From Actinomycetota bacterium (GTDB lineage: Bacteria > Actinomycetota > Thermoleophilia > RBG-16-64-13), in contig JAAYCW010000009.1 in assembly GCA_012729575.1 (NCBI GenBank), positions 1 through 61,000 of the forward strand: DNA of 61,000 bases, given 5' to 3'. The translations under genes and the position numbers were made by a program. A model generated the notes under the pieces. It was not told where the DNA came from, ran no database searches, and worked only from the letters and a program-made list of their open reading frames with translations. This document shows positions 1-61,000 of this stretch, piece by piece. Numbering within the stretch: position 1 is the first letter of the stretch; each line of letters begins with the position of its first letter.

Positions 1-54
1 GATGCGATGTAGGGCTTTCTGTGCATTGAAAAGGACCTGGCCTTTGGGTATCAT
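1..54 (-). CDS. 5' end of an unidentified gene running off the window (partial)
   Basis: Minus-strand ATG at 54-52 with GGAGG 9 nt upstream (about 63-67). It reads MIPKGQVLFNAQKALHRI with no stop before the window edge. Too short to identify. Confidence 0.3.
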   Translation of the reverse strand, partial: MIPKGQVLFNAQKALHRI

Positions 55-86
55 CCGTGTTCGCCTCCGCGCGGGGTTTCGCGTGT

Positions 87-171
<85 letters not shown>

Positions 172-223
172 TCACGATGCACCCGCGGCCGGAGAAGCGG
201 TCAGCGGCAGGCTGGCTCAATGG

Positions 224-299
224 GCCTCCATAGCTCAGTTGGCAGAGCACTTCCATGGTAAGGAAGGGGTCTTCGGTTCAAATCCGAATGGGGGCTCCA
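224..299 (+). tRNA. tRNA-Thr (anticodon GGT), CCA encoded
   Basis: Acceptor GCCTCCA/TGGGGGC (one G-U pair), D arm TAGCTCAGTTGGCAGAGC, anticodon loop ATGGTAA, T arm TTCGG-TTCAAAT-CCGAA, 3' TCCA. Confidence 0.9.
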
Positions 300-305
300 T
301 GGTGG

Positions 306-379
306 GGCGGCGTAGCTCAGTCGGTCAGAGCAGCGGAATCATAATCCGCGTGTCAGAGGTTCGAGTCCTCTCGCCGCTA
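306..379 (+). tRNA. tRNA-Met (anticodon CAT, elongator-like), CCA not encoded
   Basis: Acceptor GGCGGCG/CGCCGCT, D arm TAGCTCAGTCGGTCAGAGC, anticodon stem-loop GCGGA-ATCATAA-TCCGC, T arm AGAGG-TTCGAGT-CCTCT. Position 1-72 is paired and there is no GGG/CCC anticodon stem, so it is not an initiator. A tRNA-Ile2 (lysidine) identity cannot be excluded. Confidence 0.85.
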
Positions 380-433
380 CCTCCGTTTGTGGTAGCATGC
401 ACGGGCGTTTAATGACTAGGAAGCGGTGAAGTA

Positions 434-583
434 ATGCGGGTACGGGTAACGATGGCTTGTCAGGAGTGCAAGCGCCGTAATTACAGCACTATGAAGAATA
501 AGCGCAACGATCCGGAGCGGATCGAATTGCGCAAGTACTGTAAATGGTGCGATACGGTCACGCTCCATAAGGAGACCAAGTAG
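434..583 (+). CDS. rpmG: 50S ribosomal protein L33 (Zn-ribbon form)
   Basis: 49-codon ORF absent from the ORF track: [49 protein letters not shown]. It has the L33 pattern (CxxC...RNDP.R+EL+K+C..C....H+E) and the classical position between tRNA-Met and tRNA-Trp upstream of secE. Confidence 0.9.
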
Positions 584-609
584 TCCGGTATCGGGATACG
601 GGTAGGTGT

Positions 610-682
610 AGGGCAGTAGCTCCAACGGTAGAGCGCCGGTCTCCAAAACCGGATGTTGGGGGTTCGAATCCCTCCTGCCCTG
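610..682 (+). tRNA. tRNA-Trp (anticodon CCA), 3' CCA not encoded
   Basis: Acceptor AGGGCAG/CTGCCCT, D arm TAGCTCCAACGGTAGAGC, anticodon loop CTCCAAA, T arm GGGGG-TTCGAAT-CCCTC. Confidence 0.9.
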
Positions 683-713
683 CTTCTATTCCCGCGATGA
701 TCTAAACGAGGCC

Positions 714-1046
714 ATGGCAAAGACAGTGACTGACAAAACGGCGGGCAAGACCCAGGCCAAACAGGCCGGGGGTCTCAAGGGTGCGTTGTCGCGCTCCTCC
801 TCCAAAGTGGCGGGTGCGCGTCCCACTTCGGCTCCTCGGGGTGCGGTAAGCGAGAAGCCTCACGGCCGGATCCGTACCTTCCTTCGCGAGGTGCGCATCG
901 AGATGACCAAAGTCACCTGGCCGGCACGCAAGGAACTGCTGCAGGCTACGGCTGTCGTGGTCATCGCGGTGACCGTCGCCGCCGTCTACATCGGAGTCTT
1001 CGACTTCATCTGGAACACCATCGTACGCTCGGTCGGGTTGGGCTGA
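714..1046 (+). CDS. secE: preprotein translocase subunit SecE
   Basis: 110 aa with a basic N-terminal tail and a single C-terminal TM helix (LLQATAVVVIAVTVAAVYIGVFDFIW). Sits between tRNA-Trp and nusG. Confidence 0.9.
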   Translation: MAKTVTDKTAGKTQAKQAGGLKGALSRSSSKVAGARPTSAPRGAVSEKPHGRIRTFLREVRIEMTKVTWPARKELLQATAVVVIAVTVAAVYIGVFDFIWNTIVRSVGLG

Positions 1047-1055
1047 TCCACGGAC

Positions 1056-1613
1056 ATGAGCAGTACATCGCCGGGAGTCTCTTTGTCAATGGATGCGAAG
1101 TGGTACGTCATCAATACGTACTCGGGTCACGAGAATAAGGCTCGTACGAACCTGGAGCACCGCATCCAGTCGATGAACCAGGTCCAGTACTTCGAAGAGA
1201 TCGTCGTGCCCACCGAGCAGGTGGTGGAGACCAAGGGCGGGGAAAAGGTGCAGGTGGAAAAGCGCATCTTTCCCGGATATCTGCTGGTGAAGATGATCCT
1301 CACGGATGACTCGTGGTCTTTGGTGAAGAACACACCAGGTGTCACCGGCTTCGTGGGGTCGGAGAACAAGCCGACTCCGCTCATGCCGTCGGAGGTCGAC
1401 CGCATCTTGCACACCACCACGGTGGAGAAGCCCAAAGCCAAGGCCGAGTTCGTGGTCGGCGACCAAGTGCGGGTTGTGAACGGCCCTCTCACCGACTTCA
1501 CGGGCGAGGTGTCCGAGGTGAACATAGAGCAGAGCAAACTCAAGGTCATGGTATCCATCTTCGGCAGAGACACACCGACCGAGTTGGGCTTCGAGCAGGT
1601 CAAGAAGATCTAG
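1056..1613 (+). CDS. nusG: transcription termination/antitermination factor NusG
   Basis: NGN start [14 protein letters not shown] and KOW motif [18 protein letters not shown]. The internal in-frame ATG at 1089 is an alternative start. Confidence 0.95.
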
Positions 1614-1659
1614 CGCCTATCAGCAGCGCAGATCCACAAGAGAGAGACGGAGATTCAAG

Positions 1660-2085
1660 GTGGCTAAGAAGGTACGGGCGATAGTCAAGTTGCAGATCGT
1701 CGGGGGCAAAGCCAGCCCGGCTCCTCCCGTCGGCCCTGCTTTGGGTCAGCATGGCGTCAACATCATGGAGTTCTGCAAGGCGTACAATGCGGCCACCCAG
1801 GATCGCGTCGATCAGGTAGTTCCCGTGGAGTTGACGGTCTTCGAGGACCGCTCCTTCACGTTCATCCTGAAGACGGCGCCGGCGGCCGTCCTTATCCGAG
1901 AGGCGGCCGGCATAGCGAAGGGGAGTGGCAACCCCCGCAAGGAGAAGGTGGGGAAGATCACCAAGGAACAACTCCGCCGGATCGCCGAGGTGAAGATGCC
2001 CGATCTGAACGCGCATGATGTTGACGCGGCTATGAACATCCTGGCCGGCACTGCGCGCAGCATGGGAGTGACAGTCGTAGATTAA
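1660..2085 (+). CDS. rplK: 50S ribosomal protein L11
   Basis: GTG start; [34 protein letters not shown]. Confidence 0.97.
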
Positions 2086-2149
2086 TCCCGCAAAGCGGGT
2101 CTGAAGGTGGGAGGGCAGGGTGCCCGTCTGACCACCAGGAGGTGCCACC

Positions 2150-2863
2150 ATGAGTAAGGATTCCAAGCGCTTCAAAGAGGCCAAGAAGGCTGTCGAGCCC
2201 GGCCGCACGTATACTCCTTTGGAAGCCGCGAATCTGCTGAAGGGTCTTGATACGGCCAGCTTCGACGAGACCGTCGAGGTCCACCTCAAACTGGGAGTCA
2301 ATCCCCGCCACGCGGATCAGCAGGTGCGCGGCACTGTCATGCTCCCACACGGCACCGGCAAGACCGTCCGGGTGGCTGTTTTCGCGAAGGGCGAGAAGGC
2401 GACCGAAGCCGAAGCGGCGGGTGCCGATCTCGTAGGCGCCGAAGATCTGGCGGCTGAGGTCGAGGGGGGAATGCTCGACTTCGATGCGGCCATCGCCACT
2501 CCCGACATGATGGGGGTGGTGGGCAAGCTGGGTCGGGTATTGGGGCCGCGAGGGTTGATGCCCAATCCAAAGGCGGGCACGGTCACATTCGAAGTGGGTA
2601 AGGCCGTGACCGATATGAAGGGCGGCAAGGTCGAGTATCGAACCGACAAGTTCGGCGTGATCCACCTGATCGTGGGCAAGAAGTCCTTCAGCGCCGAGCA
2701 ACTGGTGGCCAACTATGGCGAAGTGCTCGGGGAGATCATACGGGCCAAGCCGGCGGCTGCGAAAGGGAAGTACCTCCGTACTATCACCATGACGACCACC
2801 ATGGGCCCGGGCGTTCCCTTGGACACATCGAAGACGCACGGTCTTGCGGAGGAGGAAACATAG
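2150..2863 (+). CDS. rplA: 50S ribosomal protein L1
   Basis: 237 aa; [26 protein letters not shown], typical L1; follows rplK. Confidence 0.97.
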
Positions 2864-3071
2864 TCGGGTGCAGTCTGCTATAATCCCGCCCGCAATCCGC
2901 CGGAGACAGCTGGTGCCGCCCAGGTGGCATAAGTGGTGAGGTATTTACCAGGCCGACCCGCCAGCCGAGGCAGAGTGAGACGCGCATAGCGGTTCGTAAG
3001 GACTTGTGAAGTCATCGTCCACCTCTGCTGTTGGAGGTGGACGATTCTTTTTGCGAAGGAGGTGACACAGT
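2864..3071 (+). promoter_or_regulatory. rplJ (L10) leader region with candidate extended -10 promoter
   Basis: 208-nt untranslated gap. TGcTATAAT lies at 2876-2884, followed by a structured GC-rich leader and the attenuator hairpin listed separately. Confidence 0.55.
3015..3052 (+). terminator. intrinsic terminator/attenuator hairpin inside the L10 leader
   Basis: Perfect 11-bp stem TCGTCCACCTC (3015-3025) / GAGGTGGACGA (3034-3044) with an 8-nt loop, followed by TTCTTTTT, 20 nt before the rplJ start. Confidence 0.75.
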
Positions 3072-3596
3072 ATGCCGAGAGAGGACAAGATCGAAGCGGT
3101 CAGGGAGATCGCCGCGGATCTTCAGTCTGCCAATGTCTATTACTTCGTCGACTATCGTGGTCTCACGTTTTCAGAGGCCACAGAACTACGAGCCCGTTTG
3201 GCCAAGGCCGATGCCAGCCTGAAGGTGGTGAAGAACACCTTAGCTAAGATCGCGGCCGCGGATGCGGGCGTGGAGGGATTGACCGAGCTCTTCCAGGGTC
3301 CGACGGCGATAGCCTACTGCCATGGTGATCCGGTGCAGGCGGCGAAGGCTTTGCAGGACTTCATCCGAGAGAAGAAGAAGGCCGCGATCCGTGGTGGCAA
3401 GTTGGACCGGTCGCTTCTGGATGCTGCAGATGTCGAGAAGCTGTCGACTTTGCCCAGCCGAGAGCAGCTCATTGCGCAGATGGTTGGGGCTATTGCCTCG
3501 CCGTTGACGGGCCTCGCCAACGTGCTGAATGGTCCTGTCAGGGGGCTGGTGGTTGCACTCGCTCAGATTCAGGAGCAGAAAGCCAACGCTGCCTGA
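3072..3596 (+). CDS. rplJ: 50S ribosomal protein L10
   Basis: 174 aa; KIEAVREIAADLQSANVYYFVDYRGLT; precedes rplL. Confidence 0.96.
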   Translation: MPREDKIEAVREIAADLQSANVYYFVDYRGLTFSEATELRARLAKADASLKVVKNTLAKIAAADAGVEGLTELFQGPTAIAYCHGDPVQAAKALQDFIREKKKAAIRGGKLDRSLLDAADVEKLSTLPSREQLIAQMVGAIASPLTGLANVLNGPVRGLVVALAQIQEQKANAA

Positions 3597-3713
3597 CGTG
3601 TTCGTACTCGCATGCAGAGAGAAGCTCCGCCTGCGGGCGCGAGCGACGTGAGGAACTTAAGAGATAAATGAGAGACAAGAGGGAATCTGAGAGTCGAAAG
3701 GAGTTGAGCTAAG

Positions 3714-4094
3714 GTGACCCCTGAACAGCTCATCGAAGAGATCAAGCAGATGACGGTGCTGGAACTATCCCAGTTGGTGAAGGCGCTGGAAGAGGAGTTC
3801 GGTGTTACGGCTGCGGCTCCGGTGGCGGTTGCGGCTGCACCGGCGGCCGGCGCTGCAGGCGCCGCTGCGGCGGAGGAAGAACAGACTGAGTTCGATGTGA
3901 TACTCAAAGCCGCAGGTGAGAAGAAGATCAACGTTATCAAGGTAGTTCGGGCACTCACCGGCTTGGGCTTGAAAGAGGCCAAGGATCTGGTCGACGGCGC
4001 ACCGAATCCGGTGAAGCAGGCTGTGCCGAAGGCTGAAGCCGAGGACGTCAAGAAGCAGTTGGAGGAAGCCGGCGCGGACGTCGAGGTCAAGTAG
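3714..4094 (+). CDS. rplL: 50S ribosomal protein L7/L12
   Basis: GTG start; Ala-rich hinge [23 protein letters not shown] and C-terminal domain [23 protein letters not shown]. Confidence 0.97.
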
Positions 4095-4106
4095 TCTGTA
4101 AGAGCC

Positions 4107-4133
4107 GCTGGGGCGGGCAGGCCGCGCCCCAGC
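4107..4133 (+). terminator. rplL-rpoB intergenic hairpin (partial terminator/attenuator)
   Basis: 11-bp stem GCTGGGGCGGG / CCGCGCCCCAGC region (4107-4117 with 4122-4133), 4-nt loop, followed by TTGTTGT. Confidence 0.6.
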
Positions 4134-4142
4134 TTGTTGTGG

Positions 4143-4186
4143 GCCCGACTCGGGCGGAATCCATCCGGGTTCTAACCGAGTCGGGC
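4143..4186 (+). promoter_or_regulatory. second long stem-loop in the rplL-rpoB spacer
   Basis: Perfect 11-bp stem GCCCGACTCGG (4143-4153) / CCGAGTCGGGC (4176-4186) enclosing a 22-nt loop. Confidence 0.5.
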
Positions 4187-4272
4187 TTGTCGCGCATCCC
4201 TAGCAGTGATAGCATACAGGGTTGCGCGTTGTACCCCTGTGCAAAACCCTGGCATGCGAGGAGTGATCCCCT

Positions 4273-7200
4273 TTGGGCGAAAGGAAGACTCCCAGACCGC
4301 GAACATCTTTCTCCAACCTACCGCAGATTCTAGAAGTCCCCAACCTCATCCAGATCCAGACCAAGTCGTTCGAGTGGTTCAAGACCGAAGGCCTCAAAGA
4401 GACCATCCAGGACATCAACCCCATCGAGGACTACACGGGCAACTATGCCGTGGAGTTCGGGGATTATGAGTTTCACGAACCTGCGCTGACACTCAAAGAA
4501 TGCCGGGACAAGGACCAGACGTATGCAGCGCCGTTGTTCATCACGGTGCGTTTCGTCAATCGTGAATCGGGAGAGATAAGAGAACAGAACGTCTTCATGG
4601 GCGACTTCCCCATGATGACCGAGCAGGGCACGTTCATCATCAACGGCACCGAGAGAGTCATAGTCACTCAGTTGGTGCGCTCTCCGGGTGCGTACGTGAT
4701 GGCCGCCAAAGACCCCACGAAGCAGGTGCTGGTGGCAAATCTCATGCCGGCCCGCGGTTCGTGGCTGGAGTTCGAGATCGACAAGAGGGCGACCGTTTCT
4801 GTACGCATCGACCGGAAGCGGAAACTGCCCGCCACCGTCTTTTTACGTGCTCTGGCCGGGATAGATTCCGAACGGACCAAGGATGAGCCGGGTCTTCTCT
4901 CGCAGGGGACCGACGAGGAAATAATCGCTCTATTCGATGATAATCCCTTCATCAAGGCCACCCTGGAGAAAGACTCGGTCCGTTCTGTGGACGAGGCCCT
5001 GGTGGAGTTGTTCAAGAAGCAGCGTCCTGGCGAGCCTCCCACTCTTGAGGCCAGCCGCAATCTGCTCTGGAACATCTGCTTCGATCCCAAGCGCTACGAT
5101 CTCACCAAAGTGGGCCGGCACAAGCTGAACGCCCGTCTGGGCCTCGAGACTGATCTCGACGTGCGCACTCTTACCAAGGCCGACATCATCGCTCTGGTCA
5201 AGGAACTGGTGGCAGTGCCGCTCGCCATCGACCATGAGCACCTTCTGGAAGAAGCCAAGGACTTGGCCGACGTGGCTCCCAGTCTGCCGTGGGATGAGGT
5301 GGCCAACAGGCTCGATGAGTATGAGCATTTCGGCAACCGGCGCCTGCGTATGGTGGGCGAACTGGTGCAGGAGGCCTTCAGAGTGGGGCTTTACCGGATG
5401 GAGCGCGTGGTGCGGGAGCGCATGACTACCGAAGATGTCGATACCATCACCCCACAGTCGATCATCAACATCCGGCCGGTGGTGGCCGCGCTCAAGGAGT
5501 TCTACGGGAGCTCCCAGCTATCGCAGTTCATGGACCAGACCAACTCGCTCGCGGGTCTCACCCATCGTCGGAGACTCTCCGCCCTGGGGGCCGGGGGGTT
5601 GACGAGGGAGCGGGCTCCCATCGAGGTCCGCGACGTGCATCCCACCCACTACGGGCGCATGTGCCCTATCGAGACGCCTGAAGGGCCGAACATCGGCCTC
5701 ATCGGCTCTCTGTCCAGCTATGCCACGGTGAACCAGTTCGGTTTCATCCAGACCCCCTACTTGCGGGTAATGGGCGGCAAGGTGAGCAAGGAGATCGTCT
5801 GGCTCACGGCCTACGAGGAAGAGAAGTACACCATCGCCCAGGCGAACGCGTTGGTCGATCCTAAGACCAGGACCTTCGTGGAGGAGGCGGTCATGGCCCG
5901 GGCGCCGGGCGGCGAGTACGTGAGCGCACGGCGGGAAGACATCGACTTCATGGACGTGTCTCCGCAACAGATAGTGTCTGTGGCGACGGCTCTCGTGCCT
6001 TTCCTCGAACACAACGACGCCAACCGGGCCCTCATGGGTTCGAACATGCAACGTCAGGCGGTCCCGCTCCTGGAGGCCGAGGCGCCGCTCATCGGTACCG
6101 GAATGGAGTTCCGCGCCGCGGTCGATACGGGTGATGTCCTTCTGGCGAAGAAGGCGGGCAAGGTGCGGAGCGTGTCGGCGAACCGGATCCTCATGGAGAC
6201 CGAGGACGGTGAAGTGGAATCCCACGACCTGCTCAAGTTTGAGCGCTCCAATCAGGGGACGTTCATACATCAGAAGCCGGTGGTCAAGGTGGGCGACACC
6301 GTCGCCCCAGGCGCGGTTCTGGCTGACGGAGCCTCCACCAAAGACGGAGAGCTGGCTCTCGGCCGCAACCTGCTGGTCGCCTTCATGAGCTGGGAAGGCT
6401 ACAACTTCGAAGACTCCATCATCATCAGTGAACGGCTCGTCAAGGACGACGTTCTCACCTCGGTGCACATCGAGGAGTACGAGGTGGAGGCTCGCTCCAC
6501 CAAGCTGGGCGATGAAGAGATCACCCGGGATATCCCCAACCGTTCCGAGGAATCTCTGGCCGACTTGGATGAGTACGGCATCGTGCGCATCGGGGCGGAG
6601 GTCTCATCCGGAGACCTCCTGGTGGGGAAGATCACCCCTAAGGGAGAGACCGAGCTTACGGCGGAGGAGAAACTCATCAGGGCCATCTTCAAGGAAAAAG
6701 CTCGGGAGGTGAGAGACACTTCGCTCAAGGTTCCACACGGCGAGAAGGGCGTGGTGATCGACGTCAAGGAGTTCTCCCGTGAGGCCGGCGACGACCTCTC
6801 CCCGGGCGTCAATCGTCTGGTACGGGTCTATGTGGCTAAGAAGCGCAAGATCGCCGAGGGCGATAAGCTGGCCGGCCGTCATGGCAACAAGGGCGTGATC
6901 TCCAAGATCGTGCCCGAAGAGGATATGCCCTTCCTGGAAGATGGCACACCGGTGGACATCATCCTCAACCCTCTGGGCGTGCCGTCGCGCATGAACATCG
7001 GCCAGGTCATGGAGACGCACCTGGGCTGGGCCGCTCATCACGGCTTCTACCAGCTGAAACGCAACAAGAAGAACCTGGAAGCGGATCCCCTGCTGGTGGG
7101 CGGGGAAGACCTCTCCCTCGAGCAGCAGCTCGACCTGGTCAAGAAGTACTACGACGTGGCGGACGACTCCACCGGCCAAGGTCCTGTCCCCATCGCTACC

Positions 7201-8031
7201 CCTGTGTTCGACGGGGCATCCCAGGAAGAGGTGGACGAGGCCCTGATGGGATGGGTTTTCGCCCATCGGACGGATGCCCCCGACCCGCTCAAGGTCAAGA
7301 TGCCTATCAGCCTGGACAACAGCCCGGGGACCCGGGTGGCCGGCAAGGTGAAGCTCTACAACGGCCGCACGGGTGAGCCATATGATCAGAACATCACAGT
7401 CGGCTACATGTACATTCTGAAGTTGCACCATCTGGTCGACGACAAGATTCACGCCCGGTCTACCGGCCCCTATTCCCTGGTGACCCAGCAGCCGCTTGGT
7501 GGCAAGGCACAATTCGGCGGTCAGCGCTTCGGCGAGATGGAGGTGTGGGCGTTGGAGGCTTATGGCGCCGCCTACACCTTGCAGGAGATGCTCACCATCA
7601 AGTCTGACGACACGCAGGGACGGGTCAAGGCGTACGAAGCGATCGTCAAGGGCGAGAACATCGCTCGCCCGGGAGTGCCGGAATCGTTCAAGGTCCTGCT
7701 TAAGGAGATGCAGTCTCTGGCCCTCGACATCCAAGTTATAAGCGAGGAGGGCGGCTCCCTCGAGATAGCGGAGGAAGAGGACGATCTGCTCCGAGCCGCT
7801 GAGGAATTGGGGATCGATCTCAGTGCACGCTATCGGGCCGAAGAACGGGCTGAGGAAGCAGCCGCTGCCCTCACGCCCACTCACACGGGGTCGGAGTTGG
7901 ACGAGCAGCCGGATGACGAGGAGGAAGCCGACGAGTTCGAAGGTGCGCCTGAGCTCGGGGCGTTCGGTATGGACGTGGACCCGGATTCTGACGACGTTCA
8001 ACTCTCTCGCCTCGCCGACGACGTGGAATAG
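4273..8031 (+). CDS. rpoB: DNA-directed RNA polymerase subunit beta
   Basis: TTG start; 1252 aa; conserved blocks [48 protein letters not shown]. Has a long acidic C-terminal tail. Confidence 0.98.
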
Positions 8032-8040
8032 GAGCCTTCG

Positions 8041-12363
<4,323 letters not shown>

Positions 12364-12385
12364 GCACGGGCTTCGCAGCGCTTGC

Positions 12386-12407
12386 GGGGGCCTTCTTGCA
12401 GGCCCCC
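12386..12407 (+). terminator. GC stem-loop after rpoC (weak terminator candidate)
   Basis: GGGGGCC (12386-12392) / GGCCCCC (12401-12407) with an 8-nt loop. No clean T-tract follows. Confidence 0.4.
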
Positions 12408-12424
12408 CGGCGCTTTGCTATACT
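12396..12424 (+). promoter_or_regulatory. candidate promoter of the rpsL-rpsG-fusA-tuf operon
   Basis: -35 TTGCAG (12396-12401), 17-nt spacer, extended -10 TGcTATACT (12416-12424). Confidence 0.5.
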
Positions 12425-12512
12425 TCGCGGCCGCTGCGCGGCGAGACGCGGGATATGCCTGTGCCTGCGCGGTGGCCGATGGACATCAGAGACAAGTAGA
12501 CGAGGAGTTCGT

Positions 12513-12884
12513 GTGCCGACGATCAACCAGTTGATCCGCAAGGGCCGCCAGGCACAGTCCAAGAGGACCAAGACCCCGGCTCTAAAAGGCGCGCCACAGA
12601 AGCGTGGCGTGTGCACGCGTGTGTATACCACTACGCCCAAGAAGCCCAACTCGGCCCTGAGGAAGGTGGCACGCGTGCGGCTGGTCAATGGGATGGAAGT
12701 TACCGCTTACATCCCGGGGATAGGGCACAATCTGCAGGAGCACTCCGTGGTCCTTATCCGTGGTGGGCGTGTGAGGGACCTTCCAGGTGTGCGTTACAAG
12801 ATCATCCGCGCAGCTCTCGACTCCGCCGGCGTGGCGAACCGCAAGCGGGGCCGCTCTAAGTACGGCGCCAAATTGGGCAAGTAG
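12513..12884 (+). CDS. rpsL: 30S ribosomal protein S12
   Basis: GTG at 12513 preceded by GAGGAG; [12 protein letters not shown]...[24 protein letters not shown]. The ORF-track start at 12396 is an upstream over-extension. Confidence 0.96.
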
Positions 12885-12907
12885 GACAGGAAGGCACTAG
12901 AGAAGCC

Positions 12908-13378
12908 ATGTCAAGAAGAGTAAGAGCAGCGAAGCGGGATATCCAGCCCGACCCCGTCTACCGGAGCCGGTTGGTCACCCAGATCGTCAATCGTCTGATG
13001 TTGGACGGCAAGAAGTCTACCTCTGAACGCATCATGTACGATGCCATGAACATCCTGCGCGAGCGTACAGGCGGTGATCCTGCGGGTGTCTTGAAAGACG
13101 CGGTGGAGAATGTCCGGCCGGCTCTCGAGGTCCGCTCTCGCCGGGTCGGCGGGGCCAACTACCAGGTGCCGGTGGAAGTACCCACCCGGCGCTCGTACAC
13201 GTTGGCGGTCCGCTGGATCGTCACGCACAGCCGTGACCGTCGTGAGCACACGATGGCCGAGCGGTTGGCCGGAGAACTCCTGGACGGCTACAACCGGACC
13301 GGCGTCACCATGAAGAAGAAGGAAGACCTACTGCGTATGGCTGAGGCCAACAGGGCGTTTGCACACTACCGCTGGTAG
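12908..13378 (+). CDS. rpsG: 30S ribosomal protein S7
   Basis: 156 aa; [29 protein letters not shown]. Confidence 0.97.
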
Positions 13379-13413
13379 CGGGGTAGGCGCTGAAGAGGTC
13401 AAGGGAAGGACAC

Positions 13414-15543
13414 GTGGCACAAGCGACCGCACATAAATCCGATGCGAAGGCGGCCCGGAAGCATCCGCTGGCGATGGTCCGCAATATCGGCATCATGGCA
13501 CATATCGATGCCGGTAAGACGACTACCACCGAGCGGATCCTCTACTACACGGGACGCACGTACAAGATCGGGGAGGTGCACGACGGCGCCGCTGTGATGG
13601 ATTGGATGGCTCAGGAGCAAGAGCGGGGCATCACCATCACGTCGGCGGCCACCACCTGCGAGTGGCGCGGTCACCGTGTTAACATAATAGACACGCCCGG
13701 GCACGTGGACTTTACTATGGAGGTGGAGCGCTCGCTGCGCGTGTTGGACGGGGCCATCGCTCTCTTCTGTTCCGTAGCTGGGGTGGAGCCCCAGTCGGAG
13801 ACCGTTTGGAGGCAGGCCGACAAGTACCGGGTGCCGCGCATAGCCTTCATCAACAAGATGGACCGGGTGGGCGCCGATTTCAAGCGGGGCGTCCAGACCA
13901 TGGTCGACCGGCTTCACGCGCGCCCGCTCGTGGTGCAGCTGCCGGTGGGACGCGAAGACCGATTCAAGGGCGTCGTTGACGTGGTGAGGATGGTCGCCTA
14001 CCTCTTCGAGGACGAAATGGGGATCGAGTGGAAAGAGGCCCCCATCCCCGATGACATGATGGAAGAGGCCGAGAAGGCGCGGATGCATCTCCTAGAGGCA
14101 CTCGCCGACCGGGACGACCAGTTGCTGACTGATTATCTGGAAGGCTCCGAGATATCGGTGGCGCGGATCAAGGCCGCCATCAGGGAGGCCACCCTCAACA
14201 TCCAACTGACCCCGGTCCTCTGCGGTTCCTCCTTTAGAAACAAAGGCGTGCAGATGTTGCTGGACGCGGTGGTGGATTATCTTCCTTCGCCGCTCGATGT
14301 TCCCCCGGTCGAGGGAGTCAATCCGCACAACGGGCAGACGGTGGTCCGGCGGGCGGCGGACGATGAGCCCTTCTCGGCCATCGCGTTCAAGATCATGTCC
14401 GACCCCTATGTGGGCAAACTGACATATTTTCGCGTGTACTCGGGCACCCTCAAGGCAGGGTCATACGTTCTGAACGCCGGCAAGGATAAGAAGGAGCGTG
14501 TGGGGCGGATCCTACAGATGCACGCGAACCACCGAGAGGATGTCGCTGAAGTCTACGCGGGCGATATTGCCGCGGCTGTTGGTCTCAAGGGCACCACGAC
14601 AGGAGATACCCTCACGGACACCGGTCATGCCGTCGTTCTGGAGGCTATCGAGTTCCCAGAACCCGTCATCTTCGTGGCTATCGAGCCCAAGACCAAGGCC
14701 GACCAGGACAGGCTCTCTGAGAGCCTCATGAAGTTGGCGGAGGAAGACCCGACCTTCCAGGTCCGTAGCGATGAAGAGACCGGTCAAACCATCATCGCCG
14801 GCATGGGAGAGTTGCACCTGGAGATCATCGTCGACAGGCTCCTGAGGGAGTTCAAGGTAGACGCGAATGTGGGCCGGCCACAGGTGGCTTACCGAGAAGG
14901 TATCACCGCGGCTGTTCCTAAGGCCGACGGCCGTTTCGTGCGGCAGACCGGCGGGCGGGGGCAGTACGGGCATGTGGTCATCAAGATGTCGCCCAACGAG
15001 TTCGGCGCCGGCTTCTTGTTCGAGAACAAGATAGTCGGAGGAGCTATACCGAAGGAATACATCCCCGCGGTGCAAACCGGGTTGCTTGAAGCCATGGAGA
15101 CGGGCGTGCTTGCCGGTTTTCCCATGGAGGATGTGAAGATCGAGCTCATCGATGGTTCATACCACGAGGTCGACTCCTCCGAGATGGCTTTCAAGATCGC
15201 GGCTTCCATAGCCTTCCGGGAGGCGGCCAAGAAAGCCGGCCCGGTCCTGCTGGAGCCTGTGGAGGACGTCGAGGTGGTCGTCCCTGAGGAATATATGGGT
15301 GATGTCATGGGAGACCTCAACTCCCGGCGCGGGCATATCCGAGGTATGGAACTCAGAGCAGGAGCCCAGGTCATTCGGGCCACGGTGCCTCTAGCGCAGA
15401 TGTTTGGGTATGCCACCGATCTTCGCTCCATGACCCAGGGGCGGGCGGTGTACACGATGCAATTCAGTCACTATGCGGAGGTGCCCGGCACTCTCGCGCA
15501 GGAGATCATCGCCCAGCAGGGCGGCAGAAGGATGGACGAATAA
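13414..15543 (+). CDS. fusA: elongation factor G
   Basis: GTG start; 709 aa; G1 [32 protein letters not shown]. Confidence 0.98.
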
Positions 15544-15609
15544 CCAAGGCAAACCGGTCGCTGGGCTGCGGCGGCCGCCTGAGACACTCAGGTAGAAAGG
15601 GAGGACCAA

Positions 15610-16815
15610 ATGGCGAAGCAGAAATATGAGCGGACGAAGCCCCACGTCAACGTTGGCACCATCGGTCATATCGACCATGGCAAGACTACCCTGACGGCGG
15701 CCATCACCAAGTGCCTGGCAAGCTTGAATCCGAACATCCAGTTTCGTAGCTTCGATTCCATCGACAACGCTCCCGAAGAGCGCGAGCGTGGTATCACCAT
15801 CGCAACCGCTCACGTGGAGTACGAGACCGAGAAACGGCACTATGCCCACGTGGACTGCCCGGGCCATGCCGACTACATCAAGAACATGATCACCGGCGCC
15901 GCCCAGATGGACGGAGCCATCCTGGTCGTGTCTGCCGCCGATGGTCCTATGCCCCAGACCCGTGAGCACATCCTGCTCGCCCGCCAGGTGGGCGTGCCCT
16001 ACATCATTGTGTTCCTCAACAAGGCCGACATGGTCGACGATCCTGAGCTGCTCGAACTGGTCGAGATGGAAGTCCGCGAGCTGCTTACCGAGTACGAGTT
16101 CCCGGGCGACGAGATCCCGATCATCACCGGCTCCGCTCTACAGGCTCTTGAGCACGGCTGTGGCGACCGCGACTGTGAGAAGTGCGGCCCTATTTTCAAG
16201 CTCGCCGATGCCATCGACGAGTACATCCCCGAGCCCGTCCGCGCCGTCGACAAGCCGTTCCTCATGCCCATAGAGGACGTGTTCAGCATCCAGGGCCGTG
16301 GCACCGTGGTGACCGGCCGCGTGGAGCGCGGTATCGTCAAGGTGGGGGACAACGTCGAGATGGTCGGACTCCATGACGAGAGCACGAAGACGGTGGCCAC
16401 CGGCGTTGAGATGTTCCGCAGGCTGCTCGATCAGGGACAGGCCGGCGACAACATCGGCGTGCTACTTCGCGGCATCAAGCGCGAGGAAGTCGAGCGAGGC
16501 ATGGTGCTCGCGGCACCGGGCAGCATCACGCCGCATACCGAGTTCGAAGCTCAGGTCTACGTCCTGTCTCGCGAGGAAGGCGGCCGGCATACCCCGTTCT
16601 TTAACGGTTACCGTCCGCAGTTCTACTTCCGGACCACCGACGTGACGGGTGACGTGACTCTGTCCGAGGGCGTGGAGATGGTCATGCCGGGCGATCACAC
16701 TAGCATCAAAGCCAAGCTGATTACCCCTATCGCCATGGACGAGGGGCTTCGGTTCGCCATCCGCGAGGGTGGCCGGACGGTCGGCTCCGGCGCTGTTACC
16801 AAGATAATCAAGTAG
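15610..16815 (+). CDS. tuf: elongation factor Tu
   Basis: 401 aa; [31 protein letters not shown]. Contains a short Cys-rich insert (see findings). Confidence 0.98.
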
Positions 16816-16825
16816 GAGTCGCTCG

Positions 16826-17134
16826 GTGGCGCAACAGAAGATACGTATCAGGCTTAAGGCCTACGACCACGAGCTGGTAGACAAGAGCGCGCGGAGCATC
16901 GTCGAAACGGCTGAGCGCACGGGCGCCACCATTTCCGGCCCCGTCCCGCTACCGACTGAGAAGAACGTCTACTGCGTGATTCGGAGCCCGTTCAAGGACA
17001 AGGACTCGCGGGAGCACTTTGAGATCAGGACGCACAAGCGGCTGATCGACATCCACCAGCCCACCCCTAAGACGGTGGACTCACTGATGCGCATGGATCT
17101 GCCCGCGGGCGTAGACATAGAGATCAAACTGTGA
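16826..17134 (+). CDS. rpsJ: 30S ribosomal protein S10
   Basis: GTG start; [18 protein letters not shown]. Confidence 0.97.
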
Positions 17135-17742
17135 TGAAGACTCTGTTAGGGAAAAAGCTGGGTATGACCCAGTTCTTCAACGAGGACGGCTCGGTCGTCC
17201 GCTGTACCGTCATTCAGGCTGGGCCCTGTTTGGTCACACAGAAGAAGACGGTCGAGAACGACGGCTACGCGGCCACCCAGATCGCTTTCGGCGATGTGAA
17301 GGCCAGGAGGCTCAACAAGCCTCTTCTCGGGCATCTCAAGAAGGCCGGTGTGGATCCCAAGCGCCATCTTGTCGAGGTGCGCGGTGAGGATGATCTGGCT
17401 GTTGGGGATGCCGTGACGGTAGAGGTCTTTGCCCCGGGCGACCGGGTCAAGGTCAGTGGGGTCAGTAAGGGCAAGGGCTTCCAGGGCGTGATCAAACGGC
17501 ATGGATTCGGTGGTGGCCCCGGCTATCACGGGGCTCATTTCCACCGGGCGCCCGGTTCGATAGGGTCCTCGGCCGATCCGGCTAGGGTCTACCCCGGAAC
17601 CCGGTTGCCCGGACAGATGGGCAACGTACGTGTCACACAGACTGGTCTCACCGTGGTCAAGACCGACCTGGACAAGAACCTGGTACTGGTGAAAGGCGCG
17701 ATACCTGGGAGCAAGGGCTCCCTGGTCGTGATCAGAGGTTAG
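17131..17742 (+). CDS. rplC: 50S ribosomal protein L3
   Basis: [16 protein letters not shown]; [13 protein letters not shown]; 4-nt overlap with rpsJ. Confidence 0.97.
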
Positions 17743-17745
17743 TCT

Positions 17746-18384
17746 ATGCCATCAATCGACAGAATCGATATAAACGGTGCGGTTGTCGGAAGCCATGAAT
17801 TGGCAGACGTGCTGGTGCAGGATCGGGTCAGTGTCGGCCTGCTGCACCAGGTGGTGACGGCCGAACTGGCCGGCCATCGTCAAGGTACGGCTTCGGCCAA
17901 GACCAGGAGCGAGGTGGCCGGAACGACCGCCAAGCAGTGGCGTCAGAAAGGGACGGGCCGGGCCCGCGTGGGCTCGGGCAAGGTGTCGCATTTCACCGGC
18001 GGTGGTGTGGCCTTCCCCCCGATCCCCCGCAGTTACGCGGTCAAGGTCAACAAGAAAGTCAAGGCGCAGGCCTTCCGGATGGCTCTGGCCGATCTGGTTG
18101 CAGGTGGCACGGTCCGCGTCCTTTCGGGAGCTTCGTTCGAAGAACCGTCCACCAAGAAAGCCGCAAGCATTCTTGACAAGGCGGAGCTGGAAAGACCGCT
18201 GCTGGTCCTGGTGGGTAGTGAGGAGATCGCGGCCCTCAAGAGCTTCCGCAATCTTACCGGCATTAGGGCTTTGGTCGTCGGCGAAGCTGAGGTTCAGGAC
18301 TACGTGTGGGCCAAGAGTCTCTTGTTCACCGAATCTGCGGTGGCGTTTCTTGAAGGTGGTTCCGGCGAAGGCGGTGAGCAGTAG
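17746..18384 (+). CDS. rplD: 50S ribosomal protein L4
   Basis: 212 aa; KQWRQKGTGRARVGS motif; S10-operon order. Confidence 0.96.
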   Translation: MPSIDRIDINGAVVGSHELADVLVQDRVSVGLLHQVVTAELAGHRQGTASAKTRSEVAGTTAKQWRQKGTGRARVGSGKVSHFTGGGVAFPPIPRSYAVKVNKKVKAQAFRMALADLVAGGTVRVLSGASFEEPSTKKAASILDKAELERPLLVLVGSEEIAALKSFRNLTGIRALVVGEAEVQDYVWAKSLLFTESAVAFLEGGSGEGGEQ

Positions 18385-18668
18385 TGGATGCGCGAGAGAT
18401 CATTATCCGTCCGATCATCTCTGAGAAGAGCTATCGGGCCATCGACAACAACCGCTACTCGTTCGAGGTCAACTACAGGGCGACCAAACCTCACATACGC
18501 GCCGCTGTGGAAGAGATCTTCAATGTGAAGGTCATAGGTGTGCAAACCATCAACATGAAGCCAAAACCCAAACGCAGGGGTGCTCACGTGGGCGTCACGA
18601 GGCGTTGGAAGAAGGCTGTGGTCGAGCTCGCCCCGGGCAACCGGATCGAGTTCTTCGGCGCGACGTAG
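18384..18668 (+). CDS. rplW: 50S ribosomal protein L23
   Basis: GTG start overlapping the rplD stop by 1 nt; IIRPIISEKSY...FEVNYRATKPHIRAAVEEIF. Confidence 0.96.
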   Translation: MDAREIIIRPIISEKSYRAIDNNRYSFEVNYRATKPHIRAAVEEIFNVKVIGVQTINMKPKPKRRGAHVGVTRRWKKAVVELAPGNRIEFFGAT

Positions 18669-18692
18669 TAGAAGGGAATCGGTAATAGAGAT

Positions 18693-19526
18693 ATGGCGAT
18701 AAAGAGTTACAAGCCGACGTCTCCCGGACGCAGGTTCGCGACCACCCCTGCCTTCGATGAGATCACCAAGACGAAGCCGGAGAAGGCTCTCACCCGGCCG
18801 GTGAAGCGCAAGGGCGGTCGTAACAACAACGGCCGCATTACCACTCGCCACCAGGGCGGTGGGCATAAGCGTCGCTATCGGGTAATAGATTTCAAGCGCG
18901 ACAAGGATGGTGTGCCCGGCAAGGTCACGGCGATCGAGTACGACCCGAATCGCAACTGCCGCATCGCACTGGTGGTGTACGCCGATGGAGACAAGCGCTA
19001 CATCCTGGCCCCCAACAAGGTAGGTTTGGGCAGCCCGATAGAGGCCGGCCCGGCCGCTGATATACGAGCCGGGTGCGCTCTGCCCCTGCGGAATATTCCG
19101 GTCGGTACCGTGGTTCATAACATCGAGCTCTACAAGGGACGCGGTGGGCAGATAGCCCGCTCCGCGGGTACCTCGGCCCAAGTGATGGCGAAGGAGGGTG
19201 ACTATGCCATCCTCCGTCTGCCCTCCGGAGAGATGCGCATGATCCATCTGGAATGCAGGGCTACGGTCGGTGAGATTGGCAACGCCGAGCACGAGAACCT
19301 TGTCACGGGCAAGGCCGGGCGAAAGCGCTGGATGGGGGTGCGTCCTGGAGTGCGCGGTACCACCATGAACCCGGTTGACCATCCGCATGGTGGCGGTGAG
19401 GGCTCCACTCCTCCAGGGCGGAACCCGGTGACTCCTTGGGGGGTCCCCACGCTGGGCCACAAGACTCGCAAGGCTAAGAAGCCTTCGACCAAGTACATCG
19501 TCAGACGGCGAGGAAAAGGGAGGTAA
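18693..19526 (+). CDS. rplB: 50S ribosomal protein L2
   Basis: 277 aa; [22 protein letters not shown]; [12 protein letters not shown]. Confidence 0.98.
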
Positions 19527-19535
19527 TAGAGCATC

Positions 19536-19820
19536 GTGGCACGTTCAAGCAAGAAAGCTCCCTTTGTCGAAGAGCGGCTCATGCAACGGGTCGAGGCTAT
19601 GAACGAGACCGGTGAGAAGCGCATGCTCAAGACCTGGTCCCGAGCGTCCACCATATATCCCGAGATGATCGGGCATACGATCGCGGTCCACGATGGCCGC
19701 AAGCATGTGCCCATCTACATCACCGAGAGCATGGTCGGACACCGGCTCGGCGAGTTCGCGCTGACCCGTACCTTTCGCGGCCATGGTGGCAACAAAGAGC
19801 GCCGCATGAAGAGGAAGTGA
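19536..19820 (+). CDS. rpsS: 30S ribosomal protein S19
   Basis: GTG start; SKKAPFVEE...[26 protein letters not shown]. Confidence 0.97.
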
Positions 19821-19823
19821 GTC

Positions 19824-20162
19824 ATGGTCAACGCGACTGCAAAGTACGTGCGGGTATCCCCGCGCAAGGCCGGTGATGTGGCCCGGCTGATCCGGGGCAA
19901 GAAGGTGGCCGAAGCCAAGGCGATCCTCTCGCTCAGTCCCCGCGCCGCCGCCAAGTTGGTGGGCAAGGTGCTCGACTCCGCGGTCGCCAACGCCGAGAAC
20001 AACCACGAACTCGACGCTGACGACCTGTATGTCGTCCAGGCTTACGTGAATGGCGGCCCAACTCTGAAGCGGTTCCGGCCGCGGGCGATGGGGCGGGCCA
20101 GCCGCATACGCAAGAGGACGAGTCATATCACAGTGAGCGTCGACGAGAAGAAGGAGTCGTAG
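19824..20162 (+). CDS. rplV: 50S ribosomal protein L22
   Basis: 112 aa; [21 protein letters not shown]. Confidence 0.97.
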
Positions 20163-20165
20163 CAT

Positions 20166-20840
20166 ATGGGTCAGAAAGTTCATCCCGGAGGCATGCGGCT
20201 CGGTATCATCCACGACTGGAAGGCCCATTGGTTCACCGAGCGGCAGTTTGCCGATTTCCTCCACGAGGATCTAGCCATCCGTAGGCATATCCAGCGCAAG
20301 ATGGGACATGCCGGGCTCTCCACCATCGTTATCCGCAAGGATACGAACAAGCTGGTAGTCGACATCCACACCGCCCGACCGGGTATCGTCATCGGTAAGT
20401 CGGGTTCTGAGGTGGATGCTCTGCGGCGTGATCTACACGACCTGACGGGCAAGACCGTGCACGTCAACATCGTCGAGATCAAGCGGCCCGAACTCGACGC
20501 CAATCTGGTGGCGCAGTCGATAGCGGAACAATTGGCCAACCGGGTGAGCTTCCGACGCGCGATGAAACGGGCCATCACCTCCGCCATGCGCTCAGGCGCA
20601 GTGGGCATCAAGGTGAAGTCGGGTGGTCGGTTGGGCGGCGCTGAGATGGCCCGCATCGAAGGGTATAGCGAGGGGCGGGTGCCCCTCCATACGCTGCGGG
20701 CGGACATCGATTATGGCTTCTGTGAGGCCGATACGACCTTCGGCAAGATCGGCGTCAAAGTGTGGATAAACAAGGGTGAGATCATGCCCGAGGGATTCGA
20801 CCAAGGGTCGCGCGGGCAGACTGAGGCTCGCGTAGGGTGA
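20166..20840 (+). CDS. rpsC: 30S ribosomal protein S3
   Basis: [14 protein letters not shown]; KH domain followed by the S3 C-terminal domain. Confidence 0.97.
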
Positions 20841-20873
20841 CGGTCTTTCGTCAGCTAAGGCAAGGTTACAGAG

Positions 20874-21299
20874 ATGCTATTACCAAAACGGGTTAAACAC
20901 CGCAAGCAGCACCGGGGCCGCATGGCGGGTAAGGCCAAGGGTCAGACCACGGTCCATTTCGGTGAATACGGCTTGCAGGCTCTCGAGCCCGGTTGGATAA
21001 CCAGCCGGCAGATCGAAGCTGCTCGTATCGCCATGACCCGGAAGATCAAGCGCGGTGGGAAGGTGTGGATCAATATCTTCCCGGACAAGCCCATCACGAA
21101 GAAGCCTGCCGAGACTCGTATGGGGTCCGGGAAGGGCTCGCCCGATCAGTGGGTGGCTGTGGTGAAGCCGGGACGGGTTATGTTCGAACTGGCGGGTGTT
21201 CCTGAGGATTTGGCCAAGGAAGCCATCCGCTTGGCGGCGCACAAACTTCCTGTCAAGTGCAGATTCGCGACCAGGGAGGACGGCGGCATTGAAGGCTAA
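20874..21299 (+). CDS. rplP: 50S ribosomal protein L16
   Basis: [17 protein letters not shown]. Confidence 0.97.
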
Positions 21300-21489
21300 G
21301 GATATTGTGGAACTCGCCGACGAGGAATTGGCCCAACGTCTGAAGCAGTCGCGTGAGGAATTGTTCAACCTGAGGTTCCAGCATGCGGCAGGCCAGCTTG
21401 AGAACACCGGTCGCCTCCGGCAGGTGCGTCAAGACATCGCCAGGATCATGACGGTGCAATCGGCCAGAGAGCGGGCGAGGGAGCTGTGA
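21289..21489 (+). CDS. rpmC: 50S ribosomal protein L29
   Basis: TTG at 21289 gives (M)[30 protein letters not shown], 66 aa, overlapping the rplP end by 11 nt. The ORF-track start at 21196 is an over-extension inside rplP. Confidence 0.9.
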
Positions 21490-21752
21490 TGACGGAAGAA
21501 CGAACCACAAGACAGAGGGAGCGGCAGGGCGTGGTCGTCTCCGACCAGATGGACAAGACCATCGTTGTTCGGGTGAGCGCAGTAAAACCCCACGCCCAAT
21601 ACAAGAAAGTGGTCCGCAAGACCGATCGTCTGAAGGCTCACGACGAGAAGAACGAGGCCCGGATCGGAGACACGGTACTGGTGCGCGAGTGTCGGCCGCT
21701 CTCCCGGGATAAGACCTGGCGCCTGATCAAGGTGCTCCAGCGGGCCGAGTAG
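21486..21752 (+). CDS. rpsQ: 30S ribosomal protein S17
   Basis: [16 protein letters not shown]...[26 protein letters not shown] at 21486 or ATG at 21489; overlaps the rpmC stop. Confidence 0.96.
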
Positions 21753-21780
21753 CCTGCCGGTAGGGGATGGGTGAATCACG

Positions 21781-22149
21781 ATGATACAGGTGGAGACAAG
21801 ACTTAAGGTCGCCGATAACACCGGCGCACGGGAGTTGCTCTGTATCCGCATAAAGGGCGGGTCGCAACGACGTTATGCGGGAGTGGGCGACATCATAGTG
21901 GGGGCGGTCAAGGAGGCCACCCCGGGCGGTGCCGTGAAAAAGGGCGATGTCGTTCAGGCCGTCGTGGTCCGGGTCAAGAAGGCCTACGGCCGCAAGGACG
22001 GCACCTACATCGGTTTCGATGAGAACGCTGCCGTGCTGATCGACCGTCAGATGAACCCGCGTGGTACGAGGATCTTCGGCCCCGTGGGGCGAGAATTGCG
22101 CGAGAAGAACTTCGCGAAGATCATCTCGCTGGCGCCGGAGGTGTTGTGA
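21781..22149 (+). CDS. rplN: 50S ribosomal protein L14
   Basis: [23 protein letters not shown]. Confidence 0.98.
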
Positions 22150-22493
22150 TGGCTCAGACCCCCGCGCGCAGCAAGAAGTTTCGGGTGAAGAAGGGCGACA
22201 CGGTCGAGGTCGTCCAAGGCAAAGAAGCCGGTAAGCGAGGCAAGGTGCTTCACGTGCTGGTGGGTGAGGAACGGATCGTGGTGGAACGAGTCAACTTCAT
22301 CAAACGGCACGTAAGACCGTCTAAAAAGACGCCGCAGGGCGGAGTCATCGAGCGCGAAGCCAGCATGCACATCAGTAACGTGAGGGTGGTCTGCCCGAGC
22401 TGCAACCAGGCCGTCCGGGTGGGCGTACGCATGGAGGGTGACGAGAAGATCCGCTTCTGCAAGAAATGCAACGTCCAGGTGGATAAGGGTTAG
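22146..22493 (+). CDS. rplX: 50S ribosomal protein L24 (with C-terminal Cys4 motif)
   Basis: KOW motif [21 protein letters not shown]. The C-terminal segment carries CPSC...CKKC. Confidence 0.96.
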
Positions 22494-22495
22494 CG

Positions 22496-23044
22496 ATGGC
22501 AGTTCCCAGACTCAAAGAGAAGTACCTAAGCGACATCGTACCGGCCATGCGGGAGGAGTTCGGGTACGCGAACTTGATGCAGGTGCCGAAGGTCGTCAAG
22601 GTGACCCTCAACATGGGTATAGGTGAGGGCACTCATGATGCCAAGCAGATGGAAGAAGCGGCGATCCAGCTTGGTCAGATCACAGGCCAGAAGCCGGAAG
22701 TAAGACGGGCGCGCAAGTCCGTGGCCAATTTCAAATTGCGCACCGGGATGCCTGTTGGGCTGCGGGTGACGTTGCGTGGCGATCGCATGTACGAAATGCT
22801 TGACAGGCTCATGAGTGTCGCCTTGCCTCGGATCAGAGACTTCCGCGGCGTGGCCCCCAGCGGCTTTGACGGCCGGGGGAACTACAATCTGGGCATCAAA
22901 GAGCAGATCATTTTTCCGGAGATCGATTACGACAAGATCGATCGGATCCGGGGTCTCGATGTCGCCATCACCACCACGGCGAAAACCGACGATGAGGGAC
23001 GGGCGCTCCTCAAGTTGATGGGCATGCCTTTCCGCGAGAGCTGA
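22496..23044 (+). CDS. rplE: 50S ribosomal protein L5
   Basis: [37 protein letters not shown]. Confidence 0.97.
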
Positions 23045-23063
23045 AGGATAGGAGCATCAGCGC

Positions 23064-23249
23064 ATGGCAAAGAAATCAATGATCGCTAAGGCACGGCGCC
23101 CGCAGAAGTACGCAGTCCGGGCCCACAACCGCTGCCTTCGCTGCGGACGGCCGCGCGGCTATGTGCGCCGCTTCGGCCTCTGCCGTATCTGTCTACGTGA
23201 GCTGGCCCATCAGGGAGTGATCCCTGGGGTCACCAAGTCGAGCTGGTAG
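23064..23249 (+). CDS. rpsN: 30S ribosomal protein S14, short Zn-ribbon (type Z) form
   Basis: 61 aa; [23 protein letters not shown]. Confidence 0.96.
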
Positions 23250-23257
23250 GAGGGGTC

Positions 23258-23656
23258 ATGTCGCAAACCGATCCCATAGCCGATATGCTGACCCGTATCC
23301 GGAACGCCAACAAGGCGCTCCACGCACAGGTCGAGATGCCGGCTTCGGCGCAGAAGGTCGAGCTGGCTCGTGTCCTTCGGGACGAGGGGTACATCGCCGG
23401 CTATTCGCTGGCCAAGGGAGGCAGCTTCAACAAGCTGGTGGTCGAACTCAAGTACACTGACGGTCGTCGCCGCGTGATATCGCAGGTGAAGAGGGTCAGT
23501 AAGCCGGGTCGCCGCATCTACGCCAAGAAGGACAATCTTCCCAAGGTCCTGGGTGGACTGGGAACTGCCGTCATCTCCACGTCGCGTGGCCTGATGACTG
23601 CTCGGGAAGCTCAACGGCTGGGTGTGGGCGGCGAAGTCATCTGTTTCGTGTGGTAG
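23258..23656 (+). CDS. rpsH: 30S ribosomal protein S8
   Basis: [16 protein letters not shown]. Confidence 0.97.
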
Positions 23657-23660
23657 TGAT

Positions 23661-24194
23661 ATGTCTAGGATAGGTAGAGCACCCATAAGTGTCCCGGCCG
23701 GCGTGGAAGTGACCATCGCCGGCAACAACGTCGCGGTCAAAGGTCCCAAAGGGGAGCTTTCGCTCGATGTTCACCCGAAGATGCGGGTGTCGCTGGAAGA
23801 CGGGGTGATGACTGTCACCAGGCCCGACGATACCGGTGCGAACCGTTCACTCCACGGTCTCACTCGCACCCTGGTTTCCAACATGGTGACTGGGGTGACC
23901 ACCGGTTTTGAGAAGAAGTTGGAGATCCAGGGCGTTGGATACCGCGCCTCTAAGAAGGGTGCCGATCTGGAGATTCTGGTCGGTTACTCACACCCGGTAG
24001 TGGTACCGGCTCCGGAGAACATAGAATTCGATGTGCCTGTTCCCACGCAGATCGTGGTGAAAGGCATCGATAAGCAACGCGTCGGTCAGGTGGCTGCTGA
24101 GATCCGCGCTATCCGCAAACCCGAGCCTTACAAGGGCAAGGGCATCCGCTACGAGGGTGAGATGGTGCGACGCAAGGTCGGCAAGAGGGCCTAG
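23661..24194 (+). CDS. rplF: 50S ribosomal protein L6
   Basis: ATG at 23661 gives [17 protein letters not shown] (177 aa). The ORF-track start at 23622 overlaps rpsH. Confidence 0.95.
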
Positions 24195-24209
24195 GAAGAG
24201 GACGAGAGT

Positions 24210-24566
24210 ATGAGTACTAAAGGCACACAGAACTCGATGCGGGCGCGACGTGCCACCCGCGTGCGCAGCAAGGTGAGGGGCACCGCGGAGCGGCCTCGTC
24301 TTTCCGTCTTCCGCTCGAACCGGGCTATCTGGGCGCAGGTCATCGATGACGGCAATGGCCGCACAATGGCAAGTGCCGCCAGTATCCATGTCGCTGAGAA
24401 GGGTTTGTCGAAGAAGGATCAAGCCACCAAGGTCGGTGAGCTGTTGGCCGAAAGAGCCAAGGCTGCCGGCATTGAGCACGTGGTGTTCGACAGAGGCCCG
24501 TATCTATATCACGGTCGAGTAAAGGCCCTGGCGGATGGTGCTCGTCAGGGTGGCCTGGATTTCTGA
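24210..24566 (+). CDS. rplR: 50S ribosomal protein L18
   Basis: [20 protein letters not shown]...[20 protein letters not shown]. Confidence 0.97.
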
Positions 24567-24585
24567 GGGAGAGAGGGGTAGCACT

Positions 24586-25170
24586 TTGGCACAGATCAAG
24601 GCAGACGCGCTCAACCTTGAGGAGAGCGTGATCCATATCAACCGCGTGGCGAAAGTGGTAAAAGGCGGCCGGCGTTTCTCGTTCACCGCGCTGGTGGCGG
24701 TCGGGGATCGGGAGAGTACGGTCGGCGTCGGCTACGGCAAGGCCAAAGAGGTACCGCTGGCTATCCAGAAGGCTATCGAAGACGCGCGTAAGAACCTGTT
24801 CGTAGTACCTAAGCATGGGAGCACCATCACCCATGAGGTATTGGGCCACTATGGGGCGGGGCGTGTGATCATGCGCCCGGCTTCTGCGGGGACCGGCGTC
24901 ATCGCAGGCGGCGGCGTGCGCGCGCTCCTCGAACTTGGCGGGATTCACGACGTCTTGACCAAGTCTCTGGGTACGACCAACCCCATAAACATGGTGCGGG
25001 CCGCCGAGCAGGGTCTCCGCTCTCTCCGCCGTCCCGAGGACATCGCGCTGCAGCGCGGCAAGACCGTCCGTGAGGTCGTCGGCAAGGGTCCGGTGGAAGA
25101 ATCCCCGTCCGTGGAGCCGGAAGCGGCGGCGGCTGTTCCCGACTCGACGGCTGCTCCTGAAGGAGAGTGA
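24586..25170 (+). CDS. rpsE: 30S ribosomal protein S5
   Basis: TTG at 24586 after GGGAGAGAGGGG; [22 protein letters not shown]. Has a low-complexity C-terminal tail. The ORF-track start at 24535 lies inside rplR. Confidence 0.93.
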
Positions 25171-25174
25171 TCCG

Positions 25175-25366
25175 ATGCTGAAGATCACACAGGTCAAGAG
25201 TCGTATCAATCGAAAGAAGGATCACAAGGCTACGTTGGACGCTCTGGGTATCAGTCGTATGGGCCAGACTGTTTATCACGAAGACACCCCGACCATCCGG
25301 GGCATGGTGCACAAGGTCTCATACATGCTCAACGTGGACGTGGTCGATATCAAGGACGAAGGATAG
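25175..25366 (+). CDS. rpmD: 50S ribosomal protein L30
   Basis: ATG at 25175 gives [26 protein letters not shown] (63 aa). The ORF-track start at 25070 lies inside rpsE. Confidence 0.93.
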
Positions 25367-25368
25367 AA

Positions 25369-25845
25369 ATGGCAGAAATCTTCCTGCACAATCTGAAACC
25401 CGATCCCGGGGCCCGTCGCGGCAGGAAGCGTGTGGGCCGGGGTGAGGGTTCAGGCCTGGGCAAGACTGCAGGCCGGGGAAACAAAGGCTCCAAGCAACGG
25501 TCTGGTGGCCAAATCTCGCCCCGCTATGAGGGCGGTCAGATGCCTCTGCATATGAGGTTACCCAAGCTGCGGGGTCCGCTGGCCAAGACCGCCATGCCCA
25601 TCGGTCCGTTTCGCACGTATATGACCCCCATCAACCTGTCCCGCCTGGCGGTGTTCGGCGCGGGAGAGGTGGTGTCGCCGGAGGCGCTGGTGGAGAAGGG
25701 CATTATCAAGAAGGTGGACGAGAGGATCAAGATCCTGGCATCGGGGGAGCTGACGCAGTCCCTCACCATCAGAGCCCACGGTTTCAGCGCCGCTGCTCTG
25801 GCCAAGATCGAAGCCGCCGGTGGGACGGCGGAAGTGATCGAGTAA
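25369..25845 (+). CDS. rplO: 50S ribosomal protein L15
   Basis: [35 protein letters not shown]. Confidence 0.97.
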
Positions 25846-25887
25846 CGTGCAGACCGACGACCCTCGGACCGTAGAGGTGAGAACCTG

Positions 25888-27138
25888 ATGTTCCAGTCCC
25901 TGCTGAATGCCTGGAGGCTCCCGGATCTTCGCAAGAAGCTCCTCTTCACGGCCATGATCATCGCCGTCTACCGGCTGGGTTGCTATATCCCTGTGCCGGG
26001 TGTGGACGTGAGTTCCATCAACGAGATGTTCAATGTCGGAGGGGTCTTCGATTTCTACGACCTCTTCACGGGCGGCGGTCTACAGCGGGTGGCGATCTTC
26101 GCCATGGGCATCATGCCCTACATCACGGCGTCGATTATTATGCAGCTACTGGCCCTGGTGATCCCTCGTTTGGAGGCCCTTATGAAGGAAGGGCCGTCGG
26201 GACAGAAGAAGGTCAACCAGTACACACGGTATTTCACGGCCGGCCTTGCTTTCATAGAGGCTATCGGTTTCGTGTTCTTGTTCCGAAGCTACGGCGCTTT
26301 CCCAGAGACCGCGCCGTTGAACCCCATGCGCTTCTTCCTGATCGTCTTGACGCTCACGGTGGGGGCGGTGCTTGTGATGTGGCTGGGTGAGTTGGTGACC
26401 CAGCGCGGTATCGGCAACGGCATCTCCCTGATGATCTTTGCCAGCATCGTCTCACGCCTGCCCGGTGGTCTGCAGATGTTATTCACGCTCAATCCGGGCA
26501 TCTGGGTGGCTATGGGGGTGGTGGCCCTGCTGGTTGTCATATTCATCATCTACGTGACGCAGGGGCAGCGTCGGATACCGGTCCAATATGCCAAGAGGGT
26601 GGTGGGCCGAAAGGTCTACGGTGGTCAGAGCACGTATCTACCTCTGCGCGTCAACATGGCGGGAGTCATCCCGGTCATCTTCGCGTCTTCAGTGCTGTTG
26701 TTCCCGGTCACGCTGGCGCAGATGACGCCATGGGGTTGGACCCAGAAGCTGGCTGAGGTGTTCAGCCCCAGCTCGTGGTGGTACATCGTGGCCGAGGTGA
26801 TTCTGATCGTCCTTTTCACGTATTTCTACACGGCTGTGCAATTCAATCCCATCGACCAGGCCGACAATCTGAAGAAGTATGGGGGCTTCGTGCCGGGTAT
26901 CCGCCCCGGCCGGCCGACCGCGGCCTATCTCGACCGGGTTCTGACCCGTATCACCTTCCCGGGTGCGTTGTTCTTGGCGGCCATCGTATTGCTGCCTACG
27001 GCGCTGATCAAAGGCATGAGTGTTCCCTTCTACTTTGGTGGCACATCGCTTCTGATCGTGGTGGGTGTAGCTTTGGATACGATGCAGCAGATGGAATCAC
27101 AGCTTCTCATGAGGCACTACGAAGGTTTCCTCAAGTGA
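25888..27138 (+). CDS. secY: preprotein translocase subunit SecY
   Basis: 416 aa, about 10 TM segments; LRKKLLFTAMIIAVYRLGCYIPVPGV; GIMPYITASIIMQLL. Confidence 0.98.
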   Translation: MFQSLLNAWRLPDLRKKLLFTAMIIAVYRLGCYIPVPGVDVSSINEMFNVGGVFDFYDLFTGGGLQRVAIFAMGIMPYITASIIMQLLALVIPRLEALMKEGPSGQKKVNQYTRYFTAGLAFIEAIGFVFLFRSYGAFPETAPLNPMRFFLIVLTLTVGAVLVMWLGELVTQRGIGNGISLMIFASIVSRLPGGLQMLFTLNPGIWVAMGVVALLVVIFIIYVTQGQRRIPVQYAKRVVGRKVYGGQSTYLPLRVNMAGVIPVIFASSVLLFPVTLAQMTPWGWTQKLAEVFSPSSWWYIVAEVILIVLFTYFYTAVQFNPIDQADNLKKYGGFVPGIRPGRPTAAYLDRVLTRITFPGALFLAAIVLLPTALIKGMSVPFYFGGTSLLIVVGVALDTMQQMESQLLMRHYEGFLK

Positions 27139-27163
27139 CACCGGCCGGCAAGGGAGGGGCGCA

Positions 27164-27826
27164 ATGACTCAGTTCAATCTCATCCTACTCGGGCCTCCCG
27201 GTGCAGGTAAGGGCACCCAGGCCGGGCGCATCGTCGCCGAGTATGGCATCCCGCACATCTCCACGGGTGACATACTACGTGCGGCGGTGAAGAACCAGAC
27301 CCAGATGGGACTCGAGGCCAAGAAGTTCATGGACGCAGGCGAGCTGGTCCCCGACAGCGTGGTGATCGGTATCGTCAAAGACCGTCTTCAGGAGCCTGAT
27401 ACGGCGAAGGGGTTTCTGATGGATGGATTCCCCCGTACCATTCCGCAGGCGGAGGCTTTGGATGAGGTCTTGGATGCTCTTGACCGCGGTGTGACGAAGA
27501 CCTTGGTCATCCTGGTGGATGAAGAGGATCTCGTCCGGCGGCTCACGGGGCGGCGCATCTGCCGGTCTTGCCAAACGCCTTTTCATGTGATGTTCAATCC
27601 TCCCAAGAACGAGGGTGTGTGCGACGTTTGCGGCGGCGAGCTCTATCAGCGCGATGACGATACCGAAGCCACTGTGCGAAACCGGCTTGACGTATACCGG
27701 AATCAGACGGAGCCTCTCATTGATTATTACGATCGCGCGGGAGTGGTGGCTAGGATCGATGGCGCTCAGGCGCCGGATGTGGTCTACGAGAGCATCCGCG
27801 CAGCGCTCGGACCTGCTGGTGCGTAG
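27164..27826 (+). CDS. adk: adenylate kinase (Zn-binding lid)
   Basis: P-loop LLGPPGAGKGTQA; lid CRSC...CDVCGGELYQRDDD. Confidence 0.97.
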   Translation: MTQFNLILLGPPGAGKGTQAGRIVAEYGIPHISTGDILRAAVKNQTQMGLEAKKFMDAGELVPDSVVIGIVKDRLQEPDTAKGFLMDGFPRTIPQAEALDEVLDALDRGVTKTLVILVDEEDLVRRLTGRRICRSCQTPFHVMFNPPKNEGVCDVCGGELYQRDDDTEATVRNRLDVYRNQTEPLIDYYDRAGVVARIDGAQAPDVVYESIRAALGPAGA

Positions 27827-27859
27827 GCCGGCTTTCAAGGCGACAGAGGGAAGAGCGTT

Positions 27860-28621
27860 TTGATCATTCGCAAGTCACAGGCGGAGATAGAGAAGATGGC
27901 CAGAGCGGGTAGAGTGCTCCGGGAGTGTCTGAATCTCTTGGGCCGGATGATCGAACCCGGCATAACGACCATAGAACTGGATCGCGTGGCGGAGAAGTAC
28001 ATCGTGGATGAGGGTGGTATACCGACCTTCAAGGGCTACCAGGGCTTCCCTGGCTCTATCTGTGCGTCGCCCAACGATATGGTCGTGCACGGTATCCCGG
28101 GCAAGGTCCGTCTCCGCGAAGGCGATATCGTAGGTATCGACGTGGGGGTGACCATGGATGGGTACATCGCCGATGCCGCTACTACCTTTCCAGTCGGCGT
28201 GATCACCGGCGAAGCTTCCGACCTGTTACGGGTGACGGAAGAGTCGTTGATGCAGGGAATCGCTCAGTGCAGGATAGGCAATAGAGTGGGCGATATCTCT
28301 CATGCTGTGCAGACTCACGCGGAAGCCCACGGTTACTCGGTTGTGAGAAGCATGGTGGGGCACGGGGTGGGCCGCGAGATGCACGAGGATCCTCAAGTGC
28401 CGAATTTCGGTCCTCCCGGTCAAGGGCCGGAGTTGCGCGAGGGCATGGTCATCGCCATCGAGCCGATGATCAACATGGGTGGTTCCGAGGTCGAGGTGGG
28501 CGAAGACTCCTGGGCCATCTACACCAAGGACGGCAGTCTCTCCGCCCATTTTGAACACACAGTGGCCATTACTAAGAAAGGGCCGCGGATTCTTACTGTA
28601 GCTACAGCGGCGGGAGCCTAG
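27860..28621 (+). CDS. map: type I methionine aminopeptidase
   Basis: TTG start; metal ligands in DIVGIDVGVTMDGYIAD, GHGVGREMHE and IAIEPM. Confidence 0.96.
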   Translation: MIIRKSQAEIEKMARAGRVLRECLNLLGRMIEPGITTIELDRVAEKYIVDEGGIPTFKGYQGFPGSICASPNDMVVHGIPGKVRLREGDIVGIDVGVTMDGYIADAATTFPVGVITGEASDLLRVTEESLMQGIAQCRIGNRVGDISHAVQTHAEAHGYSVVRSMVGHGVGREMHEDPQVPNFGPPGQGPELREGMVIAIEPMINMGGSEVEVGEDSWAIYTKDGSLSAHFEHTVAITKKGPRILTVATAAGA

Positions 28622-28695
28622 CAGGATGGGGGCTTGTGCTAAGATAAACGGCCGGTTTTTGGCCGGAGTGTCGATTATTGAGATGGTGGTCAGCG

Positions 28696-28917
28696 GTGTC
28701 TCCTAAAGAAGAAGCGATAGAACTTGAGGGCGAGGTAGTCGAAGCCCTGCCGAACACCATGTTCAAGGTGCGGCTCGACAACGAACTGGAGATACTGGCT
28801 CACATATCCGGCAAGATGCGCATGAACTACATACGGATCCTGCCCGGAGACAGGGTGAAGGTCGAGTTATCGCCTTACGATCTGACTCGTGGACGGATCA
28901 CGTATCGTTTCAAGTAG
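28696..28917 (+). CDS. infA: translation initiation factor IF-1
   Basis: GTG at 28696 gives a 73-aa product: [66 protein letters not shown]. Confidence 0.93.
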
Positions 28918-28931
28918 AGGAAGGAAGAAGC

Positions 28932-29045
28932 ATGAAAGTGAGAGCGTCGGTCAAACCGATGTGCGAAAAATGTAAGGTAATCCGGCGCAGAGGCGTGGTT
29001 GTGGTCATTTGCCAGAATCCGCGCCACAAGCAGCGGCAAGGTTAG
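28932..29045 (+). CDS. rpmJ: 50S ribosomal protein L36 (Zn form)
   Basis: 37-codon ORF not in the track: [48 protein letters not shown] upstream. Confidence 0.95.
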
Positions 29046-29063
29046 GTCAGGTAGGAGTAACGT

Positions 29064-29441
29064 ATGGCTCGTATCGCTGGTGTCACTCTTCCCCGGGACA
29101 AGCGGATAGAGATAGGTCTGACGTATGTTTACGGTATCGGCCGGTCGCTGTCCAACCAGATCCTTTCAGCGGTCAACATCGATCCCGAGACTCACGTCAA
29201 GGATCTCACTGAAGACGAAGAGATCCGTCTGCGCGGCTACATCGAGGACAACGTCCTGGTAGAGGGCGATCTTCGGCGTGAGCGTAGCCAGAACATCAAG
29301 CGACTTATGGAAATCGGCTGTTACCGGGGCATACGGCATCGGCGCGGCATGCCCGTCCGCGGCCAGCGCACCAAGACGAACGCCCGGGTGCGCAAGGGGC
29401 ACAAGCCGACCGTGGGCGTCAAGAAGAAGGTGCGGGTCTAG
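29064..29441 (+). CDS. rpsM: 30S ribosomal protein S13
   Basis: [26 protein letters not shown]. Confidence 0.97.
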
Positions 29442-29488
29442 CCGGCGGGCTGTCTCGCAGGGATATCTAGGGACGGAGAAAAGAAGAC

Positions 29489-29896
29489 ATGCCGAAACCG
29501 AAGCGTACTGCCACCGGTTCGCGTGGGCGGCGCCGCAAGGTACGGAAGAGTATCGCGGTGGGCAATGCCTACATCAAGACATCGTTCAACAATACCCTGG
29601 TCACCCTCACCGACAAGGAGGGGAACGTGATCGCCTGGGCGAGCGCGGGCTCGGCAGGATTCAAGGGTTCGCGTAAGTCCACCCCCTTCGCCGCCCAAGT
29701 CACCGCGGAAAAAGCCGCTCGGGCTGCCATGGAGCACGGGCTACAGAAGGTTGACTGCTTTGTCAAGGGACCGGGGAGCGGCCGGGAGACGGCCATACGC
29801 TCGCTGCAGGCTACCGGCATCGACGTGACCAGCGTCAAGGACGTCACTCCTATCCCTCATAACGGTTGCCGTCCTAAGAAGCGGCGCAGGGTATAG
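29489..29896 (+). CDS. rpsK: 30S ribosomal protein S11
   Basis: [30 protein letters not shown]; [16 protein letters not shown]. Confidence 0.97.
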
Positions 29897-29909
29897 AGGA
29901 GCGGCATAG

Positions 29910-30536
29910 ATGGCAAGAGATAGATCACCACAGTGCAAGCAGTGTCGTCGCGAGGGCGAGAAGCTTCTTCTCAAGGGCGAGCGGTGTTTGACCGACAAGT
30001 GCGGGCTAGATCGTCGGGCGTATCCACCGGGAGAACATGGACGGGGTCGCAGGCGGAAGCAGTCGGAGTACCTCACCCAGTTGCGCGAGAAGCAGAAAGC
30101 CCGCCGCTATTATGGAGTCCTCGAGGGCCAGTTTCGCAATTACTATGAAGCGGCTGCCCGGCAGCCGGGTGTCACGGGCGAGAACCTGCTCAGACTCCTT
30201 GAGTTGCGTCTCGATAATGTCGTGTACCGTCTGGGCTTTGGGGCCTCGCGCCGGCAGGCGCGGCAGTTGGTGAGGCACGGCCATTTCACCGTCAACGGCC
30301 GCAAGGTGAACATCCCCTCGTACCGAGTGAAGACCGACGACGTCATCGCCGCGGTGTTGGATAGTGAAGGTCTGAAAGCCGTCGTCGAAGACGCCACGGA
30401 TCTCACGGCATCGGTGCCGGCTTGGCTCCAGGCCGATCATGACAACATGGTGGGCAAAGTCCTTCGGCAGCCTGAGCGGACGGACATCGATATCCCTGTT
30501 CAGGAGTCCCTCATCGTGGAGCTGTACTCCAAGTAG
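29910..30536 (+). CDS. rpsD: 30S ribosomal protein S4 (N-terminal Cys4)
   Basis: [25 protein letters not shown]; S4 RNA-binding domain [25 protein letters not shown]. Confidence 0.97.
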
Positions 30537-30553
30537 CCTGTTAGGAGGGCCGA

Positions 30554-31492
30554 TTGTTAGATTTTGCCACCCCGCATAGTGCTTACGAGCCGGCCGGCGA
30601 GAACCGGGGCCGCTTTGTTGTGGAACCTCTTTCTCGGGGCTTCGGCTACACCTTCGGCAACTCTCTCCGGCGGGTTCTGCTCTCCTCCCTGGAGGGAGCG
30701 GCGGTCTCGGCTGTCAAGATCACCGGGGTCGAACACGAGTTCTCGACGGTGCCACATGTCAAAGAGGATGTGACCGATATCATCCTCAACCTCAAGAAGA
30801 TCGTGTTTCTGCTGCATGGAGAGGCTGCAGAGCATGAAGTGATGCTGGTCAAGGACGGTCCGGGAGATGTGACCGCAGGCGATATCGAGCTTCCTGCGAA
30901 CGTTGAGGTCACGAATCCTGATGCCTACGTTGCGACGCTCGACGATGGCGGTCGCTTGGAGATGCGTCTGACCATTCGACGCGGTCGCGGCTATGTCTCG
31001 GCCGACGACAATAAGCGACCCGGGACCCCTCTGGGGGTCATCCCCGTGGACTCCATCTTCTCGCCGGTCACCCGTGTGGCCTATAGTGTGGAGCCCGCTC
31101 GGGTTGGGCAGCGCACCGACTATGACAGGCTGACCCTGGAGGTCGAGACCAACGGGGCCGTCGAGCCCGACGCGGCTGTGCGGAGGGCCGCTGAGATTTT
31201 GCGTGACGATTTGACCTCGGTGTTCCTGGGCGATGTTGATGCGGAGTGGGACGAAGATGAGGCCGGAGTCGAAGAAGACCTCCGGAGCAGTGAGGATGAC
31301 ATGCTCATCGACGATCTCGATCTGGGTGTTCGGTCGCTGAACTGTCTCAAGCGCGAAGGGATCGAGACGGTCGGCGATCTCCTTGCGAAGTCGGAGCAGG
31401 AACTCATGTGTATCCCGAACTTCGGCCGCAAGAGTCTGGACGAGGTGCGTGAGCGCCTCGACGCGAACAATTTGAAGCTTAGAGGAGAGTAG
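30554..31492 (+). CDS. rpoA: DNA-directed RNA polymerase subunit alpha
   Basis: TTG start; 312 aa; GYTFGNSLRRVLLSS; CTD LDLGVRSLNCLKREGIETVGDLL...IPNFGRKSLDEV. Confidence 0.97.
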   Translation: MLDFATPHSAYEPAGENRGRFVVEPLSRGFGYTFGNSLRRVLLSSLEGAAVSAVKITGVEHEFSTVPHVKEDVTDIILNLKKIVFLLHGEAAEHEVMLVKDGPGDVTAGDIELPANVEVTNPDAYVATLDDGGRLEMRLTIRRGRGYVSADDNKRPGTPLGVIPVDSIFSPVTRVAYSVEPARVGQRTDYDRLTLEVETNGAVEPDAAVRRAAEILRDDLTSVFLGDVDAEWDEDEAGVEEDLRSSEDDMLIDDLDLGVRSLNCLKREGIETVGDLLAKSEQELMCIPNFGRKSLDEVRERLDANNLKLRGE

Positions 31493-31493
31493 G

Positions 31494-31844
31494 GTGAGGC
31501 ACCAGAGAAAAGGGAGAAGGTTCGGCATGCAGCCGGACCATCGTCGGCAGATGCTGGCGAACCTTGCTTGCTCTGTGCTCGAGCATGGGCGCATCAAGAC
31601 CACCGAGGCTCGGGCCAAAGAAGTGAGACCGGTGGTCGAGAAGATGATCACCATGGGAAAGGCCGGAGACCTCAATTCGCGGCGCACGGCCATCAGTCAG
31701 CTGCGCAACAAGAAGATCTCGTATAAGCTGTTTAACGAGATCGCGCCCAGATATGCGGATCGTCCGGGTGGGTATACGCGCATCACGCATCTGGGTCCCC
31801 GGTTGGGTGACGCAGCGGAGATGGTCTATCTGGAGCTGGTTTAG
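31494..31844 (+). CDS. rplQ: 50S ribosomal protein L17
   Basis: GTG start; RHQRKGRRFGMQPDHRRQMLANL. Confidence 0.97.
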   Translation: MRHQRKGRRFGMQPDHRRQMLANLACSVLEHGRIKTTEARAKEVRPVVEKMITMGKAGDLNSRRTAISQLRNKKISYKLFNEIAPRYADRPGGYTRITHLGPRLGDAAEMVYLELV

Positions 31845-31890
31845 ACGCTCAACGAGCAGCGAGCTAGAGGTTTGACGTGATATTCGGCCG

Positions 31891-31920
31891 GTGCCGGGCC
31901 CCGATACAGGGTCCCGGCAC
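31891..31920 (+). terminator. GC-rich hairpin after rplQ (possible operon-end stem-loop)
   Basis: GTGCCGGG (31891-31898) pairs with CCCGGCAC (31913-31920). Further C/G pairs tighten the loop around GATA. TTGTCTC follows. Confidence 0.45.
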
Positions 31921-31941
31921 TTGTCTCATGTGGAGACAGGT

Positions 31942-32772
31942 GTGGAGCACAACCACCGTATGGAGTTGCAGTACGAAGGTACCGGACTGCACGGCTGGGC
32001 CAAGCAGAAGGGTCTCACGACCGTTGAGGGCTGCCTCGAGAAGGCGCTGAGCACTGTGCTCGGTTCGGCTCCGGAACTGCGGGTGGCGGGGCGGACCGAC
32101 GCCGGTGTGCACGCTCGCCGCCAGGTGGCAAGCCTACGTCTACCGGCCGGCATCGATCTTCTGCGCCTTCGGACCTCCCTGAACGCGCTTACTCCGCCGG
32201 GGATAGCGGTCACTCGGATTACGAGGGCACCGGCTCGATTCGATGCTCGTGAGGACGCCTACAGTCGGGTGTACCGCTACTATCTGTCGACCCTTCCGGT
32301 GCTGCCCCCTTTCTGGAGTCGCTATTGCTGGTATCTGCCGGCTCGGGTCGATGAAGGCGCTCTGCGCGCTGCCGCGGCCGCTGTGGTTGGCCGCCATGAT
32401 TTCACGGCTTTCACGCCCACGGAGACCGAGCATGTGTATTTCCGTCGGTCGGTGTCACGTTGCGCGTGGAAGCGTGGCGCCACCACTGTGTTCGCGCCGG
32501 CCGGTGCCGCGCGCGGGACGGCTCCCATTAACGGACGTGCGAACCTTCTGTATCTGGAGATCGAGGCGGAAGCCTTCTTGCGGCACATGGTGAGGACCTT
32601 GGTCGGCACCATGCTGGAAGTGGCCCAAGGCAAACGAGCGCTCGAGGACATCGACCGGTTGCTTCGGGGCGGCTCTCGGGAGGAGGCAGGCCCGACGGCT
32701 CCCGCTTGCGGCCTTTTCTTGTGGGATGTGAGGTACGGGCGTGCGGGGAGCGGCTGGCGGGATCGGAGATGA
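31942..32772 (+). CDS. truA: tRNA pseudouridine(38-40) synthase TruA
   Basis: N-terminal strand LQYEGTGLHGWAKQ, catalytic RTDAGVHA, C-terminal LFLWDVRY. The start is uncertain (GTG 31930/31942 or ATG 31960). The ORF-track start at 31891 lies inside the hairpin. Confidence 0.85.
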   Translation: MEHNHRMELQYEGTGLHGWAKQKGLTTVEGCLEKALSTVLGSAPELRVAGRTDAGVHARRQVASLRLPAGIDLLRLRTSLNALTPPGIAVTRITRAPARFDAREDAYSRVYRYYLSTLPVLPPFWSRYCWYLPARVDEGALRAAAAAVVGRHDFTAFTPTETEHVYFRRSVSRCAWKRGATTVFAPAGAARGTAPINGRANLLYLEIEAEAFLRHMVRTLVGTMLEVAQGKRALEDIDRLLRGGSREEAGPTAPACGLFLWDVRYGRAGSGWRDRR

Positions 32773-33339
32773 CATGCTAGGCGAGGGGTTGTCTCGGCGG
32801 AGGAACTGCGCGAGATACGAGCGCATGGGCTGGAGATGCTCTAAGTCGGGCTGGAGTCCGGGGACGACGAGACGTTGATCCGCACCCGCAAGGGAGTGAC
32901 CTCAGCGCAGATCATCGATGGTTGCCTCAAGGCTAAGGAGACCGGCTTCGCCCTGTCACTTACCGCGGTCCTTGGCCTCGGGGGTGAAGAGCGGTCTATC
33001 GAACATGCTCGGGCGACCGCCAGAGCCTTCTCCGCCATAGACCCAGACTACATCGCCATGCTCTCGCTGATGCTGGTGAAGGACACACCCCTGGTTGAGG
33101 CGGCTGCCCGGAACGATTTTGTGTTGCCGGGGCCAGAGGCGATTCTGCGCGAGTTGCGCGAGATCATCGCCGAGACCGACGTGACCGGCGCCGTCTTCTG
33201 GACTACCCACGCCTCGAATTGCCTCGCTCTGGAGGGGTCACCGCCGGACGACCAGGAGGCGATGCCGGCCGCGTTGGACGGGATCCTAGCCATGGGTTCC
33301 TCGGCCCCGCCACAACCGGAGTCTCTTAGCGGGCTGTAG
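32773..33339 (+). pseudogene. 5'-truncated, stop-interrupted remnant of a radical-SAM enzyme gene
   Basis: The frame reads ..SAEELREIRAHGLEML*VGLESGDDETLIRTRKGVTSAQIIDGCLKAKETGFALSLTAVLGLGGEE... with a TAA at 32842-32844. This is the TIM-barrel back half typical of radical-SAM proteins. The CxxxCxxC N-terminal half is absent. The longest intact piece (32875-33339) starts at a TTG. Confidence 0.6.
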
Positions 33340-33420
33340 ACCAGCGGAGAGAACGCCTGCCGGCAACTCCGCAGTGGCTGTCTCTGCATCGTCCCCGACA
33401 GGCTCTCCCTTCTTGCCCGG

Positions 33421-36000
33421 TTAAGAGCTACCCGGCCATTTCTCCACTTCGAGCAGGCACGAATTGGGGGCCTGCCCTGACGAGGTCGGAGTGATGAAAC
33501 GCTTGGGGGTCAGCATGTTTATGCACCCGGCCGTGTCTGCAGAATGGCCCGGCTCGCCCAGCGGTAGGTAGTCTCCGCAGGATTCCCAGGCGTGGACTAT
33601 GCCCGGAGGCAGTCTCTCCGTGACCTGGGCCGCTAGGATGACCTCTCCCCTATCGTTGAAGGCTCGGATGAGGTCGCCATCTTCGATACCCCTTGTCACG
33701 GCGTCCTTCTTATTCAGGCGCAAAATCCAGTAGTAATGCCCGTCCACCAGCATCCTGTGGTTCTTGATCTCGTTGCTCCAGCTCTCCTTGGCATCCCCAA
33801 CCGTGTGATAGCTGTAGCGAGGATGCGGGGAGACCATGGCGAGTGGGTACTTTTCGCAAAGTGCGGTGGTGTGATGCCCTTCCCAACTCTCCAGATACTG
33901 GGGTCCCATCACGGGCCGTTCGGGATCGACGCCATCGGTTTCGTAGAAGCGCTTGAGGCTGTTGGCGACGAACTCGATCTTGCCACTCTGGGTCTGAAGA
34001 CCCTTGCCTCCTATCTGGTCCCAGATCGGAGGGCCCCAGTCCGGGGTGTCCTTGACCCGCCCTTCTGCGAACCATCGCAGGGCGGGTGTGGGTTCTTGGT
34101 TCTCCGGGACGGGCACCATGTAGTAGCCCTTCTTCTCGAAGTCTTCCCAACTAATTCTGCTTGGCAGGTCACTCGCGTGGAACATGCGCTTCACCCAGTC
34201 GAGATCGCTGTGGCCTCCTTCGGTATACCGGTCTGCGAAGCCCAAACGGTCAGCGAGCAGGCTGAAGATCTCATAGTCCGACTTGGATTCTCCCAAGGGC
34301 TCGATGCACTTCTTCTCGAGAACGATGAGGCGGTGGTTGACCTGGTCGAACTTGTGCGTGCCATATCCGGATGGATGTGCCCAGTCGCCGATATCCCAAC
34401 GCTCGAAATTAGTGCACGCCGGTAGGATGATGTCGGCGAACTTGGCCTCCCCCTCGAACCAGATGGACTGGTTGACCACGAAAGGCACCTTTCCCTCCCG
34501 ATAGCCGCGAACAAAGCGGTTGGTCTCGGTCATGGTGCCGAAGAAGGAGCCACCGTAGCGGTAGTACATCTGCACGTGTGGATACCCGGAGGCGGGATAC
34601 TGATACTTCTTGAACTGCATCTCTATGGAACCGCCACAGAAGCCCTTGCCGCGCCACTCCAGCCGTTCATGATGCATCATCTCCGGGATCAGCAGCCGGT
34701 AACCGATCTGTCCCTCCGGTCCGTGCTGGGGATTCGAGATGGTGCCCCCGTTGGGCCACATGCGGAAGGAGAGACGGTAGCCTGAGGCTGTGCCGACCGT
34801 GTCGGCGGATATGCCGCCCTCCGCATAGCCGGGGAACCAGAAGTCTCGGTCGGCCGGGACGCCGCAGGTGGTCGAATAGATGTTACTGCCGGGCTTGCCC
34901 AGCCCCTGCATGGCTGCCAGCGCGATCATCATCCTCGCGTATTCGTTACCGTAGGAAGAACGGCAGGCGCCGCCCCACCCGCCCATGCCGCCGGCTGCCA
35001 GCATGGTCTTCTTGGAACCCCATTCGCGCGCCAGAGCCCGGATCTCCCGAGCGGGGACCAGGCTTTCGCCCTCAGCCCACTCCGGGGTCTTGGGGACGCC
35101 GTCGGTCTCGCCCAGAACGTAGCTCTTCCACTCATCGAAGCCCTGGGTGCGGGTCTCCACGTATTCCCTGTCGTACAGTCCCTCAGTTAACCATACGAAC
35201 GCTATACCCAGGCCCAAGGCTACATCGGTGCCCATGCGCGGCGCCATCCATTTGTCGGCGACCAGGCCCGCGGTATGGTTGAAGTGAGGGTCAATGAAGA
35301 CCATCTTAACGCCCAGTTCCTTGAGCCACTGCCGCCGGGAGAAGCTCTCGTGCGACCCGTACACGCCACAAGTGGTCTCAGGATCGGATGACCAGAACAC
35401 CATCATCTCGGCATTCTCGAGTGCATCCTGCAGGAGATCGTACTGCTCGGGCAGCCCCAGGCGACTGCTGAAGCCCCACATATGATCGCCGCCCCACTGC
35501 CAGCCTTCCCAGCTGTCCGGGTTGTGCTCGACGTAGGTCATCCCCCACAGGTTCATGAAGCGGTTGTAGGCGCTGAAACGGTAGCCGACGTTGCCCCACA
35601 TATGATGGGAGGAGGGAGTGGTCATCATGGCCGCGGGACCGTATTCCCGCTTCAGCCTGATCATCTCCTCGGCTATCGTGTCGAGGGCTTCGTCCCAGCT
35701 TATCGGCTCGTAGCCCGATTCGCCCCTCTTGGCGATGTTACGCCTTCCCTTGCGGTCGAAATCGACGCGCTTCAGGGGCGTCAGTATGCGCTTCGGTGAG
35801 TAAATGGTTGACTTGTGAGCAGCCGTCCAGTTGGTGATTGTGGTTCTTCTGGGCGGCGTGAATTCCCTACCCCGTGCCCTGATAGTCCAGGAGGGACCAT
35901 CGCTGTCGTCGAGCTGGAGAGGGATGATGCGGACGATCTTGCCCCCGTCCACGTCCACATGCACCGGACCTCCAGTGGTCAGGTTCGTCAGTCGCTGCAT
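33421..36000 (-). CDS. molybdopterin (bis-MGD) oxidoreductase, pyrogallol hydroxytransferase large-subunit (AthL)-like
   Basis: 859 aa from the ATG at 36000 (SD AAGGA 8 nt upstream). LTNLTTGGPVHVDVDGGKIVRI, TPSSHHMWGNVGYRF, NPDSWEGWQWGGDHMWGF, VFWSSDPETT, ILPACTNFERWDI and a C-terminal beta-barrel GDLIRAFNDRGEVILAAQVTE are near-collinear with my recollection of the Pelobacter transhydroxylase alpha subunit. No N-terminal Cys cluster and no RR signal. The ORF-track start at 36117 adds 39 unsupported codons. Confidence 0.8.
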   Translation of the reverse strand: MQRLTNLTTGGPVHVDVDGGKIVRIIPLQLDDSDGPSWTIRARGREFTPPRRTTITNWTAAHKSTIYSPKRILTPLKRVDFDRKGRRNIAKRGESGYEPISWDEALDTIAEEMIRLKREYGPAAMMTTPSSHHMWGNVGYRFSAYNRFMNLWGMTYVEHNPDSWEGWQWGGDHMWGFSSRLGLPEQYDLLQDALENAEMMVFWSSDPETTCGVYGSHESFSRRQWLKELGVKMVFIDPHFNHTAGLVADKWMAPRMGTDVALGLGIAFVWLTEGLYDREYVETRTQGFDEWKSYVLGETDGVPKTPEWAEGESLVPAREIRALAREWGSKKTMLAAGGMGGWGGACRSSYGNEYARMMIALAAMQGLGKPGSNIYSTTCGVPADRDFWFPGYAEGGISADTVGTASGYRLSFRMWPNGGTISNPQHGPEGQIGYRLLIPEMMHHERLEWRGKGFCGGSIEMQFKKYQYPASGYPHVQMYYRYGGSFFGTMTETNRFVRGYREGKVPFVVNQSIWFEGEAKFADIILPACTNFERWDIGDWAHPSGYGTHKFDQVNHRLIVLEKKCIEPLGESKSDYEIFSLLADRLGFADRYTEGGHSDLDWVKRMFHASDLPSRISWEDFEKKGYYMVPVPENQEPTPALRWFAEGRVKDTPDWGPPIWDQIGGKGLQTQSGKIEFVANSLKRFYETDGVDPERPVMGPQYLESWEGHHTTALCEKYPLAMVSPHPRYSYHTVGDAKESWSNEIKNHRMLVDGHYYWILRLNKKDAVTRGIEDGDLIRAFNDRGEVILAAQVTERLPPGIVHAWESCGDYLPLGEPGHSADTAGCINMLTPKRFITPTSSGQAPNSCLLEVEKWPGSS

Positions 36001-36141
36001 TTCTGCCGTCCTTGCGCTTGTTGCTTCGGTTGAGGGAAATGATATAGTACCGAGCGCCCGCATATCGTCTGCGGTGCGCTCAGTCCGAGCCCAGTCGGGG
36101 CGGAGCCGCTTGGCCAAGCCAAGAATCGCGGGTCTGTCGCC

Positions 36142-36170
36142 TTGACACTGCCTTTCCCCTCCATTATCAT
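36142..36170 (+). promoter_or_regulatory. candidate rplM-rpsI promoter
   Basis: -35 TTGACA (36142-36147), 17-nt spacer, -10 TATCAT (36165-36170), 27 nt before the GTG start. SD AAGGAGG at 36186-36192. Confidence 0.55.
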
Positions 36171-36196
36171 CTGCGTTCGCGTTTTAAGGAGGCAGA

Positions 36197-36631
36197 GTGA
36201 GAACCTATTCGGCGAAACCCGGTGAGGTGCAGCGCAACTGGTGGATCGTCGATGCCGACGGCAAGAATCTGGGCCGGCTGGCATCGGAGATCGCCGACGT
36301 GCTGCGGGGTAAGAACAAGCCTCAGTACACCCCACATGTGGACACCGGGGACTTTGTCGTCGTGGTCAATGCTGAGAAGATTGCGGTGACCGGCAACAAG
36401 CTCGTGGGCAAAGTCTACTACAGGCACTCGGGCTACCCCGGAGGCATCAAGAGTCGGACTCTCGGGGAGATGCTGGAGAGGCGTCCTACCGAGGTGCTAC
36501 GGAAGGCGGTCAAGGGCATGCTGCCGAAGAACCGCATCGCTGCACAGCAGTTGAACAAGCTGAAGATCTATGCTGGGCCCGAGCATCCCCATGCCGCCCA
36601 GAAGCCGGAGGAGTTTCCATGGCAGCAGTAG
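36197..36631 (+). CDS. rplM: 50S ribosomal protein L13
   Basis: GTG start; [47 protein letters not shown]. Confidence 0.97.
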
Positions 36632-37011
36632 TCTACTCGGCAACAGGCAAGCGAAAGACCTCGGTCGCACGTGTGCGGCTTATGCCGGGTACCGGGACGG
36701 TCACGGTCAACGGCAAGGATTTCAAGGATTACTTCAACCGGCAGACCCTCCTGCTCATGGTACGGTCGCCTTTGGTCGAAACAGGCACGGAGACCCGCTA
36801 CGACGTGGTAGCCGATCTGCATGGCGGAGGTAAGTCCGGTCAGGCCGGTGCCCTCAAACACGGTGTCGCCCGGGCTCTGGTCGAGGCGGACCCCTCTCTC
36901 AAGACCGATGTCAAGCGAGCCGGTCACCTATCCCGAGACGCTCGTATGGTGGAGCGAAAGAAGGCCGGTCTCAAGAAGGCCCGCAAGCGCCCGCAGTTTT
37001 CCAAGCGTTAA
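36619..37011 (+). CDS. rpsI: 30S ribosomal protein S9
   Basis: [12 protein letters not shown]...[19 protein letters not shown]...[18 protein letters not shown]. Confidence 0.97.
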
Positions 37012-37039
37012 CCGGGCTGCTTACAGGCTCCAGGGAATC

Positions 37040-37076
37040 AAGAGGCGAGGGAGAAATCTCCCTCGCCTCTTCTGTT
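37040..37076 (+). terminator. intrinsic terminator after rpsI
   Basis: Perfect 13-bp stem AAGAGGCGAGGGA (37040-37052) / TCCCTCGCCTCTT (37059-37071), 6-nt loop, followed by CTGTT. Confidence 0.7.
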
Positions 37077-37089
37077 CGGTGGAGGCGGG

Positions 37090-38157
37090 ATGCCTGAACT
37101 GCGAATAGATGTTGAGGCGATAGGTACGAACACCGAGGCGGTGGCTGCTCTGCTGCGCGCGCACGATCTCGATCTGGTGGCGGTCACCAAAGGCTGTCTG
37201 GGCGATCCGCAGGTGGCCGGGGCGATGCTCGTCGGGGGCGCGGTGGCTTTAGCCGATACCCGAGATGCCAATCTTCGTAGGCTACGGGCTGCCTTCCCGC
37301 GGGTGGAACTCCATCGCATACACCTTCCCTCGCTTGCCGAGCCCTTCGAGCCCGGAGACGTGAGTTACGTGTCCTGTCGGGAAGGAGCGGCAGCGGTGGC
37401 TGCGGTTTCGCAGAAAGGCGGCGATACCCACGTGGCCAGGGCGCTGGGGCCGAACAGGTCGCAGGAGTTCCCTAGGCTGCCGGAGCCGCGCAGGGTGATG
37501 ATCATGGTGGAGACCGGGGACGAGAGAGAGGGTGTGCCACCCAACGGACTCTTTGGACTGGCCCTGGAGATAGCCCAGCATCCCGGGCTGCAGCTCGAGG
37601 GCGTGGCGACGAATTACGCGTGCTTTCGCGGCCGTTCGGAGGGCATCAGAGAATCGGTGCAGACTGTTGTGCGCGCGGCCGGCGCGCTGCGCGCGGCCGG
37701 CCACCCAGTGGAGCGGGTATCGGGGGGGAATTCGAGCTTACTTGCACTGCTGGTGGACGGCGAGGATCTGCCTGCCGCGGTGACCGAGTTGCGATGTGGT
37801 GAAGCACTACTGCTGGGCCAAGACGCGCTCTTCTATCGGCCCCTGCCCGGTTGCCGTCAAGATGCCTGCGTGATCCGGACTGAAGTGATAGAAGAGTATA
37901 CTAGGCCCGCCGCTGGGGGCTCTCGGCTCCGTTTGGTGTTAGGGGTGGGGCGGCAGGACTTGGGATGGGGTGAGGTCAGGTTCGACCGGCCCGGCCTCCG
38001 CGAAATAGGGCGATCAGCCGATTATCTGGTGGTGGAGGTTGACGAGGGTCGTCCGGGTATCTCTCCGGGGATGACGATCGACATGATCCCCGCGTACGAG
38101 GCGCTCGTAGCCGCTTGGACGTCTCCCTATGTTGAAGTGAAGCTTCTGAACAGGTGA
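37090..38157 (+). CDS. PLP-dependent alanine/ornithine-racemase-family protein (fold type III, COG3457-like)
   Basis: 355 aa. N-terminal barrel with a candidate PLP lysine in LVAVTKGC, a later GGNSS motif and a C-terminal beta domain. Contains a low-complexity insert (KGGDTHVARALGPNRSQEFPRLPEP). Family assignment is from pattern memory only. Confidence 0.6.
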   Translation: MPELRIDVEAIGTNTEAVAALLRAHDLDLVAVTKGCLGDPQVAGAMLVGGAVALADTRDANLRRLRAAFPRVELHRIHLPSLAEPFEPGDVSYVSCREGAAAVAAVSQKGGDTHVARALGPNRSQEFPRLPEPRRVMIMVETGDEREGVPPNGLFGLALEIAQHPGLQLEGVATNYACFRGRSEGIRESVQTVVRAAGALRAAGHPVERVSGGNSSLLALLVDGEDLPAAVTELRCGEALLLGQDALFYRPLPGCRQDACVIRTEVIEEYTRPAAGGSRLRLVLGVGRQDLGWGEVRFDRPGLREIGRSADYLVVEVDEGRPGISPGMTIDMIPAYEALVAAWTSPYVEVKLLNR

Positions 38158-38176
38158 CGAGGGAGGAAGACGGCTG

Positions 38177-40009
38177 ATGTGCGGGATTGTCGGTTACGTG
38201 GGCGGTCGGCCATGCAAGGGTATCCTGTTCGAGGGTCTGCGTAAGCTTGAGTATCGCGGCTACGATTCCGCGGGCATCGGCGTCGTCGCCGATGGGCGCG
38301 TCGAGATCTCGCGCTCGGTGGGCAACCTGGACAATCTCGAACTCATACTCAGTCAAGTGGACGACGCCGGTACGACGGGTATCGCGCACACTCGCTGGGC
38401 GACGCACGGCCGGCCTTCGATTGAGAACGCTCACCCTCACACCGACTGTTCCGGACGTTTCGCCATCGTCCTCAACGGCATCGTCGAGAACTACCAGGAA
38501 CTGAGGGCCGCACTCCAAGGCGAAGGGCATGTCTTCAGTTCCGAGACCGACGCCGAGGTGGTAGCTCATCTCATAGAGCGGGCATACCGAGGGTCGCTGC
38601 AGGACGCGGTGGTGGAGGCCTACCGGCAGATGGAGGGTCACTTCAGCTACTGCGCCGTCACGGCCGACGAGCCGGAGGTGATCATCGGGATACGTAAGGA
38701 GACGCCTCTGGTGGTAGGAGTGAGTGAGGGCGAGAACTTCATCGCATCAGCCATCCCCGCCTTTCTTGCGGAGACGCGTTCGGTGCTGTTCCCCGACGAC
38801 GGGGAGGTGGTGGTCGTGAGTCGGGATTCCGTCCGGGTATGCACTCTGGAGGGTGACCCGGTGGACCGTCCGGCGAAGACCGTCGATTGGGACGACGAGG
38901 CGGCCGAGAAGGCCGGGTACGAGACCTTCATGCTCAAAGAGATCTACGAACAGCCGGCGGCCCTGGCGGACACTCTGGCGGAGCGCATCGCACCGGACGG
39001 ACGGGTCGTCCTCGAAGGACTCGGCCTTACCCAGGAGGACTTCCGCGGGCTGGAACGTGTGATCATCGTCGCGTGCGGCACCTCATATCACGCCGGCCTC
39101 ATAGGCAGGCATGCACTGGAGAGGTGGGCGCGCCTCCCGGTCGAGGTCGAAGTGGCGTCGGAGTTTCGCTACCGGGACCCGGTCATCGGTCCGCGATGTC
39201 TGTGCATCGGCATCAGCCAGTCCGGTGAGACTGCAGATACCCTGGCGGCGATGCGTCTCGCCCGCCGAAGAGGCGCGAAGGTACTGGCGCTCACGAACAT
39301 AGTCGGCTCTCAAGCCACGAGAGAAGCAGACGGTGTGCTTTTCACGCGGGCGGGTCTTGAGGTCGGCGTGGCCGCCACCAAGACCTTCCTCACTCAGGTG
39401 CTGGCCGTTCTCTTGTTCGCACTCCATATGGGAGAGAAACGAGGATACCTCGAAGCCGAGCGGGTCCTCGGTTTGACGGGGAAGTTGCGCCGTATCCCCA
39501 CTCGGCTCCGCGAGTACTTGGAAAGCGACGCGGTACGGGGCGTGGAACAGGCGGCCGTTCGCTGTGCGTCCCAACGCTTCTTCATGGTGCTGGGGAGGAA
39601 CATCGGCCTTCCTGTGGCTTTGGAAGGTGCTCTGAAGTTGAAGGAGATCTCCTACGTACCCACGGAGGCTTACGCCGCCGGCGAGATGAAACACGGTCCC
39701 ATCGCTCTTCTAGAGGAAGGATCACCTGTCCTTGTGGTGGCGACAGATGCGTCCATTTATGACAAGCTGGTCTCGAATGTGCAGGAAGTGCGCGCCCGTG
39801 GCGCTCGGGTGATAGCTGTGGCCTCCGAAGGCAACGAAGGTATCGGCGAGATGGCCGACGACATATTCCTCGTACCCTGCACCGACGAGATGCTGTCGCC
39901 GTTGTTTGGCGTAGTGCCTCTTCAGTTGTTCGCCTATTACGTAGCCAAGGCCAGAGGCGAGAAGGTCGATCAACCTCGGAACCTGGCCAAGACCGTGACG
40001 GTAGAGTGA
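38177..40009 (+). CDS. glmS: glutamine--fructose-6-phosphate aminotransferase
   Basis: MCGIVGYVG N-terminal nucleophile; two SIS domains (GISQSGETADT); C-terminal NLAKTVTVE. Confidence 0.98.
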   Translation: MCGIVGYVGGRPCKGILFEGLRKLEYRGYDSAGIGVVADGRVEISRSVGNLDNLELILSQVDDAGTTGIAHTRWATHGRPSIENAHPHTDCSGRFAIVLNGIVENYQELRAALQGEGHVFSSETDAEVVAHLIERAYRGSLQDAVVEAYRQMEGHFSYCAVTADEPEVIIGIRKETPLVVGVSEGENFIASAIPAFLAETRSVLFPDDGEVVVVSRDSVRVCTLEGDPVDRPAKTVDWDDEAAEKAGYETFMLKEIYEQPAALADTLAERIAPDGRVVLEGLGLTQEDFRGLERVIIVACGTSYHAGLIGRHALERWARLPVEVEVASEFRYRDPVIGPRCLCIGISQSGETADTLAAMRLARRRGAKVLALTNIVGSQATREADGVLFTRAGLEVGVAATKTFLTQVLAVLLFALHMGEKRGYLEAERVLGLTGKLRRIPTRLREYLESDAVRGVEQAAVRCASQRFFMVLGRNIGLPVALEGALKLKEISYVPTEAYAAGEMKHGPIALLEEGSPVLVVATDASIYDKLVSNVQEVRARGARVIAVASEGNEGIGEMADDIFLVPCTDEMLSPLFGVVPLQLFAYYVAKARGEKVDQPRNLAKTVTVE

Positions 40010-42039
40010 ACACGGCCGCGCCTCTGGTCGGCCTCGACCTGGTGGAGGTCGAACGGTTCCGGCGGGCAATGATCCGTCACCCCCGTCTGGAAGAACGCCT
40101 GTTCACCCGGGCTGAGATCGGCTACTGCCGGGGAAGGGGCGCGCCGATCCTACATTTTGCCGCTCGTTTCGCCGCGAAGGAAGCGATTGGTAAACTTCTG
40201 GGCACGGGCGTCATATCGTGGCAGGAGATCGAGCTAGGAGGCGGAGCGTCTCCGAAGGGCTCATCCGCGGGGTGTGTTCCGTGGGTGGTCCTCAGCGGAC
40301 GGACGGAGGCCGTAGCCCGGGAGCGGGGCGTCGCAGCGGTGCGGGTCTCACTGTCGCATGTGGATTCGTTGGCCGGGGCCTGTGTGGTGGTTACAGCGTG
40401 TTCTCTGGGAGGAACGATGATGACGGAAGATCGCTCGTACGCGGGAGGTCCCGGTCTGGAGGCTGCAGGAGACATCCCGGCCTTTCAGACGCTCAGTGAG
40501 AAGGCCGCCGTCTTCACCCCGGCCCAAGTCCGCGAACTCGATAGGGCGACCATAGAGGACGTCGGTGTGCCGGGGCCGGTGCTCATGGAGCGGGCCGCCC
40601 TGGGTGTGAGCCGGTTGATCCGGGCGCGTTATCCCGACAGACATACGCTCATCGTCTGTGGCCGGGGTAACAACGGTGGCGACGGATTGGCGGCCGCCCG
40701 CCAACTCCATCTCGTGGGCCAACCGGTGGCCTGTGTGGTCGCGGTGGGGTCGCCCTCTGAGCTCACCGCCGACGCCGCTCTGAACTTCAGAGCGGCTGAG
40801 AGGACGGGGGTGAATCTGAGGGTCGGCACGGTGCCCGAATACCTGTGGGAGGAGACCGAGCTGATCGTGGACTGTCTACTGGGTACGGGCGCTACGGGCG
40901 AGCTGCGAGGCCGGCCGGCCGAACTAGCCGAGTTGATCAACGCGGCCGCTGCCAGGGGCGTGCCGGTAGTGTCCGTTGACGTACCCTCAGGGGTCGATGC
41001 GACCACCGGGAGCATCGCGCAAGGGACTGTGGCGGCCGACGTAACCATCACCTTCCATTCGGCTAAGAGCGGTCTGGTCTGTCCACCGGGTTCGGAGGCC
41101 GCCGGTGAGGTTCTGGTGTGGGATATAGGCATCCCGCAATCGTTGGAGCCCGAACCCGACCTCTGGGTGGTGAATGGGGACGATGTGAACGTGCCCGGCC
41201 GGCGGGTCGACGACCACAAGTATCGCGCGGGGTACGTCGCGGTGCTGGCAGGCTCGGCAGCATATCCGGGTGCGGCCTGGCTGGCGACGCAGGCAGCTTA
41301 CAGAACCGGTGCGGGATACGTGCGCCTGCTTATGACGACCGGTGGTGCGCAAGGGGTGCGCAACCGGTTGGTTGAAGCCGTTCTGCAAGAGATCGGATCC
41401 GGCGACCATTTGGCTGATGCCGACGCGGTTCTGGCCGTCCTTGCCGACGAGCGATTGGGGTCCTTGGTAGCTGGACCTGGGTTGGGCCGTAAACCGGAAA
41501 CACTCGCGGCGGTCAAGAGGGTGGTTTTGGAAAGTGAAGCGCCGCTGGTTCTCGACGCGGATGGGTTGTTCGCATTCGCCGGTATGGCCGAGGAGCTCCG
41601 GTCTCGCTCTGGAGTCGTTCTGACGCCTCATGCAGGTGAGTTGGCCGCCTTGTTGGGCGTGGCGGTGAGCGAAGTGACCATCGCCGTACTGGCCGCCGCG
41701 CGACGCGCGGCGGCCAGTACGGGCCAGGTGGTACTCTTGAAGGGCTCGTCTACCGTCATAGCAGCGCCTTCAGGCGATACCCGGGTTGTTGTTCAGGGGC
41801 CTCCTCAATTGGCGTCGGCGGGCACTGGGGACGTACTTTCAGGTGTTATCGGGGCCCTGCTCGCTAAGGGTCTGGATCCCTTCGAGGCCGCGTATGCCGG
41901 AGCGTGGGTACACGCAGAAGCGGGGAGGGTCCGTGCGATCACCGATCCCCAAGGTGTCCTCGCCGGAGACTTGTTGGAGTGCATCCCCGGCATTATTGCC
42001 GGCCGTCTATATGAGAGGGGGCCTTCATGGAGGAGCTGA
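40006..42039 (+). CDS. acpS-nnr: tri-domain fusion: holo-ACP synthase (AcpS) + NAD(P)H-hydrate epimerase (NnrE/YjeF_N) + ADP-dependent NAD(P)H-hydrate dehydratase (NnrD/YjeF_C)
   Basis: GTG start in a GTGA overlap with the glmS stop. aa 1-130: GLDLVEVERFRR...FAAKEAIGKLLG...VSLSHVDSLAGACVVV (AcpS). aa ~160-390: VCGRGNNGGDGLAAARQL (YjeF_N). aa ~395-677: KYRAGYVAVLAGS...LTPHAGELAAL...GTGDVLSGVIGALLA (carbohydrate-kinase-like). No stop between the domains. Confidence 0.88.
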   Translation: MNTAAPLVGLDLVEVERFRRAMIRHPRLEERLFTRAEIGYCRGRGAPILHFAARFAAKEAIGKLLGTGVISWQEIELGGGASPKGSSAGCVPWVVLSGRTEAVARERGVAAVRVSLSHVDSLAGACVVVTACSLGGTMMTEDRSYAGGPGLEAAGDIPAFQTLSEKAAVFTPAQVRELDRATIEDVGVPGPVLMERAALGVSRLIRARYPDRHTLIVCGRGNNGGDGLAAARQLHLVGQPVACVVAVGSPSELTADAALNFRAAERTGVNLRVGTVPEYLWEETELIVDCLLGTGATGELRGRPAELAELINAAAARGVPVVSVDVPSGVDATTGSIAQGTVAADVTITFHSAKSGLVCPPGSEAAGEVLVWDIGIPQSLEPEPDLWVVNGDDVNVPGRRVDDHKYRAGYVAVLAGSAAYPGAAWLATQAAYRTGAGYVRLLMTTGGAQGVRNRLVEAVLQEIGSGDHLADADAVLAVLADERLGSLVAGPGLGRKPETLAAVKRVVLESEAPLVLDADGLFAFAGMAEELRSRSGVVLTPHAGELAALLGVAVSEVTIAVLAAARRAAASTGQVVLLKGSSTVIAAPSGDTRVVVQGPPQLASAGTGDVLSGVIGALLAKGLDPFEAAYAGAWVHAEAGRVRAITDPQGVLAGDLLECIPGIIAGRLYERGPSWRS

Positions 42040-42491
42040 GAGTCCGGGATATCATGCAGGCGGATGTCATCACAGCCACGCCGGAGGCCACGGTGCGTGA
42101 ACTCGCCGATCTCCTGGCTAGGCACAAGATCAGCGGAGTACCGGTTGTCGACGGAGAGGGCAAAGTGGTTGGGGTGGTCAGCGAAGCTGATGTCATCCTT
42201 CAGGACGCCGACCTTCATTTCCCCTACTACATCCCCTTTCTGGACAGCATCATCTACCTGCAGAGCGTGAGCAAGTTCGAGACCCGGCTTCGGAAGATGT
42301 TCGGCACCAAGGTGGCCGATATCATGAGCCGCGAGGTCGTCACCATCGCCCCCGATGCGTCCGTGTATGACGCCGCGGCTCTCATGGCTGATCGAACGAT
42401 CAACCGGGTCCCGGTGTTGGAAAAGGGAAGACTCGTCGGGATACTGACTCGGGGCGACATCGTCAAGGCCATAGCAGAACGCAAGGCATAA
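42027..42491 (+). CDS. CBS domain-pair protein
   Basis: 154 aa. Two CBS repeats (VRDIMQADVITATPEATVRELADLLARHKISGVPVVD and VADIMSREVVTIAPDASVYDAAALMADRTINRVPVLE). 13-nt overlap with the upstream gene. Confidence 0.85.
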   Translation: MEELRVRDIMQADVITATPEATVRELADLLARHKISGVPVVDGEGKVVGVVSEADVILQDADLHFPYYIPFLDSIIYLQSVSKFETRLRKMFGTKVADIMSREVVTIAPDASVYDAAALMADRTINRVPVLEKGRLVGILTRGDIVKAIAERKA

Positions 42492-42509
42492 GGAGAAGGA
42501 CAGAAGATC

Positions 42510-42866
42510 ATGTCCAAGAAAGAGACCCGCAGGGCCGCTCGACAGGCCTTTCCCCAGGCCAAGAATCCCCCGTCGACCAGGTCCCGTTACGATACTCGGG
42601 CGACGCGCCCCCGCAACAGCAAGAGCCGCACGTCGACCGCTCGGACTCTGAAGCCGCCATCTGTCAAGAAGGCGGCCATCCAGGGGGTCATTGTCGCGGT
42701 GCTGTACTTCGTGTTCATCCAATGGATATGGACCAGCGGGGCAACCACCGGCGCCAACGCGTTGATCGCTGCTCTGGCCTTTGTTCTATTCACGGGAGTG
42801 GCTTACTGGGTGGACAAGTTCAAGTATCAACGGAACCTGCGGAAGTCGCAGAACTCGTCCAAGTAA
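42510..42866 (+). CDS. small membrane protein, unknown function
   Basis: 118 aa. Highly basic, disordered N-terminal ~55 aa followed by two predicted TM helices (AAIQGVIVAVLYFVFIQWIW; ALIAALAFVLFTGVAYWV). I recognise no family. Confidence 0.6.
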   Translation: MSKKETRRAARQAFPQAKNPPSTRSRYDTRATRPRNSKSRTSTARTLKPPSVKKAAIQGVIVAVLYFVFIQWIWTSGATTGANALIAALAFVLFTGVAYWVDKFKYQRNLRKSQNSSK

Positions 42867-42915
42867 CGGGGACGAGGCCGGCCGTCGTTGGCGGACCGGC
42901 TGTCAGGGGCGCATC

Positions 42916-44283
42916 ATGACGCTGGAGGTCGTGTCGGAAGTCCTGAAGAGCCGCCGAATCAAAGGCTGGCTTGTGGGCGGCAGCGTGCGTGATCGTGAAC
43001 TGGGACGATACTCACCCGATCTGGACCTGGTGGTGGCTGCTGACGCCGCCACGGCCGCCCGGGAGATCGCACGTGTCCTCGACGCCCCTTGGTTCGCCCT
43101 CTCCGAACGGCATGGGGCGTGTCGAGTGATGGCACGGACCGGCCATGTGGATGTGGCTGCGCTCCGGGGCGACGGTATCGCCGACGATCTTGCCCAGCGT
43201 GATTTCACTGTGAACGCCATGGCCGTCCCCTTTGAGGGGGGAGCGATCGTGGACCCCTTCCGTGGTCTGGCCCATCTCCGACAGTCTCGGTTGGTAGCCG
43301 TCTCTCAGAGCATCTTCAGGGACGATCCGCTGCGGTTGATGCGGGCTCCCCGATTCGCTCACAATCTGGGTTTGGAGCCGGATGCTGCTCTGGTTCGGGC
43401 GGTCCAGTCAGAGGCGTCGCTGATCGTCTGTGCCGCGGGGGAGCGGGTGACCACTGAGATGGCTCTGACCCTGTCAGCGGGGCGGTCGGCGGAGGCCGTG
43501 CGCCGGTGGCGTGATCTTGGGTTGTTGGAGGTGGTGCTGCCGGAGGTCGCGGCCGATGAGAAGCTTGCGCCCGCACTCGCTCTACTGGAGCGCTTGGATG
43601 AACTCCTGTCATCTCCGACTGAGTGGTTCTTGACTTCCCGGCGTTCGTTGACGGAGCGCCTCGCCACCCCGGTCGATGGCGTGATGAGCCGGCCTGTGGC
43701 GTTGCGGATGGCCGGACTGCTACATCGGTCCACGGTGAGCGAGAACCTCGGCATCGCCCGTAGGTTGAAGCTATCGAGGCCGATGCATGGGCTCCTTCAA
43801 ACGGTAACAGGCTATTTCGGTGGCGGGCCCGGGCGAGGGCTGTCGGTTTCGCCCTCGGGACGGCCGGGAGTGTTGTTCTTGTGGGAAGTCGCTCCTTGGG
43901 AACCGGAGGTGATCATGCTTGCGGCTGCAGGTCCGGCCGCACCTGCAAGGGAGAACGGCTCCGCAGCGCTTGGGAGTAGCTTAGAATGCGCCCGAAGTCT
44001 TATGGGGCTGTGGAGCGAACGAGCGGCGGGCCGTGTCTCTTCGCCTCCACTGGACGGTACCGTGCTCATGGAGGAACTCGGGTTGGCTCCTGGCCCATTA
44101 CTGGGCCGGTTGGTGCGCGAGGTCCGGCTTGCCTGGGAGGCCGGTGAGGTCAGGAGCCGGGACGGACTTCTGGCCGTTGCTCGGGGTGCCCTCGAGGCGG
44201 ATCGGGAGGAAGCGGGTCAAGAAAAAGGGGAGGAGTCTCCGGACATGTCCGGAGACTCCTCCGGCACTCGTTCGGCCGGCTGA
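42916..44283 (+). CDS. cca: CCA-adding enzyme / poly(A) polymerase-family tRNA nucleotidyltransferase
   Basis: ATG at 42916 gives MTLEVVSEVLKSRRIKGWLVGGSVRDRELGR..DLDLVV, then RDFTVNAMA and DDPLRLMRAPRF. The ORF-track start at 42781 overlaps the previous gene. Confidence 0.85.
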   Translation: MTLEVVSEVLKSRRIKGWLVGGSVRDRELGRYSPDLDLVVAADAATAAREIARVLDAPWFALSERHGACRVMARTGHVDVAALRGDGIADDLAQRDFTVNAMAVPFEGGAIVDPFRGLAHLRQSRLVAVSQSIFRDDPLRLMRAPRFAHNLGLEPDAALVRAVQSEASLIVCAAGERVTTEMALTLSAGRSAEAVRRWRDLGLLEVVLPEVAADEKLAPALALLERLDELLSSPTEWFLTSRRSLTERLATPVDGVMSRPVALRMAGLLHRSTVSENLGIARRLKLSRPMHGLLQTVTGYFGGGPGRGLSVSPSGRPGVLFLWEVAPWEPEVIMLAAAGPAAPARENGSAALGSSLECARSLMGLWSERAAGRVSSPPLDGTVLMEELGLAPGPLLGRLVREVRLAWEAGEVRSRDGLLAVARGALEADREEAGQEKGEESPDMSGDSSGTRSAG

Positions 44284-44302
44284 CCGAACGAGTTGAGTGG
44301 CA

Positions 44303-45394
44303 CTACTCGATCACTAGCCCCATTATCTGGCCGGCCCACTTCTTGCTGTCGCTGACCTGATCGGGTTCCTCGCTCACGAAAGCGACACGCAGGGCTCCCT
44401 CATCGGAGTAGAGGGGCAGGCCATTGCGGGAATACGTCAAGATCATCGTAACGCTTCCGGCGTAGTCTGCGATCTCCTCTCCACTCTCCGGATCGTACAC
44501 GGGAACCTTTCCGTTCACGTCATCAGCCGAGAACTTCGACTCATAACCATCGGCTGCGATGGCCTGAACGGCAGCCCCCTCTCCCACGAGCGCCATCAGA
44601 TCCTGGATGGCGACACCTTGGTAGAGATCCGGCCCTGAGATGTTGCCGAGCTTGTTTTTGTAGCCCCCATACCCCTCGGTGGCTTCCATGGCCTTGAGTT
44701 CGGCCATGGAGAGCTCCATGAGAGTGCCGTCCGCCGCTGTACCCAGCTTAAGGATCTTACCCACTCGGTAGTAGAGCTGGCAGAGTATCTCGGCTGCCTC
44801 GCCCCGCGTCGCGGGAGCGGTGACATCCCAGTCGGCCAGGTCGGGAATGCCCGCCAGCAGACCGTTGAACTCGGCTGTCTTGATATTGAGGCCGTGGTAC
44901 TGGTTGGAGTAGTCGAGTTCGCCCTGGTAATCGTCCGTTGCCGCCGCAAGTGCTTCGCCTCCGGCCCGCACCGCGATGCTGATCGCCTGTTGCCGGGTCA
45001 CGTTGTCATAGAAGCCGAAGAGACCGTTGGTGTAGCCCTGGATGATGCCCTCTGCGGTGGCAACAGCTACGTAACTGCCCGGATAGAGTGGGTTGTTCAC
45101 CGGATCGTAGGGAGCCGGCGTGTCCGGGAACTGTGATTGGTCTTCGGCCGTCACCTCGTAGTCCAGAGCAAGCACCGCCATCTTGGCGAATTGCTGACGC
45201 TGGAGGGGATTGTCAGGTCTGAACGTGTTGTCGTTGTACCCACCGACGATCGACCGAGCTGAGAGATGCACGATGCTCGCTTCGAAGTCGGTATCTTCGA
45301 TATCGGTGAACTCCACTGCGGATGCGGGTACCGCCACCGCGAGCACCAGGACTACCGCCAGCAGCAGCCCCATGGTCAATCGGACCTTCTTCAT
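44303..45394 (-). CDS. secreted SLH-domain cell-wall protein with a C-terminal SUOX-fold (molybdopterin-binding-like) domain
   Basis: Sec signal MKKVRLTMGLLLAVVLVLAVAVPASA. Three SLH-like repeats (FTDIEDTDFEASIVHLSARSIVGGYNDNTFRPDNPLQRQQFAKM; ...GIIQGYTNGLFGFYDNVTRQQAISI; ...TAPATRGEAAEILCQLY). The C-terminal ~140 aa are paralogous to 45452-46324 and 46423-47445. Confidence 0.8.
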   Translation of the reverse strand: MKKVRLTMGLLLAVVLVLAVAVPASAVEFTDIEDTDFEASIVHLSARSIVGGYNDNTFRPDNPLQRQQFAKMAVLALDYEVTAEDQSQFPDTPAPYDPVNNPLYPGSYVAVATAEGIIQGYTNGLFGFYDNVTRQQAISIAVRAGGEALAAATDDYQGELDYSNQYHGLNIKTAEFNGLLAGIPDLADWDVTAPATRGEAAEILCQLYYRVGKILKLGTAADGTLMELSMAELKAMEATEGYGGYKNKLGNISGPDLYQGVAIQDLMALVGEGAAVQAIAADGYESKFSADDVNGKVPVYDPESGEEIADYAGSVTMILTYSRNGLPLYSDEGALRVAFVSEEPDQVSDSKKWAGQIMGLVIE

Positions 45395-45451
45395 CCAGAC
45401 TCCTTCCTCACGCGTTTGTACATCCTTCTCTCCTAATGCACGTTTGGAGCA

Positions 45452-46324
45452 CTAGTTGACCCGTAGTTCGACCACCTTCTTGACCCACATGTCGCTGTCG
45501 GTGACCTGGTTGTTCTCAGAGGTGACGAAGGCAAGCCGGAGAGGTCCCTCGCCGGAACTCAGGGCGGCCCCTCCTTTCGCATACGCGATGATCACTTTAA
45601 CGGCCACTCCGCTCGTTGCCTGTCCGGTGGCCGCGTCGTAGGTGTTGACCGAACCACCGGCCTGGTCTGCCGACAACGTGGCACCGTAGCCGTCGGAGGC
45701 GACGACCGTGACTGAGCCGCTCCCGCCCACCAAATCCATCAGCGCACGCAGCGACACTCCCTTCCAAGGGGTGGGAGCAGTGATGTTCTCCAATTGGTTC
45801 TTCCATCCCCCATACCCCTCGGTGGCCGGCATGGCCTTGAGTTCGGCCATGGACAGCTCCCTGATCCCCGATGGACCCTGGATGATGAGTGCGGTCGGTC
45901 CCTTGGCCGTGGTCGTGGTTGGTGCCGCGGTGGTCGTCGGTCGTGCCGTGGTCGTTGGTGCCGCGGTGGTCGTCGGTCGTGCCGTGGTCGAGGTCGGGCC
46001 ACCCGTCGTGGTAATCGGTGGGACGGTGGTCGTCGCCTGAGGGGCATCGGTGATTACGGTGGTTGTCGAGGCTGGGCCCGGTGCCGCGGTGGTCGTCCTC
46101 ATGTTGGAGTCGCCGGTCTTGGTGGAGCGGGTGACAGACGGCAGGTCCGACGGGGCAGTTGAGAACTTGGGAGCGGTTGTCGTCGTGAGCATGATTCCGG
46201 TGGAATCGGTGCTGTCAGCCGTGGTCACACCATCGCCGCAGCCTCCTGTAGCGAGTGCGATCAGGAGAGCGAACGCGCTGCTCAGTCTGACCAACCGCGA
46301 GAATCCCTTTGCTCTGTCTTGCAT
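45452..46324 (-). CDS. probable lipoprotein: Thr/Pro-rich linker + SUOX-fold (molybdopterin-binding-like) domain
   Basis: ATG at 46324 preceded by AGGGGTGG. Signal MQDRAKGFSRLVRLSSAFALLIALATGGC. Linker TTTAPK...TTARPTTTAAPTTTARPTTTAAPTTTT. C-terminal domain ELSMAELKAMPATEGYGGWKN...GPLRLAF. Confidence 0.8.
   Translation of the reverse strand: MQDRAKGFSRLVRLSSAFALLIALATGGCGDGVTTADSTDSTGIMLTTTTAPKFSTAPSDLPSVTRSTKTGDSNMRTTTAAPGPASTTTVITDAPQATTTVPPITTTGGPTSTTARPTTTAAPTTTARPTTTAAPTTTTAKGPTALIIQGPSGIRELSMAELKAMPATEGYGGWKNQLENITAPTPWKGVSLRALMDLVGGSGSVTVVASDGYGATLSADQAGGSVNTYDAATGQATSGVAVKVIIAYAKGGAALSSGEGPLRLAFVTSENNQVTDSDMWVKKVVELRVN
45909..45990. repeat. tandem ~36-nt coding repeat (Thr/Pro/Ala linker)
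   Basis: GTGGTCGT(TG)GGTGCCGCGGTGGTCGTCGGTCGTGCC occurs twice in tandem, followed by a partial third copy. On the minus strand it encodes PTTTARPTTTAA units. Confidence 0.85.
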
Positions 46325-46422
46325 GCCACCCCTAGCGAGTAATGTGCCATGTGTGAATTGTTCCACTACATATGATATAAGAAACGGTCTCATAGGGTTA
46401 CAGATGCGTCAAGGAGCTTGGA

Positions 46423-47445
46423 ATGTTCATGAGCGTTAGGCGTCTACTCTCCCCGATTCTGTGCTTGTCGGCGGGGGTACTGTTGTTGGGAGGGCTCGGT
46501 CTTGCGACAGGTTGCAGCTCCGATGAAGGAGCGACCGGCGAGGGCGAGGGCGTGATCGAAGTGGTCGGTTCTGAGGGCTCGAAGACCTACACTCTGGATG
46601 AGATCAGGGACATGCCCGCCACCGAGGGCTACTGGGGCATGAAGAGCTCCACGGGGCGTATCACCCCGCCGGTGAAGACCAAGGGCGTCAATCTGGACGA
46701 TCTGTTTGAGGAAGTAGGCGGCCTCCCGGATGACCAGGCGGTGGGCATCGTTGCTAAAGACGGATATGAGATGACCGTCTCAGTGGCTCAGCTCAGAGAA
46801 GGCAAGTTCATCACTTACGACATGGTGACGGGTGACGAGAACGACGTCGACGGCCCCCTCACCGCCATAGTCGCTTACGAATGGGATGGGCAGCCTTTCG
46901 ATCCTCAGACCGATGGGCCTCTGCGCATGGCCATAGTCAGCCCCGCCCAGAACCAGGTGACTGATGGTCATTGGTCGGTCAAATGGGTGAGCAGAGTGCT
47001 GGTGAAAGCCATAGAGCAGGACTGGGTCCTCACGCTCACGGGCAAACTGACGGAAGAGATGGACCGGCCTACGTTCGAGACCGGAGCTGCTGAAGGGTGC
47101 CATGGCACCGATTGGACTGACGGTGAGGGCAACGTCTGGACAGGTATCCCTCTGTATCTGTTGGTTGGACGAGTGGATGACGACAACGTGCACGAGGGGC
47201 CGGCCTACAACCGGGATCTGGCCGAGGCAGGCTATCAGGTGCGGATCGCAGCCGCCGACGGGCAGAGCGCCGAGATCGCCAGTGACGCCATGTACTACAA
47301 CAAGGAGCTCATCGTGGCCTACAAGCTGAACGGCGAGGCCCTACCTGATGATTACTGGCCGCTGCGACTCGTGGGCAAGGACATGCAAGAGTCCGACATG
47401 CTCGGACAGATAACCCAGATCGAGGCCCTGGTGCCGGCGGAGTAG
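46423..47445 (+). CDS. probable lipoprotein with two tandem SUOX-fold (molybdopterin-binding-like) domains
   Basis: SD AAGGAG 6 nt upstream. Signal MFMSVRRLLSPILCLSAGVLLLGGLGLATGC. Domain 1 (TLDEIRDMPATEGYWGMKS...GPLRMAIV) is paralogous to the two minus-strand genes. Domain 2 (WVLTLTGKL...EGCHGTDW...WTGIPLYLLV...LIVAYKLNGEALPDDYWPLRLV) follows the classical YedY/sulfite-oxidase Moco-domain pattern. Confidence 0.8.
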   Translation: MFMSVRRLLSPILCLSAGVLLLGGLGLATGCSSDEGATGEGEGVIEVVGSEGSKTYTLDEIRDMPATEGYWGMKSSTGRITPPVKTKGVNLDDLFEEVGGLPDDQAVGIVAKDGYEMTVSVAQLREGKFITYDMVTGDENDVDGPLTAIVAYEWDGQPFDPQTDGPLRMAIVSPAQNQVTDGHWSVKWVSRVLVKAIEQDWVLTLTGKLTEEMDRPTFETGAAEGCHGTDWTDGEGNVWTGIPLYLLVGRVDDDNVHEGPAYNRDLAEAGYQVRIAAADGQSAEIASDAMYYNKELIVAYKLNGEALPDDYWPLRLVGKDMQESDMLGQITQIEALVPAE

Positions 47446-47449
47446 GTCG

Positions 47450-48553
47450 GTGATGCGGCGCCTCAACTGGATCTGTGCGCTCTTCTGGATCGTCATCCTG
47501 TTGTGCGCCGGTTGTTCTGACGGAGCGGACGGCGGGGCATCCGGCGGGAGCGCGGGAGACGAGGGGAGTCTCCGCGTGCTTTTCGCGGGCAGCCTGATCA
47601 TCCCCTTCGCGCAGCTGGAGGAGGAGTTCGAGGCGGTCCATCCCGACGTGGAGGTGAACATGGAGGGTCATGGTAGCATCCAGGCCATCCGCATCGTGGG
47701 CGATCTTCACGAGGAGGCGGACCTGGTGATCACCGCCGACCATCAGTTGATTCCGATGCTGCTCTACGGGACGAAAGACCCCGATTCCGGGCTGCCCTAC
47801 GCCGAGTGGAACGTCATCTTCGCCACCAATAGGATGGCTCTCGCATACTCTCCGGAGAGTGCCTACGCCGACGAGGTGAACGCTGATAACTGGATCGAGG
47901 TCATCAACCGCGAAGGGGTCAGGTTGGGTTGCTCCGATCCCCGGATCGACGCCAACGGATACCGCGTCCTGATGACCGTCAAGTTGGCCGAGTATTACTA
48001 CGACCGCCCCGGCCTGTTCTCAGAGATTTTCGGCGGGGTATTCAGGGTGCCTGTCAGGAGCGCGGAGACAGATACAGGCGCACTGATCACGGTGCCCGAG
48101 ATCCTTGAAACCAAGAGTGGTTCACATATCGTACTGCGCCCCTACAGCGTGAGTCTGCTCCCCCTGCTGAAATCGGGCGAAATAGACTATGCTTTCGAGT
48201 ATGAGAGCGTAGCCAAGCAGCACGGCCTCGAGTACATATCGCTGCCGCCGGAGATCGATCTCAGCGATCAAGCTTATGCCGACACATATGCTGCCGTCAC
48301 CGTCAAGCTCGACTTTCAACGCTACGCCAGCGTGAAGCCTGAGTTCAGGGGAGACCCGATCCGCTACGGCGCGACCATACCGAGCAACGCTCGGGACCCG
48401 GAAGCCTCTGAGCTGCTCCTAGCCTTCCTTCTGGGGCCGGAGGGGCAGCGAATCATGGCCGACAACTACCAGCCGATGATCATGCCGGCCCCCGCCGACA
48501 ACTTCAACGATCTGCCGGAATCGATCAAAGCCTTCTGCACCCCGGCCGACTGA
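47450..48553 (+). CDS. wtpA: tungstate/molybdate ABC transporter substrate-binding lipoprotein, WtpA-type
   Basis: Signal MMRRLNWICALFWIVILLCAGC. LRVLFAGSLIIPFAQLEEEFEAVHPDVEV, DPRIDANGYR and EIDYAFEYESVAKQHGLEYISLPPEIDL match my recollection of archaeal WtpA. Confidence 0.8.
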   Translation: MMRRLNWICALFWIVILLCAGCSDGADGGASGGSAGDEGSLRVLFAGSLIIPFAQLEEEFEAVHPDVEVNMEGHGSIQAIRIVGDLHEEADLVITADHQLIPMLLYGTKDPDSGLPYAEWNVIFATNRMALAYSPESAYADEVNADNWIEVINREGVRLGCSDPRIDANGYRVLMTVKLAEYYYDRPGLFSEIFGGVFRVPVRSAETDTGALITVPEILETKSGSHIVLRPYSVSLLPLLKSGEIDYAFEYESVAKQHGLEYISLPPEIDLSDQAYADTYAAVTVKLDFQRYASVKPEFRGDPIRYGATIPSNARDPEASELLLAFLLGPEGQRIMADNYQPMIMPAPADNFNDLPESIKAFCTPAD

Positions 48554-48560
48554 CGGGGGT

Positions 48561-49385
48561 ATGCCGATGAACCGTGGTCGCGTGCTCAGCCGGATGGACT
48601 GGGTCTTCTCGTTCGTGGGCCTGCTGCTGTTGCTCTTCATCCTCGTCCCTTTGGTGGCCACCCTGTTTGCGTCAAGCCCGGGGGAGTTCATCGAGGGGGT
48701 GGCCGACAAAGGGGTGCTTCAGTCCTTGTGGTTGACTTTTGCCGCAGCTTCTGTCGCCACATTGATCGCGCTGGTTCTTGGGATCCCTCTCGCCTACCTT
48801 CTGGCGCGAAGGGAGTTCTGGGGGAAGAGCCTCGTCCAGGGGATCATCGATCTGCCCATCATCATACCGCACACCGCTGCGGGAGTGGCGCTTCTGATGG
48901 TCTTCGGCCGGCGCGGGCTCTTGGGAGAGCCGCTTGCCTCGGTCGGTATGTACTTCACTGAGAACTTCGCGGGTATCGTGGTGGCCATGCTGTTCGTCAG
49001 CCTGCCGCTTCTGGTGGATACGGCCCGCGAGTCCTTCGCGGCGGTAGACCAGCGGCTGGAGGGTGTCGCCCGGACCCTGGGGGCGAGCCCTTGGTCGGCT
49101 TTCAGGCGGGTCACGCTCCCGTTGGCCTGGAGGGGGATAACCGCGGGCTCGGTGCTGATGTGGGCGAGGGGCATAAGTGAATTCGGCGCTGTGGTGATCT
49201 TGGCCTACAACCCCAAGACCATCTCGGTGCTGGTATACGAGAGGTTTGCTGGGTTCGGCCTGTCGTCGGCACTGCCGGTCACGGCTCTGCTGCTGATCTT
49301 GGCTTTGCTGATACTGGTGGTGGTACGAGCGGTGCTCATGCCCCGCCGGCGCAAGGAACGCCCCGGCCGCGGAGGAATGCGGTGA
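48561..49385 (+). CDS. wtpB: ABC transporter permease (WtpB/ModB-like)
   Basis: 274 aa, about 6 TM segments. EAA-loop region VARTLGASPWSAFRRVTLPLAWRG. Confidence 0.85.
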   Translation: MPMNRGRVLSRMDWVFSFVGLLLLLFILVPLVATLFASSPGEFIEGVADKGVLQSLWLTFAAASVATLIALVLGIPLAYLLARREFWGKSLVQGIIDLPIIIPHTAAGVALLMVFGRRGLLGEPLASVGMYFTENFAGIVVAMLFVSLPLLVDTARESFAAVDQRLEGVARTLGASPWSAFRRVTLPLAWRGITAGSVLMWARGISEFGAVVILAYNPKTISVLVYERFAGFGLSSALPVTALLLILALLILVVVRAVLMPRRRKERPGRGGMR

Positions 49386-50617
49386 TCCGACTGGAGGGCT
49401 TTCGGGTGCGCGCTGGCGATTTCTTGCTCAGCATAGATGAGTTATCCATCGAGCGTGGCGAGTACCTCGTGGTCTTAGGTCCTACAGGGTCAGGCAAGAC
49501 GGTCTTACTGGAGACGGTCGCGGGTCTGAGACGGCCTCACAGTGGGAGGATCTGGTTCGGAGAGAGGGATGTCTGGGGTGAGCCGCCCGAGAGGCGGAAA
49601 GTCGGGTTGGTGTATCAGGACTATGCACTCTTCCCACATCTGACGGTAGCGCAGAACATCGCCTTCGGTCTGCGAGCTACCCGGAGGTCTGAACGGGGGC
49701 GGGCCGGACCCGGAGTAAGCGGCAGCGGACTCAGAACAGGCGGCATCGGATCCGACGACTCGGAGGACGGCCCCGTTCGCCGGCTGGCCGGGCTGCTCGG
49801 CATAGACGGTTTGCTCCGCAGATACCCGGAGGGGCTTTCCGGAGGCGAGCGCCAGCGGGTCGCGCTCGCCCGCGCTCTAGCTATCGAGCCGGAGGTGCTG
49901 CTGCTGGACGAGCCGTTGTCGGCCTTGGACGGTCCGACCCGGGCTGAGCTGCAGGGTGAGCTGAAACGTGTGCAGCGCGGGCTGGGGGCCACCGTTTTAC
50001 ACGTGACTCACGATTTGGACGAAGCCCTACTTCTGGGTGACAGACTGGCGGTACTTGCAGGCGGTACGCTGCGCCAGGTGGGAGCGCCGCAGCATGTGAC
50101 CAGTCATCCCGTGGACACAGAGGTGGCCCGGCTGGCCGGGCTCACCAATGTGTTTCCCGCATCGGAGGTTGAGAGCGAATCCACCGGCGCGGGAGCACAG
50201 GGGACGCGTGTCGTCTTGGAGAGCGGACACGTGATTTTCGCCGAGGCGGCTGCGACGGCTCCTGCCCGCATTGGTCTCTCGGCTGTGATCCGAGCTGAAG
50301 AGATTGAGATTCGGCAGATATCGCCGGCCGGGGAAAGAGCAAGCCTCGGTAGTCACGGTAGGGATGATGCAGAGGAGCCGGCCGAGCGCGCCAACGTGTT
50401 TGAAGGTATCATCGGAGAAGTACGGCTCCAGAGTGTTCATGCTTCCATCCAGGTGGAGATACCACCGGTCCAGGCCGGGAGGGCTGCATGGCAGGTGACG
50501 GTCCACGTTCTCCGCTCTCAGGTGGACAGATTCGGCTTGCAGACGGGCCTGTCGGTGCATCTGCGGATCCCCGTTTCGGCGGTCCACATCTGCCTCGATC
50601 AGGGCCGTACGGTTTAG
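49382..50617 (+). CDS. wtpC: ABC transporter ATP-binding protein (WtpC/ModC-like) with a C-terminal regulatory-type domain
   Basis: Walker A GPTGSGKT, signature LSGGERQRVALARA, Walker B LLLDEPLSALD. A ~30-aa low-complexity insert (RSERGRAGPGVSGSGLRTGGIGSDDSEDG) precedes the signature. About 170 extra C-terminal residues. 4-nt overlap with wtpB. Confidence 0.85.
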   Translation: MIRLEGFRVRAGDFLLSIDELSIERGEYLVVLGPTGSGKTVLLETVAGLRRPHSGRIWFGERDVWGEPPERRKVGLVYQDYALFPHLTVAQNIAFGLRATRRSERGRAGPGVSGSGLRTGGIGSDDSEDGPVRRLAGLLGIDGLLRRYPEGLSGGERQRVALARALAIEPEVLLLDEPLSALDGPTRAELQGELKRVQRGLGATVLHVTHDLDEALLLGDRLAVLAGGTLRQVGAPQHVTSHPVDTEVARLAGLTNVFPASEVESESTGAGAQGTRVVLESGHVIFAEAAATAPARIGLSAVIRAEEIEIRQISPAGERASLGSHGRDDAEEPAERANVFEGIIGEVRLQSVHASIQVEIPPVQAGRAAWQVTVHVLRSQVDRFGLQTGLSVHLRIPVSAVHICLDQGRTV

Positions 50618-50665
50618 GCATGTGTAACCGCAGGTGTGACCGGTAAGGTATCAAGAGGTACTATC

Positions 50666-50697
50666 CTTTGGTACACGAGTGCTTTGGTACATGAGTG
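50666..50697. repeat. tandem 16-bp direct repeat (possible operator)
   Basis: CTTTGGTACACGAGTG (50666-50681) is followed immediately by CTTTGGTACATGAGTG (50682-50697), 15/16 identical. A third GGTAC sits at 50657-50661. Confidence 0.8.
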
Positions 50698-50817
50698 GAT
50701 GAGACGCGTGGATTCCGAAGCTTATGCGATCCGACATGCCTCCACGTAGCAGCCGGGGCCAAGCAGGGTCGCCTGCCACCGGCCACCGGTGTGCTCGTCG
50801 TCTAGAAAGGAGCGGAG

Positions 50818-51069
50818 ATGCCTGGAAAGAAGCACTCAGGGCGTACACACGACCAGGGTTCGGCCAAACCGACGAACAGGGTGATGCTACGTTTGGGACC
50901 TGAGCATTCCAGCAAGGACTGCCATGATCTGATGCTACGGCTTAAGGCTCAAGCCGAGTGTCTGGAGGAGGTCTTGACGGATATCAGGCGACAGATCGAC
51001 GAGCTCGAGTGTGAAGAGATCCTCGAGCATATACAGGAAGAACAGGAAGAACTCCTGGACTCCGACTGA
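50818..51069 (+). CDS. small hypothetical protein, acidic coiled-coil C-terminus
   Basis: 83 aa; SD AAAGGAG 7 nt upstream. Basic N-terminus (MPGKKHSGRTHDQGSAKPTNR) and helical acidic C-terminus (LEEVLTDIRRQIDELECEEILEHIQEEQEELLDSD). I recognise no family. Confidence 0.55.
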   Translation: MPGKKHSGRTHDQGSAKPTNRVMLRLGPEHSSKDCHDLMLRLKAQAECLEEVLTDIRRQIDELECEEILEHIQEEQEELLDSD

Positions 51070-51450
51070 TCATTCATCCGAGAACATGTCCGGACGGAGG
51101 CCGATGTTCACTATGCTGCAGGCCTGAATAGGATCCAGCCCCAGGGCTTTCGCCTCCTTGACCAGGTCCTCGTCGTCGGACCCGGGATTGAGGAAGAACT
51201 CCTGAGGCGCCTTCTTGACGATGTCGGGAAGCATGCTCCGTCCCACTTTGGGGGGTACGTACATGGAGATACGGTGGACGGGCTCCGGTACGTCGGCGAT
51301 CGACGGATAGGAAGGCAGTCCCTCTACCTCATCTGCACTGGGGTTGACCGGATAGACGGTCCAGCCGCCTTCCACGAACGCTCGAACGGCCTTGTTCCCG
51401 TACTTGCTTCTGTCTGTGGATGCTCCCACGATGACGATGCTCTTGTCCAT
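51070..51450 (-). CDS. CoA-binding domain protein (YccU/YneT-like)
   Basis: ATG at 51450 gives [37 protein letters not shown] (126 aa). The ORF-track start at 51498 adds 16 unsupported codons. Confidence 0.8.
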
Positions 51451-51670
51451 GTTAGATATCTCCAGGGGAAGAATGACCATACACACTCTGCAGGTCACGT
51501 CCTCGTCGTGTGTTGAGGCGGACCGGAGCGGAATGTATCATATCCGGCCGGGTCCGTGCCCCTGGCGGGAAGATGAGTCGCGTAGTGCGGCGGGCCCGCT
51601 CTGCACCCTCGTGGTATCATATCCTGCCTTTTGCGGCTATTACCTTGCAGGACGTGTCATTGGAGGCACC

Positions 51671-51883
51671 TTGAAGGACGACATACATCCCGATTACGTT
51701 GAGAGCAAAGTCACCTGCTCGTGCGGCGAGACGTTCACGACCCGCTCGACCCTTCCGGAAATCAAGGTCGAGGTCTGTTCCGCCTGCCATCCCTTCTACA
51801 CCGGCAAGCAGAAGCTGGTCGACACCGCCGGTCGGGTGGAGAGGTTCAATAGGAAGTACCGCCGCGCCGAGAAGAGCAAGTAG
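51671..51883 (+). CDS. rpmE: 50S ribosomal protein L31 (Zn-ribbon type A)
   Basis: TTG at 51671 after GGAGG gives (M)[47 protein letters not shown] (70 aa). The ORF-track start at 51392 is an over-extension. Confidence 0.92.
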
Positions 51884-51898
51884 CTCATCGGCCCGTCT

Positions 51899-52669
51899 AT
51901 GAGCGGCGCGTCGGCTGTGCCTGCCGAGCTCAAGGTCACGCTTCTTCAGCACACCCCTCTGCCCGAGCGGGCGGTGGCCTCCGCGGGTAGGTTGTGTTAT
52001 GCACCGGTCAGCGCCGCCGAACTCAAAGAGGTCATGAGCGAGGACGACGTGCGCCGCTTGGTGCGTGGACTGGTGCGGTCGGGGCATATGAGCGCTCTTG
52101 AGCACGCCGGCTTCACCTTCGCCATAGACGGCATATCGAGGGCCTGTTCCCATCAACTGGTCAGGCACAGAGTCGCGTCGTACAGCCAGCAGTCGCAACG
52201 TTACGTGCGTTTCGGTTCTGAAGGGGGCTTCGTCGTACCGCCGCACATCGCCGCCTCACCGGAGGAGTACGCAGTGTTCCAAGAAGCCATGGAGAATGCC
52301 CGCCGGTCCTACGAACGATTGGTGGAGTTGGGCTTGGCCGAGGGGCGGGGCAACGAATCTGTGTTCGAGGACGCTCGCTTCGTCCTCCCTAATGCAGCTG
52401 AGACCAAGGTAGTGGTGACCATGAACGCCCGCGAGCTCAGGCACTTCTTCGCCCTCCGGTGTTGCCGCCGGGCCCAGTGGGAGATAAGCCGGCTCGCCTG
52501 GACCATGCGCCATCTCGTGTGTTCGGTCGCTCCGTTGCTCTTCGAAGGCTCCGGTCCGGGGTGCATGATCGGTGGCTGCCCCGAAGGGAAGATGTCGTGC
52601 GGCCGGTCTTATACGGACGAAGAGATCGACGCAATGGAGCTGGACCGGTTCGTCGGAGACGTGGGTTGA
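51899..52669 (+). CDS. thyX: FAD-dependent thymidylate synthase ThyX
   Basis: ThyX signature RHRVASYSQQSQRY; 256 aa. The C-terminus carries the Cys motif GCMIGGCPEGKMSCG. Confidence 0.93.
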   Translation: MSGASAVPAELKVTLLQHTPLPERAVASAGRLCYAPVSAAELKEVMSEDDVRRLVRGLVRSGHMSALEHAGFTFAIDGISRACSHQLVRHRVASYSQQSQRYVRFGSEGGFVVPPHIAASPEEYAVFQEAMENARRSYERLVELGLAEGRGNESVFEDARFVLPNAAETKVVVTMNARELRHFFALRCCRRAQWEISRLAWTMRHLVCSVAPLLFEGSGPGCMIGGCPEGKMSCGRSYTDEEIDAMELDRFVGDVG

Positions 52670-52670
52670 A

Positions 52671-53798
52671 ATGACTTCATACGTTTCAGCCGGAGAGGAT
52701 GGAGCCCTCCGCGACATGCCGGTCGTCTATGAGGATGATGCTGCCGTCGAAGACGGGGCAGAAGGGGCCTGCACCTGGGAGCACACCTTCGGTGGTCAGG
52801 CGGTCATCGAAGGTGTGCTGATGCGGGGCAAGCATAGCTGGGGGATGGCCGTGCGCAGGCCCTCGGGTGGCATCGCGCGGGTGGCCTTTCCTCTGGAATC
52901 ACTGGGTTCTCGCCACCGCTGGATGAGATTGCCTGTGGTGCGTGGAGTAGTGTCTCTCTATGAGTCTCTGAGCCTAGGCATCAAGGCGCTGGGCATGTCG
53001 GCGAACATCGGCCTCGAGGATCCCGGCGCGCCGTCCGAGACGAGCACGGTCGACGACCCGGCGCCGGGCGCGGGTGTTGTGCCGGTGGCAGACGAGGCTT
53101 CGGAAGTTGTCGGTGACACCGGGAGCGAGGGGCTGGAGGAGAAGCCGGCCTTTGGCTGGAAGGAACTGGCCGTCACTGTGGTGGTGGCCGTGGCCTTTGC
53201 CGTCGGCCTCTTCGTGGTCGTGCCTCTAGCTGTGGTGAAGTACTTCGAAGAGACCTTCTCCAACCCCTTCGTCTTCAACCTGGTGGAGGGGATCATCCGG
53301 ATAGCCATATTCATCCTCTACATCGTGGTGGTCTCTCTGCTCCCCGACCTGCGGCGCGTGTTCCAGTACCACGGTGCGGAGCACAAAGTCATCCACGCAT
53401 ATGAGTCCTGTGGAAGGCCGGATGCCAAGAGAGCGGTCATGTTCTCGCCGCGGCATCCGCGGTGCGGCACCGGGTTCCTGCTCCTAGTCATGGTCATCGC
53501 AGTCCTGGTATTCGCGATCGTGGGCAAGCCCAGTCTGCCCTGGTTGGTGCTTTCGCGACTTCTCGGTATCCCACTGATCATCGGGATCTCGTACGAGATA
53601 GGCATCAAGTGGGCGGGAAAGCATCCAAACGGGTTCTTCGCCCGCATTCTGCTGTGGCCGGGTATACAACTGCAGCGTCTGACCACCCGGGAGCCGACCC
53701 CGGACCAATTGGAGGTGGCCGCCGCTGCGCTGGAAGAGGTTATGCGGATGGATGAGGCGGAGAGGGCGGCCCAAGCAGGGATGGCGGCGGAGGCATGA
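52671..53798 (+). CDS. DUF1385-family membrane protein (YqhQ-like)
   Basis: ATG at 52671. Hallmark GGQAVIEGVLMRG followed by about 4 TM helices and HGAEHKVIHAYE. Typical position upstream of prfA. Has a low-complexity insert at aa ~115-165. The start could also be the later ATG (MPVVYEDD). Confidence 0.8.
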   Translation: MTSYVSAGEDGALRDMPVVYEDDAAVEDGAEGACTWEHTFGGQAVIEGVLMRGKHSWGMAVRRPSGGIARVAFPLESLGSRHRWMRLPVVRGVVSLYESLSLGIKALGMSANIGLEDPGAPSETSTVDDPAPGAGVVPVADEASEVVGDTGSEGLEEKPAFGWKELAVTVVVAVAFAVGLFVVVPLAVVKYFEETFSNPFVFNLVEGIIRIAIFILYIVVVSLLPDLRRVFQYHGAEHKVIHAYESCGRPDAKRAVMFSPRHPRCGTGFLLLVMVIAVLVFAIVGKPSLPWLVLSRLLGIPLIIGISYEIGIKWAGKHPNGFFARILLWPGIQLQRLTTREPTPDQLEVAAAALEEVMRMDEAERAAQAGMAAEA

Positions 53799-54871
53799 TC
53801 GAACGGCTGGCAGCTGAGATAGAGGATAGGTACCTCTCGCTTACGGAGGAGCTGTCCGACCCCGAGGTGTTCCGCGACCAGTCGCGCTACGCCGAATTGT
53901 CCAAGGCGCACTCCGATCTGGAGGAGTCATACCGGCTGGCTGTGGCCCACCGGGAGGCACGTGCCTCGCTCGAGGAAGCAGAGTCCATGCTGGACGAGGG
54001 CGGGCTCGATCCGGAGATGAAAGAGTTCCTTATAGAAGAGAAGAACTCCGCTCGGGAGAGGCTGGAAGACTTGGAGCAGAAGCTGCGCTTGACGGTCTTG
54101 GAGAAGGATCCGCTTGACGAGAGGAACGCCATCGTGGAGGTCCGGGCTGGGGCCGGCGGTGACGAGGCTGCGCTCTTCGCGGCCGAGATCCAGCGCATGC
54201 TCATGCGTTACGCTGAGCGGATGCGTCTGAAGACTGAGATCCTGTCCATGACCGAAGCGACCCTGGGTGGTATCAAGGAGGTCATCTTCGGAGTCAAAGG
54301 CCGCAATGCCTACGGGACTCTCAAGTACGAATCCGGCGTGCATCGCGTCCAACGTGTGCCGGTGACAGAATCGACGGGCCGCATCCACACTTCGACGGTT
54401 ACAGTGGCGGTGCTTCCTGAGGTGGAGGAGGTCGAGATACAGATCGACCCTAATGAGGTGAGGGTCGACGTCTACCGCTCCACCGGCCCCGGTGGGCAGT
54501 CGGTGAACACCACCGATTCGGCGGTTAGGCTCACGCATATACCCACCGGCCTTGTGGTTTCCTGCCAGGATGAGAAGTCTCAATTGCAGAACAAGGAGCG
54601 GGCCTTCCGCATCCTCAGAGCCCGTCTTTACGACATCGCCCAAGCCGAGCAGACCGCCCAGTTGGCGGCCCAGCGCCGCAGCCAGGTGGGTACGGGCGAT
54701 CGTGCCCAGAAGATCCGCACCTACAACTTCCCACAAGGCCGGGTCACCGACCACCGGGTGGGGCTGACCTCGCACCGTATCGAGGCCATACTCCAAGGCG
54801 AGTTGGACGAATTCACCGAGGCCATGGAGGCTCAGGTGCGGGCCGATCAGCTGGCCGCCGCTGAGTTCTAA
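53795..54871 (+). CDS. prfA: peptide chain release factor 1
   Basis: ATGA overlap with the upstream stop. RF1 tripeptide PVT in RVQRVPVTES; GGQ motif STGPGGQSVNTT. Confidence 0.97.
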   Translation: MIERLAAEIEDRYLSLTEELSDPEVFRDQSRYAELSKAHSDLEESYRLAVAHREARASLEEAESMLDEGGLDPEMKEFLIEEKNSARERLEDLEQKLRLTVLEKDPLDERNAIVEVRAGAGGDEAALFAAEIQRMLMRYAERMRLKTEILSMTEATLGGIKEVIFGVKGRNAYGTLKYESGVHRVQRVPVTESTGRIHTSTVTVAVLPEVEEVEIQIDPNEVRVDVYRSTGPGGQSVNTTDSAVRLTHIPTGLVVSCQDEKSQLQNKERAFRILRARLYDIAQAEQTAQLAAQRRSQVGTGDRAQKIRTYNFPQGRVTDHRVGLTSHRIEAILQGELDEFTEAMEAQVRADQLAAAEF

Positions 54872-54890
54872 CAGCGGCGAGGAGAACGCC

Positions 54891-56423
54891 GTGGCACCGT
54901 GGACCATCGCCTCGTTGTTGGATACGGCGACCGGCTATCTGCGTGAGAAGGGTTCTACCTCCCCCCGTTTGGATGCCGAGGTTCTCCTGGCGGAAAGCCT
55001 TGAGACGGATCGGGTCCGTCTCTATACAGAGTTCGACCGGCCGCTATCGACGGAGGAAGTCGACCGGTACCGAGCTCTCGTTGCGCGCCGGGCCGCTCGT
55101 GAGCCGGTGGCATATATCACCGGCCGGGCCCATTTTCGACACCTTGTCCTTGAGGTGTCTCCAGCCGTGTTGATTCCCCGCCCCGAGACAGAAGAACTGG
55201 TAGATATCGCCCTGCAGTCTCTGCGGCGCCGCCCGCTCTTGGGTGAGGGGGTGGGGGGTCCGCTGGTCGTGGATGTGGGTACGGGGAGCGGGGCTATCGC
55301 GGTCAGCCTGGCCCAGGAGGCCGGGGTACGCGTTCTTGCCGTGGACTCCAGCGCGGAGGCGTCTCAGCTGGCGGCCCGGAACGCCGTGGCTGCGGGTGTT
55401 GAAGGGTTGGTGGAGTTTCGAGAGGCCGATCTCCTGACGGGGGTGGCCGCGGGCAGTCTCCGCCTGGTGGTGAGTAACCCACCGTACGTGCGCACGGGAG
55501 ACATGGCCTCCTTGGATCTGGATATCCGTCTCTACGAACCTGCCTCGGCGCTGGATGCCGGCCCCGATGGACAGGCGTGTTTCCGCCGTCTGCTGCCGGC
55601 TGCCGCCCGGGCCCTTGGCCCGGGCGGCAGCGCCATCCTGGAAGTGGGCGATGGTCAAGCCGGGATTGTAGCTACACTTGCCCGCGAGGCCGGCTTCCAT
55701 CTCATCACCGTACACAAGGATATGTCGCAGAAGGACCGCATGGTGGAGGCGACACTTCCTGGAGCTCTGGCCATGGCTGTGGAGGGGTTGGATGCAACGA
55801 ACACGGGACTGTTGAAGGCAGCGCTCCGGGAGGGTGCCGTCATCGGTGTTCCGACCGACACTGTGTACGGCATCGGGGCCGCGTGGGACTCATCGGTGGG
55901 AGTGCGGAAGCTTTTCGAGGCCAAGGGCAGACCGGCCGAACAACCGGTGGCGGTGCTGTTTCCGTCGGTAGAGGCGGTTGAAGAGGCTGTTTCCGATCTG
56001 GACGAGGCTTGCGTGAGGGTCCTTCGGGCTCTGCTGCCCGGCCCGTTCACATTCGTGGTCACTACCACAGTCAGTCGGCCGCCGGACGTGGGCTCGGTAG
56101 ACTCCCTGGGGGTGAGAGTCCCCGGCGATCCCTGCCTGAGCGATCTGCTGAGGAGGCTGGACACACCTCTCGCGGCGACGAGTGCTAACGTGTCGGGCGG
56201 TAGGGAAGTTCCCGACTTAAGTGGCGCCGATCCGGAGGTGCTGGCGCACTGCTCAGTCGCGTTCAGGGGGCCGGTCGCGCGCTCCGGAGACGTGCGGCTC
56301 AAGCCGGCGGCCTCTACGGTGGTGGACCTTCGACCTCTTGGGGAGGGCGGGGTTCCTGTCGTTATCCGGGAGGGCGTGGTGCAGGCGGGCTCGGTGCTGG
56401 AGCGTATCGCTGCACTGTTCTGA
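54891..56423 (+). CDS. prmC-tsaC: fusion: release-factor glutamine methyltransferase PrmC + L-threonylcarbamoyladenylate synthase TsaC/YwlC-type
   Basis: GTG start after GAGGAG. aa 1-290: SAM motif VVDVGTGSGAI and catalytic VVSNPPYV (PrmC/HemK). aa 295-510: GAVIGVPTDTVYGIGAAW, KGRPAEQPVAVL, LPGPFTFVV, SANVSG (YrdC/TsaC domain). Confidence 0.88.
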   Translation: MAPWTIASLLDTATGYLREKGSTSPRLDAEVLLAESLETDRVRLYTEFDRPLSTEEVDRYRALVARRAAREPVAYITGRAHFRHLVLEVSPAVLIPRPETEELVDIALQSLRRRPLLGEGVGGPLVVDVGTGSGAIAVSLAQEAGVRVLAVDSSAEASQLAARNAVAAGVEGLVEFREADLLTGVAAGSLRLVVSNPPYVRTGDMASLDLDIRLYEPASALDAGPDGQACFRRLLPAAARALGPGGSAILEVGDGQAGIVATLAREAGFHLITVHKDMSQKDRMVEATLPGALAMAVEGLDATNTGLLKAALREGAVIGVPTDTVYGIGAAWDSSVGVRKLFEAKGRPAEQPVAVLFPSVEAVEEAVSDLDEACVRVLRALLPGPFTFVVTTTVSRPPDVGSVDSLGVRVPGDPCLSDLLRRLDTPLAATSANVSGGREVPDLSGADPEVLAHCSVAFRGPVARSGDVRLKPAASTVVDLRPLGEGGVPVVIREGVVQAGSVLERIAALF

Positions 56424-56582
56424 CCGGCGGGTGGCATGCGGCTCGGTACGTTCGCTACGTAGCTCGGCAGGCGGCTTGTCTTGGCGGCCGATCGTCTACC
56501 CCGGCGGAGCCTGCGGGCGATGAGAACGGGGCCGGGGACGTCATCTGATATTCTTGAGATTCGTCGGCGTAGGAGGTGGGTC

Positions 56583-57029
56583 ATGCGGTACGGTTTTGGG
56601 TGCGATCATGCCGGATTCGAGCTTAAGGAAGTGCTGATCAGAGAGCTGTTGGCCGCCGGTCACGAAGTGGTAGACATGGGTACCGACAGCCCCGAACGAA
56701 CCGATTTTGCCATCTACGCGAACAAGGTGGCGCAGGCGGTCAGCGAGGGGACGCTGGATAGAGGGGTTCTGGTCTGCGGTACGGGGTTAGGCATGGCAAT
56801 GGCCGCCGGCAGGTTCCCTGATATCAGGGCCGTTTCGGTCACCGACTGTTTTTCGGCCCGTATGTCCCGACGGCACAACGACGCCAACATCTTGTGTTTG
56901 GGCGCGCGGGTGGTCGGTGCGGGATTGGCTGTCGAGGTTCTCAAAACCTGGATGTCGGAGGGTTTCGAAGGCGGACGCTACGCGGAACGGCTCGAAATGA
57001 TGCGCGGAGGATACAAGGGAGGAACTTGA
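56583..57029 (+). CDS. rpiB: ribose-5-phosphate isomerase B
   Basis: ATG at 56583 after AGGAGGTGGG gives [18 protein letters not shown]...[17 protein letters not shown]...[15 protein letters not shown] (148 aa). Confidence 0.92.
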
Positions 57030-57031
57030 GA

Positions 57032-58312
57032 TTGAGCAGTGTGCCTAGCCAGGCGCGAAACGGCGACCGTCCGCTCGACCAGGCCGATCCTGTCATCAGT
57101 CGGCTTATTCGGCAAGAACTGCACCGTCAGCGACAAGACATACAATTGATCGCCTCGGAGAACTTCACGGCTGTCTCAGTTCTCGAGGCCATGGGAAGCG
57201 TTCTCACTAACAAGTACGCGGAGGGCTATCCCGGGAGACGCTACTACGGGGGCTGCGAGATCGTCGACGCTGTAGAGACGCTGGCGATAGAGAGGGCCAA
57301 GGAGCTGTACGGCGCCGAGCATGCGAATGTGCAGCCCCATTCCGGCTCTACGGCGAACGAGGCCGTGTACTGCGCAGCGCTTGAACCGGGGGACACCGTC
57401 CTGGCCATGAGCCTGGCCCACGGAGGTCATCTGACTCACGGCCTCGAGGCCAACTTCTCCGGCCGGAACTACAAGTTCTTCCATTACGGGGTCCGCAGAG
57501 AGACAGGGCGGATCGACCTCGATGAAGTACGCACTTTGGCCGGGAAGCATCGGCCCAAGCTGATCGTGGTGGGGGCGAGCGCCTATCCGCGCACCTTGGA
57601 TTACGCCGCCTTTCGCGAGATCGCTGATGAAGTGGGTGCGGAGCTGATGGCCGACATGGCGCACATCGCCGGTCTCGTTGCCGCCGATGTGCATCCTTCT
57701 CCCCTTCCCCACTGCGATTGGGTCTCCACCACCACGCACAAGACTCTGACCGGTCCTAGGGGAGGAGCCTGCTTCTGCCGGGCGGAGAACGCGGCGCGCC
57801 TGGACAAAGCGGTGTTCCCTGGGCTCCAGGGCGGTCCGCTGGAGCACGTGATCGCGGGCAAGGCGGTGTGTTTCTTGTTGGCCTCGACCGATGAGTTCAA
57901 GGCGAAACAACGGGCCACGATCGAGAACGCGGCGGTCTTGGCCGAGACTCTCATCGACGGAGGGCTGCGACTGGTTTCTGGGGGGACCGACAACCACCTC
58001 CTGCTGGTGGACTTCTCTCAGACTGAGATGACGGGCGCGCGGGCGCAGGAGTTGCTCAGGTGTGTGGGTATCGCGGCGAACAAGAACGTGGTCCCCTACG
58101 ACACGCGTCCGACAACGGTCACTTCGGGGCTGCGTCTGGGGACGCCGGCCATGACCACCCGTGGCTTCGGGCCGGATGAGATGCGCGAGGTGGGTCGGAT
58201 CATTCTGGAAGCGCTGACTGCCCAGCCCAACGACTTTGCTCTCGACGGGCTCAGGCAGCGCAGCCTTGCCCTTGCTGGGGCCTTCCCTCTCTACCCGACA
58301 CTGGGAGAGTGA
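57032..58312 (+). CDS. glyA: serine hydroxymethyltransferase
   Basis: [39 protein letters not shown]; PLP lysine in [13 protein letters not shown]. The start is placed at TTG 57032 (SD GGGAGG 9 nt upstream). TTG 57026 and GTG 57041 are alternatives. The ORF-track start at 56894 lies inside rpiB. Confidence 0.93.
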
Positions 58313-58313
58313 G

Positions 58314-58784
58314 GTGGCGGGCCGGGAGCCTCGGGGGCCTGTGTCTCGCCCGAGCTGGGAGGAGTACTTCATGGAGATCGCCCGGGTGGTCGCCACTCGG
58401 TCCACCTGCCTACGCCGGCACGTGGGCGCGGTACTGGTGAAGAACAGGCAGATTCTCGCCACTGGGTACAACGGTGTTCCCAGGGGAATAGCCCATTGCG
58501 ACGAACGCGGGTGTCTACGCGACGCGCTCGGCATACCCTCCGGTGAGCGACACGAGCTGTGCCGCGGGCTACATGCGGAGCAGAACGCCATAATCCAGGC
58601 CGCCTACCACGGAGTATCTGTCAGCGGCTCTGAGATCTACGTGACGTTGCAGCCGTGCGTGACCTGCGCGAAGACTCTCATCAACGCAGGTGTCGTCGCC
58701 GTCTATTTCTGCGGCGTGTATCCGGATGATCTTTCCATGGAGATGTTTGAGGAAGCGGGTACTCGTCTGGTCCGGATGAGCTGA
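58314..58784 (+). CDS. dCMP deaminase (ComEB-type cytidine/deoxycytidylate deaminase)
   Basis: GTG at 58314. [20 protein letters not shown], Zn motifs HAEQNAI and [14 protein letters not shown]. Confidence 0.88.
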
Positions 58785-58830
58785 AAAAGAACACGTGGAT
58801 ACATTGGCTGAACAATGCATATCATTTTTC

Positions 58831-58859
58831 TTGCGCTTCCAAAGACCAGTGTCTATAAT
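58831..58859 (+). promoter_or_regulatory. strong sigma-70-type promoter upstream of the atp operon
   Basis: -35 TTGCGC (58831-58836), exactly 17 nt, consensus -10 TATAAT (58854-58859), inside the most AT-rich stretch I noticed in the window. Confidence 0.65.
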
Positions 58860-59031
58860 GCGACGCGTGTACTGATGAGCGTTGGCTCCCGCCGTACCGC
58901 GCAGGAGGCGGTGGTCAGGCCCGTACTTTTTCACGGCGACCGTTGGTGGCCCTTGCCGGTCAGGCGGCGGTGGCTTGATAGTGGGTCGTAGCTTGTAGTC
59001 GCGTGGTATCCGTGGGTGCGGGTCCAGGGTC

Positions 59032-59505
59032 TTGTGCTTGGTGCAGGCCCTCTTCTCGACCGGCTCAGACGGCCGCAATGGGGGGAGGGGTGCAGACCGG
59101 GTCGCAGGTCCGGCCGGTGCTCGTGTAAGAGGAACGCTGGGTGAACTGGGGGAGGGTGTTCTGGCGCTGACTCTGATATCGGTCGTTGTTGGATTGGTCA
59201 TCGCGCTTGCGTATCATTACCTTTCGATGCGTTCTCAGCGCTGGGCGTCTCAGAAGAGAGCCCTGATGCAGCCCGCCATCACCATCCTCGGCTTCTTAGT
59301 CCGTCTCGCCATCTTCGTCGGGATACTTCTGGTTATCGGTTTCTGGTCTCCGCTCAATATCCTTGCCGTCTGCCTCTCTTTCGTCGTTGTGTTCACCATC
59401 CTGAATGGTATCTGGCTCTATGTTCTGGCCACCAAACGACGCCAAGTGCCACCTCCGGCGGGCACCGGCGGGGCGAAGCTAGGAGACCCGGATGCTGCTG
59501 GCTGA
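59032..59505 (+). CDS. AtpI-like small membrane protein preceding atpB (start uncertain)
   Basis: The C-terminal 110 aa contain 3 hydrophobic helices (LALTLISVVVGLVIALAYHYL; AITILGFLVRLAIFVGILLVIGF; LNILAVCLSFVVVFTILNGIWLYVL). The 3' end overlaps the atpB start. The N-terminal ~45 codons (from TTG 59032) are unsupported and ATG 59227 is an alternative start. Confidence 0.5.
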   Translation: MCLVQALFSTGSDGRNGGRGADRVAGPAGARVRGTLGELGEGVLALTLISVVVGLVIALAYHYLSMRSQRWASQKRALMQPAITILGFLVRLAIFVGILLVIGFWSPLNILAVCLSFVVVFTILNGIWLYVLATKRRQVPPPAGTGGAKLGDPDAAG

Positions 59506-60283
59506 AGAAGGCGGGAGCAAGATCGTAGAGGCTCTTCACGAGCTGAACGTACAGACAATCGTCTCAATCCCTAAGGTCGGACCATTCGACTTCTCCATCA
59601 CCAATGCGGTCATCTATCTGTGGGTGGGAGCGGCCATCGTTTTCGGACTGTTTTACTGGGCGGCCAAGAGGGCTAAGAAGGAGCCGGATGGGCTGCAGAC
59701 TCTGGCGGAGATCCTCATCGGTTTCGCGACTGGCCATCTCTGCGGCCAACTTGGCGAGAAGGGTAGAAAGTACTACTACCTCATCCTCACCATCTTCGCG
59801 TACATCATGGTCACCAACCTCATCGGTCTGATCCCCAAACCGGAGGTTCTCAAGCCCTATACGCCGACGGCCAACATCAATGTGACCTTCAGCATGGCCA
59901 TCGTGGTCTTCATTGTGACGCATTACCTGGGGTTCAAGAATCACCGAGGGGGCTATCTGAAGGAGTTCATGACTCCTCCGGGGGTACCTAAGGCCTTGGC
60001 GGGACCGCTCAACATCATCTTCATACCCGTTGAGCTGATGGGCGCGGTGTTCAAACCTCTCTCGCTCTCGGTCCGACTCTTTGCCAACACCATTGCCGGC
60101 CATCTGATCATCCTGGTGATGCTCGGCCTTCTCCTTGAGTTCGCCGGAGCCATCATCTTGCCGGCGGGTATCTTCGTCGTGATCATGAACGCTTTCGAGG
60201 TGTTCGTCGCTTTCATTCAGGCGTACATCTTCGCGTTGCTATCCACCGTGTACATCGAAACGGCTATCTACGGCAGTCACTAG
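59492..60283 (+). CDS. atpB: F0F1 ATP synthase subunit a
   Basis: 263 aa. Conserved LSLSVRLFANTIAGHL with the essential Arg; 5-6 TM segments. Confidence 0.95.
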   Translation: MLLAEEGGSKIVEALHELNVQTIVSIPKVGPFDFSITNAVIYLWVGAAIVFGLFYWAAKRAKKEPDGLQTLAEILIGFATGHLCGQLGEKGRKYYYLILTIFAYIMVTNLIGLIPKPEVLKPYTPTANINVTFSMAIVVFIVTHYLGFKNHRGGYLKEFMTPPGVPKALAGPLNIIFIPVELMGAVFKPLSLSVRLFANTIAGHLIILVMLGLLLEFAGAIILPAGIFVVIMNAFEVFVAFIQAYIFALLSTVYIETAIYGSH

Positions 60284-60550
<267 letters not shown>

Positions 60551-60614
60551 CGGAGAATCGGTCGATATGGCGCCCAGAGTTTAGGACCGACAGTAGGAGA
60601 GGCCGGGGAAAAGC

Positions 60615-61000
60615 ATGCAGATATTCGAAATAAGTCCAGGGTTGTTCATTTGGTCGTTGATCACATTCCTGGTCCTGGTCGCTTTGCTTTACAAATTCGC
60701 GTTCAATCCTTTGATGCGGTTGCAGAAGGCTCGGCAGGATCAGATCCACGAGTCTATCCACGAGGCGGAGAGACTGCGCGATGAGGCGCAGGGACTGCTG
60801 GCGGACTACAAGCAGCAACTGGCGGAGGCTCGTGAAGAGGCGACGGCCATCGTAGACCGTGCTCGGAAGGCGGGAGAATCGACCAAGACCGAGATCCTGG
60901 AGGAGGCGCGGGTGCAGTCCGAGGCGACATTGGCCAAGGCTCGTCAGCAGATCGAGCGTGACACCAACCAGGCGCTTCAGAAGATCCGGGAAGAAGTGGC
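60615..61000 (+). CDS. atpF: F0F1 ATP synthase subunit b (partial, continues past the window end)
   Basis: ATG at 60615 gives MQIFEISPGLFIWSLITFLVLVALLYKFAFNPLMRLQKARQDQIHESIHEAERLRDEAQ... An N-terminal TM helix is followed by a long charged helix. No stop before 61000, so it is absent from the ORF track. Confidence 0.9.
   Translation, partial: MQIFEISPGLFIWSLITFLVLVALLYKFAFNPLMRLQKARQDQIHESIHEAERLRDEAQGLLADYKQQLAEAREEATAIVDRARKAGESTKTEILEEARVQSEATLAKARQQIERDTNQALQKIREEV

Follow-up and report, generated by a model that had tools for sequence, protein, structure and literature searches.

The locus lies within a 61,000-nt stretch of DNA (the window) and consists of two gene sets transcribed divergently from a 98-bp control region (46325–46422). 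The minus strand encodes a 363-aa wall protein in the ORF list with a Sec signal, SLH repeats, and a C-terminal Y-type domain (44303–45394), and a lipoprotein with a Thr/Pro stalk and a C-terminal Y-type domain (45452–46324). The plus strand encodes a 340-aa two-domain (Y-C) lipoprotein (46423–47445), the tungstate/molybdate substrate-binding lipoprotein WtpA (47450–48553), the permease WtpB (48561–49385), and the ATPase WtpC with a TOBE-like C-terminal region (49382–50617). Y-type and C-type domains carry Tyr and Cys, respectively, at the same aligned position. The gap between the Y-C gene and wtpA is 4 nt and that between wtpA and wtpB is 7 nt, while wtpB and wtpC overlap by 4 nt. An earlier note on this DNA had described these six genes, their anchors, four ~140-aa domains, wtpABC, and junctions that were overlapping or 4–8 nt long, all of which were recovered in place. 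Although the ORF of the stalk lipoprotein (45452–46393) runs to 46393, its start was set at 46324 (MQDRAKGF...LATGGC), since a proper signal peptide begins there. Orthologues of the stalk protein were often shortened to 132 aa by gene callers.

The control region has a GC content of 45.9% compared to about 61% for the window, in agreement with the 98-bp AT-rich shared region of the earlier note. It contains two conserved non-coding blocks, ACATATGATATAAGAAACGGTCTCATA (46368–46394) and GCGTCAAGGAG (46406–46416), both of which are unique within the window and common to eight orthologous loci whose proteins are just 60–77% identical. We interpret these blocks as comprising an extended -10 promoter, a conserved start of the leader, and a Shine-Dalgarno sequence. 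No consensus RNA fold was found in the blocks of the control region, and no Rfam family was matched.

WtpA exceeded the cut-off of TIGR03730 (296 bits; cut-off, 242.75) and matched the structures of MA_0280 (PDB 3k6u, 1e-72), AF_0094 (2onk, 2e-61), and PF0080 (3cg1, 2e-50). By homology, it is a bona fide oxyanion binder. The best NCBIfam matches of WtpB (NF040839; 294 bits, 7e-88) and WtpC (NF040840; 269 bits, 8e-80) were under the equivalog cut-offs of 340 and 440, respectively; WtpB also matched Pfam BPD_transp_1, and WtpC matched ABC_tran (2e-29) and TOBE (0.007). The operon order and overlaps fit a WtpABC importer, for which transport is predicted. The same organism encodes a Mo/W-bisPGD enzyme.

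The SLH protein showed two stretches matching Pfam SLH (2.8e-14), a Sec-type signal (MKKVRL...PASA/VEF), and a Y-type domain at aa 223–363 (44306–44728). The stalk lipoprotein has the lipobox LATGG-C29, a Thr/Pro/Ala/Ser-rich region of ~115 aa (35% Thr), and a Y-type domain at about 45455–45895, and the Y-C lipoprotein has the lipobox LATG-C31. The three different anchors proposed earlier are thus borne out, and they place the proteins at three depths of a monoderm envelope: one is held on the wall by SLH, one extends from the membrane on its stalk, and the two-domain lipoprotein has a short tether. The lipobox was near-universal in homologues; an RR pair occurred in 23 of the 92 that bear a lipobox, some homologues having an RRxF-like n-region and many KK, KR, or a single R, and the archaeal members have an N-terminal TM anchor. 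Since the signals are of the lipoprotein/Sec type and RR is not conserved, export with Moco already bound seems unlikely. The possibility of Tat export, kept open in the earlier note on account of RR pairs, is further disfavored by the fact that WtpA, which requires no cofactor, also carries RR.

In the Pfam search, the Y-C protein matched PF00174 above the cut-off (7.7e-12) and the stalk protein below it (2.8e-4), while the SLH protein was not matched. The C-terminal domain of the SLH protein was 46% identical to the stalk-protein domain (E=3e-42). The AF2 models of the Y-C protein and its C-type domain had pLDDT values of 89 and 92, respectively. With one unrelated exception, the Foldseek matches were PruR (TMt 0.62–0.74) and SUOX Moco domains, and the C-type domain superposed on those of SorA, SO, NR, and YedY with TMq of 0.63–0.72 (E 7e-6 to 1e-4). 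The predicted models thus show each domain, 142–157 aa in length and about half the size of SUOX enzymes, as a minimal SUOX fold, so the fold assigned from motifs alone is now backed by HMM and structural searches. PruR of A. tumefaciens (Atu3496) is a Sec-exported, Cys-less periplasmic pterin binder with a cleft too short for Moco (PMC11194511). It is precisely such a protein as the earlier note regarded as having no described function, that is, an exported SUOX-fold domain without Cys. Large surface proteins that also contain PKD, CBM96, and beta-helix modules carry 4–10 such domains in tandem, in the manner of binding modules.

In the Y-C protein, the Y-type domain (aa 42–198; 46546–47016) contains Y70 (46630–46632) and D113-G-Y115, and the C-type domain (aa 199–340; 47017–47442) contains C226-H227 (47098–47103). 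MAFFT aligned the Tyr of TEGYGGY, TEGYGGW, and TEGYWGM with the Cys of EGCHGTDW, and the three Y-type domains have no Cys and the C-type domain has one, bearing out the motifs and counts first noticed. C226-H227 was invariant in 83/83 and in 40/40 homologues, and Y70 was conserved at 95%. No Y-type copy departed from D-G-Y, and this held for the SLH and stalk paralogues as well, which makes the earlier idea of decoy or scaffold paralogues unlikely. W3, R17, C28, H29, W33, D35, W41, D54, H59, and Y73 of the C-type domain (domain numbering) were invariant only in the Wtp-linked subfamily. The C-type domain of the window has D-G-Q instead of D-G-Y, with loss of the pterin-stacking Tyr, and the C-terminal Trp is absent. 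Sequence-level alignments to MsrP and PruR were statistically marginal (E = 0.017–0.05): hhalign placed C226 on C146 of MsrP with a weak score (E=0.053) but with the motif C..W..W.G.PL clearly common to both, which agrees with the earlier placement of this Cys at the Mo-ligand position, and the Y-type profile (vakDGYemt) aligned to PruR (VALNDYVST) with D-G-Y on N102-D-Y104 (E=0.017). A nearly invariant H-W..K-W near the Y-type C-terminus is a candidate counterpart of W160, the second stacking residue of PruR, which lies beyond the aligned region. These comparisons indicate that the ancestral Moco site has been divided, the Y-type domains having the pterin-pocket D/N-x-Y and the C-type domain having the metal-ligand Cys with an invariant His.

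The location of C226 on the Mo-ligating Cys146 of MsrP, together with the superposition on the Moco domains of SorA, SO, and YedY, is what would be expected if the C-type domain were a genuine Mo/W-pterin oxidoreductase, a YedY/MsrP-like enzyme in miniature, encoded alongside its importer and assisted by non-catalytic Y-type partners. The RRxF-like n-regions of some homologues and weak matches to the GEGP diheme family, which indicate that relatives fused to cytochromes exist, are in line with this. However, twin-arginine is not conserved and archaeal members are TM-anchored, the domain of ~140 aa has the size of PruR with its short cleft (PMC11194511), the pterin-stacking Tyr and C-terminal Trp are missing from the C-type domain of the window, and the operon encodes no redox partner. 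No heme or MsrQ-like gene was found at the locus. Such an enzyme is very unlikely, and the cofactor content of the SUOX-fold domains in the window is probably nil.

Our neighborhood survey covered the 80 best-matching loci of 251 relatives. wtpA was located directly downstream of the Y-C gene on the same strand in 75 of the 76 informative species-level loci, within about 600 bp in 71 of these 75. This order was observed in Actinomycetota, Chloroflexota, and Atribacteria among the surveyed phyla and also in two Bathyarchaeota contigs, and divergent multi-gene sets (CYC+Y+Y+WtpA) repeat the linkage. It was kept at 34–77% protein identity with junctions that overlap or span a few nt. Both extra single-Y paralogues were kept in 15/17 informative Actinomycetota loci, three of which (L011, L014, and L034) have all genes in one co-directional operon. 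In Chloroflexota, one or two extra Y-related "T-type" domains (HH probability 97.8%) are fused to Y-C. The coupling to wtpABC noticed in this single window is, in the surveyed loci, a near-obligate operon link across phyla and archaea, and it ranks with the tightest syntenies to be found anywhere. Judging by their record titles, many of the source MAGs originated in anoxic environments, anaerobic bioreactors among them. Given the invariance of C226, the conservation of Y70, and the recurrence of gene order across phyla, the domains are not chance ORFs; their sequences indicate strong purifying selection.

The largest tandem arrays (L085, L086, L088, and L089) had no wtpA within their 3.7–10 kb flanks, indicating that use of the fold is not confined to Wtp. 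These giant relatives, which also bear PKD, CBM96, and beta-helix modules, leave some room for a function outside metal uptake, for example as generic wall or adhesion modules, with the adjacency to wtpABC being an inherited but uncoupled gene order. However, synteny extending over Actinomycetota, Chloroflexota, Atribacteria, and Bathyarchaeota at such protein divergence would not be kept without selection, and this explanation appears extremely improbable.

The synteny with wtpA, the co-retention of paralogues, and the domain fusions in Chloroflexota, together with the PruR/SUOX fold, cofactor-free export, conserved sites, use as tandem binding modules, homology of WtpA to oxyanion binders, and presence of a Mo/W-bisPGD enzyme in the organism, suggest that the three exported proteins are very probably functional partners of WtpABC in W/Mo acquisition. 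The specific mechanism, capture of W/Mo in the envelope and hand-off to WtpA, is more tentative, and we regard it as possible, at somewhat less than even chances. In this mechanism, cofactor-free PruR-like domains would bind W/Mo species as an oxyanion, a thio-form, or a metal complexed by a pterin-like compound or another organic ligand. The wall-held domains would concentrate or process these species, and WtpA, a lipoprotein, would receive tungstate/molybdate for import from the membrane-proximal Y-C protein. Archaeal WtpA alone has a very high affinity for tungstate, and small oxyanions diffuse freely through peptidoglycan, so it is not obvious why the bare oxyanion would need a relay. In addition, the conserved D-G-Y pocket favors an organic, pterin-like ligand over an oxyanion.

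In sulfidic anoxic habitats, W and Mo occur in thiolated or complexed form. The C-type Cys-His might act as a cofactor-independent enzyme that frees the oxyanion from thiotungstate/thiomolybdate, a metallophore, or an organic complex bound by the Y-type domains, in keeping with the Cys-His and several acidic/aromatic residues whose invariance is confined to the Wtp-linked subfamily and with the anoxic origin of many MAGs. However, this chemistry has no known precedent on the SUOX fold, no library searched recognized a catalytic motif, and a lone extracytoplasmic Cys could equally be a metal ligand, and we consider this enzyme unlikely. A metal-pterin scavenging relay is also quite doubtful; its cargo would be released Mo/W cofactor, breakdown products, or an excreted pterin/dithiolene "tungstophore." Y-type D-G-Y pockets at three wall depths would hold the pterin moiety, and the C-type Cys-His at the ancestral Mo-ligand site would strip the metal, with the freed oxyanion going to WtpA. 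If true, this would be an Isd-like W/Mo system and the first extracellular use of a Moco fold in cofactor/metal salvage.

PruR, which controls DcpA, is, with its homologues, the closest solved structure and top Foldseek match (PDB 7kos, 7kom, 7kp2, and 7rkb), although in sequence it is only marginally similar (E about 0.02). Like PruR, the proteins of the window have a ~140-aa minimal SUOX fold, are exported by Sec, probably without Moco, and have Y-type copies with the pterin-contact N/D-x-Y and no Mo-ligating Cys; the Y-C gene heads an operon with its partner, as the PruR gene is the first of a two-gene operon (PMC11194511). These likenesses, in particular the invariant D/N-x-Y, would suit a PruR-like sensor whose Y-type domains bind extracellular pterin with its redox state as an environmental cue, Y-C docking WtpA/WtpB to tune uptake. 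The model for this is the docking of PruR on the periplasmic domain of DcpA. The differences make such a sensor unlikely. The former Cys position has Tyr (TEG-Y) or Cys-His (G-C-H) rather than the Trp of the PruR Pro-Trp motif, which is absent from both domain types, and PruR has nothing matching a C-type domain with invariant Cys-His. The partner is a classical ABC importer, WtpABC, which has no DcpA/DTB-type WX7E periplasmic sensor domain and takes the place of a c-di-GMP enzyme or a sensor kinase. PruR is a small protein made up of little more than a truncated SUOX fold, whereas the domains here are parts of larger proteins tethered by SLH, a stalk, or lipid, and come in pairs, as multiple paralogues, or in tandem. 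A sensor leaves unexplained why three paralogues lie at differing wall depths and why as many as 10 copies are arrayed or fused. The hosts are Actinomycetota, Chloroflexota, and archaea, whereas PruR belongs to Proteobacteria. The candidate functions first listed, namely capture with hand-off, sensing of a pterin or metal, and a redox enzyme, remain the right shortlist.

The domains share the fold core, the motifs DGY, AY..NG.PL, and G.PLR, and, in the C-type, Cys at the Mo-ligand position with SUOX enzymes (YedY/MsrP, SorA/SorT, sulfite oxidase, and plant nitrate reductase; PF00174). Unlike these enzymes, they are about half the size, have no conserved Tat signal, dimerization or heme domain, or MsrQ-like partner, and lack Cys in three of four copies. 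In WtpA family and A-B-C operon order, the importer resembles WtpABC and archaeal ModA-WtpA systems (PF0080, AF_0094, and MA_0280); what sets it apart from described Wtp systems is the SUOX-fold gene that stands ahead of wtpA in nearly every informative locus. Literature searches found no report linking the SUOX-fold Y-C family to Wtp and no accessory extracytoplasmic protein for described Wtp, Mod, or Tup systems. The pairing with wtpA from Actinomycetota and Chloroflexota to archaea points to an undescribed accessory step in W/Mo acquisition. In Staphylococcus aureus, the Isd system delivers heme to the lipoprotein IsdE and the permease IsdF through NEAT-domain proteins that are set at graded depths of the wall. 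By functional analogy only, the locus described here has paralogous putative binding domains at graded depths encoded beside an ABC importer with a lipoprotein binder, and the envelope capture and hand-off scheme as a whole may be a W/Mo counterpart of the NEAT-domain heme relay. It differs from Isd in its unrelated fold, in SLH, stalk, and lipid anchors in place of sortase anchoring, and in WtpA, whose design suits an oxyanion rather than a metal-organic cofactor.

The module consists of six genes. On the minus strand are the genes of an SLH wall protein (SLH-Y; 44303-45394) and a stalk lipoprotein (stalk-Y; 45452-46324), the latter in an ORF that is open to 46393 and in which initiation at 46324 yields the signal MQDRAKGF...LATGG-C. 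On the plus strand, the gene of a two-domain lipoprotein (Y-C; 46423-47445) precedes wtpA (47450-48553), wtpB (48561-49385), and wtpC (49382-50617), and the junctions are a 4-nt gap, a 7-nt gap, and a 4-nt overlap, respectively. WtpA exceeded the cut-off of TIGR03730 and matched archaeal tungstate/molybdate binders of solved structure (1e-50 to 1e-72); NCBIfam WtpB and WtpC were the top matches of the other two proteins. The divergent spacer of 98 bp has a GC content of 45.9%, versus ca. 61% for the window. Here, Y-type denotes the Cys-less minimal SUOX-fold domain with Tyr at the position of the Mo-ligating Cys, and C-type the copy that keeps Cys-His. Y-C has an N-terminal Y-type and a C-terminal C-type domain, while SLH-Y and stalk-Y carry one Y-type domain each. 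Every element described in the earlier note, i.e., the six genes, the anchors, the four domains, and wtpABC, was found as stated. The SLH and PF00174 searches suggested there agreed in part: Pfam detected SLH in SLH-Y (2.8e-14) and PF00174 in Y-C (7.7e-12), but the match of stalk-Y was sub-threshold (2.8e-4) and the C-terminal domain of SLH-Y gave no PF00174 match. This domain showed 46% identity (3e-42) with the stalk-Y domain and 37% with the N-terminal domain of Y-C. Each of the three Y-type domains contains no Cys, and the C-type domain contains one.

The stalk of stalk-Y has ca. 115 residues (35% Thr; 67% Thr, Pro, Ala, and Ser). In public gene calls (P0121 and P0124-P0131), this protein is often 132 aa long and starts at an internal Met; since such calls leave out both lipoprotein signal and Thr/Pro stalk, the protein appears cytoplasmic in annotations. 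All three exported proteins (44303-47445) weakly matched NCBIfam NF041762 (GEGP motif-containing diheme protein) at profile positions ca. 128-230. The name-giving GEGP seems to correspond to G-x-G-P-L-R in the SUOX-fold domain, which would imply relatives fused to c-type cytochromes. Compared with the solved M. acetivorans WtpA/ModA, WtpA of the window has two short insertions at residues ca. 106-113 (GTKDPDSG) and ca. 287-292 (a segment within FQRYASVKPEF), which could be lineage-specific surface features, such as a docking site.

The AlphaFold2 model of Y-C, based on 77 homologues, had a mean pLDDT of 89 and consisted of two beta-rich domains. Foldseek with this model against the PDB gave 45 matches at E ≤ 1e-3, all of the SUOX family. 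The top match was PruR, a "putative pterin binding protein" (7kom; E = 1.3e-6, TMt 0.74; also 7kos, 7rkb, and 7kp2), followed by SoxC, SorA, chicken and plant sulfite oxidases, nitrate reductase, and YedY. The C-type domain modelled alone (pLDDT 92.4, pTM 0.88) matched essentially only SUOX Moco domains (TMq 0.63-0.72) and PruR (TMq 0.65-0.67, TMt 0.62-0.70). The Y-type and C-type domains are homologous (hhalign 96%, E = 1e-9). A PDB sequence search with whole Y-C gave no match, and PDB searches with domain profiles gave marginal matches only. PF00174 and the model-based matches agree with the SUOX fold assigned earlier; judging from the models, this assignment is correct, and the size class is that of PruR (ca. 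140 aa), not of the enzymes.

In Proteobacteria, PruR is secreted by Sec into the periplasm and is almost wholly a truncated SUOX fold (PMC11194511, PMC13259868). It lacks the Mo-ligating Cys, has Pro-Trp at that position, and has a cleft too short for Moco. Tetrahydromonapterin-type pterins are held between its Y104 and W160, with N102 forming hydrogen bonds, and pterin-bound PruR then attaches to the periplasmic domain of DcpA, a c-di-GMP enzyme whose gene lies just downstream (PMC11194511, PMC13259868). Therefore, the view that exported Cys-less SUOX-fold domains have no described function is outdated. The PruR papers mention no link to a transporter (PMC11194511, PMC13259868). The Y-type domain likewise lacks the Mo-ligating Cys but has Tyr, 95% conserved, where PruR has Pro-Trp. 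With a trimmed Y-type profile including the SLH-Y and stalk-Y copies, A. tumefaciens PruR was the best PDB match (E = 0.017), and the alignment placed "vakDGYemt" of the Y-type on "VALNDYVST" of PruR, i.e., D113-G-Y115 on N102-D-Y104. D-G-Y was invariant across all Y-type copies. H-W..K-W in the C-terminal region of the Y-type was nearly invariant and may be the counterpart of W160. This resemblance would suit a PruR-like pterin sensing that gates the transporter; the described partner of PruR is DcpA, and we regard such gating as conceivable but unlikely.

The alignment of the C-type profile with E. coli MsrP by hhalign scored weakly (E = 0.05), placing eWtLxLxG on PWTLKISG and C-H-G..W..(gq).W.G-iPL on C146-VEAWSMVVPW-IGFPL. 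Despite the weak score, the correspondence of the sequence motifs is clear and consistent with the structural match, and it upholds the earlier placement of the C-type Cys, here aligned with MsrP C146, at the Mo-ligand position. The candidate ligand residues C226 and H227 were both present in every full-length homologue (83/83) and every locus translation (40/40). The C-type domain of the window has D-G-Q and no C-terminal Trp. With D-G-Y and Tyr in the Y-type versus C226-H227, D-G-Q, and no C-terminal Trp in the C-type, the ancestral Moco site looks split into a pterin half (Y-type) and a metal-ligand half (C-type). The invariant Cys-His might instead process thiometalates or complexes independently of a cofactor, which we consider rather unlikely. 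A heme-c site (A-x-x-C-H; GAAEGCH, with C-x4-CH in some homologues) was rejected because most sequences lack the first Cys and the domain has a SUOX rather than a cytochrome fold.

A lipobox within the first 60 residues was present in 92 among the 120 homologues listed, and only 23 of these 92 had an RR pair in the n-region. Many n-regions have MKK..., MKH..., ..KR.., or a single Arg, and in archaeal members the anchor is an N-terminal TM segment. RR also occurs in WtpA, a protein that requires no cofactor, as expected for an Arg-rich, high-GC proteome. These results indicate that Tat export with cytoplasmic Moco loading is not a conserved property of this family and that export is of the Sec type, so the Tat caveat of the earlier note is disfavoured. 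The Mo/W-bisPGD enzyme at 33421-36117 was considered as an internal Tat control; it has no signal peptide and is cytoplasmic, hence uninformative. A true Moco enzyme would accord with the retained Cys and its match to MsrP C146; set beside the Sec-type signals and the PruR-like size, this reading seems to us improbable.

A scan with one genome per species gave 251 relatives, and the best 80 of the 251 loci were analysed; members more distant than these closest 80 may differ. The 80 loci were from Gaiellales/Thermoleophilia and other Actinomycetota, many Anaerolineae and other Chloroflexota, and a single MAG of Atribacteria. Of the 76 loci with at least 900 bp of downstream sequence, 75 encode a WtpA homologue (typically E = 1e-100 to 1e-185 to WtpA of the window) downstream of the Y-C gene and on its strand, L050 being the lone exception. 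wtpA was within ca. 600 bp of the Y-C gene in 71 of those loci, and WtpB came next in 71 loci. In Bathyarchaeota, the genes that come after two homologues (34-36% identity) likewise encode SBP_bac_11 and BPD_transp_1, to which L082 adds ABC_tran. This near-obligate operon link to a bona fide WtpA, seen in the neighbourhood survey suggested earlier, strongly bears out the proposed genetic coupling to wtpABC. The exported proteins are thus very probably a functional partner of WtpABC; that no functional link exists is hardly credible.

Both single-Y paralogues adjoin the Y-C gene in 15 of the 17 informative Actinomycetota loci, either divergently as in the window or in one co-directional operon of stalk-Y, SLH-Y, Y-C, and wtpABC (L011, L014, L034). 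Chloroflexota have no separate paralogues; one or two shorter "T-type" domains (EHPKKG...DGY...CxDC...WVKDV), homologous to the Y-type (hhalign 97.8%, E = 1e-12), are appended to Y-C. This fission/fusion pattern in the sequences argues that all domain types act together. The T-type occurs as one or two C-terminal copies in Chloroflexota proteins of ca. 500-650 aa (L020:10886-11302, L046, L050, L057, L068) and has two conserved Cys absent from the Y-type. Directly upstream of the Y-C gene, three Chloroflexota loci have a second, longer WtpA-like ORF (ca. 470-500 aa) in which two or three stretches matched (L051:2882-4291, L073:8448-9938, L080:968-2368). An apparent Y-C::WtpA fusion in L071 (9935-12154; a 740-aa frame without an intervening stop) was dismissed: the WtpA portion has retained a signal peptide and a lipobox of its own, other genes of this long-read MAG assembly are frameshifted, and it is probably an assembly error.

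Just 5' of the Y-C start codon (window 46368-46416) are the near-identical non-coding blocks ACATATGGTATAAGAAAC(C/G)GTCTCAC and GCGTCAAGGAG, 15-20 variable nt apart. Both are common to eight loci (L002, L003, L006, L007, L009, L010, L012, L015) whose proteins are only 60-77% identical, and both are absent where the Y-C gene has an operon-internal position (L011, L014). They resemble an extended -10 promoter and a conserved short leader or operator, and the ATATGGTATAAGAAACNGTCTCAC block is a putative regulator target. No second copy of the leader motif was found within the window. A riboswitch or RNA structure in the leader was rejected, with no Rfam match and 0 pairs by RNAalifold.

HMMER with the full-length profile gave 1,818 clusters at 50% identity, 986 of them at E ≤ 1e-10 and 452 at E ≤ 1e-30; homology search with a single Y-type domain found close orthologues only. 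The family includes surface proteins of 1,000-3,139 aa with 4-10 tandem copies (P0151, P0152, P0163, P0221, and others; loci L084-L089), many with N-terminal anchors and some with PKD, CBM96, Ig-like, or NosD/beta-helix modules. Cys-His was missing in 216/317 copies within these arrays; therefore, the invariant GCHG..W marks the Wtp-linked subfamily. A metagenome scan with P0152 as query gave no match, and a scan with an alignment query succeeded. Among metagenome relatives of the arrays, CYC + Y + Y gene sets are directly followed by WtpA in eight loci (L092, L096, L097, L100, L101, L103, L107, L109), while wtpA was absent from the flanking sequence examined of the largest arrays (L085, L086, L088, L089). 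The fold thus behaves, as far as its sequence distribution tells, as a general extracellular binding module with one branch dedicated to Wtp.

The rest of the window has housekeeping content (a tRNA cluster, SecY, RpoA, TruA, GlmS, CCA-adding enzyme, RF1, PrmC, and SHMT), with four tRNA genes clustered at 87-682, and the closest named relatives are Thermoleophilia/Gaiellales MAGs. The "AthL-like" enzyme of the earlier note (33421-36117, minus strand) is a cytoplasmic DMSO-reductase-family Mo/W-bisPGD enzyme of 898 aa, bisC/TorA-like and below all equivalog cut-offs. Its presence indicates that the organism uses Mo/W-pterin cofactors, and it is a likely consumer of the imported metal.

W/Mo uptake is considered to require no more than a binding protein, a permease, and an ATPase. 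In many uncultured Actinomycetota and Chloroflexota, as well as in contigs of Bathyarchaeota, a conserved fourth component is encoded ahead of wtpA. Members of these lineages are frequent in anoxic sediments and digesters, habitats in which the speciation of W/Mo restricts its availability. In databases, the proteins are listed solely as "molybdopterin-dependent oxidoreductase", "YedYZ catalytic subunit", or "hypothetical", and such mis-annotation inflates molybdoenzyme counts in metagenomic surveys. The domains are small and fold well, and their candidate ligand residues are sharply delimited (Y70, D113-G-Y115, and C226-H227). If they capture or process W/Mo species, models of trace-metal acquisition would change.

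We tentatively propose capture and hand-off, in which the domains would be exported apo and bind W/Mo-containing species in the envelope, and the membrane-proximal Y-C lipoprotein would pass tungstate or molybdate to the lipoprotein WtpA. Chief among the objections is that no relay is required for an oxyanion and that WtpA by itself binds very tightly; in addition, conservation of the pterin-type pocket hints at a ligand with an organic moiety. For these reasons, the alternatives were considered. The most novel of them, a scavenging relay for a metal-pterin (cofactor or "tungstophore"), we judge quite unlikely. For capture and hand-off, the graded tethers, i.e., SLH on the wall, the ca. 115-aa stalk, and the short linker, suggest by analogy a relay like that of Isd, a heme system. 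Full-text literature searches found no paper describing a SUOX-fold/Wtp association. If W/Mo species are captured or processed, the newly recognised cofactor-free SUOX-fold binders, of which PruR is the example, would gain a second biological role, and the novelty would lie in PruR-like binding domains recruited as accessory parts of a known ABC importer.
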